The notes: generated by a model from the sequence alone, not told the origin. A DNA stretch of 64,000 bases from an uncultured Chloroflexia bacterium (GCA_963720755.1 CAVRGP010000011.1:480001-544000); one strand, 5' to 3'; counted from the stretch's first letter, positions 1 through 64,000 are shown. Numbers and translations: made by a program.

Positions 1-178
1 GGGCACCTTCCACGATCCGGATGCCGAAGGGATCCATCACCGTGGCTTCGAACGTGCCGCCATCGCCGGGCTGGCGCGCGACGCCGGTTTCGCCGACGTG
101 GCTGTCACGACGGCCACCGAGATCACCCGGGATGGTGTGACCTATCCGCTCTTCCTCCTCCTCGGTCGCAAGCCGTGA
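1..178 (+). CDS. 3' end of probable class I SAM-dependent methyltransferase (partial)
   Basis: Frame 2 reads GTFHDPDAEGIHHRGFERAAIAGLARDAGFADV...YPLFLLLGRKP*, a typical methyltransferase C-terminus; the stop overlaps the next GTG (GTGA). Confidence 0.55.
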   Translation, partial: GTFHDPDAEGIHHRGFERAAIAGLARDAGFADVAVTTATEITRDGVTYPLFLLLGRKP

Positions 179-837
179 GTCACTCGGGCGACGTCATCGC
201 CGTCTCGATCGAGACGGGGTCCAAGAAGGTCTTCGCCCGGGCCATCGACTGGCCGGGATGGGCCCGATCGGGCAAGAGCGAGACCCTGGCTCTGTCGGCG
301 CTGGCGGCGTACGCACCTCGCTATGGGGTGGTGGCGTCGTCGGCCGGGGAACCGTTCGATCCGACCACCTACGACGTCGTCGAACGATCGTCCGGCGGCA
401 CCAGCACCGACTTCGGCGTGCCTTCGGCGATCACGGACGTCGACCGGCGGCCGATCGCGGACGATGAAGCCGCCCGCCGGGCAGCGGTCGTCGCCGCCGC
501 CTGGGCCGAATTCGATCGCGTCGCCGCCACGGCACCCGTCGAGCTGCGGAAAGGACCGCGCGGCGGCGGGCGGGATCGGGACAAGATGATCGGACACGTG
601 ATCGGAGCGGACCACGCGTACGCACGTGAGATCGGCCATCGCGGACCGGAACCGGATCCCCACGATGTTCCCGCGGTCGCCGCCGAGCGCGCCGCGGTCC
701 TGGCGATCCTTCGCCGGCCGTCCGACGGATCCGCCCTGGACGGCCGCAGATGGACGACGCGCTATGCCGCGGCGCGGATCGCCTGGCACGCCCTCGACCA
801 CGCCTGGGAGATGGAAGACCGGTCCGACCCGGGCTGA
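175..837 (+). CDS. Conserved hypothetical protein, HicB-like N-terminus plus DinB-like C-terminus
   Basis: AIDWPGWARSGKSETLAL resembles a HicB-like fold; HVIGADHAY and RIAWHALDHAWEMEDR resemble the DinB His motifs; translationally coupled to the upstream gene. Confidence 0.6.
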   Translation: MSHSGDVIAVSIETGSKKVFARAIDWPGWARSGKSETLALSALAAYAPRYGVVASSAGEPFDPTTYDVVERSSGGTSTDFGVPSAITDVDRRPIADDEAARRAAVVAAAWAEFDRVAATAPVELRKGPRGGGRDRDKMIGHVIGADHAYAREIGHRGPEPDPHDVPAVAAERAAVLAILRRPSDGSALDGRRWTTRYAAARIAWHALDHAWEMEDRSDPG

Positions 838-852
838 CGTTCCGACCCTGGG

Positions 853-1677
853 TCAGGGCGGTCCGGACCAGCCGATCGCCTCGGCCGCGCTCGCGACGAT
901 CTCGGCGGCCGAGCGACCCGCGGCTCGAAGATCGCGGACCGAGGTGTCCCCGTCCGCCTTCGACAACTTGCGGCCATCAGCGCGTCGGACAAGTCGATGG
1001 TGGGCGAAGGTCGGCGGCCGTGCCCGGCCGAGCAGGCGGCCGAGCCGGATCTGTTCTCCCGTCGCACTCAGCAGGTCCCGTCCGCGGACGACCAGATCGA
1101 TCTCGCCAAGCTGGTCGTCGACGACGACGGACAGCAGATAGGTCCAATTCCGTGCCCGGTCACGGATGGCTGGATCGCCGTGCGCACCGACCTCGGCCAC
1201 ACAGGGCCCGACGAGTGCGTCCATCCACGCCTCGGAGCCTCCGCCGAGGGCGACCCGCAGCGTCGGGCCAGGGACTGCGCGATCGCGACAGGAGCCCGGA
1301 CAGCCGGGACCGCTCCAGGCGCGTCCGCGTTCCTGTGCCCAGTGTTCGATGGTGGTCCGCGAACAGTCGCAGCCGTAGACGACACCTTGTTCATCGAGTC
1401 GTGCCAGGGCGGCCGCATAGGGTGCGTCGTCGTCGCTCTGGCGGACCGGGCCCGCATCGGGAACGAACCCCAGCCAGGCGATGTCGTCGAGGACGGCGGC
1501 ATCGTACTCGGGGCGGCAGCGCTGCCGGTCGTGGTCCTCGATCCGGAGCAGCACGTGGCCCGTCGCCGCCCGCGCCATCGCCCAGACCGCGACGGCGTTG
1601 GCGACGTGGCCGAGGTGCAGGTAGCCGGTCGGGGCCGGGGCGAACCGGGTCCGTGCGCCGGGCTCGACGACGCTCAA
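853..1677 (-). CDS. gluQ: Glutamyl-Q tRNA(Asp) synthetase-like protein (GluRS catalytic domain only)
   Basis: TRFAPAPTGYLHLGH, LRIEDHD, VVRGRDL and KLSK motifs; 274 aa with no anticodon-binding domain. Confidence 0.8.
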   Translation of the reverse strand: MSVVEPGARTRFAPAPTGYLHLGHVANAVAVWAMARAATGHVLLRIEDHDRQRCRPEYDAAVLDDIAWLGFVPDAGPVRQSDDDAPYAAALARLDEQGVVYGCDCSRTTIEHWAQERGRAWSGPGCPGSCRDRAVPGPTLRVALGGGSEAWMDALVGPCVAEVGAHGDPAIRDRARNWTYLLSVVVDDQLGEIDLVVRGRDLLSATGEQIRLGRLLGRARPPTFAHHRLVRRADGRKLSKADGDTSVRDLRAAGRSAAEIVASAAEAIGWSGPP

Positions 1678-3278
1678 GGCTCGGGCGACGACAGCGCCGA
1701 GGGCGTCGGGACCGAGGAATAGACGAACGTCGGCACGACGCGCAGGTCAAGGGCGACCGCCGTCCCCATGGCCTCGTCCAGCGCGGCCTGGAGGTCGGCA
1801 GGATCGGGCGGCCGGTCGGGACCCGCGACCGCGACATCGACCTGGCCGTCGATCACGTCGAGCGTCACGATCGTGAACCCCGGGACCGGCGCCAGCCATT
1901 CCTCGACGATCCCGGTCACGAGTTGGGTCTCGTTCGCGACGATGATCGCCTGGCGTCCGCCGACCGTCAGCGGGATCAGCAGCAGGATGCCTGCCACCGC
2001 GAACGTCGCGAACCAACCCTGGGTGCGCTCGGCATTCTGGGCCAGGCGCCCGATCGGGACGACGCCGACCAGGACGAAGACGACGGACGCGGCGACGACG
2101 ATCGACACGAAGTTGGTGATGAACAGCAACATCGCTCCGCTCGCGAGCGACCAATCGTTGTGGCTGATCAGGATCCCGGCGGTCGCCAGTGGCGGGACGA
2201 GGGCGATCGCGATGGCGACTCCCGGCAGCGAGTCGGCGACCTTGCTGTTCGAGGCGGCATAGGCTCCGGCCGCCCCCGCGGCGAGGGCGACGACGAGATC
2301 GAGGATGTTCGGCGATGTCCTCGCGAGGATCTCACTGTTCGCGATGACCGACGGGGCGCTGCCGAGCCATGCTCCCATCACGAACCCGATGACCACCGTC
2401 AGGCCGATCCCCAGGATCGACACCATCAGGCAGCGAACGGTCCGGGATGGCAGGCCCGTCACGATCCCGACGGCGATGCCGACGATCGGTCCCATGAGCG
2501 GCGCGATGATCATCGCTCCGATGATGCTTGCGACCGAGTTCCCGATCAGCCCGGCGCTGGCGATGACCGAGGCAAGGATGAGCAGGATGGAGAACCGCGC
2601 CAACCGCTCGCCATCGGCCGGATCGTAGTCGTACGCGGTCAGGATCTGGTCGCGGAAGTCGTCGCCGATGTCCCGCCGGCTGAGCCACCCACTGATCACG
2701 TCGGCCACGCCGTGCGGCGGGCTCGGGTCGTCCGGCTGCGTGCGGTCGGCCTGGCCGGATCCGACGATCTCGATCGTGCCGATCGCGATCCACCCGACGG
2801 CGGCCACCAGGAGGACGATCCCGAGCGCCACAGCGGGGACGACGACGAGGACGAGGGCGACGGCGGTGGCGAGTGCGGCCCGGATGGCCCGGATCCGTCG
2901 CGTGCCCGGGACGGTCGCATGCCAGCTGGCCCAGCCATCCACCACGGCCAAGCCGGCGAGGGTGACCGCCAGGACCTGCGTCTCGAGCGTGGACCCGCCA
3001 CGAGAGGAGGCGAGGAGCGCGACGCCCACACCGACCCCGGTCACGGCCCAGATCCCGCGGCGCCGATGGCCGCGGACGGTCCGCGACGGATCGTCCGGTG
3101 CCTGCGGGATGGCGAGTTCCAGGAGGCTCGCGATGATCAGCGCGATACCCAGGATCAGCGGCGCCGCCTCGGGCCGGAGCAGCGACAGCGTCCCGGCCAC
3201 GATCCCGATCCCGCCACGGATCCTGACGACGGATCGCCGGCGGACCACCGTGGGATCGTCGTCAGGCCTCTGGGTCAC
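1674..3278 (-). CDS. DUF389 (TIGR00341-like) membrane protein with extra N-terminal TM region
   Basis: IIGAMIIAPLMGPI, EILARTSP, DLVVALAAGAAGA and LPGVAIAIALVPPL motifs. Confidence 0.85.
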   Translation of the reverse strand: MTQRPDDDPTVVRRRSVVRIRGGIGIVAGTLSLLRPEAAPLILGIALIIASLLELAIPQAPDDPSRTVRGHRRRGIWAVTGVGVGVALLASSRGGSTLETQVLAVTLAGLAVVDGWASWHATVPGTRRIRAIRAALATAVALVLVVVPAVALGIVLLVAAVGWIAIGTIEIVGSGQADRTQPDDPSPPHGVADVISGWLSRRDIGDDFRDQILTAYDYDPADGERLARFSILLILASVIASAGLIGNSVASIIGAMIIAPLMGPIVGIAVGIVTGLPSRTVRCLMVSILGIGLTVVIGFVMGAWLGSAPSVIANSEILARTSPNILDLVVALAAGAAGAYAASNSKVADSLPGVAIAIALVPPLATAGILISHNDWSLASGAMLLFITNFVSIVVAASVVFVLVGVVPIGRLAQNAERTQGWFATFAVAGILLLIPLTVGGRQAIIVANETQLVTGIVEEWLAPVPGFTIVTLDVIDGQVDVAVAGPDRPPDPADLQAALDEAMGTAVALDLRVVPTFVYSSVPTPSALSSPEP

Positions 3279-3588
3279 CGCCTGCCTCCTCCGGATCGTG
3301 GCGGTCGACGCGTTCGACGGCCCGGGTCGCGGCGATCAGTCGCCGATACAGCGCAAGGAGGTCGGCCTGGGGTAGTGGCCCCTCGTTGGCGATCGTGACC
3401 CGGAGGAGCACCTCGCGCTCGCGTTCACGGTCGCGGATGGCCCGCCAGCCGCTGGCGGACTTCTCGCGTCCGACCAGGCGGGCGAGCTCCGTTCGTTCGT
3501 TGAGCAGTTCGACGATCCGACGATCAAGCGCGTCGATCCGATGTCGGAGCCGGCGCAGTTCTGCCGTTTCGATCGGCTTGTCAGGCAT
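3262..3588 (-). CDS. Chorismate mutase (AroQ class/type II)
   Basis: LRHRIDALDRRIVELLNER...VGREK...RDRERE; located in the aro operon. Confidence 0.9.
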   Translation of the reverse strand: MPDKPIETAELRRLRHRIDALDRRIVELLNERTELARLVGREKSASGWRAIRDREREREVLLRVTIANEGPLPQADLLALYRRLIAATRAVERVDRHDPEEAGGDPEA

Positions 3589-4021
3589 CGTCGTCCTTGG
3601 CTCGCCGAGCGACCGTCTCGAGGGCGAGGATGTAGCCGGTCGGGCCCTGACCGACGATCAATTCCAGGGCGATGTCGGACAGGAAGTTGACCTGGCGGAA
3701 CGGTTCCCGCTTTGCCGGGTCGGACAGGTGGACCTCGATGAACGGGCGCTCGACGGCAAGGAGGGCGTCGCGGAGCGCCACGCTCGTGTGCGTCAACCCG
3801 CCGGCGTTGACGATCGCGATGTCGAAATCGCGCCGGTGCAGCCGATCGATGAGCGCACCCTCGTGGTTGGACTGGAAGAAGTCGAGGATCAAGCCGAGAT
3901 CGATGGCTCGAACGGCCATCGCATCGTGGATGTCCTCGAGCGATCGGCGACCGTAGATATCCGGTTCGCGGGTCCCGACGAGGTTGAGATTGGGGCCTTG
4001 GAGGACGAGGACGGTCGTCAT
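3581..4021 (-). CDS. aroQ: Type II 3-dehydroquinate dehydratase
   Basis: GPNLNLVGTREPDIYG, FQSNHEG and EVHLS motifs; start set at the ATG overlapping the aroKB stop (ATGA). Confidence 0.95.
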   Translation of the reverse strand: MTTVLVLQGPNLNLVGTREPDIYGRRSLEDIHDAMAVRAIDLGLILDFFQSNHEGALIDRLHRRDFDIAIVNAGGLTHTSVALRDALLAVERPFIEVHLSDPAKREPFRQVNFLSDIALELIVGQGPTGYILALETVARRAKDDDA

Positions 4022-5673
4022 CGGGCGTTCGCCACGGGGTCGACCAGCTGGCTCGCGGCGGCCCGTGCGACGACGGCAGGATCGATGTCGTCGCGAACGA
4101 CCACCCCGTCGCCGGTCGGCAACACCCATCGCTGTCGACCGGCGACACGCTTCTTGTCGGCAGCGAGATGGTCCATGACCGCGGTGAGCGGATAGGGGAG
4201 TGGGTCGCTCGGCAGGCCGCATGCATCGAGCAGGCGTTCGATGCGCTGCGCCCGCTCCGCCGGCGTCACGCCGACCTCGAGTCCGATCCCGATCGCCGCG
4301 CGAAGACCGTACGCGACCGCCTCGCCGTGGAGCAGGTCGCCATACCCGGCAGCGGCCTCGTAGGCGTGGCCGAGGGAGTGCCCAAGGTTCAGGGTGATCC
4401 GGCCACCGCTCGGGCCGCGCTCTCGCTCATCCGCCACCACGACCTCCACCTTTGCCCAACTGGCTCGCTCGACGACTTCGGCGAGGACACCTCGCTCGAA
4501 CACACCCGGGTCGGAACGGGCGATGGCCGGCCCCTCCGCTTCGAGGAGCTCGAACAGGCGCGGATCGCCGAGTACCGCCATCTTGATCGCCTCGCCGAGC
4601 GCAGCCCGGAGCTGGCGCTCGGGCAGCGTCTCGAGGACGTGGAGGTCGATGACGATCGCAGCCGGCTGATGGAAAGCCCCGATGAGGTTCTTGCCGTCGG
4701 GCAGGTCCACGCCGGTCTTGCCTCCGATCGACGAATCGATCTGGGCGACGAGGGTCGTCGGGACCTGGATGTAGCGGATGCCGCGCAGGTAGGTCGCGGC
4801 CAGGAACCCGGCGGTGTCGCCGAGGGCGCCACCCCCGACGGCCACGATCACGTCGCTGCGCTCGATGCGGTTTCGGGCCAGCTCCCGGGCGGCCGTCTCG
4901 ATCACCGTGAGGCGCTTGGCGTCCTCACCCTGCGGGATCAGGATCTCGACGACCTCGATGCCCCGCCCGCGAAGCCCATCCGCAAGCTCCTGGCCATGGG
5001 CGGCCCACGCGCCGGGCTCGCTGACAACTGTCGCCCGTCGCGTGCCGAGGCGGGTCAGTTCCCCGGCGATGGCATCGGGCGCGATGCGATCGCCGATGAC
5101 GAGTCGTCCGATCGAGGTGTCCGCCCGGAGCAGGGTCGTCGCCCCGGACCCACCGTCGAAGCCCACCAGCCGGCCGTCGACGGCATCCACGACCGCGTGG
5201 ACGTCTGACACCCCGGACTGGTGGATATCCGCGGCGGCGTAGAAACGCTCTCGCTGGACGGCCAGCTCGCGGATCGCGCCGATCGGGTCGCGTCCCGTCA
5301 CGAGCGGTCGGACGTGCGGGGATCGACGCAGGCGCTGGGCCAGGACCTCCGGCCGGCCGTCCAGCCAGACCGATCGCCGCCCACCAAAGAGCATCCATCG
5401 ATTCTCGGGATCGACCACCGCGCCTCCGCCGGTCGAGATGACCCGACCGATCGCCGTCGCCGGGTCCGCTGGTCCGAGATCGGCGATCGCGGCTCGTTCC
5501 AGGGCGCGGAACGCAGCTTCGCCATCGTCCTCGAAGATAGCCGGGATCGTCCGACCGGCGGTCGCCTCGATCCGCTCGTCGAGATCGACGAATGCCGCTC
5601 CGTGTCGTCCGGCCAGCCGCCGGCCGACGACGCTCTTGCCGCTCCCGGGCAGACCGACCATCACCACGTCCAT
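4018..5673 (-). CDS. aroKB: Bifunctional shikimate kinase / 3-dehydroquinate synthase
   Basis: GLPGSGKS P-loop and STGGGAV (AroK); GGGALGD, PTTLVAQIDSSIGGKTG, NLGHSLGHA and HGEAV (AroB). Confidence 0.95.
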   Translation of the reverse strand: MDVVMVGLPGSGKSVVGRRLAGRHGAAFVDLDERIEATAGRTIPAIFEDDGEAAFRALERAAIADLGPADPATAIGRVISTGGGAVVDPENRWMLFGGRRSVWLDGRPEVLAQRLRRSPHVRPLVTGRDPIGAIRELAVQRERFYAAADIHQSGVSDVHAVVDAVDGRLVGFDGGSGATTLLRADTSIGRLVIGDRIAPDAIAGELTRLGTRRATVVSEPGAWAAHGQELADGLRGRGIEVVEILIPQGEDAKRLTVIETAARELARNRIERSDVIVAVGGGALGDTAGFLAATYLRGIRYIQVPTTLVAQIDSSIGGKTGVDLPDGKNLIGAFHQPAAIVIDLHVLETLPERQLRAALGEAIKMAVLGDPRLFELLEAEGPAIARSDPGVFERGVLAEVVERASWAKVEVVVADERERGPSGGRITLNLGHSLGHAYEAAAGYGDLLHGEAVAYGLRAAIGIGLEVGVTPAERAQRIERLLDACGLPSDPLPYPLTAVMDHLAADKKRVAGRQRWVLPTGDGVVVRDDIDPAVVARAAASQLVDPVANAR

Positions 5674-5681
5674 CCGCGGTC

Positions 5682-7001
5682 TCAGTCGTCGCCGCCGGAT
5701 CCGGCCTCGTCGGTGCCGGTCAGGCCATGGATCATGGAGGCATCCGATTGCGCACCCGCGGGACCCCGCCGCCCGCCCGCGACCGGCGCCTCCGGTGGCT
5801 GTGCGATGCGCGCCCGGTAGCTGGCCAACCCGGTTCGCACGTCGTCGATCGTGTCGCCACCGAACTTCTCGAGGATGGCCGCCGCCAGGGTCAACATCAC
5901 CATGGCCTCGGCGACGACACCGGCGGCCGGCACGACGCTGATGTCGCTCCGCTCGTAGTGCGCCTTGTCGACGGCTTCACCGGTGATGAGATCGGCCGAC
6001 GGGAGCGGTTTGGCCAGCGTGGAGATCGGCTTGACCGCGCCCCGAACGACGAGGGGCTCGCCGTTGGTGACGCCGCCGGTGAGGCCACCAGCGTTGTTCG
6101 ACCGGTGGATCCAGCGACCGTCGGACTCGCGGCCCTCGATGACGTCGTGGACGCTCGAGCCGAACCGGCGCGTCTGTTCGAATCCGAGGCCGAACTCGAC
6201 CCCCTTCACGATGTTGATGCTCATGACCGCGGCCGCCAGCGCGCCATCCAGACGTCGATCCCAGTGGACGTAGGATCCGAGTCCGATCGGCAGGCCGTGC
6301 ACGACGACTTCGAAGACGCCACCGACCGAGTCGCCGGAGGATCGCGCCTCGTCGATCCGGGCGATCATCGCGGCCTCGGCTTCCGGGTCGGGGCAGCGCA
6401 GCGGCGATTCGTCGGCCGCGTCCCGTGACCGCGTGCACCGATCCGGATCGACCGCGACGCCACCGACCTCAGCGGTGAACGACCAGGTCTCGATCCCGAG
6501 TTCACGCAGGAAGGCCCGCGCGACGCCGCCAGCCGCCACCCGGGCGGCCGTCTCTCGGGCGGACGCCCGTTCGAGGACGTTCCGGACGTCATTGAAGCCG
6601 TACTTGAGGGCGCCGGCGAGGTCGGCGTGGCCGGGCCGGACTCGGGTCACCGGGGTCGCCCGCTTGTTCCCCTCGACGGACGCCGCGTGGAGGGCCGCCG
6701 CCGCTTCGTCGTCGAGCGGCTCGACGGACATGACCTGGGTCCAGTTCTCCCAGTCCCGATTGCGGACCACGAGCAGGATCGGCGAGCCGAGCGTCAGCCC
6801 GTGACGGACGCCGGCGAGGATCTCGGCGCGATCCTGCTCGATCGTCTGGCGAGCCCCGCGTCCATACCCGCGTTGTCGGCGAGCGAGGTCGATGGCGATC
6901 CCGTCGGCACTGATGGCAAGACCAGCCGGGACACCCTCGATCGTCACCCCGAGGGCAGGGCCGTGCGACTCGCCGGCGGTCAGGAATCGGAAGGCGCCCA
7001 T
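5682..7001 (-). CDS. aroC: Chorismate synthase
   Basis: FLTAGESHG, RPGHAD, ERASARETA and KPISTL motifs; start placed at MGAFRF. Confidence 0.95.
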   Translation of the reverse strand: MGAFRFLTAGESHGPALGVTIEGVPAGLAISADGIAIDLARRQRGYGRGARQTIEQDRAEILAGVRHGLTLGSPILLVVRNRDWENWTQVMSVEPLDDEAAAALHAASVEGNKRATPVTRVRPGHADLAGALKYGFNDVRNVLERASARETAARVAAGGVARAFLRELGIETWSFTAEVGGVAVDPDRCTRSRDAADESPLRCPDPEAEAAMIARIDEARSSGDSVGGVFEVVVHGLPIGLGSYVHWDRRLDGALAAAVMSINIVKGVEFGLGFEQTRRFGSSVHDVIEGRESDGRWIHRSNNAGGLTGGVTNGEPLVVRGAVKPISTLAKPLPSADLITGEAVDKAHYERSDISVVPAAGVVAEAMVMLTLAAAILEKFGGDTIDDVRTGLASYRARIAQPPEAPVAGGRRGPAGAQSDASMIHGLTGTDEAGSGGDD

Positions 7002-7044
7002 CGTCGGTCCGTCGGGTCCGCTGGTCGGTCCGGGTCCCGGTCGG

Positions 7045-7956
7045 TCAGTCGACGGCGCCGGCGGCCGAGGCGACATCGTCCGCCTCGACGCCCGTCGCTT
7101 CGCCTTCGGCAGAACGGAGCCCGTCCGCCCTGGCCGCCGCCAATCGTTCCTGCATCAGGTCGAGTGGCGCCGGTTGCCCGGTCCACAGGCTGAACGCAGC
7201 CGCGCCCTGGTGGAGGAGCATCAACTCACCGTCGGCGACCGACGCGCCGGCCGCCGCCGCGTCACGGAGCAACGTCGTTCGGGCGTAGATGAGGTCAAGC
7301 ACGAGCAGGTCCGCATGGAGCACCTCGGCCGGGACGGGGCTTTCGGAATCCGTGAGCCCGATGGACGTCGCATTGACCAGCACCCGCGTCTTGGCCAGCT
7401 CGGATTCGATGATGGACTCGTGCCAGGGCATGGCTCGCAGTTCCATGTGCGCGGCGCTCCGCCCGAAATGCTTGACCAGGCCCTCGGCGCGATGGAGATG
7501 CCGATTGAACACGACGATCCGCTGGAAGCCCTCGGTGATCAGCCCGTAGACGACCGCGCGGGCGCCCCCGCCGGCGCCGAGGACGACCGCCTGTCGCGGC
7601 ATCTTCTGCTTGCCGACGAGTCGATCGAGCGCGAACTTGAAGCCGGGCACGTCGGTGTTGTGGCCGATCAGGCGCTTGCCCTCACGGGTGATCGTATTGA
7701 CCGCCCCGGTGACGTGGGCCTCGTCGGTCGAGCGGTCGATCATCGGGACCACTCGTTCCTTGTGGGGGATCGTGACGTTGGCACCGAGGAAGTCGTCGCC
7801 GCGGAGGCTGTCGATGGCCTCCGGGAGGTCCATCGGCGACCGATCCCACAGTTCGTACGTGGCATCGATCCCGGCCGCGTCGAAGGCCGCTTGCTGCATC
7901 GCGCCCGACAGAGAATGGGCGACCGGGTGCCCGATGAGGACCACGCGCTTCGTCAT
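7045..7956 (-). CDS. aroE: Shikimate dehydrogenase
   Basis: GHPVAHSLS, NVTIPHK, GAVNT, NTD and GAGGGARA motifs. Confidence 0.95.
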   Translation of the reverse strand: MTKRVVLIGHPVAHSLSGAMQQAAFDAAGIDATYELWDRSPMDLPEAIDSLRGDDFLGANVTIPHKERVVPMIDRSTDEAHVTGAVNTITREGKRLIGHNTDVPGFKFALDRLVGKQKMPRQAVVLGAGGGARAVVYGLITEGFQRIVVFNRHLHRAEGLVKHFGRSAAHMELRAMPWHESIIESELAKTRVLVNATSIGLTDSESPVPAEVLHADLLVLDLIYARTTLLRDAAAAGASVADGELMLLHQGAAAFSLWTGQPAPLDLMQERLAAARADGLRSAEGEATGVEADDVASAAGAVD

Positions 7957-9317
7957 GCTCGTACCCTTTCGAGGTCATCGAAGAATCCTGGATAAGAGAT
8001 CGTGGCGGCGTCGGGCCGCTCGATGGCCGTCTCGCCTGCTGCGGCCAACCCGGCGATGGCGAAGGTCATGACGAGCCGGTGGTCGTCGAGACCGTCAGTC
8101 GCGGCTCCGTGAAGCGTCTTGCCGCCGATGATCCGGAGGTCGTCGCCGTCGATGTCCACCCTGGCTCCCATCGCCCGCAATCCGGCGGCGGTGCCCGTCA
8201 TCCGATCGGATTCCTTGTGACGGAGTTCGCCCGCGCCTCGGATGACCGTGGTCCCGGTCGCGGCGGTCGCCGCGAGGCACAGGATCGGGATCTCGTCGAT
8301 CGCGGCGGCGACGTCGACCGGGCTCAGATCGATCGCGTGGAGCGACGAGGAACGGACGATCAGGTCGGCGATCGGTTCGCCCGCGCCGCGATCCGCTTCA
8401 TCCGCGCTCGCGTCCGTCGGCCGTTCTTCGATATCGGCACCCATCGAGCGGAGGAGATCGATGATCGCGCGTCGCGTCGGATTGACACCGACACCACGGA
8501 TCACGAACTCGGCGTCGGGGTGGATGGCTCCGGCAACGAGCCAGAACGCAGCGGCCGAGACGTCGCCCGGGACTCGTTCCGTCACCGCTTGCACCGGTAT
8601 CCCTCCTTGGACCGTCCAGCCCACCGAACCGTCGGTCGCATCGGTGCGATCGACCGGCACGCCCCTCGCCCGTAGCATCCGTTCGGTGTGATCCCGGGTC
8701 GCCACCGACTCATGAACCGTCGTCCGCCCCTCGGCTCGCAACCCGGCCAGCAGGATCGCCGACTTGACTTGCGCGCTCGGGACCGCGGTCGTGTGATCGA
8801 TCGCCCGGAGCGGGGAGTGGCCGACCACGGTCACTGGAGGGAGGGTGTCGCCTTGCCGGCCATGGAGGTCGGCGCCCATCGCACGGAGTGGCTCGATGAT
8901 ACGGGCGACCGGGCGCCGACGCAACGAATCGTCGCCGTCCAGGGTGGCCGTGACAGGCGATCCGGCGAGGACGCCGGCGAGCAGCCGAAGACTCGTCCCG
9001 GAATTCCCGCAATCGAGGACGGTCGTCGGCTGGGCCAACCCGGCGACACCCGCCGATTGGACGCGGTAGTCGACCGTCGAACCGCCGCCCGGCGACCGCT
9101 CCACCGTGACCCCGAGTGCGCGCAGGACGCTCGCGGTCGATCGCACGTCGGCTCCGTCGCCTGCGCCGTGGATCCGGCTTTCGCCGCTCGCCAGCGCGGC
9201 CAGGATGAGCGCCCGGTGGCTGATCGACTTGTCACCGGGCAGGCGCAGGTCGCCGCGCAGGCGACGGGCATGGCCGACCCGGGCCGCGGTCGGTCCGGTG
9301 GCAGACGAGGCGGTCAC
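7953..9317 (-). CDS. aroA: EPSP synthase (class II)
   Basis: PGDKSISHRA, DCGNSGT, SAQVKSA, ELRHKESDR and DHR motifs. Confidence 0.95.
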   Translation of the reverse strand: MTASSATGPTAARVGHARRLRGDLRLPGDKSISHRALILAALASGESRIHGAGDGADVRSTASVLRALGVTVERSPGGGSTVDYRVQSAGVAGLAQPTTVLDCGNSGTSLRLLAGVLAGSPVTATLDGDDSLRRRPVARIIEPLRAMGADLHGRQGDTLPPVTVVGHSPLRAIDHTTAVPSAQVKSAILLAGLRAEGRTTVHESVATRDHTERMLRARGVPVDRTDATDGSVGWTVQGGIPVQAVTERVPGDVSAAAFWLVAGAIHPDAEFVIRGVGVNPTRRAIIDLLRSMGADIEERPTDASADEADRGAGEPIADLIVRSSSLHAIDLSPVDVAAAIDEIPILCLAATAATGTTVIRGAGELRHKESDRMTGTAAGLRAMGARVDIDGDDLRIIGGKTLHGAATDGLDDHRLVMTFAIAGLAAAGETAIERPDAATISYPGFFDDLERVRA

Positions 9318-9321
9318 GGGG

Positions 9322-10356
9322 TCACCCCTGCACCGCGTAGACGGACCGGATCTGCTCGTGGAGCGGAACGACCGCCGCCATCATGTCGCGGAACTGGTCG
9401 AGCGTGAGTTGCTGGTCGGCGTCCGACAGCGCTGCGTCGGGATCCGGATGGACTTCGACCATGATCCCGTCCGCGCCGACGGCGACCCCACCGAGGGCCA
9501 GCGGTTTGACCAGCCATCGTTTCCCGGTGGCGTGACTGGGATCGACCACGACCGGCAGGTGGGTCAGGCGGTGGAGGAGCGGGACGGCGGCCAGGTCCAT
9601 CGTGTTGCGCGTATAGGTCTCGAACGTGCGGATGCCGCGCTCGCACAGGATCACCCTGGGGTTGCCGGAGCTGACGATGTATTCGGCGGCCATCAGGAAT
9701 TCCTCGATGGTCGCCCCGTAGCCGCGCTTCAGCATCACCGGTCTGGCCACCCGGCCGACGTCGCGCAGGAGCGAGTAGTTCTGCATGTTCCGGGTGCCGA
9801 TCTGGAGGATGTCGGCGTACTCGGCCACGATGTCGACCTGGCTCGGCTCCATCACCTCGGTGATCACCGGCAGTCCGGTCCGCTCGCGCGCCTCGGCCAG
9901 GAAACGGAGGCCGCCGATCCCGAGCCCCTGGAACGCGTAGGGCGACGTGCGCGGCTTGAACGCCCCGCCGCGCAGGATGGTCGCGCCGGCGGCCTTGACC
10001 GCGTCCGCGGTTTCGAACAGTTGGTCCCGACTCTCGATCGAGCATGGTCCGGCCATGATCGTGAGGGAGCCGTCACCGATGGCCGTGTCGAGAACCTGGA
10101 TGACCGTATCCTCGGGATGGAACTCTCGCGAGGTCAGCTTGAACGGCCGGCTGAGCGCGGTGACCGATGCGACCCCGGGCAGCCCACCGAACCGAGAGAT
10201 CAGCGCCGGCTTGCGCGCGCCGATCTCGCCAACGACTGCGACCGTGGTCCGGCCATCACTGACGTGATCGAACGGTGTCAGGCCCTCGGACAGGATCTGG
10301 CTCTTGACGCCGAGGATCTCGGCTTCGCTGGCGCCGACGCTCATCACGACGATCAT
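9322..10356 (-). CDS. aroF: DAHP synthase type I-beta with N-terminal ACT-like regulatory domain
   Basis: [36 protein letters not shown] and DPSH motifs; start MIVVM with GAGGGAG RBS. Confidence 0.95.
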
Positions 10357-10390
10357 CGCGCTGGTGTCTCCCTCAGTCGGTCGCGCCGGC

Positions 10391-10424
10391 ACAAAACAAA
10401 AAAGCAGAGGTCTCGCCTCTGCTT
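10391..10424 (-). terminator. Intrinsic terminator in the aro operon leader (attenuator)
   Basis: AAGCAGAGG-cgaga-CCTCTGCTT followed by TTTTGTTTTGT, lying between the promoter and aroF. Confidence 0.85.
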
Positions 10425-10472
10425 CGTTTGCCCGGCACGACCCGTGCCCCCGGTCTCAGCGACCGGGAAGCG

Positions 10473-10508
10473 TCATGCCGGGCATCGAAAGTAGAAGGTG
10501 TGGCTCAT
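10473..10508 (-). CDS. Putative attenuator leader peptide MSHTFYFRCPA
   Basis: GGAG RBS, ATG, consecutive TTC TAC TTT codons, then TGA; lies upstream of the terminator of an aromatic biosynthesis operon. Confidence 0.75.
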   Translation of the reverse strand: MSHTFYFRCPA

Positions 10509-10521
10509 GTCTGTGCTCCGG

Positions 10522-10550
10522 ACGGTATCGATTGGCGCCCTCGATGTCAA
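10522..10550 (-). promoter_or_regulatory. Sigma70-type promoter of the aro operon
   Basis: TTGACA-17 bp-TACCGT. Confidence 0.75.
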
Positions 10551-11131
10551 CGCGCGGCCCCGTTCGCGCCGGCCGCGAGAGCCTGCGTGACGATCGCCTC
10601 CACGACCTCGCCCTTCGCATCGGCGTAGTCCTGCACGAATGTCCAGTGACGGGCAGCCAGCTCGCGCTTCGTTCGAAGGTACCGGTCCCGGTCGTCGTCG
10701 TGGTTCCTGAGCCAATCGCGGAACGCAAGCATCCGGTCGATCTCGGGCGAGTCGGCGCTGAACACATGCAGGTTGAGGTCGGCGTCCGGCCCCTTGAACA
10801 CCCGGTGTTCGTGCCAGTCGGGTTCGCGGATCCGGAGCACGTACCCGGCCGCCTCCATCGGGGGGACATAGGCGGGCTCATCGGCCGAGTCGGCCACGCC
10901 GAGGACGATATCCACGATCGGCTTGGCGGGGAGACCCGGCACCGACGTCGACCCGACGTGCTCGAGCCGCAGGACCCGCTGGCCAAGTGCGCTCCGAACG
11001 CGCGCCGCTTCGCGTCCATAAAGCCTGGGCCACGACGGATCGTAGTCGGCGAGCAGGATCGGTCCGTCGATCCGCAGCCGCGGGCCGATCGTGACGGCTC
11101 GCATGTAGTCGTCACGACCCGTCGGCATCAC
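10547..11131 (-). CDS. GrpB (UPF0157) family protein
   Basis: YDPSWP, EHVGSTSVPGLPAKPIVDI, NLHVF, FRDWLR and YADAK motifs. Confidence 0.9.
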   Translation of the reverse strand: MMPTGRDDYMRAVTIGPRLRIDGPILLADYDPSWPRLYGREAARVRSALGQRVLRLEHVGSTSVPGLPAKPIVDIVLGVADSADEPAYVPPMEAAGYVLRIREPDWHEHRVFKGPDADLNLHVFSADSPEIDRMLAFRDWLRNHDDDRDRYLRTKRELAARHWTFVQDYADAKGEVVEAIVTQALAAGANGAAR

Positions 11132-11608
11132 CTACTCGAACGCGTCGAGCTGGGTCTCCGCCTGGAACAGGTTGATGCCGCTGTCGATCAGATCGACGAT
11201 GCGCTGGAGCTTCGACTCCTCCTCGGTCTGCTCCTCGATGAACCATTGCAGGAACTGCAGACCCCGATGGTCGCCCTGGGCGGTAGCGACGCTCGCCGCG
11301 CGATCGAACTGCCCGGTCACCGAGCGCTCCGACTCCAGGGCCCGACGCGCCGCCGCCGATGGCGACTCGAACCGGGTCGAGGTCGCCTTGAGCGCCGGCA
11401 GGTCGAACTCGACGTCGTTGTCGACGAGGAAGTCGATGATCCTCTGGGCGTGCTGGGCCTCCTCGACCGACTGCCCCCGGAACAGCTTGCCCCAGCCGTC
11501 GAGGCTCTGGCGCTCGAAGTAGATGGCGATCGCGAGGTAGAGCTGGTGGGCGGCAAGCTCGTTGCCGACCTGGGCGATCAGGAGCTTGCGGAGATCGGCG
11601 CTGAGCAT
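11132..11608 (-). CDS. Ferritin (non-heme)
   Basis: NELAAHQLY, EEAQHA and FLQWFIEEQTEEE ferroxidase residues; AAGGAG RBS before MLSADL. Confidence 0.9.
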   Translation of the reverse strand: MLSADLRKLLIAQVGNELAAHQLYLAIAIYFERQSLDGWGKLFRGQSVEEAQHAQRIIDFLVDNDVEFDLPALKATSTRFESPSAAARRALESERSVTGQFDRAASVATAQGDHRGLQFLQWFIEEQTEEESKLQRIVDLIDSGINLFQAETQLDAFE

Positions 11609-11688
11609 GTCGGCTCCTTCGGGTTCGGCGGGACTGGTGGGCCGGGGTGGCAGAGCCTCCATGATAGGATTCCGGCCGCTGTCGCGAC

Positions 11689-11780
11689 GGAGAGGTCGCA
11701 TAGAGGTCTAGTGCAGCGGTTTGCTAAACCGCCATGTGGGGTAACCTGCATCGAGGGTTCGAATCCCTCCCTCTCCGCCA
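11689..11780 (+). tRNA. tRNA-Ser(GCT)
   Basis: GGAGAGG/CCTCTCC acceptor stem, GCGGT-TTGCTAA-ACCGC anticodon arm, long variable arm, CCA end. Confidence 0.95.
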
Positions 11781-11849
11781 TATTCACGCTCAGATCGAGC
11801 CCTGACGGCCCTCCTTCGGGATCCCCGCGTCGTCGTCCGGCGGACCACT

Positions 11850-11865
11850 TGACGCCCAATCTGAC
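11850..11865 (+). repeat. Putative integrase arm-type site, left (TGACGCCCAATCTGAC)
   Basis: Identical 16-mer at 13920-13935; tandem TGAC units with 12-bp period. Confidence 0.6.
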
Positions 11866-11977
11866 CACCAATAGGCCGTCGCGCCGCATCGCGGGCAGTC
11901 GGCCCGTGGCGACTCTGGCCGGGGGACGAGGGCCATATCGAGGCGGCGCTCCTGTCGATCCCGGGAGCGCGTCTGAC

Positions 11978-12306
11978 GTGAAGCCGATCCTCGTCGTCCG
12001 GATCCCCGAGGTCGGCGAGGTCCGGTGGATCCGGTCGGCTGTCGGACCTTCCGTCCGGCTCCGGGATCGGCGAACCGGACCTTCGCGTCGATCCGGGCGA
12101 TCGAACGGGCGATGATCGACCGCTGCCGACGGGAAGCCTCCCCGAAGGAGCAGATCGAGGCCCTCCTCGCCGCGTTCCCGGGCTCGTCCGTCGGGGTCCT
12201 GACCGACGACTTCTCCGAAGCTCCGAAGCCGACGTATGCCGGCCGCTGGCAGAGCCGATGGGGCGCCACGCGCCGGCGAGTCCCTACGAGCCGATGGCGC
12301 GGGTGA
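11978..12306 (+). pseudogene. Probable degraded or frameshifted phage/plasmid-type small gene
   Basis: GTG-KPILVVRIPEVGEVRWI in one frame appears to continue as ...IERAMIDRCRREASPKEQIEALLAAFPG...EAPKPTYAGRWQSRWG in another. Confidence 0.3.
12214..12282 (+). repeat. Direct repeat copy 1 flanking the membrane-protein cassette
   Basis: TCCGAAGCTCCGAAGCCGACGTATGCCGGCCGCTGGCAGAGCCGATGGGGCG...CCACGCGCCGGCGAGTC. Confidence 0.9.
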
Positions 12307-12694
12307 CGCCGTAGCCGATCAGAGCCACCATCAGGAGCAGCGCGCCGAGGAGCGGGATCATCACCATCAGGATGGTCGAATTCAGGACGTCTCGATCGAG
12401 CCGTTCGATCTCTTCACTGTCCGCACCCGCCGCCGCTCGTCGAGCGCGCGCACGAGTCCGCCAGACGGCCGCAATGACAATGGCGACGACGAACACGAGG
12501 GCGGGAATGTTCACGAGCGGGTTCGAGCCCACATTCGTGGCCAGTGAGATTACAGCGAAGCCCCCACCAATGATGATCGGAGCCGCCATCAGTGCCGCCA
12601 GTCGCTGGTCGCCGCGCATGACACCAACGAACCCTACGATAAACAACGCCATCGATACGACGACGATGGGGACGAAGAGATCCTTGCCGTCCAT
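12284..12694 (-). CDS. Hypothetical membrane protein (about 4 TM)
   Basis: 136-aa hydrophobic ORF with visibly more AT-rich codons; candidate own promoter TTGTCT-17-CACACT 7 nt before the ATG. Confidence 0.7.
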   Translation of the reverse strand: MDGKDLFVPIVVVSMALFIVGFVGVMRGDQRLAALMAAPIIIGGGFAVISLATNVGSNPLVNIPALVFVVAIVIAAVWRTRARARRAAAGADSEEIERLDRDVLNSTILMVMIPLLGALLLMVALIGYGVTRAIGS

Positions 12695-12739
12695 GGTCGG
12701 CAGTGTGCCCTCGCGGACGTCAAGAGACAAGGTCGGTCG

Positions 12740-12823
12740 TCCGAAGCTCCGAAGCCGACGTATGACGGCCGCTGGCAGAGCCGATGGGGCGGGCAGCTAC
12801 CAAGCGCCACGCGCCGGTGAGTC
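12740..12823 (+). repeat. Direct repeat copy 2 (15-nt insertion, 2 substitutions)
   Basis: Matches 12214-12282 with an extra GGCAGCTACCAAGCG. Confidence 0.9.
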
Positions 12824-12978
12824 GCAGCTAACCGGGGCCCTGTAGGCTGTCAGGGGCGATCCTCGCCGGACGGACCGGCGGGCGTCAGGAGGGAGTCGAT
12901 CCGGTCGACCCGACGGGCCTCATCACGGCCCTGATCGGCGTCGTCGACCGGGCCTTCGGGCGGCGACAGCGGATCCGC

Positions 12979-13278
12979 ATGCGCGCCGACACGGCGGAGC
13001 GGATGCTCGCGTCGTTCTACCCGTACGACGACGCCTCGACGCTGATCACCCGCTACGGGCTGATCCTCGTCTACAACGGCGGCCCGGGGCGGGTGACGAT
13101 CAATGAGGCCGGGTGGGAGGCGAAGGATGGGAGCCGTGTCGAGGCGTTCGTCCGACACGAGAGGACGATCGAACCGGGGAGCCCGGAGTTCGAGGCGACC
13201 GGCGACGCGACGGCGATCGTGAAGGCGCACGACGAACACGGCGGGCTCGTCCGTATGTACGTCCCTCCTCGCGGGTGA
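12979..13278 (+). CDS. Hypothetical protein (islet cargo, possibly a fragment)
   Basis: 99 aa with protein-like composition and GC-rich third positions; family not recognised. Confidence 0.5.
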   Translation: MRADTAERMLASFYPYDDASTLITRYGLILVYNGGPGRVTINEAGWEAKDGSRVEAFVRHERTIEPGSPEFEATGDATAIVKAHDEHGGLVRMYVPPRG

Positions 13279-13366
13279 CGAGAAGCCGCGCCGTCGAGAT
13301 CTCCCGGGCGACTGGATCGAGAAGGTCCGGGCCCTAGCCGAGAAGGACCGCCGACGGCGACGGTAG

Positions 13367-13882
13367 CTAGTCGTCGAGTTCCTTCATCGCCTCGTCGGGC
13401 GTGCCGATCGACAGGCGGACCCCGAAGCTCCCGCGATCGCCTCCGCCTCGATCCCACCCGCCGCTGACACTCGCCCGACAGGCCGCGACCTTCCCGTCCG
13501 CCGCAAGCCGGTCGATCACCGGCCGGTAGGCGACGGCGTTCTCCCGGGACAGGTAGCCGATCGTCGCGCCGTCACCGTTCGGTGCGACAAGGAGGACTCG
13601 GACGGCGTTCACGTCATAGGGGTTCGACGGCTCTAGTAGGAGGATCGCCGTGTGATCTCGGATCTTCGGCCCGTCGATCGTGCGCCCTCCCGCGAGCCGC
13701 TCGAGGGAGCCCTGATAGTGCGACTCGCCGACGACGTCGACCATCTTCGGGGTCGGTTCGAACAGGACCGCCGGGAGGCTAGTCGAGAAGCTCGCCGAGC
13801 TATCCGGCCATGACGTGATCGGGCCGGGCGGAGGCCACGACACTTGCGGAGTTCCACCGAGAAGTCGCTTCAGGAAGCCCAT
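13367..13882 (-). CDS. HIRAN-domain protein
   Basis: VVGESHYQ, LLLEPSNPYDVNAVRV and IGYLSRE motifs; GGAGG RBS. Confidence 0.8.
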   Translation of the reverse strand: MGFLKRLLGGTPQVSWPPPGPITSWPDSSASFSTSLPAVLFEPTPKMVDVVGESHYQGSLERLAGGRTIDGPKIRDHTAILLLEPSNPYDVNAVRVLLVAPNGDGATIGYLSRENAVAYRPVIDRLAADGKVAACRASVSGGWDRGGGDRGSFGVRLSIGTPDEAMKELDD

Positions 13883-13919
13883 GCCGCCCCTCCGTGCCCA
13901 TGAGCGAGAGCGTCCGCCC

Positions 13920-13935
13920 TGACGCCCAATCTGAC
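13920..13935 (+). repeat. Putative integrase arm-type site, right
   Basis: TGACGCCCAATCTGAC(GCCC), about 127 bp before the attR core. Confidence 0.6.
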
Positions 13936-14046
13936 GCCCGAACCGGCGAACGTCAACGGACAGGAGCGGACGGATAGCGGCCCGGAAGCCCGTCGATTAC
14001 ACTCCGGCGGACGTTGGAGGACGCGGAAAGACGGGCGGTAGCCGAG

Positions 14047-14106
14047 TTGCTAAACCGCCATGTGGGGTAACCTGCATCGAGGGTTCGAATCCCTCCCTCT
14101 CCGCCA
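14047..14106 (+). repeat. attR: duplicated 3' half of tRNA-Ser(GCT)
   Basis: Identical to 11721-11780; lacks the 5' half of the tRNA. Confidence 0.9.
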
Positions 14107-14123
14107 GTCCTCGTCGGCATCGT

Positions 14124-14199
14124 GCGCCCGTAGCTCAGTGGATAGAGCGTTAGGTTGCGGACCTAAAGGTCGTGGGTTCGAGTCCCGCCGGGCGCGCCA
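14124..14199 (+). tRNA. tRNA-Arg(GCG)
   Basis: GCGCCCG/CGGGCGC acceptor stem, TTAGG-TTGCGGA-CCTAA anticodon arm, A20 in the D loop, CCA end. Confidence 0.93.
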
Positions 14200-14247
14200 A
14201 GACCGCAACGTCGCCGCCGCCTGACCCACGCCGGCTACACTTCCGCC

Positions 14248-15114
14248 GTGCGGACGTTGACGACGCTGCTCGACGTACCGATCCGGTTCGATGTGGGCGA
14301 CAGCGTGACCCATGCACCGATGGTCGATGCGCGGGTCGCCGGGCAAAGCACCCGGATGATCCTCGATACCGGTTCGACCGATCACGTGTTGACGATCGAC
14401 CTCGTTCGTGCCGCGGGTCTCCCGCACCGCCCCGACGTACCCGGCACGGACCACGCTGGCGCCCAGGTGGATTCATGGTTCGTCGGTGACACCGGCGCCG
14501 AGATCGACGGGACCGGGCTCGCGCTCCACGACGTCGTCGCGATCACCGGGCCGGAACCGTTCGCGGGATGGGGCGTGGGAGGGTTCCTGAGCCCGCAGCA
14601 CCTCCATCCGACTGCACATGCGGTGATCGATCTCGTCGAGGACCGGCTGGTCCTCATCGACGGAACGGAGGCCGATCTCGTTGCGTGGCTCCGAACACGT
14701 ATGCCGGACCAGGACGTCCTCGAGCTCGAGCGCGATCCCGGCGAGGGGACGCCCGTGGTCCCGGCGGCGATCGAGCCGTTTGCGCCCGTCGCCGCCATGC
14801 TCAATACCGGTGGCCGCGGGACCGAGTTCGCGGCCGCTGCCGTCCCGGGTCTGGTCGGCTCACCGTCGGCCGATGCGGGCAAAGGCGTCGGCGGCGCTCC
14901 AGTGCTCGGTACCGTCGTCGAAGACCGCGTCCTCCGCGTGGGTGGGGCGCGACTGCCTGTCGGCACGCTCCTTATCCGGGACGAGATCGACACGATGCTG
15001 GGGCTGATCGGGATGGACGTCCTCCGCGGCACCGTGCTCGTCGTCGGCGCGGACCGATCTCGCCCGGTCCGGTGGTCGGTGCCCTCAGACCGTCTATCGG
15101 ACGGCGGCACCTGA
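14248..15114 (+). CDS. Two-domain retropepsin-like aspartic protease family protein
   Basis: MILDTGS...GGFLS and AMLNTGG...GLIGMDVL; TACACT -10 box 6 nt before the GTG. Confidence 0.8.
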   Translation: MRTLTTLLDVPIRFDVGDSVTHAPMVDARVAGQSTRMILDTGSTDHVLTIDLVRAAGLPHRPDVPGTDHAGAQVDSWFVGDTGAEIDGTGLALHDVVAITGPEPFAGWGVGGFLSPQHLHPTAHAVIDLVEDRLVLIDGTEADLVAWLRTRMPDQDVLELERDPGEGTPVVPAAIEPFAPVAAMLNTGGRGTEFAAAAVPGLVGSPSADAGKGVGGAPVLGTVVEDRVLRVGGARLPVGTLLIRDEIDTMLGLIGMDVLRGTVLVVGADRSRPVRWSVPSDRLSDGGT

Positions 15115-15209
15115 CCGGCGACTGACGAACCAGTCCAGTGGGTCATATGCTGTCGTCGCCGCGAGTGCGGCACGCGCCGGGCGCGCCAACATTGGATGTC
15201 CGAGATCGA

Positions 15210-15532
15210 ATGGTCGACTCTGCACAGGATCTTCGAGCACGGGCGATCGCCGTTCCCTCGGTCTGGATGGTGGCCGTCTTCTCGATCGCCGAGCTGGCCG
15301 ACCCGCTGACCGCCCAGGCGACGGCCCTTGAGTTGAACCCATCGCGGCCCACCTCGTGGCCAGGCCGATCCTCGGACTCGCCCTCAAACTGGCACTCGTG
15401 GCGTTCGTCGTCGCCGTCGCCGACATCTGCGATCGGCAGCGGCCGGGTCTCGCCAGAGTGGTCCTCGGCGCCGGTGCGGTCGCCGGGATCTTCGGGGCGT
15501 TGACCAACGCGTTCGGCGCTCCGTTCAGTTGA
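15210..15532 (+). pseudogene. Frameshifted small membrane protein (DUF5658-like)
   Basis: ...ADPLT...ELNP then a frame change near 15340 gives IAAHLVARPILGLALKLALVAFVV...GALTN. Confidence 0.5.
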
Positions 15533-15693
15533 TCCCGCTCGACATCCGATCGAGACACGTCGCCGCCGGTGCGCCTTGAGACGATGGCCGAGGCGCCCCG
15601 CCGGCTCTGATCGGGTGCCGGCGCGGGTCGAGCGACCAGCCGAAGGGCTGGTTTGCTAGGCTGCCTCGACCGACCGATGCAGGGGGTGATCGA

Positions 15694-16761
15694 GTGCAGC
15701 TTCATCCGCACGATCGACGGGTCGTGGTCCGCGGGGACCCGTTCAACGCCGAGGCACCGTTCGAGGCGCTGGATTCGTTCATCACCCCGATCGATGACTT
15801 CTACGTCCGCAGCAACTTCCCGGTGCCACCGATCGAACCCGGTACCTGGGAGCTCACGGTCGACGGCCGCGTCGCGCGGTCGCTGCGGTTCTCGCTCGAC
15901 GATCTCGAGGCTCGCACCCAACGGACGGTCGCGTGCACGTTGGAGTGTGCCGGCAACAACCGGACGCGCCTGGCCCCGATCCCAGAGGGTGAACCGTGGG
16001 GCCTCGGGGCCATCTCGACCGGGACCTTCACCGGCGTGAGCCTGGCCGAACTGCTCGACGAAGCCGGGGTCGACCCCGAGGCCGTGGAAGTGCGCTTCGA
16101 GGGCGCCGACCGTGGCACGCCCCGCGGCCAGATCCCGGAGATCTCGTTCGAGCGCTCATTGCCGATCGATATCGCGCGCCGCGACGACATCCTGCTCGTC
16201 CTTGGCATGAACGATGCCCCCCTCACCCCGGACCACGGCGCGCCGGTCCGTCTCCTCGTCCCGGGCTGGTATGGGATGGCCTCGGTCAAATGGTTGCGCC
16301 GGATCGAGGTTCTCGGCCACGCCCTGGAGGCACATTTCCAGACGCGCCAGTATCGGTTCCACGAATTGACCGGATCCACTGACGACCAGCCGGCTCCCCC
16401 GGTCACGGCGATCCGAGTCAATTCGATGATCACGAACATCGGATCGGGCGGATCGCTCCTCCCCGGCGGCCACGAGATCCTTGGAGTCGCCTGGTCGGGC
16501 GACGCCCCCATCGCCGCGGTCGAGGTGAGTGCGGACGCCGGCCCATGGACGCCCGCGACCCTGATCGGCGAGGCTGTGCCGTTCGTCTGGCGTCAGTGGC
16601 GGTTCGACTGGGCGGGTGCGCCGGTCGGACGGCATTCCCTTCGGACTCGAGCGACGGCCGCCGACGGATCGATCCAGCCCGATCGACCCGACTGGAACCG
16701 TCTCGGATATGGCAACAACGCCGTCGCCGTGACCCTTGTCGAGATCGTGGCAGAGGTCTGA
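15694..16761 (+). CDS. Sulfite oxidase-family molybdopterin oxidoreductase
   Basis: FYVRSNF, LECAGN, GAD, HGAPVRLLVPGWYGMASVKWL and WNRLGYGNN motifs. Confidence 0.9.
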   Translation: MQLHPHDRRVVVRGDPFNAEAPFEALDSFITPIDDFYVRSNFPVPPIEPGTWELTVDGRVARSLRFSLDDLEARTQRTVACTLECAGNNRTRLAPIPEGEPWGLGAISTGTFTGVSLAELLDEAGVDPEAVEVRFEGADRGTPRGQIPEISFERSLPIDIARRDDILLVLGMNDAPLTPDHGAPVRLLVPGWYGMASVKWLRRIEVLGHALEAHFQTRQYRFHELTGSTDDQPAPPVTAIRVNSMITNIGSGGSLLPGGHEILGVAWSGDAPIAAVEVSADAGPWTPATLIGEAVPFVWRQWRFDWAGAPVGRHSLRTRATAADGSIQPDRPDWNRLGYGNNAVAVTLVEIVAEV

Positions 16762-16855
16762 CCGAGCGAGGGCGACGGGCTCGTCCTGCTACGCTTGTCG
16801 GGACGCCGGAGCCCGGCAAAAGGGGCTCTTGTCGCTCCCACCAACGAGGTCTGCT

Positions 16856-31149: not shown

Positions 31150-31297
31150 TCTTCAGCAACTGACCAGAGGTCGGTGGCTGGGGGATCGTGATCAGATCCC
31201 ACTTGACGACTCGAAGATCGAAGATCCATTCCGGCGCCCCGCCCGGTCAACGCGACCGAGCGTCGAGCCGCTGCCGAAACCATCCAGACGCGAATGA

Positions 31298-31415
<118 letters not shown>

Positions 31416-31489
31416 TTTTTGCGTTTCCGGCGCCGAGTCGGCCGGGTCCCTGGCACACCGTCGGCGAGCACCGGGCTATCCTTCCGGGC

Positions 31490-32248
31490 ATGACGATCGT
31501 CGAGCCCGAGGCGTCCGCCCGCCCGCCGACCGAGGAGGCGCCGACGGTCGAACCCGACGCCAGCGCCATCTGCCCGTACCTAGCCTCCGCCGACGGGTCG
31601 TGGCGGAGTAGCACCGCCGCTCGCGATCATCGCTGTGGTGCAGTCGCTCCCGCTGCGCCCCTCGCCGTCGAGAAGCAACGCCGTCTCTGCCTGTCCGCTC
31701 GATATACGAGATGCGCGACGTTCGAAGCTGCCCAGGCGAGCCGACCCACCGGTCGGGAGCGCGATCCGCTCCACCGCCGGCCGTTCGCCCGGACGACGCC
31801 GCTCATCCTCGACCGAGGTCGGATCGCGGTCGCCATGCCGGCATTGCGGGCCGATCGACGGTCGGGACAAGCGGTCCTGATCGGACTGCTTGTGGTCGCC
31901 TTCGCCGCGATCGTCCTGGCCAGGCTGACGGGCGGCGGCGTTCCGGGGAGCACCGTGGCCCCATCGCCGGTCGCCGGAAGCATCGCCTCGGCGCTTCCGT
32001 CCGCGACCGCTCGACCGAGCACGCCGGCACCGAGCATCGAGGTCGCGCCGAGCGATGCGGTCCCGGCATCGGCCGCGCCCGCGACGCCCCGGCCGACGGC
32101 CGCGACCCGGACGTACAAGGTCAAGAGCGGCGACACGCTGAGCGGCATCGCGGCCAAGTTCGGGACCACGGTGAAGGCCATCCGGAAGTTGAACGGGCTG
32201 ACCAGCCAGTCGACCCTGAGACCCGGTCAGGTGCTGCAGATCCCCTGA
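31490..32248 (+). CDS. Membrane-anchored LysM protein with N-terminal Cys cluster
   Basis: CPYL...HRC...C...C, one TM segment, Pro/Ala linker and YKVKSGDTLSGIA LysM domain. Confidence 0.85.
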   Translation: MTIVEPEASARPPTEEAPTVEPDASAICPYLASADGSWRSSTAARDHRCGAVAPAAPLAVEKQRRLCLSARYTRCATFEAAQASRPTGRERDPLHRRPFARTTPLILDRGRIAVAMPALRADRRSGQAVLIGLLVVAFAAIVLARLTGGGVPGSTVAPSPVAGSIASALPSATARPSTPAPSIEVAPSDAVPASAAPATPRPTAATRTYKVKSGDTLSGIAAKFGTTVKAIRKLNGLTSQSTLRPGQVLQIP

Positions 32249-32287
32249 TCGCCGCGCGTCGCGACCCGCGACCGGTGTCGCCCGGCG

Positions 32288-33172
32288 TCAGTGTTGACAG
32301 CCGCGGCAGAACGAGGTGATGAATCCGCCGGCCCGGACCTCGGTGATCCGAGTCCCGCAACGCGGGCATGGTTCGCCGCCCTTATCGTGGACAGCCAGGA
32401 AGTCCCGGACCTGGCGTTCGAATGTCGGCGGGACCCTGGTCCGGAGCGTCGCGATCGCATCCACCAGCGTCTCGCGCATCGCGGCATACAGAGCGTCGAC
32501 CTCCTCATCGGCCAGGCTGGATCGTTTCCGGAATGGCAGCAGGCTCGCGCGGTGCAGGATCTCGTCGCTGTAGGCGTTGCCGATGCCGGCGACGAACGCC
32601 TGGTTGCGGAGCAGGTTCTTCAATTCGCCCGGGTGTCGACGGATGCGCTCGCGCCAGGAGTCGATGGTCAAGTCAGGATCGTCCGCATCGGGACCCTGGT
32701 CGGGTGGGCCCAGACCGGGCACCGGCCGATCGACTCCTGCAGGACGCAGGTAGACCTTGCCCATCTGCGTCGGATCGCGATAGCGGACCTCCGGGCTGGC
32801 GTCATCCGCCGGGAGCCACGAAGCGCCCTGCGTCCAGGGGGCCGATGGCTCGGCGTCATCCGCGCCTCGCCCGCGCGCACCGAAGCCAAGGACGACGGCC
32901 GTCTTGGTCGGCCGGCGTTCGCTCTTCGCCGCCAGCTGGAAGCGACCCGTGAGCATCGGGTTCCACGCGACCGCATCCTGCTCAAGGGCCATCAGCAGGA
33001 ACTTGCCTCGACGCGTGATCGTGCCGACCCGTTGGCCGACGAGCGCATCCAACTCCGCCGGCGTCCCACGGACCGCGAGCGGACCCGGGGCATCGACCGT
33101 GTCGACGGGTCGACCGGAAAGAGCAGCCTGGAGCGCTTCGGCGACCACGGTCAGATCGGGCAATTCGGGCAC
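32288..33172 (-). CDS. Fpg/Nei family DNA glycosylase/AP lyase
   Basis: MPELPD, RRGK, GIGNAYSDE (H2TH) and CPRC...CRGC zinc finger. Confidence 0.9.
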   Translation of the reverse strand: MPELPDLTVVAEALQAALSGRPVDTVDAPGPLAVRGTPAELDALVGQRVGTITRRGKFLLMALEQDAVAWNPMLTGRFQLAAKSERRPTKTAVVLGFGARGRGADDAEPSAPWTQGASWLPADDASPEVRYRDPTQMGKVYLRPAGVDRPVPGLGPPDQGPDADDPDLTIDSWRERIRRHPGELKNLLRNQAFVAGIGNAYSDEILHRASLLPFRKRSSLADEEVDALYAAMRETLVDAIATLRTRVPPTFERQVRDFLAVHDKGGEPCPRCGTRITEVRAGGFITSFCRGCQH

Positions 33173-33376
33173 GGCCGGGCGATTGTAGCCGTCAGAAGTC
33201 GTGTGCTAGACTCTCCCGGCCCCAAGAGGCAGGACAGCTGAAGAGCGCTGGACAAGCCATCGACGCAGGAGGACCGGACCGCGGAGTAGAGAACCACGGA
33301 CCACCTGATCGCATCGGACTCGGCTTGAGCGTCGCTCGAGCCGATCGTGATTCTCGGGCGCAAATCCACCATAGGA

Positions 33377-35872
33377 GTGACTACCACCTTGACCGAAGAG
33401 CAGTCGGGCGGGACCGCGCCGGAGCCGGAAGCCACCGCATCCGTCGCCGACCAGGCGTCCGAAGAAACCGTCGCGGCGGTCGCCGTCGCTGACGAGCCCG
33501 CCACCAGTCCAGTCGATCCGGAGACCCCCGAGCCGGAGCGCATCCCGGAAGCGTCGAGCGATGAAGCGCCGGGCGATCCCGCCGTCGATGGGGCACCCGC
33601 GGATCCGGCTGAGCCCGTCGCGGCCGAAGCCGAACCAGTCGCGGCCGACGCCGCGCCGGATGCGCCCGATGCTGCGCCGGAGGCGCCCGATGCTGCGCCG
33701 GAGGCGCCCGCCGCCGCACCGGCCACGACGGAGACCGCCGCCGCCGCCGCTGCTGGCGACGATGGATCGGCCGAGGAGGCTCATCCGGAGCCCGCGCCCG
33801 CGCGCGACCTCGGACCCGAACCGACGACGATGGAGGAGCTCCTCGCCGAGCAGGATTCCGATATCAAGAGCTTCAAGCACGGCGACGTCGTCGAAGGCCA
33901 GGTGGTCCGGATCGACAAGGACGAGATCCTCGTCGACATCGGTGCCAAGAGCGAGGGCGTGGTCAGCAACCGGGAGCTGTTCGGTCGACACGGCGAAGGC
34001 CAACCGGAGCTCGCGATCGGCGATACGGTCCTGGTCTACGTTCTCCAGCCCGAATCGCCAGAGGGTCATGTCGTCCTGTCATTGCGCCGGGCCGGGCTTG
34101 AGCGCAAGTGGCGGGCGATGCAGGAGCAGTTCGAGGCGGGCGTCATCATCGAGGCGCCCGTCATCGACCACAACAAGGGCGGACTGATCGTCGATTGCGG
34201 AATCCGCGGTTTCGTCCCGATCAGCCAGATCGTCGACTTCCCGAGGCGTCCGCAGAACGACCAGCCGCGCGACGCCGCCCAGGAGATCGCCGAGAAGCTG
34301 ATGCCGTTCGTCGGCCGCAAGCTTCGACTCAAGATCCTCGAGGTGAACCGCAAGGCGAACCGACTCATCCTGTCCGAGAAGGTCGCCCTCTATGAGGAGC
34401 GCCGCGAGAAGCGGGATGAGCTGTTCAGCAGTCTGCAGGTCGGCCAGAAGGTGACCGGCACGGTCCGCTCGATCGCGCCGTTCGGCGTCTTCATCGACCT
34501 TGGCGGCATCGACGGGCTCGTGCACAAGAGCGAGTTGTCGTGGAACAAGGTCAACAACCCCGAAGCCGGCTACGAAGTCGGTGAGGAGGTCGAGGCCGAG
34601 GTCATCGACATCAATCACGAGCGCGGCCGGATCAGCCTGTCGATCCGGCGGCTGCAACCGGATCCGTGGCATTCGACCGTCGCCGACTTCAACGTCGGGG
34701 ACATCATCGACGGGACGGTCACCAAACTCGTCAACTTCGGCGCATTCGTGCGTGTCCGCGACGGGCTCGAAGGGCTCATCCACATCAGCGAGCTGTCGCA
34801 TCAACGCGTCGCCCACCCCGGTGATGTCGTCCATGAAGGCCAGTCGCTCAAGTTGAAGATCATCTCGCTCGACTCCGAGCGACATCGCCTTGGGCTGAGT
34901 CTCAAGCAGGCGGAGGAGCCGCCGGCCCGGCCGGCGGTCGAGGCGGGATCACCCGCCCCCGGTGCGCCACGGCCAGAGCGTCGTCCGCGGCCGGAACGCA
35001 GTTACTCGATGTCCGATGCGGTCCAGGAACCCGAGGGCGGGATCGATAACACCCTGGCCTCGGCCTTCGCCCAGGTCCGCCAGCAGCTTGCTGCCGCCGA
35101 GGTCGACGAGGTGGTCGCGACCGTCGCCGAGGACGAAGCGAACGAGGAAGCCGACGCGATCGATCGCGTCGATCAGGTCCTGACCAACGTCGCCGAGGAT
35201 GAGGCCATCGAGGAGGCCTTCGCCGCAAAGAAGATCGACGAGATCGGCGATGCGGTTGTGGAGGATGAGGCCGCCGAGGAAGCCATCCTGGCTGAGTCGG
35301 TCGAGACGATCGCCACCAACGTCGCCGAGGATGAGGCGATCGAGGAGGCCTTCGCCGCCAAGAAGATCGACGAGATCGTCGACACGGTCGCAAGCGACGA
35401 GGCGGCCCTGGAACAGGCCGCTGCAGCCGAGGTCGACCGCCTCGCTGACGTGGCCGCGGCCAACGACGACAACGCTGCGGCCGCGACCGAGGCCGAAGTG
35501 GACGTCGTCGAGACGGTCGCCGCCCTCGAGCAGGCTGAAGAGCAGGTCGCTGCGGCAGAGATCGAGACGATCGTCGAGACCGTCGCCGAAGACGAGGCAG
35601 CCGAAGAGGCGATCGCCGCCGAGACGATCGAGACGATGGTCGACAACGTTGCCCAGGACGAGGCGGTCGAGGAAGCCGTCGCGGCCGCCGAGGTCGACGA
35701 GGTCGTGGCGACCGTCGCCGAAGACGAGGCAGCCGAAGAGGCGATCGCCGCCGAGACCGTCGAGACGATCGCCGCCGAGGTGGCGGCCGACGAGATCGCC
35801 GAGGAAGCGGCCGCGGCGGAGACCGTGGAAGAGATCGCTCGCAAGACGATGGAGGCCAACACCGAGGGGTAA
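33377..35872 (+). CDS. rpsA: 30S ribosomal protein S1 (4 S1 domains) with long acidic N- and C-terminal extensions
   Basis: [32 protein letters not shown] and FGAFVRV...[10 protein letters not shown]; start uncertain (GTG 33377 or TTG 33389). Confidence 0.9.
35123..35848 (+). repeat. About 11 tandem 66-bp (22-aa) coding repeats in the S1 tail
   Basis: Consensus [22 protein letters not shown]. Confidence 0.85.
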
Positions 35873-36021
35873 CCGCCCCTCGGCCGATCGACGACCCGCC
35901 GGTGTCCGGCGGGTCGTGTCGAATTCCTTACCCGTTCGCCAAGCCTTGGGTGACAGGCGGCGTGCTAGCATGGCCGGAGCGCCGCCAGACGGTGTCGGGA
36001 AGGGAACAGGCGTTCGACTCG

Positions 36022-38496
36022 ATGGATCGCTTCGACAAGTTCACGGATCGCGCGCGCAAGGTCCTGACCCTCGCGCAGGACGAAGCGCAGCGGTTCAACC
36101 ACAACTACATCGGCACGGAGCATCTCCTGCTGGGTCTCGTCCGGGAGGGCGAGGGTGTGGCTGCGCGCGTCCTTGAAAACATGAACGTCGAGTTGCCCAA
36201 GGTCCGGACGGCCGTGGAATTCATCATCGGCCGGGGTGACCGGCCGGTCGTCGGCGAGGTCGGGCTGACACCACGGGCCAAGCGGGTGATCGAGCTCGCG
36301 ATCGACGAGGCACGCCGCCTCGGCCACAACTACATCGGCACGGAGCACCTGCTCCTTGGCCTCGTCCGTGAGGGTGAGGGGATCGCCGCCGGTGTCCTGG
36401 AGTCGCTGGGCGTCAATCTCGACAAGGTCCGTCACGAGGTCATCCGGGTACTGTCGCAGAGCTCGTCCGCCGGCCCCACACCAGAGGCCAAGCGAGCCAG
36501 CAAGACGCCGACGGTGGACCAGCTCGGCATCAATCTCACCGACGCGGCCCGTGCAGGAAAGCTGGATCCCGTCATCGGCAGGGAGAAAGAGATCGAGCGG
36601 GTCATCCAGATCCTCTCGAGGCGCACCAAGAACAACCCGGCCCTCATCGGCGAGCCCGGCGTCGGCAAGACGGCCATCGCCGAGGGTCTCGCCCACAGGA
36701 TCGTCGCCGGCGACGTCCCGGAGACGCTGCTCAACAAGCGGGTCCTGACGCTCGACATCGGCTCGCTGGTGGCAGGGACCAAGTACCGCGGCGAGTTCGA
36801 GGAGCGACTCAAGAAGATCATCGAGGAGCTCCGCAACACGAACGACGCGGTCCTCTTCATCGACGAGCTCCACACGCTCGTCGGGGCTGGGGCAGCCGAG
36901 GGCGCCATCGACGCCGCCAACATCCTCAAGCCGCCGCTGGCCCGCGGCGAACTCCAGTGCATCGGCGCCACGACTCTCGACGAGTACCGCAAGTACATCG
37001 AGCGCGATGCCGCCCTCGAGCGACGGTTCCAGCCGGTCATGGTCGAAGAGCCCACGCTCGAGCAGACCGTCGATATCCTGCTGGGGATCCGTGCGCGCTA
37101 CGAGGAGCATCACAAGGTCACGATCACCGACGAAGCGGTCAAGGCCGCGGCCGATCTGTCGACCCGCTACATCACGGATCGGCACCTTCCGGACAAGGCG
37201 ATCGATCTCATCGACGAGGCTGCGTCACGCGTCCGCCTGCGTCACGCGTCGGCTCCGCCCGCCTTGCGCGAGGCGCAGAAGGAGTTGGAGCGCGTCACCA
37301 AGGAGAAGGACGCCGCGATCAACAACCAGGAGTATGAAGAGGCGGCCACCTTGCGCGAGGCGGAGGCGACGGCCCGGGAGAGCGTCGACACCCTCCGGGC
37401 CGAGTGGCAGGCGCAGGTTTCCGGTGAGCAGCCGACGGTCGGCGAGGAGGAGATCGCCCAGGTCGTCGCGATGTGGACCGGCATCCCGGTCACCCGGATC
37501 GCCCAGGAAGAGTCGGAACGACTGCTCAAGATGGAGGAAGTCCTCCACGGGCGGGTGATCGGCCAGGAGGAGGCGATCGGTATCGTCTCCAAGGCGGTCC
37601 GCCGCGCCCGGGCTGGCCTCAAGGATCCCAAGCGCCCGATCGGTTCGTTCATCTTCCTCGGTCCGACCGGCGTCGGGAAGACCGAGCTGGCCAAGGCCCT
37701 CGCCGAGTTCATGTTCGGCAGCGAAGACGCCCTGATCAAGATCGACATGAGCGAATTCATGGAACGGCACAACGTCAGCCGACTCGTCGGTGCCCCTCCG
37801 GGTTATGTCGGGTTCGACGAGGGCGGTCAGCTGACCGAGGCCGTCCGGCGGAAGAACTACTGCGTGGTGCTTCTCGACGAGGTCGAGAAGGCGCACCCGG
37901 AGGTCTTCAACATCCTCCTGCAGATCCTGGAGGACGGGCACCTCTCGGATGCCAAGGGTCGACGCGTCGACTTCCGCAACGCCATCATCATCATGACCTC
38001 GAACCTGGGAGCCAAGCAGCTCCAGACGAATTCGAGTCTCGGTTTCCGGGCGATGGGCTCGACCGATGCCAACCGCGCCGAGAGCTCGTACGAATTGATG
38101 CGTGAAAAGGTCGCGGCCGAGCTCAAGTCGAACTTCCGCCCCGAATTCCTCAACCGCATCGATGCGACCGTGGTCTTCCGCTCGTTGACGATCGAGGAGA
38201 TCGCCCAGATCGTCGACCTGATGCTGGCCCGCGTGCGCGACCAGCTTCGGGCGCAGGGCATGGCACTTGAAGTCACCCCGGCCGCCAAGGAGCACATCAT
38301 CAAGCTCGGCTATGACGTCGCCTACGGCGCGAGACCCCTCCGCCGGGTCATCCAGAACATGGTGGAAGACGTCCTGGCGGAGCATCTGCTCCTTGGAAAG
38401 TACGAGCCGGGCTCGACGATCATCGTCGATCGGGACCCGGACGCCGGTCTCGACATCCACCTCGCCGAGCCCCGGACGCCGGTCGAGGCCAGATGA
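36022..38496 (+). CDS. clpC: ATP-dependent Clp protease ATP-binding subunit ClpC
   Basis: Two Clp-N repeats, GEPGVGKT and GPTGVGKT Walker A motifs, UVR domain and LGF loop. Confidence 0.97.
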
Positions 38497-38524
38497 TCCG
38501 CGCCGCCAGCCTCGTCGTCTAGCG

Positions 38525-39958
38525 ATGGCGCGGCCGAAGAGCCGCTTTGTCTGTCAGTCCTGCGCGGAGTCGTTCCTCCGTTGGGAAGGGCAGTGTCCGG
38601 CCTGCGGCCAATGGAATTCGCTTGTCGAGACCGTGGTCCGAGAACACTCGCGGAGCGAGCGCTTGGCCGGCCGGGCCGATCTGCCCGGTCTGATCGGACT
38701 CGGGTCGATCGCGGATGCGGACGTGCCGCGTCACCGATCCGGGATCGCCGAACTCGACCGCGTTCTTGGTGGCGGACTTGTACCCGGGTCGCTCATCCTC
38801 GTCGGTGGTGAGCCCGGGATCGGCAAGTCGACCCTGCTGCTCCAGGCGGCCGCAAGCCTGACCCATGGTCCCGATGGCCGTCTGCGCGTCCTGTACGCCA
38901 CCGGCGAGGAATCGCCGGGTCAGGTCCGGCTGCGGGCAGCCCGCCTCGACCTGCTCGACGGCACAGCGGCCGATGGCGTCCAGGTCCTCGCCGAACATGA
39001 CGTGAGCCGGATCGTCGAGGCCGCTCGGGCCACCAGGCCGGGCCTGGTCGTCGTGGACTCGATCCAGACGGCCACCGTCGATGAGCTCGACGGCGCGGCG
39101 GGCAGCGTCGGCCAGGTCCGCGAGGCGACCCTCAGGCTCATGGATCTGGCAAAGGGTGACGGCATCTCGGTGATCCTGGTCGGTCACGTGACCAAGGACG
39201 GTTCGATCGCTGGCCCGAAGACGCTGGAGCACCTCGTCGATGCGGTCATCAGCCTGGAGGGCGAACGCTACGCTGCGCTCCGACTGCTCCGGGCAACCAA
39301 GAACCGATACGGGTCGACCGATGAAGTCGGCGTGTTCGAGATGGCCGAGAACGGCCTCCGCGAGGTGGCCGACCCCGCGCGCGCATTCCTCACCGATTCC
39401 GACGGGTCCGCACCGGGCAGTGTCATCGCGCCGACGCTCGAAGGGAGCCGCCCGCTCCTGATCGAAGTCCAGGCGCTGGTCAGCCCGACCGGGTACGGCA
39501 ACCCGTCGCGGCGAGCGAGCGGCGTCGATCCGAACCGGTTGAACTTGTTGATCGCCGTGCTCGGGCGCCGGGCAGGCATCGCCCTCGGTGCGCACGATGT
39601 CTACGCGAACCTGGCGGGCGGCCTGTCCGTCGCCGAGCCTGCCATCGACCTTCCACTGGCCCTCGCCCTGGCCTCATCCGTGCGCGACCGGGCGATCCCA
39701 CGCGGCACGATCGCGATCGGGGAGGTCGGTCTGCTCGGGGAGCTTCGGAGCGTGGTCGGGCTCGAACGCCGGCTCCGCGAGGCGGCCCGGCTCGGGTTCG
39801 ATACCGCCATCGTCCCTGGCGTTCCCGGCGAGGCGGGACCGGGTCCGATCGAGGGTCTGGCCATCCGTCCAGCTCGGACGATCCGGGACGCGATCGAGAT
39901 CGGACTCGCCGATCGGCCGACCAGTCGTGGCGACGCGCTCCCGGCGATGCTAGGCTGA
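38525..39958 (+). CDS. radA: DNA repair protein RadA/Sms
   Basis: C4 zinc finger, GGEPGIGKSTL, KNRYG and Lon-like C-terminus. Confidence 0.97.
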   Translation: MARPKSRFVCQSCAESFLRWEGQCPACGQWNSLVETVVREHSRSERLAGRADLPGLIGLGSIADADVPRHRSGIAELDRVLGGGLVPGSLILVGGEPGIGKSTLLLQAAASLTHGPDGRLRVLYATGEESPGQVRLRAARLDLLDGTAADGVQVLAEHDVSRIVEAARATRPGLVVVDSIQTATVDELDGAAGSVGQVREATLRLMDLAKGDGISVILVGHVTKDGSIAGPKTLEHLVDAVISLEGERYAALRLLRATKNRYGSTDEVGVFEMAENGLREVADPARAFLTDSDGSAPGSVIAPTLEGSRPLLIEVQALVSPTGYGNPSRRASGVDPNRLNLLIAVLGRRAGIALGAHDVYANLAGGLSVAEPAIDLPLALALASSVRDRAIPRGTIAIGEVGLLGELRSVVGLERRLREAARLGFDTAIVPGVPGEAGPGPIEGLAIRPARTIRDAIEIGLADRPTSRGDALPAMLG

Positions 39959-40012
39959 CCGTCCGTCAGGCTGCCACGAGAACGTGACGCCGGTCGTGTC
40001 CGAGGATTCCAG

Positions 40013-41065
40013 TTGATCCGCTATATCCGCCTCCTGGGCGCTGCGCTCGGGGCCGCTGTCGGGTTGGCCCTAGGCTCTTCCGGCCTGTTCGCGAGCAGCG
40101 CCTACGAGGGTGCCTTTTTGGCCGCCTGGGTCGTCGCCTGGATCGTCGTCGGGTTCGCCATCCTGCCGTACCTCACGATCGTGCCGGCGCAATGGTTGAT
40201 CAGGCAGGTCGAGGCGCTGTCGACCGCCGAGTTCGTCGCCGCGGTCATCGGTCTGCTCATCGGTCTCCTGATGGGCCTGCTCCTTGCCGTCCCGCTGTCG
40301 GGGCTGGCCGCTCCCTGGGGCCAATGGCTCCCGCTCGGCGTCTCGATCCTGTTCGGACTGGGGATGCTCGGTCTGACCGTGGCCAAGCGGAAGGACCTGC
40401 TCCTCGCGGCTCAGACGGTCGGACTCCTCCGTCAGGCAGGGACTGATCGCGCGGCGTCGGGCGCGGGCGACCCACGGATCGTCGTCGACACCAGCGCGAT
40501 CATCGACGGCCGGATCGCCGAGATCGTCGAATCGGGCTTCATCTACGGCACGCTCGTCATCCCACGGTTCGTGCTCGAGGAACTGCAGCACATCGCCGAC
40601 AGCTCGGATGCGCTCCGGCGGAACCGTGGTCGTCGCGGACTCGAGATCCTCAACCGGATGCAGAAGGAACCGGGGACGCCGGTCGAGATCGTCGAGGACG
40701 ACGTCCCCGGGATCCCCGAGGTGGATGCCAAGCTCGTCGCCCTTGCGATCGCCCGCAGCCGGGTCATCCTGACGAACGACTTCAATCTCAACCGGGTCGC
40801 CGAGCTGCAGGGTGTCCGGGTCATGAACATCAACTCGCTCGCCAACGCGGTGAAGCCGGCGGTGCTCCCGGGCGAGGAGCTCAAGGTCAGGGTCATCCAG
40901 GAGGGCAAGGAAGCGGGCCAGGGCGTCGGCTTCCTCGATGACGGCACGATGATCGTGATCGAGGGTGGTGCGCGCTACATCGACCGCGAACTCGACGTGT
41001 CGGTCACCCGGGTGCTGCAGACGGTGGCCGGCCGGATGATCTTCGCGCAGCCGCATCTCGATTGA
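40013..41065 (+). CDS. PIN/TRAM domain membrane protein (YacL-like)
   Basis: 4 TM segments, [17 protein letters not shown] and [10 protein letters not shown]; radA-yacL-ispD synteny. Confidence 0.92.
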
Positions 41066-42249
41066 GCCCACTGGACGCTGCGCTCCGGGCGGACGCGATC
41101 GTCGTCGCGGCGGGCCGGTCGACCCGGATGGACGGCAACGACAAGCTCGCGGTCGAGGTCGGTGGGCGACCGCTCCTTGCCTGGACGCTCGACGCCGTCG
41201 CGGCCGCCACGGTCGTCGACCGGATCATCGTCGTGGCCCCGCCCGAACGGCGGGCCGCCGTCGCGGCCGCGGCCTGGTTGCCGGCCAAGGTCATCGATGT
41301 CGTGGACGGTGGCAGCCGTCGGCAGGAATCGGTCTTTGCCGGGTTCACGGCGTTCGACCGACACGAACCGGACGAGGCCGGCGTGGTCCTGGTCCATGAC
41401 GCGGCGCGGCCGATGATCGATCGGGCCGTGATCGAGGCGGTCGTCCGGGTCAGCGCGGAGCGAGGCGCGGCTGTGCCGATCGTGCCCATCGTCGAGACCC
41501 TCAAACGCCTCGACGGTGACCGAGTCGGCGAGACGGTCGATCGGACCCGATTCGGGGCGGCCCAGACGCCCCAGGGCGCTCGCCGTGACCTGTTCCGGAA
41601 GGCGTGGACCGCGTTCCGGGCGGATGGGCCGGAGACATTCACCGACGAGGCTGCTCTGCTCGAAGCCTGTAGCATTCCGGTCCATGTCGTCGCCGGTGAT
41701 CCAGGGAATCGCAAAGTGACCGTCCCAAGCGATCTGCGCACTGTCGCGGCCGCGCTGCTCGGCGTCGGGCCCACGCGGACCGGGATCGGCCATGACAGCC
41801 ACCCGTTCGGGCCGGGCGAGCCGCTCGTCCTCGGGGGGATCGAGATCGCCGGTGCGCCGGCGTTGGCCGGGCACTCCGACGGCGACGTCGTCCTCCACGC
41901 CGTGGCCGATGCCTTGCTCGGTGCCACGGGACTCGGCGACCTCGGGCGGCTCTTCCCGGCGGACGCGCGGACGCCCCGCGGGATCGCCGGTGCGTCGCTC
42001 ATCGAGGAGGTGCGCCGGCAGATCGCTCCCACCGGCTGGCGGCCGTCGACCATCGACCTCACCGTCGTCGCGGCGCGTCCGCGGCTCGGCGCCTACCTCG
42101 ATCCGATGCGCGATCGGATCGCTGCCCTGCTCGACCTCGATCCGGGGTCGGTGAACGTGAAGGCGTCGAGCGGCAATCTTGACGGCGCGGATGGCGGTGG
42201 CCGATCGATCTCGGCCCTGGTCATCGCCACCGTGGAGTCGACAGGATGA
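41062..42249 (+). CDS. ispDF: Bifunctional IspD/IspF
   Basis: [20 protein letters not shown] and TDEA (IspD); GIGHDSH and HSDGDV (IspF). Confidence 0.93.
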
Positions 42250-43661
42250 CCATCCGCCTGCATGACACCCTGTCCGGCGAGACGCGCCCGCTCGTGCCGC
42301 TCGAGCCGAGCCGGGTCGGCGTGTACACCTGCGGACCGACCGTCTACGGTCCGGCCCACATCGGGAACTTCCGGACGTTCCTGGCCGCGGACGTGCTCGT
42401 GCGCTACCTCCGTTGGCGAGGCCTGACCGTGACCTGGGTGATGAACATCACCGATGTCGACGACAAGATCATCCGGGGCGCGGCCGCGACAGGGGAGACC
42501 ATGGAGGCCCTGGCGGACCGCTACACCGCCACCTTCCTGGCCGACGCCGCGACGCTTCGGATGACGATGCCTGACGTCCTGCCGCGGGCGACGCGACACA
42601 TCGACGAGATCGTCGGGCTCATCAGTACGCTCCTCGAGCGGGGTCACGCGTATCGGACGGACGATGGATCGATCTTCTTCCGGATCGCATCGTGGCCGCG
42701 TTATGGCCGGCTGGCTCGGCTCGACCCCGAGGGACAGCGGGTGGGGGAGCGCGTCGAGGCCGACGAGTACGGCAAGGACGATGTCCGCGATTTCGCGCTC
42801 TGGAAGGCACCGAAGCCCGGCGAGCCCGTCTGGGAGACGGACATTGGCCTGGGCCGACCCGGCTGGCACATCGAATGCTCGGCGATGAGCATGGCCCACC
42901 TCGGACCGTCATTCGATATCCATACCGGCGGGGTGGACCTCACGTTCCCGCACCACGAGGACGAGATGGCCCAGAGCGAAGCATCGACCGGGCTGCCCTT
43001 CGTCGGCACGTGGTTCCACAGCGCCATGCTCCGGATGAGCGGCGCCAAGATGGCCAGGTCGATCGGTAACATCGCCCGGGTCGACGACATCGTCTCGGGG
43101 GGCATCTCGCCCCGGGCGCTCCGCCTGGCCCTCATCTCGGTCCACTACCGGTCGAGCCTCAACCAGTCGGACGAATCACTCTCAGCGGCGGTGGCCGCGC
43201 TCGACCGCCTGGACGCAGCGGTGGCGGCCCTGGGGGCGTATCGCGGTTCGACCGGCGAGGACGACTCGACCCTCGAGTCACGGCTGACCGCCGCGACCGC
43301 GGCGTTCGTCGCCGCCCTCGATGACGACCTGAACATCTCGGCTGGCCTGGCCGCGGTCTTCGAACTCATCCGCGACCTCAATCGGCGGATGGAGCAGCGC
43401 TCCATGTCGACCGCCGACGCCGGACGTGCCCTCGGGGTCCTCAGGGACCTGGATCAGGTACTCGGCATCCTGGCCGATGCCGAGCAGGAACTCGATCCAG
43501 AACTGTCGGGCCTGCTCGACGAGCGCGCGGCCGCCCGGGCAGCTCGCGACTTCGCCGAGTCCGACCGGCTTCGGGATGTCCTCGCGCTTCGAGGTGTGAC
43601 CGTCGAGGACACCCGTGATGGGCAGCGCTGGCGACGGATCGGGGAGCTCGACCGTGGCTGA
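42246..43661 (+). CDS. cysS: Cysteine--tRNA ligase
   Basis: CGPTVY, HIGN, DFALWK, GRPGWHIECS and FPHHE motifs; the KMSKS loop reads KMARS. Confidence 0.96.
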   Translation: MTIRLHDTLSGETRPLVPLEPSRVGVYTCGPTVYGPAHIGNFRTFLAADVLVRYLRWRGLTVTWVMNITDVDDKIIRGAAATGETMEALADRYTATFLADAATLRMTMPDVLPRATRHIDEIVGLISTLLERGHAYRTDDGSIFFRIASWPRYGRLARLDPEGQRVGERVEADEYGKDDVRDFALWKAPKPGEPVWETDIGLGRPGWHIECSAMSMAHLGPSFDIHTGGVDLTFPHHEDEMAQSEASTGLPFVGTWFHSAMLRMSGAKMARSIGNIARVDDIVSGGISPRALRLALISVHYRSSLNQSDESLSAAVAALDRLDAAVAALGAYRGSTGEDDSTLESRLTAATAAFVAALDDDLNISAGLAAVFELIRDLNRRMEQRSMSTADAGRALGVLRDLDQVLGILADAEQELDPELSGLLDERAAARAARDFAESDRLRDVLALRGVTVEDTRDGQRWRRIGELDRG

Positions 43662-45156
43662 CAGGCCGGAAGATCGAGACCACCGGCCCCCGGGCCGAAA
43701 CGGCAAGAAGGCCGGACATCGTTCGGATGGCCGGCAGCCCGGCAGGCCGCCCGGCGCAGGTCGTCGAGGTCGGCCCGGCCCAGGTGGCGACGCCGGCCAC
43801 ACCGGTCCGACGGGCCGTTCGGGCCCCAGGGGTCGATGGGACGACACACCGGGTCCCGGCGATGCAACGCGGCCGATCCGCCCACCGTGGGAACGCCCAC
43901 CGTGGGAACGCCCCGGCCACCGTCCAGTGGACGGCCATGGACCTCGCCACGGTGGTCCATCTCGCGGATCCGGCCGCGATCCAGGCCCGCCAGCCGACCG
44001 CGGGCCGGCTCGACCGCCCGCCGGTCAGGGCGACTGGCGACCACGATCCGATCGCGGCCGACCACCGGGCCCACGCCAGCCATGGGCTCCGCCACCCCGT
44101 CCGGGATGGCCCCCGGGTCCGCCAGGGTACCGACCGGGGATGCGTCCGCCCGGTCTCGGGGCGCCCGCGCCACGCACGCCGGCACCGCTCCCGGCCCCGG
44201 ACCTCCTGGAGCCCGATGAGGCCCTGGTGGCCGGACGTCGCCCGGTCGAGGAAGTGTTCGCATCCGGGCGGACTGCGCTGCGTCTCCTGGTGGTCCCCCA
44301 GCGGCGACAGGCCCTTGAACGACTCGTTCTCCACGCAACCCGGCTCCGGATCCCGATCGTCGAGGTCGAGGGCGGGACACTGACCGCCATCGCCGGGTTC
44401 GACGGCCACCAGGGCGTCGCGGTCGTCGTCGAGCCCCGGAGCTTCGCCACCATCGACGATGTTCTCGCCCGTGCGGCGGAACGTTCGGAGCCGCCGTTCA
44501 TCCTCGTCCTCGATTCGCTCGAGGACCCCCAGAACGTCGGGACGCTGCTCCGGAGCGCTGAGGCGGCCGGGGTGCATGGCGTGTTGTTCCCGACTCGGCG
44601 CCAGGCACCACTCTCTCCGGCCGCCGTGAAGGCCTCGGCGGGCGCCACGGAGCATCTCCTGCTCTGCCCGGTCGACGACCTCCCGGGCGCGCTCGCCGAT
44701 CTGCGGATCCACGGCCTGCGGATCGCGGGATCCGAGGCCGAGGCGCCACTGACCGCTCGACAGACCGACCTGCGCGGGCCGCTGGCCATCGTCGTGGGGA
44801 GCGAGGGCCAGGGCCTGGGGCCGGCCGTCCGTCGACGATGCGATCTGTTGATGCGGATCCCGATGCGCGGCGCGATCGGGTCGCTCAACGCCGCCGTCGC
44901 GGGTTCGGTCCTGCTGTTCGAAGCCGTCGCCCAGCGGGAGCCGGAACCAGGGAGCGCGGTGCCGGTCGCGCCCGAGGCAACGCCCACGCCCGCGGCGGCG
45001 AAGGCGTCGCGCCGGCGCCCGCGGGCGCATTCGACGGAGCCGCGGACGTCGACGCTCGAACAGGCCCCCACGCCCGCGGAGGGTGGCGATCCCGATGTCG
45101 AGCAGGAGCTGCTGCCGGGCGGTCCCGGTCCGGCAGTCGAGCCGGATGCGCCCTGA
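43654..45156 (+). CDS. rlmB: 23S rRNA Gm2251 methyltransferase with long Pro/Gly/Arg-rich N-terminal extension
   Basis: HQGV, LDSLEDPQNVG, KASAGA, GSEGQG and IPMRGAIGSLNAAVA SPOUT motifs. Confidence 0.9.
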   Translation: MADRPEDRDHRPPGRNGKKAGHRSDGRQPGRPPGAGRRGRPGPGGDAGHTGPTGRSGPRGRWDDTPGPGDATRPIRPPWERPPWERPGHRPVDGHGPRHGGPSRGSGRDPGPPADRGPARPPAGQGDWRPRSDRGRPPGPRQPWAPPPRPGWPPGPPGYRPGMRPPGLGAPAPRTPAPLPAPDLLEPDEALVAGRRPVEEVFASGRTALRLLVVPQRRQALERLVLHATRLRIPIVEVEGGTLTAIAGFDGHQGVAVVVEPRSFATIDDVLARAAERSEPPFILVLDSLEDPQNVGTLLRSAEAAGVHGVLFPTRRQAPLSPAAVKASAGATEHLLLCPVDDLPGALADLRIHGLRIAGSEAEAPLTARQTDLRGPLAIVVGSEGQGLGPAVRRRCDLLMRIPMRGAIGSLNAAVAGSVLLFEAVAQREPEPGSAVPVAPEATPTPAAAKASRRRPRAHSTEPRTSTLEQAPTPAEGGDPDVEQELLPGGPGPAVEPDAP

Positions 45157-45180
45157 CCAGGAGGACCTGAACCGGCACGC

Positions 45181-45210
45181 TTGACCCATCCGGCCGGCGC
45201 GCCCTATCAT
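45181..45210 (+). promoter_or_regulatory. Promoter of the tRNA-tuf operon
   Basis: TTGACC-18-TATCAT. Confidence 0.6.
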
Positions 45211-45256
45211 TCCCCGGCGCCGGAAGGGTCATCTGCGGTATGACCCTGCCTGTCGT

Positions 45257-45332
45257 GCCGACGTAGCTCAATTGGTAGAGCAGCGGTTTTGTAAACCGCA
45301 GGTTCCGGGTTCGAGTCCCGTCGTCGGCTCCA
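45257..45332 (+). tRNA. tRNA-Thr(TGT)
   Basis: GCGGT-TTTGTAA-ACCGC anticodon arm, CCA end. Confidence 0.96.
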
Positions 45333-45396
45333 GAGCGAAAAGATCCGGTGGCGGATCGCCCGGGCCGCAGGCCGGACACGAAAACGCTGCCACAGT

Positions 45397-45481
45397 GGGT
45401 AGGTTGAGCAGGTGGTGAGCTCCGCTGGCTGTAGACCAGCCGCCTTCGGCTGTGGGGGTTCGATTCCCTCCCTGCCCACCA
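45397..45481 (+). tRNA. tRNA-Tyr(GTA)
   Basis: GCTGG-CTGTAGA-CCAGC anticodon arm, variable arm, A73-CCA. Confidence 0.93.
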
Positions 45482-45506
45482 ATACAGCGAAAGTGATCGG
45501 TCCCGG

Positions 45507-45582
45507 GCCCACATAGCTCAGCTGGCAGAGCACTTCCTTGGTAAGGAAGAGGTCATCGGTTCGAGTCCGATTGTGGGCTCCA
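45507..45582 (+). tRNA. tRNA-Thr(GGT)
   Basis: CTTCC-TTGGTAA-GGAAG anticodon arm, CCA end. Confidence 0.96.
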
Positions 45583-45657
45583 CGCCCAGGCGGCCCGAAA
45601 GCCCCCTGAAGTCGACACAGCGGCGAAGCCGCGCCTGGTAAGGAGTGAAACGGTCTC

Positions 45658-46854
<1,197 letters not shown>

Positions 46855-46861
46855 GGACGAC

Positions 46862-47026
46862 ATGGCAAAAGTCGAAGCTCGTCCGACGATCCAGCTCGCT
46901 TGCACCGAGTGCAAGGAGCGGACCTACACGACGCGCAAGAACAAACGGAACGACCCCAACCGCCTGGAGCTTCAGAAATACTGTCCACGCTGCCGACGAC
47001 ATACACTTCACCGCGAGGCGAAGTAG
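46862..47026 (+). CDS. rpmG: 50S ribosomal protein L33 (Zn-binding form)
   Basis: [16 protein letters not shown]...[14 protein letters not shown]. Confidence 0.97.
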
Positions 47027-47041
47027 GCAGGCGAGCCCCAC

Positions 47042-47117
47042 AGGGGTGTAGCTCAATTGGCAGAGCACTGGTCTCCAAAACCAGCGGTTGTAGGTTCGAG
47101 TCCTATCGCCCCTGCCA
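47042..47117 (+). tRNA. tRNA-Trp(CCA)
   Basis: CTGGT-CTCCAAA-ACCAG anticodon arm; between rpmG and secE. Confidence 0.96.
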
Positions 47118-47155
47118 CTTCACTTCCGTAGCCCGAGAGAAGAAGAACCACTGAC

Positions 47156-47338
47156 GTGACCCGCATCCGCCGTTACTTCGACGAAGTCTGGTCCGAGCTC
47201 CGCAAGGTCTCGTGGCCGACGCGCGAGCATGTCCGGAACCTCACGGTCCTGGTCTTCGCGATCAGCCTGGTGGTCGGCATCTACATCGCGTTCTGGGACG
47301 CCATCTTCCAGAACGTCATCGCGTTCATCGCGGGCTAG
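47156..47338 (+). CDS. secE: Preprotein translocase SecE
   Basis: ELRKVSWPTR plus one TM segment. Confidence 0.96.
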   Translation: MTRIRRYFDEVWSELRKVSWPTREHVRNLTVLVFAISLVVGIYIAFWDAIFQNVIAFIAG

Positions 47339-47344
47339 GGACGA

Positions 47345-47917
47345 ATGATGACCGAAACGACGACCGAGACCAAAGCCGAGAAGCGCTGGTATGTGATCCA
47401 TACCTACTCAGGCTATGAGAACAAGGTGAAGGCCAACCTCGAACACCGCATCGAATCGATGGGGATGGAAGACAAGATCTTCCAGGTCCTCGTCCCGATG
47501 GAGGACGAGATCGAGATCCGCCAGGGTCAGCGCCACACCGTCCAGAAGAAGGTCTATCCCGGGTACGTGCTCGTCGAGATGATCCTCGATCCGGACAGCT
47601 GGTTCGTCGTCCGCAACACGCCGGGCGTGACCAGCTTCGTCGGCGGGGCCAACATCCCGGGCGTTCGCAGCGAGCCGATCCCGCTCGACGAGAACGAAGT
47701 CAAGCAGATCCTGCGGCACATGGGCGTGGAGACGCCGAAGTACCGCGTCGCATTCACCAAGGGCCAGAGCGTCCGGGTCACCGACGGGCCGTTCGCCGAA
47801 TTCATCGGCACGGTCGACGAGGTCAACCCCGAGCGCAACAAGGTCAAGGTCCTGGTGAGCATCTTCGGCCGCGAGACCCCGGTCGAACTCGACTTCCTGC
47901 AGGTCGAGAAGCTCTAA
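47345..47917 (+). CDS. nusG: Transcription factor NusG
   Basis: [23 protein letters not shown] motif and [10 protein letters not shown]. Confidence 0.98.
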
Positions 47918-47936
47918 GAAAGGAACCCTGACACCC

Positions 47937-48362
47937 GTGGCCAAGAAGATCCGCATCGTCCTGACCCTGCAGTTGCCGGCTGGCAAGGCGACCCCCGCCC
48001 CGCCTGTCGGCACCGCCCTGGGCCCGCACGGCATCAACATCGTCGAGTTCACCAAGTCCTACAACGAGAAGACCGCCGACAAGGCCGGCCAGATCATCCC
48101 GGCCCAGATCACGATCTTCGAGGATCGGTCGTTCTCGTTCATCCTCAAGACGCCACCGGCGGCCGACCTCCTGCGCAAAGCGGCCGGCGTCGAGAAGGGC
48201 GCGGTCGCCACCCGCCGGGAGACGGTCGGCCGAGTCACCCGAGACCAGGTCCGCGAGATCGCGGGCATCAAGATGGCCGATCTCAACGCCAACGACGTCG
48301 ATGCGGCGATGCGCCAGATCGAAGGAACGGCCCGGAGCATGGGCATCGAGGTCATCGGCTAG
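47937..48362 (+). CDS. rplK: 50S ribosomal protein L11
   Basis: [20 protein letters not shown] and GTARSMG motifs. Confidence 0.98.
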
Positions 48363-48404
48363 CCGATCGCACCGCGCCGCGGCGACGCTCGATTCGCCGA
48401 ACGA

Positions 48405-48455
48405 GGACCCCACGAGACGGGGGAGATCGAGCCAGGCTCGACCGCAAGAAGGGAA
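48405..48455 (+). promoter_or_regulatory. Putative L1 autoregulatory leader
   Basis: GGGAG-a-TCGAGCC-a-GGCTCGA-CC hairpin just upstream of the rplA RBS, resembling the L1-binding motif. Confidence 0.4.
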
Positions 48456-48462
48456 CGTGGAC

Positions 48463-49167
48463 ATGGCACACGGCAAGAAGTATTCCGAGGTCGCGAAGCT
48501 CGTCGATCGCGAGCAGATCTACGCCCCGCTGGCCGCGGCGGAACTGGTCAAGGAGACGACCTACGTCGCGTTCGACGCCACCGTCGAGGCGCATCTCCGA
48601 CTCGGTGTCGATCCTCGGCATGCGGACCAGATGGTCCGCGGCACGGTCGTCCTGCCGCACGGCACGGGCAAGGTCGTCCGGGTCGCCGTCTTCGCCCAGG
48701 GTGAGAAGGCGCAGGAAGCGCTTCGGGCCGGGGCCGACGAGGTCGGTGGCGAGGATCTGGTGAAGAAGATCGAAGCTGGCTGGCTCGAGTTCGATGTCGC
48801 CATCGCGACGCCTGATTCGATGGGGCTGGTCGGCAAGCTCGGGAAGATCCTGGGTCGGCGTGGCCTGATGCCGAACCCGAAGGCCGGGACGATCACCTTC
48901 GATGTCGACCGGGCGGTGCGGGAGGTCAAGGGCGGCCGTGTCGAGTTCCGGGTCGACAAGAGCGCCATCGTCCATGCTCCGGTCGGCAAGAGCAGCTTCG
49001 AGCCGGCGGACCTCGTCGACAACCTGGCTGCCCTGGTGGACGCCATCAACCGGGCCAAGCCCGCCGGGTCCAAGGGTCAGTACATCCGGGGCCTGACCAT
49101 CGCCAGCACGATGGGCCCGGGGATCCGGGTCGACGTGCCCGCCGTTCTTGCGGCCGCGGTCGCCTAG
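48463..49167 (+). CDS. rplA: 50S ribosomal protein L1
   Basis: [34 protein letters not shown] and STMGPG motifs. Confidence 0.98.
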
Positions 49168-49247
49168 TCACCATCCAGGGGCCGGCGCCAGCCGGTCATC
49201 AACCACGGTGGCGGTCGAGAGGCGCGTCACCTGACCATACAGACGAA

Positions 49248-49385
49248 ACCGCCGCAGACAGCCTGCGCCCGCGGGTTCGCCAGCGCCCAAGCGCTGACGA
49301 CCGGGGCTTGATCCGTCGGACCGGATCGATCAGTTGCCCAGACTGGGTCGCCGATCGGGGACGCCGACGAGCACGCCGAGGCAGA
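49248..49385 (+). promoter_or_regulatory. L10 leader (rplJL autoregulatory RNA), expanded
   Basis: CCGCAGACAG...CTTGA...GCCGAGG motif upstream of rplJ. Confidence 0.55.
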
Positions 49386-49510
49386 CGCGCCGCTCCACCC
49401 AACGGTGGGACGCGCTCCTGCGAGTGGGGGACGTCGCAGGGGCCGGCCGGTCAAGTGATCGGCGACCCACCGTCGCACGCCGGTCGCGTGCCGGAAGAAG
49501 GAGCAGGCAT

Positions 49511-50041
49511 ATGCCGACGGAGGCCAAACGAGCGACCGTCGCCGAGCTGCGCGAAGAACTCGCCAAGGCGCGGACGATGATCGTGTCCGAATATCGCGGC
49601 CTCGACGTGAAGGAGATCGCCGAGATCCGGCGAAACCTGCGCAAGCAGGACGTGACCTACCGGGTCGTCAAGAACCGGTTGATGCGGATCGCCGCCGAGG
49701 GTTCGGTCGGTGATGCCCTGAGTCCATTGCTGGTCGGCCCGACCGCGATCGCCTTCGGCACCGACGAGGCCTCCACGGCCAAAGCGGTCATCGATGCCAC
49801 CCGCCCGTATGCGCGGGTCGTCCGGATCACCGGCGGCGTGCTCGGGGACCGGGCCATCGGCGCCGACGACGTGACCCGCCTGGCCGCCCTGCCGTCGCGC
49901 GACGTCCTGCTGGCCAAGTTGGCCGGTGGGATGCAGGCACCGGTCGGGACCCTTGCCGGTCTGTTCGCCGCCCCGCTGCGCAACCTGGGTTATGCCCTGC
50001 AGCAGGTCGCCGATCAGAAGGCTGCCGAGTCGGGGGCCTAG
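49511..50041 (+). CDS. rplJ: 50S ribosomal protein L10
   Basis: EYRGLDV, VVKNRL, GPTAIAF and LAALPSR motifs. Confidence 0.97.
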
Positions 50042-50094
50042 ACCGTCCAGGCTCGCTCACACCACCTCACCAGACACGACACAAGGAGAACACC

Positions 50095-50487
50095 ATGGCT
50101 GTCCTGACCCAGGATGATCTGCTCGAAGCGATCGACAAGATGACCGTCCTCGAGCTGTCCGAATTCATCAAGCGCTTCGAGGAGCGGTATGGCGTCACCG
50201 CTGCCGCCCCGGCCGCTGCCGCTGCCCCCGCCGCGGCCGCGGGAGCCTCTGAGGCCGTCGCGGCCCCAGAGGAGCAGACCGAGTTCACCGTGACTCTGAC
50301 CGAGATCGGGCCGAACAAGATCCCGGTCATCAAGGTCGTTCGCGAGCTGACCGGGCTGGGCCTCAAGGAGGCCAAGGACGTGGTCGATGCCGCGCCCAAG
50401 GCCGTCAAGGAAGGCGTCACGAAGGACGAGGCCGAGAAGATCAAGGCCGCCCTCGAGGAGCAGGGAGCCAAGGCCGAGATCAAGTAG
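50095..50487 (+). CDS. rplL: 50S ribosomal protein L7/L12
   Basis: [13 protein letters not shown] and [17 protein letters not shown] motifs. Confidence 0.98.
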
Positions 50488-50583
50488 TGCCGGCGCCGGG
50501 CGGCGCATCCGTGCGTTGCCCGGCGACCCCACGGGTCAGCTTGGTTGCGGACGGATCCAGGTCCCTAGCATCTCTGAAGGCGT

Positions 50584-50611
50584 TTGACAAGATGCGAAAT
50601 CGCGGTATCCT
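50584..50611 (+). promoter_or_regulatory. rpoBC promoter
   Basis: TTGACA-16-TATCCT. Confidence 0.55.
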
Positions 50612-50672
50612 ACTCCTTCTGTGAGCCCGGCCTCTCTTTTCCCTTTCTACCTCCGTCAAGGAGTGGTGCTTC

Positions 50673-53600
50673 ATGCTGTCTGCTGAGTCTTTGACTCGCG
50701 CCCGGACCCCATCGGGTCGCATCTCGTATGCCCACATCGATCGCAAGGTCGACGGGATCAGTTACGAGAAGTTCGAGATCCCCAACCTGATCGAGCTGCA
50801 GCTCGACTCGTTTGCCTGGTTCGTCGAGCACGGCCTGCGGGACCTGCTTGATGAGATCAGTCCGATCAAGGACTTCACGGGCAAGGTCATGGAGCTCGAA
50901 TTCCTTGACTACGAGTTCGGCGCTCCGAAGTACTCCGAGGAGGAATGCCGGACGAAGGACCTGACGTTCAGCAAGCCGCTCTACGTCAACGTCGAACTCC
51001 TGATCAAGGAAACCGGCGAGATCCAGCGCCAGCGGGTGTACATGGGCGACTACCCGTGGATGACCGACCAGGGGACCTTCGTCATCAACGGCGCTGAGCG
51101 TGTCGTCGTCAGCCAGTTGGTCCGCTCACCGGGCGTCTACTACAGCGAGACGGAGGACCCGGCATCCGGCCGGATGCTCTTCAGCGCGAAGGTCATCCCG
51201 AACCGAGGCGCCTGGCTGGAGTTCGAGACCAACAACAAGGACCAGCTCTGGGTCAAGGTGGATCGCAAGCGCAAGATCGCGGCGACGACCCTGCTCCGCG
51301 CCGTCGGGTACGAAGAGAACGACGAGATCGCAGCGCTGTTCAGCCCGGTCGATGTCGACCTGGAGCATCCGTATATCGCCGCAACGCTGGACAAGGACCT
51401 GACCCACACCCAGGGCGAGGCCCTGATCGAGGTCTACAAGAAGCTTCGGCCCGGCGATCCGCCCACCGGCGACAATGCCCGCCAGCTGGTCGAGAGCCTG
51501 TTCTTCAACTTCCGGCGCTACGACCTCGGCCGGGTCGGCCGGTACAAGTTCAACAAGAAGCTGGATTCGGTGGCCGGGCGGCTCAACATCGAACTGCCGC
51601 GTGAGGGCCGGACGATCACCCGCGAGGACATCGCGGCGATCGTCGGACATCTCATCGAATGCAACCGGGGACTGCACCCGAAGGACGACATCGACCATCT
51701 CGGCAACCGCCGGATCCGGGCCAACGGCGAGCTGATCCAGAACGCGTTCCGGATCGGCCTGCTCCGCATGGAGCGCGTCGTCCGTGAGCGGATGACGATC
51801 CAGGAACTGGACAAGGCGACCCCGAATGCCCTGATCAACATCCGGCCGGTCGTCGCCGCGATGAAGGAATTCTTCGGTGGCAGCCAGCTCAGCCAGTTCA
51901 TGGACCAGACCAACCCGCTCGCCGAGCTGACCAGCAAGCGTCGCCTGTCGGCCCTCGGACCGGGTGGCCTGTCCCGCGAGCGAGCCGGTTTCGACGTCCG
52001 AGACGTCCACCACAGCCACTACGGCCGGATCTGCCCGATCGAGACGCCGGAAGGTCCGAACATCGGCCTGATCGGCTCGCTTGCGACCTATGGTCGGATC
52101 AACAGCTACGGCTTCATCGAAACGCCGTACCGCCGGGTCAAGCGAACCGTCAGTTACGAGGATGCGGACCTCACCCGGTACGAGGCCGGAGACGACCTCG
52201 TGACGAAGAGTGGGGACGTGGTCCTCGCGGCGGGCAAGTCGTTCGACGCGAAGGCCGTGGCGGAACTCAAGAAGCAGAAGGCCCGGGCATTCCCGATCCG
52301 TCCGGTCGTGACCGACGAGATCCATTACATGCCGGCCGATGAGGAAGAGGAGCACGTCGTCGCCCAGGCCAATGCGCCGCTCGACGACGAGGGTCACTTC
52401 ACCGCTGAGCGGATCCCGTCGCGCTATCGCGACACGTTCCCGGAGGCACGCGCCAGCCAGATCGAATACATGGATGTATCCCCGAAACAGGTCGTTTCGG
52501 TGGCCACGGCGCTCATCCCGTTCCTCGAGCACGACGACGCCAACCGGGCCCTGATGGGTTCGAACATGCAGCGCCAGGCAGTCCCACTGCTCGAACCCGA
52601 ATCGCCGATCGTCGGCACGGGGATGGAGGAGCGGGCGGCTCGAGACTCCGGCCAGGTCCTCGTCGCCAAGCGCGGCGGGCTGATCACCAGCGTCACGGCG
52701 GAGCGGATCCACATCGAGACCGATGCCGGCGAACTCGACGAGTACAAGCTGCTGAAGTTCGTGCGCAGCAACCAGGGCACGTGCATCAATCAACGCCCCA
52801 TCGTCAACGTCGGTGATCGGGTGGCGGACGGTCAGCCGTTGGCCGACTCCAGCTCGACCCAGCTGGGCGAGCTCGCGCTCGGGCGCAACATCCTGGTCGC
52901 GTTCATGAGCTGGGAGGGCGGCAACTACGAGGACGCCATCGTCATCAGCGATCGCCTCGTCCGCGACGACCTCTTCACCAGCATCCACATCGAGAAGCAC
53001 GAGATGGAGTCGCGGGACACCAAGCTCGGCCCCGAAGAGATCACCCGCGACATCCCCAACGTCGGCGAGGAGTCCCTCAAGGACCTCGACGAGGAAGGGA
53101 TCGTCTACATCGGGGCGGAAGTCCGGCCCGGTGACATCCTCGTCGGCAAGATCACGCCGAAGGGCGAGACCGAGCTGACCGCCGAGGAGCGCCTCCTGCG
53201 GGCCATCTTCGGCGAGAAGGCTCGCGAGGTGAAGGACAGTTCGCTGCGCCTGCCCCACGGGGAGCGCGGCAAGGTCGTCGAGGTCCGCGAGTTCCGCCGA
53301 GAGCTGAACGACGACCTGCAGCCCGGCGTCAATCGACTCGTCCGGGTGTCGGTCGCCCAGAAGCGCAAGATCAGCGTCGGCGACAAGATGGCCGGCCGCC
53401 ACGGCAACAAGGGGGTCATCGCCAAGATCCTGCCGGCCGAGGACATGCCCTTCCTCCCGGATGGGACCCCGGTCGACATCATCCTCAATCCACTCGGCGT
53501 GCCGAGCCGGATGAATATCGGCCAGATCCTCGAGACCCACCTTGGCTGGGCGCTCCACGCCAAGGGCCTGAAGGCCGCCACGGCGGTGTTCGACGGCGCC

Positions 53601-54149
53601 ACCGAGCACGACATCCGGACCGAGCTCCTCGAAGCCGGCCTGCCCGAGAATGGCAAGACCGAACTCCGGGATGGCCGGACCGGTGAATCGTTCGACCGCC
53701 CGATCACCGTCGGCTACATCTACATGCTCAAGCTCCACCACCTCGTCGAGGACAAGATCCACGCCCGATCCACTGGTCCGTACAGCCTCATCACCCAGCA
53801 GCCGCTCGGTGGCAAGGCCCAGTTCGGCGGCCAGCGGTTCGGTGAGATGGAGGTCTGGGCCCTGGAGGCGTACGGCGCGGCCAACATCCTTCAGGAACTG
53901 CTGACCGTGAAGTCGGATGACGTCCTTGGCCGGGTCCAGACCTACGAAGCCATCGTCAAGGGCGAGGAGATCCAGCCACCACGCGTCCCCGAATCGTTCA
54001 AGGTCCTCATCAAGGAATTGCGGAGCCTCGGTCTCAATGCCGAGATCCTCGATCCCAACGACGAGGAGATCCCACTCGCGGAGGACGATGCCTCCGGCTA
54101 CCTGTTGCCAGATCTCGGCGGGATCAATCTCGCCGGGTTCGAGGACTGA
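50673..54149 (+). CDS. rpoB: RNA polymerase beta subunit
   Basis: [36 protein letters not shown] and GGQRFGEME motifs. Confidence 0.99.
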
Positions 54150-54271
54150 TCGTCTGTCATTGAACCTGTCCCCGACCCGATACCCGCAGGCTCGCGTCAT
54201 GGCCGTCGCGTTCCTGCCCGCTCACGGTCCGCATCGCGTCGCCGAGCCAGACGGCAGCGCGGAGGAGAACC

Positions 54272-58774
<4,503 letters not shown>

Positions 58775-58817
58775 CCAGGCAGCTCGCGAAACCGTCATCT
58801 GGCGGCTCCACGAGCGT

Positions 58818-58847
58818 TTGACACGCTCGTCGGGCCGCTGATAGACT
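58818..58847 (+). promoter_or_regulatory. str operon promoter
   Basis: TTGACA-18-TAGACT with extended TG. Confidence 0.6.
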
Positions 58848-59019
58848 CCGCCTTCGTGGCCTCGGGAGGGGTCCGCCCTCGGCGCGTGCGCCGGAGACCC
58901 ATCTTGGACCCCAGACACACCCGGTCGACGACCGCCGACCAGCCGGCGGCGACCACCGACCCGCCCCGGTCGGTGACGACCGACCAACCGACGATCCGAC
59001 CGAAAGGAGCAGCGACTTC

Positions 59020-59448
59020 GTGCCGACGATCAGCCAGCTCGTCCGCCACGGCCGCAAGCGCAAGATCTCGAAGATCAAGGCGCCGGCCATGCGCAAGAAC
59101 TGGAACAGCCTGCGGCAGCGCCAGGTTTCGATCCCGGGCGCCCCACAGAAGCGCGGGGTCTGCCTTCAGGTCCGGACGATGACGCCCAAGAAGCCGAACT
59201 CCGCGTTGCGCAAGATCGCCCGCGTGCGCCTGACCAACCAGATGGAGGTCACGGCCTACATCCCCGGCATCGGTCACAACCTGCAGGAGCACTCGGTCGT
59301 GCTCGTCCGCGGCGGCCGGGTCAAGGACCTGCCCTCGGTCAAGTACCACATCATCCGGGGCACCCTGGATGCGGCTGGCGTTCGTGATCGAAAGCAGGGG
59401 CGCAGCAAGTACGGCGCGAAGTCTGCGGGCAAGGCAGGGATCCGCTAG
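59020..59448 (+). CDS. rpsL: 30S ribosomal protein S12
   Basis: [20 protein letters not shown] and RGGRVKDLP motifs. Confidence 0.98.
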
Positions 59449-59916
59449 ATGCCACGCCGCACGAGCATCCCGCGCAAGTCCAAGTACGAGACCATCCCGG
59501 CCAACCGGATGACCGCCCGGTTCTCGGCCAAGTTGATGAAGGGCGGCAAGCAGAACCTTGCCGAACGGATCCTGCGCCAGGCTCTGGCCCGTGCTGAAGC
59601 CCAGGCCGGGCGGCCGGGGCTGGAGATCCTCGAGGCGGCGATGCGCAATGCGACCCCCATCATCGAGGTCAAGCCCCGCCGTGTCGGCGGCGCCACCTAC
59701 CAGGTCCCGGTCGAGATCCGGGGCGATCGCCGAATGTCGCTGGGTGTCCGCTGGCTCGTCCAGTCGGCCCGCAAGCGAAACGGCAAGAGCATGAGCGAGA
59801 AGCTCGCCGCCGAACTCGTGGACGCGATGAACGGCCTCGGGGCAGCGGTGAAGCGACGAGAAGACACGCACAAGATGGCGGAGGCCAACCGGGCCTTCAG
59901 CCATTTCAAGTGGTAG
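59449..59916 (+). CDS. rpsG: 30S ribosomal protein S7
   Basis: RRVGGATYQVP and HKMAEANRAF motifs. Confidence 0.98.
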   Translation: MPRRTSIPRKSKYETIPANRMTARFSAKLMKGGKQNLAERILRQALARAEAQAGRPGLEILEAAMRNATPIIEVKPRRVGGATYQVPVEIRGDRRMSLGVRWLVQSARKRNGKSMSEKLAAELVDAMNGLGAAVKRREDTHKMAEANRAFSHFKW

Positions 59917-59937
59917 ATCCGGGAGCGTAGGCAGACC

Positions 59938-62013
59938 GTGGCACGACAGGTTCCGCTCGCGAGAACGCGGAACATCGAAATCATCGCGCATATCGACGCC
60001 GGCAAGACCACCGTCACCGAGCGGATCCTTTTCTATACGAAAAAGATCTACAAGATCGGCGAGGTCCATGAGGGCGCGGCCACGATGGACTGGATGCCCC
60101 AGGAACAGGAGCGGGGGATCACCATCACGGCCGCCGCGACAACGGCATTCTGGGGCGATCATCGCATCAACATCATCGATACGCCCGGGCACGTGGACTT
60201 CACGGTCGAAGTCGAGCGAAGCCTCCGCGTCCTCGATGGTGCGGTCGTCGTGTTCGACGGCGTGGCCGGGGTCGAACCCCAGTCCGAGACTGTCTGGCGG
60301 CAGGCCGACCGCTACGGGGTGCCGCGCTTCTGCTTCATCAACAAGCTCGACCGCACGGGTGCCGACTTCTGGCGCTGTGTCGACTCGATCAAGGACCGAC
60401 TCGGTGCCAACGCGGTCCCGATCCAGATCCCGATCGGCCGCGAAGACCAGTTCCAGGGGGTCATCGACCTCGTCGAGATGAAGGCCGTCTACTACCGTGA
60501 CGACCTCGGCAACAACATCGACGTGGTGGACATCCCGGAGGAACTCGTCGCCGATGCCGAGAAGCATCGCCACATCCTTGTCGAGGCCGTCGCCGAGATG
60601 GATGACGACCTGACCCACAAGTATCTCGAAGGCGAGGAACTGACCGTCGCCGAGATCAAGCGTGGTCTCCGCCTTGGCACCCTGACCACGAGGATCATCC
60701 CGGTCCTGACCGGTTCGGCTCTCAAGAACAAGGGCGTTCAGAAGATGCTCGACGCGGTCGTCGACTACCTGCCCTCGCCGCTCGATGTCCCGCCGATGAT
60801 CGGGGTCGACCCGCAGACCGGCGCCGATCTCCTGCGCAAGCCGGATGACAGCGAGCCATTCAGCGCCCTCGCCTTCAAGATCGCAGCCGACCCATTCGTC
60901 GGCAAGCTGGCCTTCTTCCGGGTCTACTCCGGGACGCTCAAGGCGGGGTCGTACGTCCTGAACCCGACCAAGGGCAAGAAGGAGCGGATCGGTCGCATCC
61001 TGCAGATGCATGCGAACCACCGCGAGGAGATCGAGATCGTCTACGCCGGCGACATCGCCGCCGCGGTGGGTCTCAAGGACACCTACACCGGTGACACCCT
61101 CACCGATCCGGAGCACCCGGTCCTGCTCGAGTCGATGACGTTCCCCGAGCCCGTCATCGAAGTCAAGATCGAACCGAAGACGAAGGCTGACCAGGACAAG
61201 CTCGCCATCGCCCTCCAGCGTCTGGCCGAGGAGGACCCGACGTTCCGGGTCAAGACCGATCCGGAAACCGCCGAGACCCTGATCGCCGGGATGGGCGAGC
61301 TCCACCTCGACGTCCTGGTCGATCGGATGATCCGCGAGTTCAAGGTGGCGGCCAACATCGGCAAGCCCCAGGTCTCCTATCGCGAGACCATCCGTCGGGC
61401 TGCCGAAGGCAATGGTCGCTTCATCCGCCAGACCGGCGGCAAGGGCCAGTACGGTCACGCTGTCATCAAGCTCGAGCCCGCCGAGAAGGGCTCAGGCTAC
61501 GAGTTCATCGACAAGATCGTCGGTGGCACGATCCCGCGTGAGTACATCAAGCCGGTCGACCAGGGCATCCGCGAGACGCTGGCGACAGGGATCTATGCCG
61601 GTTTCCCGGTGGTGGATGTCAAGGTGACGTTGTTCGACGGTTCGTACCACGACGTCGACTCATCGGAGATGGCGTTCAAGATCGCCGGTTCGATGGCCGT
61701 CAAGGATGCCTTCGCCAAGGCCCAGCCCGCCATCCTCGAACCGATCATGCGGGTCGAGGTGACGATGCCCGAGGAATTCATGGGCGACGTCATCGGCGAC
61801 CTGAACAGCCGCCGCGGTCAGATCGAGGGGATGGAGTCGCGTGGCACGACCCAGGTCGTCCGTGCGTTCGTACCGCTCGCCCAGATGTTCGGATACGTCA
61901 CGGACCTGCGAAGCATGTCGCAGGGTCGGGCGACATCATCGATGGAATTCAGCCACTACGCCGAGGTGCCAGCCAATCTGGCCTCGGAACTCGTCCAGAA
62001 GTCCAAGGTCTAG
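59938..62013 (+). CDS. fusA: Elongation factor G
   Basis: [30 protein letters not shown] and [11 protein letters not shown] motifs. Confidence 0.98.
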
Positions 62014-62035
62014 CAGGAAGCCGGGAGCAGCCCAG

Positions 62036-63232
<1,197 letters not shown>

Positions 63233-63239
63233 GGACGAC

Positions 63240-63547
<308 letters not shown>

Positions 63548-63548
<1 letters not shown>

Positions 63549-64000
63549 TGGAGATCGGACTGATCGGCCGCAAGGTCGGCATGACCCAGGTGTTCCAGGA
63601 CGACGGCACGATGGTTGCCGTGTCGGTGCTCGCCATCGAGCCCAACACGGTCACCCGCCTCCGAACGCCCGAGCGCGACGGCTACACGGCCGTCCAGCTC
63701 GGTACCGAGGTGTCCAAGAAACTCAACAAGCCGGAGTCGGGCCAGCTCAAGGACCTGCCCAAGGTCGCCACGATCCGTGAGTTCCGGGTCGACAGCGTCG
63801 CCGACGTGACGGTCGGCCAGACCTTTTCGATCGGCGACCTCTTCGCCGCCGGCGACCTCGTCGACGTGACCGGGGTCTCCAAGGGCAAGGGCTTCGCCGG
63901 GCACATCAAGCGCCACAACTTCCACCGTGGACCGCAGACCCACGGCTCGGACCATCACCGCGCCCCGGGCTCGATCGGGCCGGGCACGACACCGGGTCGC
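63548..64000 (+). CDS. rplC: 50S ribosomal protein L3 (partial, runs off the window)
   Basis: [16 protein letters not shown]...DGYTAVQLG...SKGKGFAG...HGS...RAPGSIG; TGATG overlap with rpsJ. Confidence 0.97.

What the first reader, a model, noticed from the sequence alone, without database searches (positions are those of the whole stretch)
14124..14199. tRNA-Arg with a GCG anticodon at the locus normally holding tRNA-Arg(ACG/ICG)
Seen: the anticodon loop is TT-GCG-GA with G37, and the gene starts 17 nt after the tRNA-Ser(GCT) 3' end (the attR copy). CGA codons are frequent in the window, including in tuf, rpmG and rplK. Established: most bacteria read CGU/CGC/CGA with the TadA-edited ICG tRNA, Ser(GCT)-Arg(ACG) is a widely conserved tRNA pair, and GCG+UCG decoding is known mainly from tadA-lacking lineages. 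Inference: an A34-to-G switch (with A37-to-G, creating the G36G37 TrmD substrate) made TadA catalysis dispensable, matching the HAV TadA 6.8 kb away. This predicts a tRNA-Arg(TCG) elsewhere in the genome.
Basis: partly seen in the sequence, partly recalled or inferred. Interest (0 to 1): 0.75.

Follow-up and report, generated by a model that had tools for sequence, protein, structure and literature searches.

The report
Inosine-free arginine tRNA in Chloroflexota
This is a genuine arginine tRNA with a G-starting anticodon, the usual way this bacterial phylum reads CGU/CGC codons without inosine, and its most unusual companion is a conserved but catalytically dead copy of the inosine-making enzyme nearby.

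Summary
The tRNA-Arg(GCG) at 14124-14199 is real (ARAGORN; Rfam tRNA 71.6 bits). The assembly (93.6% complete) holds no tRNA-Arg(ACG), and its only TadA-like gene reads HAV instead of HAE.

It is not a local oddity. In a 201-genome sample of the class Limnocylindria, families f1, f2 and f4 carry GCG in 43/60, 7/7 and 60/66 genomes and ACG in 0/133. The sister clade f3 carries ACG (40/66) and a normal HAE TadA (50/66). Across 251 Chloroflexota, a GCG pattern matched 135 genomes and an ACG pattern 10.

The predicted tRNA-Arg(TCG) is missing from this assembly. It is present in congeners and in a closed relative, which has GCG, TCG, CCG, CCT and TCT and no ACG.

GCG/UCG/CCG decoding without TadA is already described for Mollicutes, Thermotogae, Spirochaetes and CPR bacteria, so the tRNA is a new member of a known kind.

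The less ordinary part is the HAV TadA-like gene:
- it sits at the ancestral tadA locus, upstream of tRNA-Ser(CGA);
- it forms one clade covering f1 and f4;
- it is under purifying selection (median dN/dS 0.22);
- it is lost only in the streamlined family f2.

The timing and the A37-to-G claim, and the premise of 'ICG-using Chloroflexota', do not.

The parts
14124..14199 (+). tRNA-Arg(GCG). The anticodon is at 14157-14159, G37 at 14160, and CCA is encoded.
   Evidence: ARAGORN. Rfam RF00005 at 71.6 bits. 95-100% identical, with GCG, in all 29 relatives' loci fetched. RNA-library contigs read the same letters.
11689..11780 (+). tRNA-Ser(GCT), the usual upstream neighbour of the Arg gene. Here it is separated from it by an insertion.
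   Evidence: ARAGORN. In relatives the two genes lie roughly 10-100 nt apart.
11781..14046 (.). 2266-nt insertion between the Ser and Arg genes. It holds no integrase; one ORF (13367-13882, minus strand) has a HIRAN domain.
   Evidence: Direct repeat D1. Pfam scan of 8 ORFs in the insert. The insertion is absent from all 29 relatives' loci.
14047..14106 (+). Exact 60-nt duplicate of the 3' end of tRNA-Ser(GCT), att-like. It ends 17 nt before the Arg gene.
   Evidence: the repeat finder D1, 100% identity, spacing 2326 nt.
20966..21406 (+). TadA-like gene (146 aa). The catalytic Glu is replaced by Val (HAV; the Val codon is at 21125-21127), and the zinc ligands H52, C82 and C85 are kept.
   Evidence: Translation. 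NCBIfam TadA 113.4 bits, below the cut-off of 150. It is the only PF14437 hit in the genome. The AF2 model (pLDDT 95.3) matches solved TadA structures at TM 0.91-0.92. Median dN/dS is 0.22.
21455..21540 (+). tRNA-Ser(CGA) directly downstream of the TadA-like gene. This is the conserved marker of the ancestral tadA locus.
   Evidence: ARAGORN. The same order is seen in 76 of 79 HAV loci, in 9 of 9 f4 loci, and after HAE tadA genes of five other families.
21695..21782 (+). tRNA-Ser(GGA), the second member of the conserved tadA-Ser-Ser block.
   Evidence: ARAGORN.

Best explanation
**Function.** The gene encodes a working tRNA-Arg(GCG). It reads CGC by Watson-Crick pairing and CGU by G:U wobble. 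It belongs to an inosine-free, three-tRNA way of decoding CGN codons. In this scheme GCG reads CGU and CGC, UCG reads CGA (and CGG), and CCG reads CGG. CGC is the preferred Arg codon in tuf, so this is a major isoacceptor.

**Origin.** The state was inherited, not recently acquired. An ancestor of three Limnocylindria families (f4, f1 and f2) replaced the ancestral tRNA-Arg(ACG)/TadA (I34) system. The sister clade f3/f5 keeps that system.

**Effect on TadA.** With no A34 substrate left, TadA catalysis became dispensable. At the ancestral tadA locus the gene lost its proton-shuttle Glu (HAE to HAV) once and diverged. It was then kept under purifying selection in f1 and f4, and deleted in the streamlined f2.

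**Wider pattern.** The same kind of switch has happened repeatedly in Chloroflexota, where GCG is now the common state.

**Shown:**
- the gene and its conservation;
- the distribution of ACG and GCG, and of HAE, HAV and no TadA;
- the synteny of the tadA locus;
- purifying selection on the HAV gene.

**Inferred:**
- the decoding roles, from standard wobble rules;
- absence of inosine;
- m1G37 made by TrmD;
- the direction and order of the events;
- any present function of the HAV protein.
For: **The gene**
- ARAGORN and Rfam both call it. A D-loop A at the place of the Arg identity base A20, together with C35 and G36, can be read from the sequence.
- RNA-library contigs from three studies cover it with no difference at 14157.

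**This genome**
- The Arg tRNAs found are GCG, TCT, CCT and a disrupted CCG. There is no ACG.
- The only TadA-like gene is the HAV one; the other CDA-fold hit lies in a 388-aa frame that I take, by its length, for RibD-like.
- TrmD is present.
- CGC is 27.6, CGT 7.5, CGA 11.0 and CGG 30.9 per 1000 codons. tuf uses CGC for 17 of its 24 Arg codons.

**Class sample, 201 genomes**

| Family | ACG | GCG | HAV | HAE |
|---|---|---|---|---|
| f1 | 0/60 | 43/60 | 49/60 | 10/60 (mostly other deaminases) |
| f2 | 0/7 | 7/7 | 0/7 | 0/7 |
| f4 | 0/66 | 60/66 | 61/66 | 11/66 (mostly other deaminases) |
| f3 | 40/66 | 2/66 | 0/66 | 50/66 |

- In f2, PF14437 matched 0 of 5 genomes.

**Phylum sample, 251 genomes**
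- ACG matched 10 and GCG 135.
- HAV matched 22, all in f1 or f4.
- Canonical HAE TadA matched only in the families that hold ACG.
- 5 of 5 near-complete GCG genomes from other classes have no TadA orthologue.

**Closed relative with an HAV gene**
- Its Arg tRNAs are GCG, TCG, CCG, CCT and TCT, with no ACG among 46 tRNAs.
- A TCG tRNA was confirmed in 8 of 8 congener loci checked and in 4 of 4 f2 loci.

**Trees and selection**
- The RpoB tree gives (f5,f3) and (f4,(f2,f1)), with supports of 99-100.
- The HAV proteins form one clade (100/100) on a long stem.
- Median dN/dS is 0.22 over 4000 pairs.

**Locus**
- The order tadA then tRNA-Ser(CGA) is shared by HAV genes (76/79 and 9/9) and by HAE genes of f5, f28, f26, f61 and f56.

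**Independent replicate**
- Within genus g22, one genome (G061) has ACG plus TadA. Another (G044) has GCG and no TadA.
Against: - **Missing CGA reader.** No tRNA-Arg(TCG) is in this assembly, although CGA is 13% of Arg codons. The assembly is 93.6% complete and also holds only one CAT tRNA. I read this as an assembly gap, but that is not shown.
- **Disrupted CCG gene.** The CCG gene carries a 50-nt internal partial duplication.
- **Pattern sensitivity.** The pattern scans need a particular D-arm and variable loop. 106 of 251 phylum genomes matched neither pattern, so the counts are lower bounds and could be biased.
- **Polarity.** It rests on one single-gene quick tree (RpoB, LG+G4) and on synteny. 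The GCG tRNA core of this lineage is letter-identical to that of families in other classes. That would also fit an older, shared GCG.
- **In-place mutation not shown.** In the sister clade, ACG is not next to Ser(GCT). The GCG tRNA is more like its own genus's CCG tRNA (89%) than any ACG tRNA (at most 84%).
- **No direct RNA evidence.** There are no RNA modification data. The RNA-library evidence is contigs only, and DNA carry-over is not excluded.
Confidence: 0.8

Rival explanations
1. A point mutation A34-to-G, with A37-to-G, arose in the resident ACG gene beside tRNA-Ser(GCT), as a lineage-specific and fairly recent event matched to this genome's HAV TadA.
For: - The Ser(TGA)-Ser(GCT)-Arg slot holds ACG in G453 (f61) and GCG in G315 (f40).
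- ACG tRNAs of f28 share the acceptor stem and 84% identity with this tRNA.
- The sister clade f3 mostly has A37.
Against: - The state is fixed across three families in two orders, so it is not recent.
- 9 of 10 ACG tRNAs from other classes already have G37.
- In the sister clade f3, 9 of 10 loci put ACG about 1 kb from a TCG tRNA, and none has Ser(GCT) beside it.
- The tRNA is closer to the genus's CCG tRNA (89%).
Confidence: 0.3
2. GCG is ancestral to most of Chloroflexota, from one early switch. On this view the ACG-plus-TadA lineages (f3/f5, f9, f28, f26, f61, f19) kept or regained the inosine system secondarily. The HAV gene would then be a very old relic.
For: - GCG matched 135 of 251 genomes, in many families.
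- The 41-nt core of this tRNA is identical in f51, and differs only in the D-loop in f18 and f8.
- U32 with the GG/CC stem ends is shared by GCG tRNAs of many families.
Against: - HAE tadA genes of five families in several classes sit at the same tadA-then-Ser(CGA) locus as the HAV gene. That argues for vertical descent of an active tadA.
- ACG/HAE families are scattered among GCG families on the RpoB tree.
- A within-genus switch (G044 versus G061) shows the change is easy and recurrent.
Confidence: 0.15
3. The HAV protein is still an enzyme, using another residue as proton shuttle. Alternatively, an A34 tRNA hides in the missing 6% of the genome, so that inosine is still made.
For: - The zinc ligands and the fold are intact.
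- The gene is under purifying selection.
- The assembly is incomplete.
Against: - Val at the Glu position is invariant in the 90 full-length HAV-clade genes examined.
- Other TadA signature residues are lost in the whole clade: AHN to AHD, WRL, NH, and the C-terminal FF..R.
- No ACG matched in 0 of 133 f1, f2 and f4 genomes, nor in a closed relative.
- f2 does without the gene.
Confidence: 0.05
4. The tRNA gene is a pseudogene, a contaminant, or an assembly or base-calling error at position 34.
For: - The assembly is a 15-contig genome with 2.7% contamination.
- Its CCG tRNA gene looks mis-assembled.
Against: - The cloverleaf is perfect and scores highly.
- The anticodon is identical in 113 of 201 class genomes and in independent DNA and RNA-library contigs.
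- The gene lies on a 968-kb contig together with rRNA-operon tRNAs, tuf and rpoB.
Confidence: 0.01

Closest known systems
GCG + UCG decoding of CGN codons after loss of tadA in Mollicutes (Yokobori et al. 2013, PMC3711424; passages read)
   Same: - ACG is replaced by GCG and a UCG tRNA is present.
- Inosine is no longer needed.
- That paper also models the change as stepwise, with TadA activity relaxed before the gene is lost.
   Different: - The organisms here are free-living, 68% G+C, with 2-4 Mb genomes, not reduced low-GC parasites.
- The CCG tRNA is kept.
- The tadA descendant is not lost. It persists as a conserved HAV protein across two orders.
Phylum-wide tRNA-Arg(GCG) in place of ACG in Thermotogae and Spirochaetes (PMC8007984, passages read), and GCG/UCG/CCG in CPR bacteria and 'deeply branching bacteria' (PMC8629427, passage read, citing Rafels-Ybern 2019, which I could not read)
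   Same: The same three-tRNA, inosine-free strategy is used as a lineage-wide trait.
   Different: - Those passages do not name Chloroflexota. My full-text search for tRNA-Arg, GCG, Chloroflex and anticodon together found no paper.
- Within Chloroflexota both states coexist and have switched repeatedly, down to within a genus.
Bacterial TadA (solved structures 7cph, 2b3j, 1z3a)
   Same: - Closest by sequence (E 7e-27 to 1e-24) and by fold (TM 0.91-0.92).
- The zinc ligands are the same, and the gene is at the same locus upstream of tRNA-Ser(CGA).
   Different: - The catalytic Glu is Val.
- AHN is AHD, and the WRL, NH and C-terminal FF..R signatures are lost.
- No A34 tRNA substrate is found in the genome.
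- It scores below NCBIfam's TadA cut-off (113.4 against 150).
Eukaryotic ADAT3/Tad3, the inactive partner of ADAT2 (PMC3239186 and PMC8072771, passages read)
   Same: It is a TadA-derived protein that has lost the proton-shuttle Glu of HxE yet is conserved. That the ADAT3 residue is Val is my recollection; the passages say only that the Glu is lost.
   Different: - No active paralogue is found in this genome to pair with.
- It has no N-terminal extension (146 aa).
- It matches ADAT3 chains more weakly than TadA (E 1e-10).
- Its origin is independent.

Membership tests
Bacterial elongator tRNA-Arg | Cloverleaf that fits the tRNA covariance model | tested here: met
   Rfam RF00005 at 71.6 bits, model positions 1-71. 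ARAGORN agrees.
Bacterial elongator tRNA-Arg | Arg identity elements C35, G36/U36 and A20 (the list of elements is recalled, not from a call) | tested here: met
   Read from the sequence: anticodon GCG, and D-loop AGTGGATA with an A at the place of A20. Charging was not tested.
Inosine-free CGN decoding (GCG + UCG + CCG, no ACG, no TadA) | tRNA-Arg(GCG) present and tRNA-Arg(ACG) absent | tested here: met
   for this 93.6%-complete assembly. ACG matched 0 of 133 f1, f2 and f4 genomes. No ACG in a closed relative.
Inosine-free CGN decoding (GCG + UCG + CCG, no ACG, no TadA) | tRNA-Arg(UCG) present to read CGA | tested here: inconclusive
   Not found in this assembly by ARAGORN, Rfam or blastn. 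Present in 8 of 8 congener loci checked, in 4 of 4 f2 loci, and in the closed relative. The 10-kb surroundings of the gene in 3 congeners have no collinear match here.
Inosine-free CGN decoding (GCG + UCG + CCG, no ACG, no TadA) | tRNA-Arg(CCG) present | tested here: inconclusive
   Present at G000 C8:99837-99962, but with a 50-nt partial tandem duplication inside. It is intact in congeners.
Inosine-free CGN decoding (GCG + UCG + CCG, no ACG, no TadA) | [quoted passage not shown] | tested here: not met
   A TadA-derived gene is present and conserved, but reads HAV. The feature is met in family f2 and in 5 of 5 GCG genomes of other classes.
TadA (tRNA adenosine-34 deaminase) | CDA fold with His/Cys/Cys zinc site | tested here: met
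   H52, C82 and C85 are invariant in a 63-row alignment. The fold matches solved TadA structures at TM 0.91-0.92.
TadA (tRNA adenosine-34 deaminase) | Catalytic Glu of the HAE motif | tested here: not met
   Val in this genome and in 90 of 90 HAV-clade genes.
TadA (tRNA adenosine-34 deaminase) | A tRNA-Arg(ACG) substrate in the same genome | tested here: not met
TadA (tRNA adenosine-34 deaminase) | Score above NCBIfam's equivalog cut-off | tested here: not met
   NF008113 scores 113.4 bits against a cut-off of 150.
ADAT3-like inactive deaminase subunit | Loss of the HxE glutamate while the gene stays conserved | tested here: met
   HAV, with median dN/dS 0.22.
ADAT3-like inactive deaminase subunit | An active paralogue to form a heterodimer with | tested here: not met
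   Only one PF14437 hit in the genome. The second PF00383 hit lies in a 388-aa frame, read by its length as RibD-like.

The most novel reading that the evidence does not exclude
The HAV protein is not a decaying relic. It would be a TadA descendant kept for a non-catalytic job, a bacterial parallel to ADAT3 that arose independently.

- **Candidate roles:** binding anticodon loops, or helping to process the tRNA genes it is always encoded beside.
- **Linkage:** tRNA-Ser(CGA) lies a median 61 nt downstream. tRNA-Arg(GCG) is on the same contig in 79 genomes, by my tally of the coordinates printed, mostly 1-10 kb away.
- **Consequence for the rule:** it would be a natural exception to 'no A34 tRNA, no TadA'.
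- **Use as a system:** the clade would be a test bed with every stage available. These are ACG plus HAE (f3/f5), GCG plus HAV (f1, f4), GCG with no gene (f2), and a within-genus switch (g22).
Probability: 0.35. Interest if true: 0.65.

Novelty: new member of a known kind. Interest (0 to 1): 0.4.

Why it matters
The tRNA alone adds little. G34 arginine tRNAs in bacteria that do without inosine are already in the literature.

What the follow-up adds is scale and a natural series:
- Chloroflexota, a large free-living and often high-GC phylum, mostly decode CGN without inosine.
- The phylum has switched between the two systems repeatedly.
- In one clade every intermediate survives: active TadA with ACG, dead-but-conserved TadA with GCG, and no TadA with GCG.

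This makes two things testable with existing genomes plus ordinary biochemistry. One is the order of events when an 'essential' tRNA-modification enzyme is lost. The other is whether TadA has a second, non-catalytic role.

There is also an annotation point. These HAV genes are likely to be named tRNA adenosine deaminase by similarity, although they lack the catalytic residue and have no substrate.

Tried and rejected
- **TCG tRNA in this genome.** ARAGORN, Rfam and blastn with a congener's TCG tRNA all found none. blastn of three congeners' 10-kb TCG neighbourhoods found no collinear region. This is read as an assembly gap, not as absence.
- **Origin from tRNA similarity.** Identities of 89% to CCG, 84% to ACG and 82% to TCG are too close, over 76 nt, to decide the origin.
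- **TadA tree.** With no outgroup and a long HAV stem, it cannot say which HAE clade the HAV clade came from.
- **First RpoB tree.** It was wrong because six rows were antisense ORFs. It was redone with the ORF chosen by likeness to the window's RpoB.
- **Loose ACG pattern (TACG..GTTCRA).** It gave only coding-like hits. None coincides with a called tRNA.
- **Integrase in the insertion.** A Pfam scan of the 2.3-kb insertion found none.
- **G052 (f5) 'ACG' match.** It is a T-arm-less remnant that neither ARAGORN nor Rfam calls, so it is not counted as an ACG tRNA.
- **Laid runs.** The parts of the laid stretch without cover (13900-14046 and 14215-14256) allow no conclusion. Small-share runs were not used for habitat.
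- **Earlier findings.** The search of earlier findings returned nothing for this place.
- **Literature.** Rafels-Ybern et al. 2019 was not in the library, so I could not see whether it names Chloroflexi. Diwan & Agashe 2018 does not mention Chloroflexi in its main text, and I did not look at its supplements. No paper on a bacterial Glu-less TadA turned up in the listing; I judged it from titles and abstract starts and opened none of the papers for this.
- **No complex prediction.** A TadA homodimer would pass by likeness to solved structures and would not change my odds.

Full report
ARAGORN finds tRNA-Arg(gcg) at 14124-14199 on the + strand. Rfam's tRNA model gives 71.6 bits over its full length. 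The letters show the loop TT-GCG-GA, with G34 at 14157 and G37 at 14160, a D-loop with an A at the place of A20, and an encoded CCA. An exact 60-nt copy of the 3' end of tRNA-Ser(GCT) (11721-11780) lies at 14047-14106, so the Arg gene begins 17 nt after it. The 2266 nt between the two copies hold no integrase; one ORF has a HIRAN domain. In all 29 relatives' loci fetched, tRNA-Ser(GCT) and tRNA-Arg(GCG) are direct neighbours without this insertion, and the Arg gene is 95-100% identical.

**The rest of this genome.** The window lies in a 3.01-Mb, 15-contig assembly, 93.6% complete by the tool's figure.
- ARAGORN finds 52 tRNAs and Rfam 47.
- The arginine tRNAs are GCG, TCT and CCT. A CCG gene on contig 8 carries a 50-nt partial tandem duplication that hides it from ARAGORN.
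- There is no ACG and no TCG. blastn with a congener's TCG tRNA finds nothing.
- Only one CAT tRNA is present, so tRNAs are clearly missing from the assembly.
- CGA is 11.0 per 1000 codons, 13% of Arg codons, so a CGA reader must exist.
- In tuf the Arg codons are CGC 17, CGG 6, CGA 1 and CGT 0. The GCG tRNA therefore reads the preferred codon by Watson-Crick pairing.
- The only TadA-like gene is at 20966-21406 and reads TAHAVIV and EPCSMC. The other CDA-fold hit lies in a 388-aa frame that I take, by its length, for RibD-like.
- TrmD is present.

**Who else has this.** Record titles of the closest TadA-like loci place the organism in Chloroflexota, class Limnocylindria. I scanned genomes with a pattern for the D-arm, anticodon arm and variable loop of Arg tRNAs, with ACG or GCG fixed, and with back-translated patterns for HAV or HAE followed by EPCxMC.

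Class sample, 200 genomes plus this one:

| Family | ACG | GCG | HAV | HAE |
|---|---|---|---|---|
| f1 (own) | 0/60 | 43/60 | 49/60 | 10/60 |
| f2 (1.0-1.4 Mb genomes) | 0/7 | 7/7 | 0/7 | 0/7 |
| f4 | 0/66 | 60/66 | 61/66 | 11/66 |
| f3 | 40/66 | 2/66 | 0/66 | 50/66 |

- The f3 HAE hits have canonical TadA signatures.
- The HAE hits in f1 and f4 mostly look, by their letters, like other deaminases.
- In f2, Pfam PF14437 matched 0 of 5 genomes.

Phylum sample, 250 genomes plus this one:
- The ACG pattern matched 10 genomes and the GCG pattern 135. No genome has both.
- HAV matched 22, all in f1 or f4.
- HAE with TadA-like letters appears in the families that hold ACG: f9, f28, f26 and f61, and also in f19 and f56.
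- Five near-complete GCG genomes from other classes have no TadA orthologue. Their hits lie in 369-396-aa frames that I take for RibD-like, plus one dCMP-deaminase-like ORF.
- 106 of the 251 genomes matched neither tRNA pattern, so all these counts are lower bounds from a strict pattern.
- Some tallies include genomes the tool flags as unpublished.

**The prediction of a TCG tRNA.** Congeners hold a TCG tRNA in 8 of 8 loci checked, f2 genomes in 4 of 4, and congeners hold intact CCG genes. One closed 3.68-Mb chromosome of a relative has an HAV gene 78% identical to this one. It holds GCG, TCG, CCG, CCT and TCT. None of its 46 Rfam tRNAs coincides with any loose TACG..GTTCRA match. The 10-kb surroundings of the TCG gene in three congeners have no collinear counterpart in this assembly. 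That fits a gap rather than a loss.

**Direction and timing.** An RpoB tree has 40 rows, uses LG+G4 with a short search, and is rooted on 17 rows from other classes. It gives Limnocylindria (99) = (f5,f3) (100) + (f4,(f2,f1)) (99) (an earlier run was flawed by antisense ORFs).
- GCG is thus the state of one clade, and ACG plus HAE that of its sister.
- The HAV proteins form one clade (100/100) on a long stem, split into f4 and f1-like.
- f2 is nested within the clade, so its lack of the gene is a secondary loss.
- The HAV gene is followed on the same strand by tRNA-Ser(CGA) in 76 of 79 loci with room (median gap 61 nt) and in 9 of 9 f4 loci.
- HAE tadA genes of f5, f28 (3/3), f26, f61 and f56 have the same order; those of f3 do not (0/17). 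The HAV gene is therefore the positional orthologue of a real tadA.
- Together this favours an ancestor with ACG and active TadA, with one switch on the stem of (f4,(f1,f2)).
- Elsewhere in the phylum, ACG/HAE families are scattered among GCG families on the same tree.
- Within genus g22, one genome (G061) has CCG, TCG, ACG and TadA. Another (G044, 97% complete) has CCG, a tandem GCG-TCG pair, no ACG and no TadA. The switch is recurrent.
- An older shared GCG is not excluded. The 41-nt core of this tRNA is letter-identical in family f51 of another class.

**How the GCG gene arose is not settled.**
- The Ser(TGA)-Ser(GCT)-Arg slot holds ACG in one family (f61) and GCG in another (f40). That fits an in-place change.
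- In the sister clade f3, however, ACG sits about 1 kb from a TCG tRNA in 9 of 10 loci, and none has Ser(GCT) beside it.
- This tRNA is 89% identical to its genus's CCG tRNA and at most 84% to any ACG tRNA.
- G37 is already present in 9 of 10 ACG tRNAs from other classes. The sister clade mostly has A37. The proposed A37-to-G step can therefore be neither shown nor excluded.

**The HAV protein.**
- It is closest to solved TadA structures by sequence (7cph, E 6.8e-27; 2b3j; 1z3a).
- It is also closest by predicted fold (pLDDT 95.3; TM 0.91-0.92).
- The zinc ligands are invariant.
- Lost in the whole clade are the catalytic Glu, the Asn of AHN (now Asp), the WRL and NH motifs, and the C-terminal FF..R helix.
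- Median dN/dS over 4000 pairs is 0.22, so the gene is constrained, not decaying.
- Among the best 150 cluster representatives of a 1.84-billion-protein library, 46 carry TAHAV. All but one are at least 50% identical to the query; the exception is 43%. 92 are HAE proteins at no more than 48% identity.
- What the protein does now is unknown. My guess is a non-catalytic RNA-binding role. A new unrelated role or slow decay are the alternatives.

**Expression.** Contigs from three RNA libraries of different studies cover the tRNA. One spans 14124-14195 with no difference, and none shows a difference at 14157. These are contigs and DNA carry-over is possible, so this is a weak hint of transcription. 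It says nothing about modification.

**What is known.**
- Replacement of ACG by GCG with a UCG tRNA after loss of tadA is described for Mollicutes (PMC3711424, passages).
- 'All sequenced Thermotogae and Spirochaetes' are said to have GCG instead of ACG (PMC8007984, passage).
- CPR bacteria use GCG, UCG and CCG, and 'some deeply branching bacteria' lack wobble inosine (PMC8629427, passage, citing a 2019 paper I could not read).
- Tad3/ADAT3 lacks the Glu of HxE (PMC3239186 and PMC8072771, passages).
- My searches found no paper joining tRNA-Arg, GCG, Chloroflex and anticodon. The listing showed none on a Glu-less bacterial TadA, judged from titles and abstract starts only.

**Verdict.**
- The tRNA is a new member of a known kind and is ordinary for its phylum.
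- The premise that Chloroflexota normally use ICG is wrong for most of the phylum.
- The conserved HAV descendant of TadA at the ancestral locus is the part that deserves follow-up.

Noticed in passing
G000 contig C8:99837-99962 (outside the window): The tRNA-Arg(CCG) gene has a 50-nt partial tandem duplication. The first 57 nt of the gene are followed by a second, slightly damaged copy that carries the 3' half. ARAGORN sees it only as an 'intron'. This may be an assembly artefact or a real disruption. The gene is intact in congeners.
   Followed up: partly
window 11721-14106: Exact 60-nt direct repeats of the tRNA-Ser(GCT) 3' end bracket a 2266-nt insert. The insert has internal 52-nt repeats (12214 and 12740), a HIRAN-domain ORF (13367-13882, minus strand) and no integrase. 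It looks like the remnant of an element integrated into the tRNA, and it is absent from all 29 relatives' loci.
   Followed up: partly
L268 (G044:C26:57900-58600) versus L269 (G061:C30:82100-84600): Two species of one genus (g22, family f3) differ. One has tRNA-Arg(ACG) plus TadA. The other has a tandem tRNA-Arg(GCG)-tRNA-Arg(TCG) pair 19 nt apart, with the same D-loop, and has no ACG and no TadA. This is a recent, independent replicate of the switch.
   Followed up: partly
L261 2730-2800 (G052, family f5): A tRNA-Arg(ACG)-like sequence has acceptor, D and anticodon arms but no T-arm. Neither ARAGORN nor Rfam calls it. The genome has an HAE TadA upstream of tRNA-Ser(CGA).
   Followed up: partly
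L134-L143 (family f3 loci): The f3 Arg tRNA genes (ACG and TCG) do not encode CCA, and several have TCCGA instead of TTCGA in the T-loop. The f1, f2 and f4 genes do encode CCA.
   Followed up: no
class sample, e.g. L157-L161 (G074, G045, G194, G229, G077): 10 of 60 f1 genomes and 11 of 66 f4 genomes hold another small HAE..EPCxMC deaminase (letters like HAEVVAIRRACR..LGTF). It looks like a guanine or nucleoside deaminase rather than TadA. This genome has none. G088 (f4) has both an HAV gene and a canonical-looking HAE TadA on a 7.6-kb contig, which may be contamination.
   Followed up: no
whole assembly G000: ARAGORN finds a tRNA-SeC(tca) at C11:75899-75995, only one CAT tRNA, and no tmRNA. 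Several 90-99-nt 'tRNA' calls (Gly at C2:210744, Asp at C2:327312, Thr at C11:716538, Ala at C13:165344) are not matched by Rfam's tRNA model.
   Followed up: no
window 14248-15114 +: The ORF just downstream of the tRNA-Arg gene has a retropepsin-like aspartyl protease domain (PF13650, 34.2 bits).
   Followed up: no
RpoB, residues 492-542 of window 50673-54149: Families f2 and f3 lack about 50 residues that f1, f4 and f5 have; their matches split at 491/543. This is at odds with the RpoB tree, which puts f2 with f1. It implies two independent deletions or insertions.
   Followed up: no
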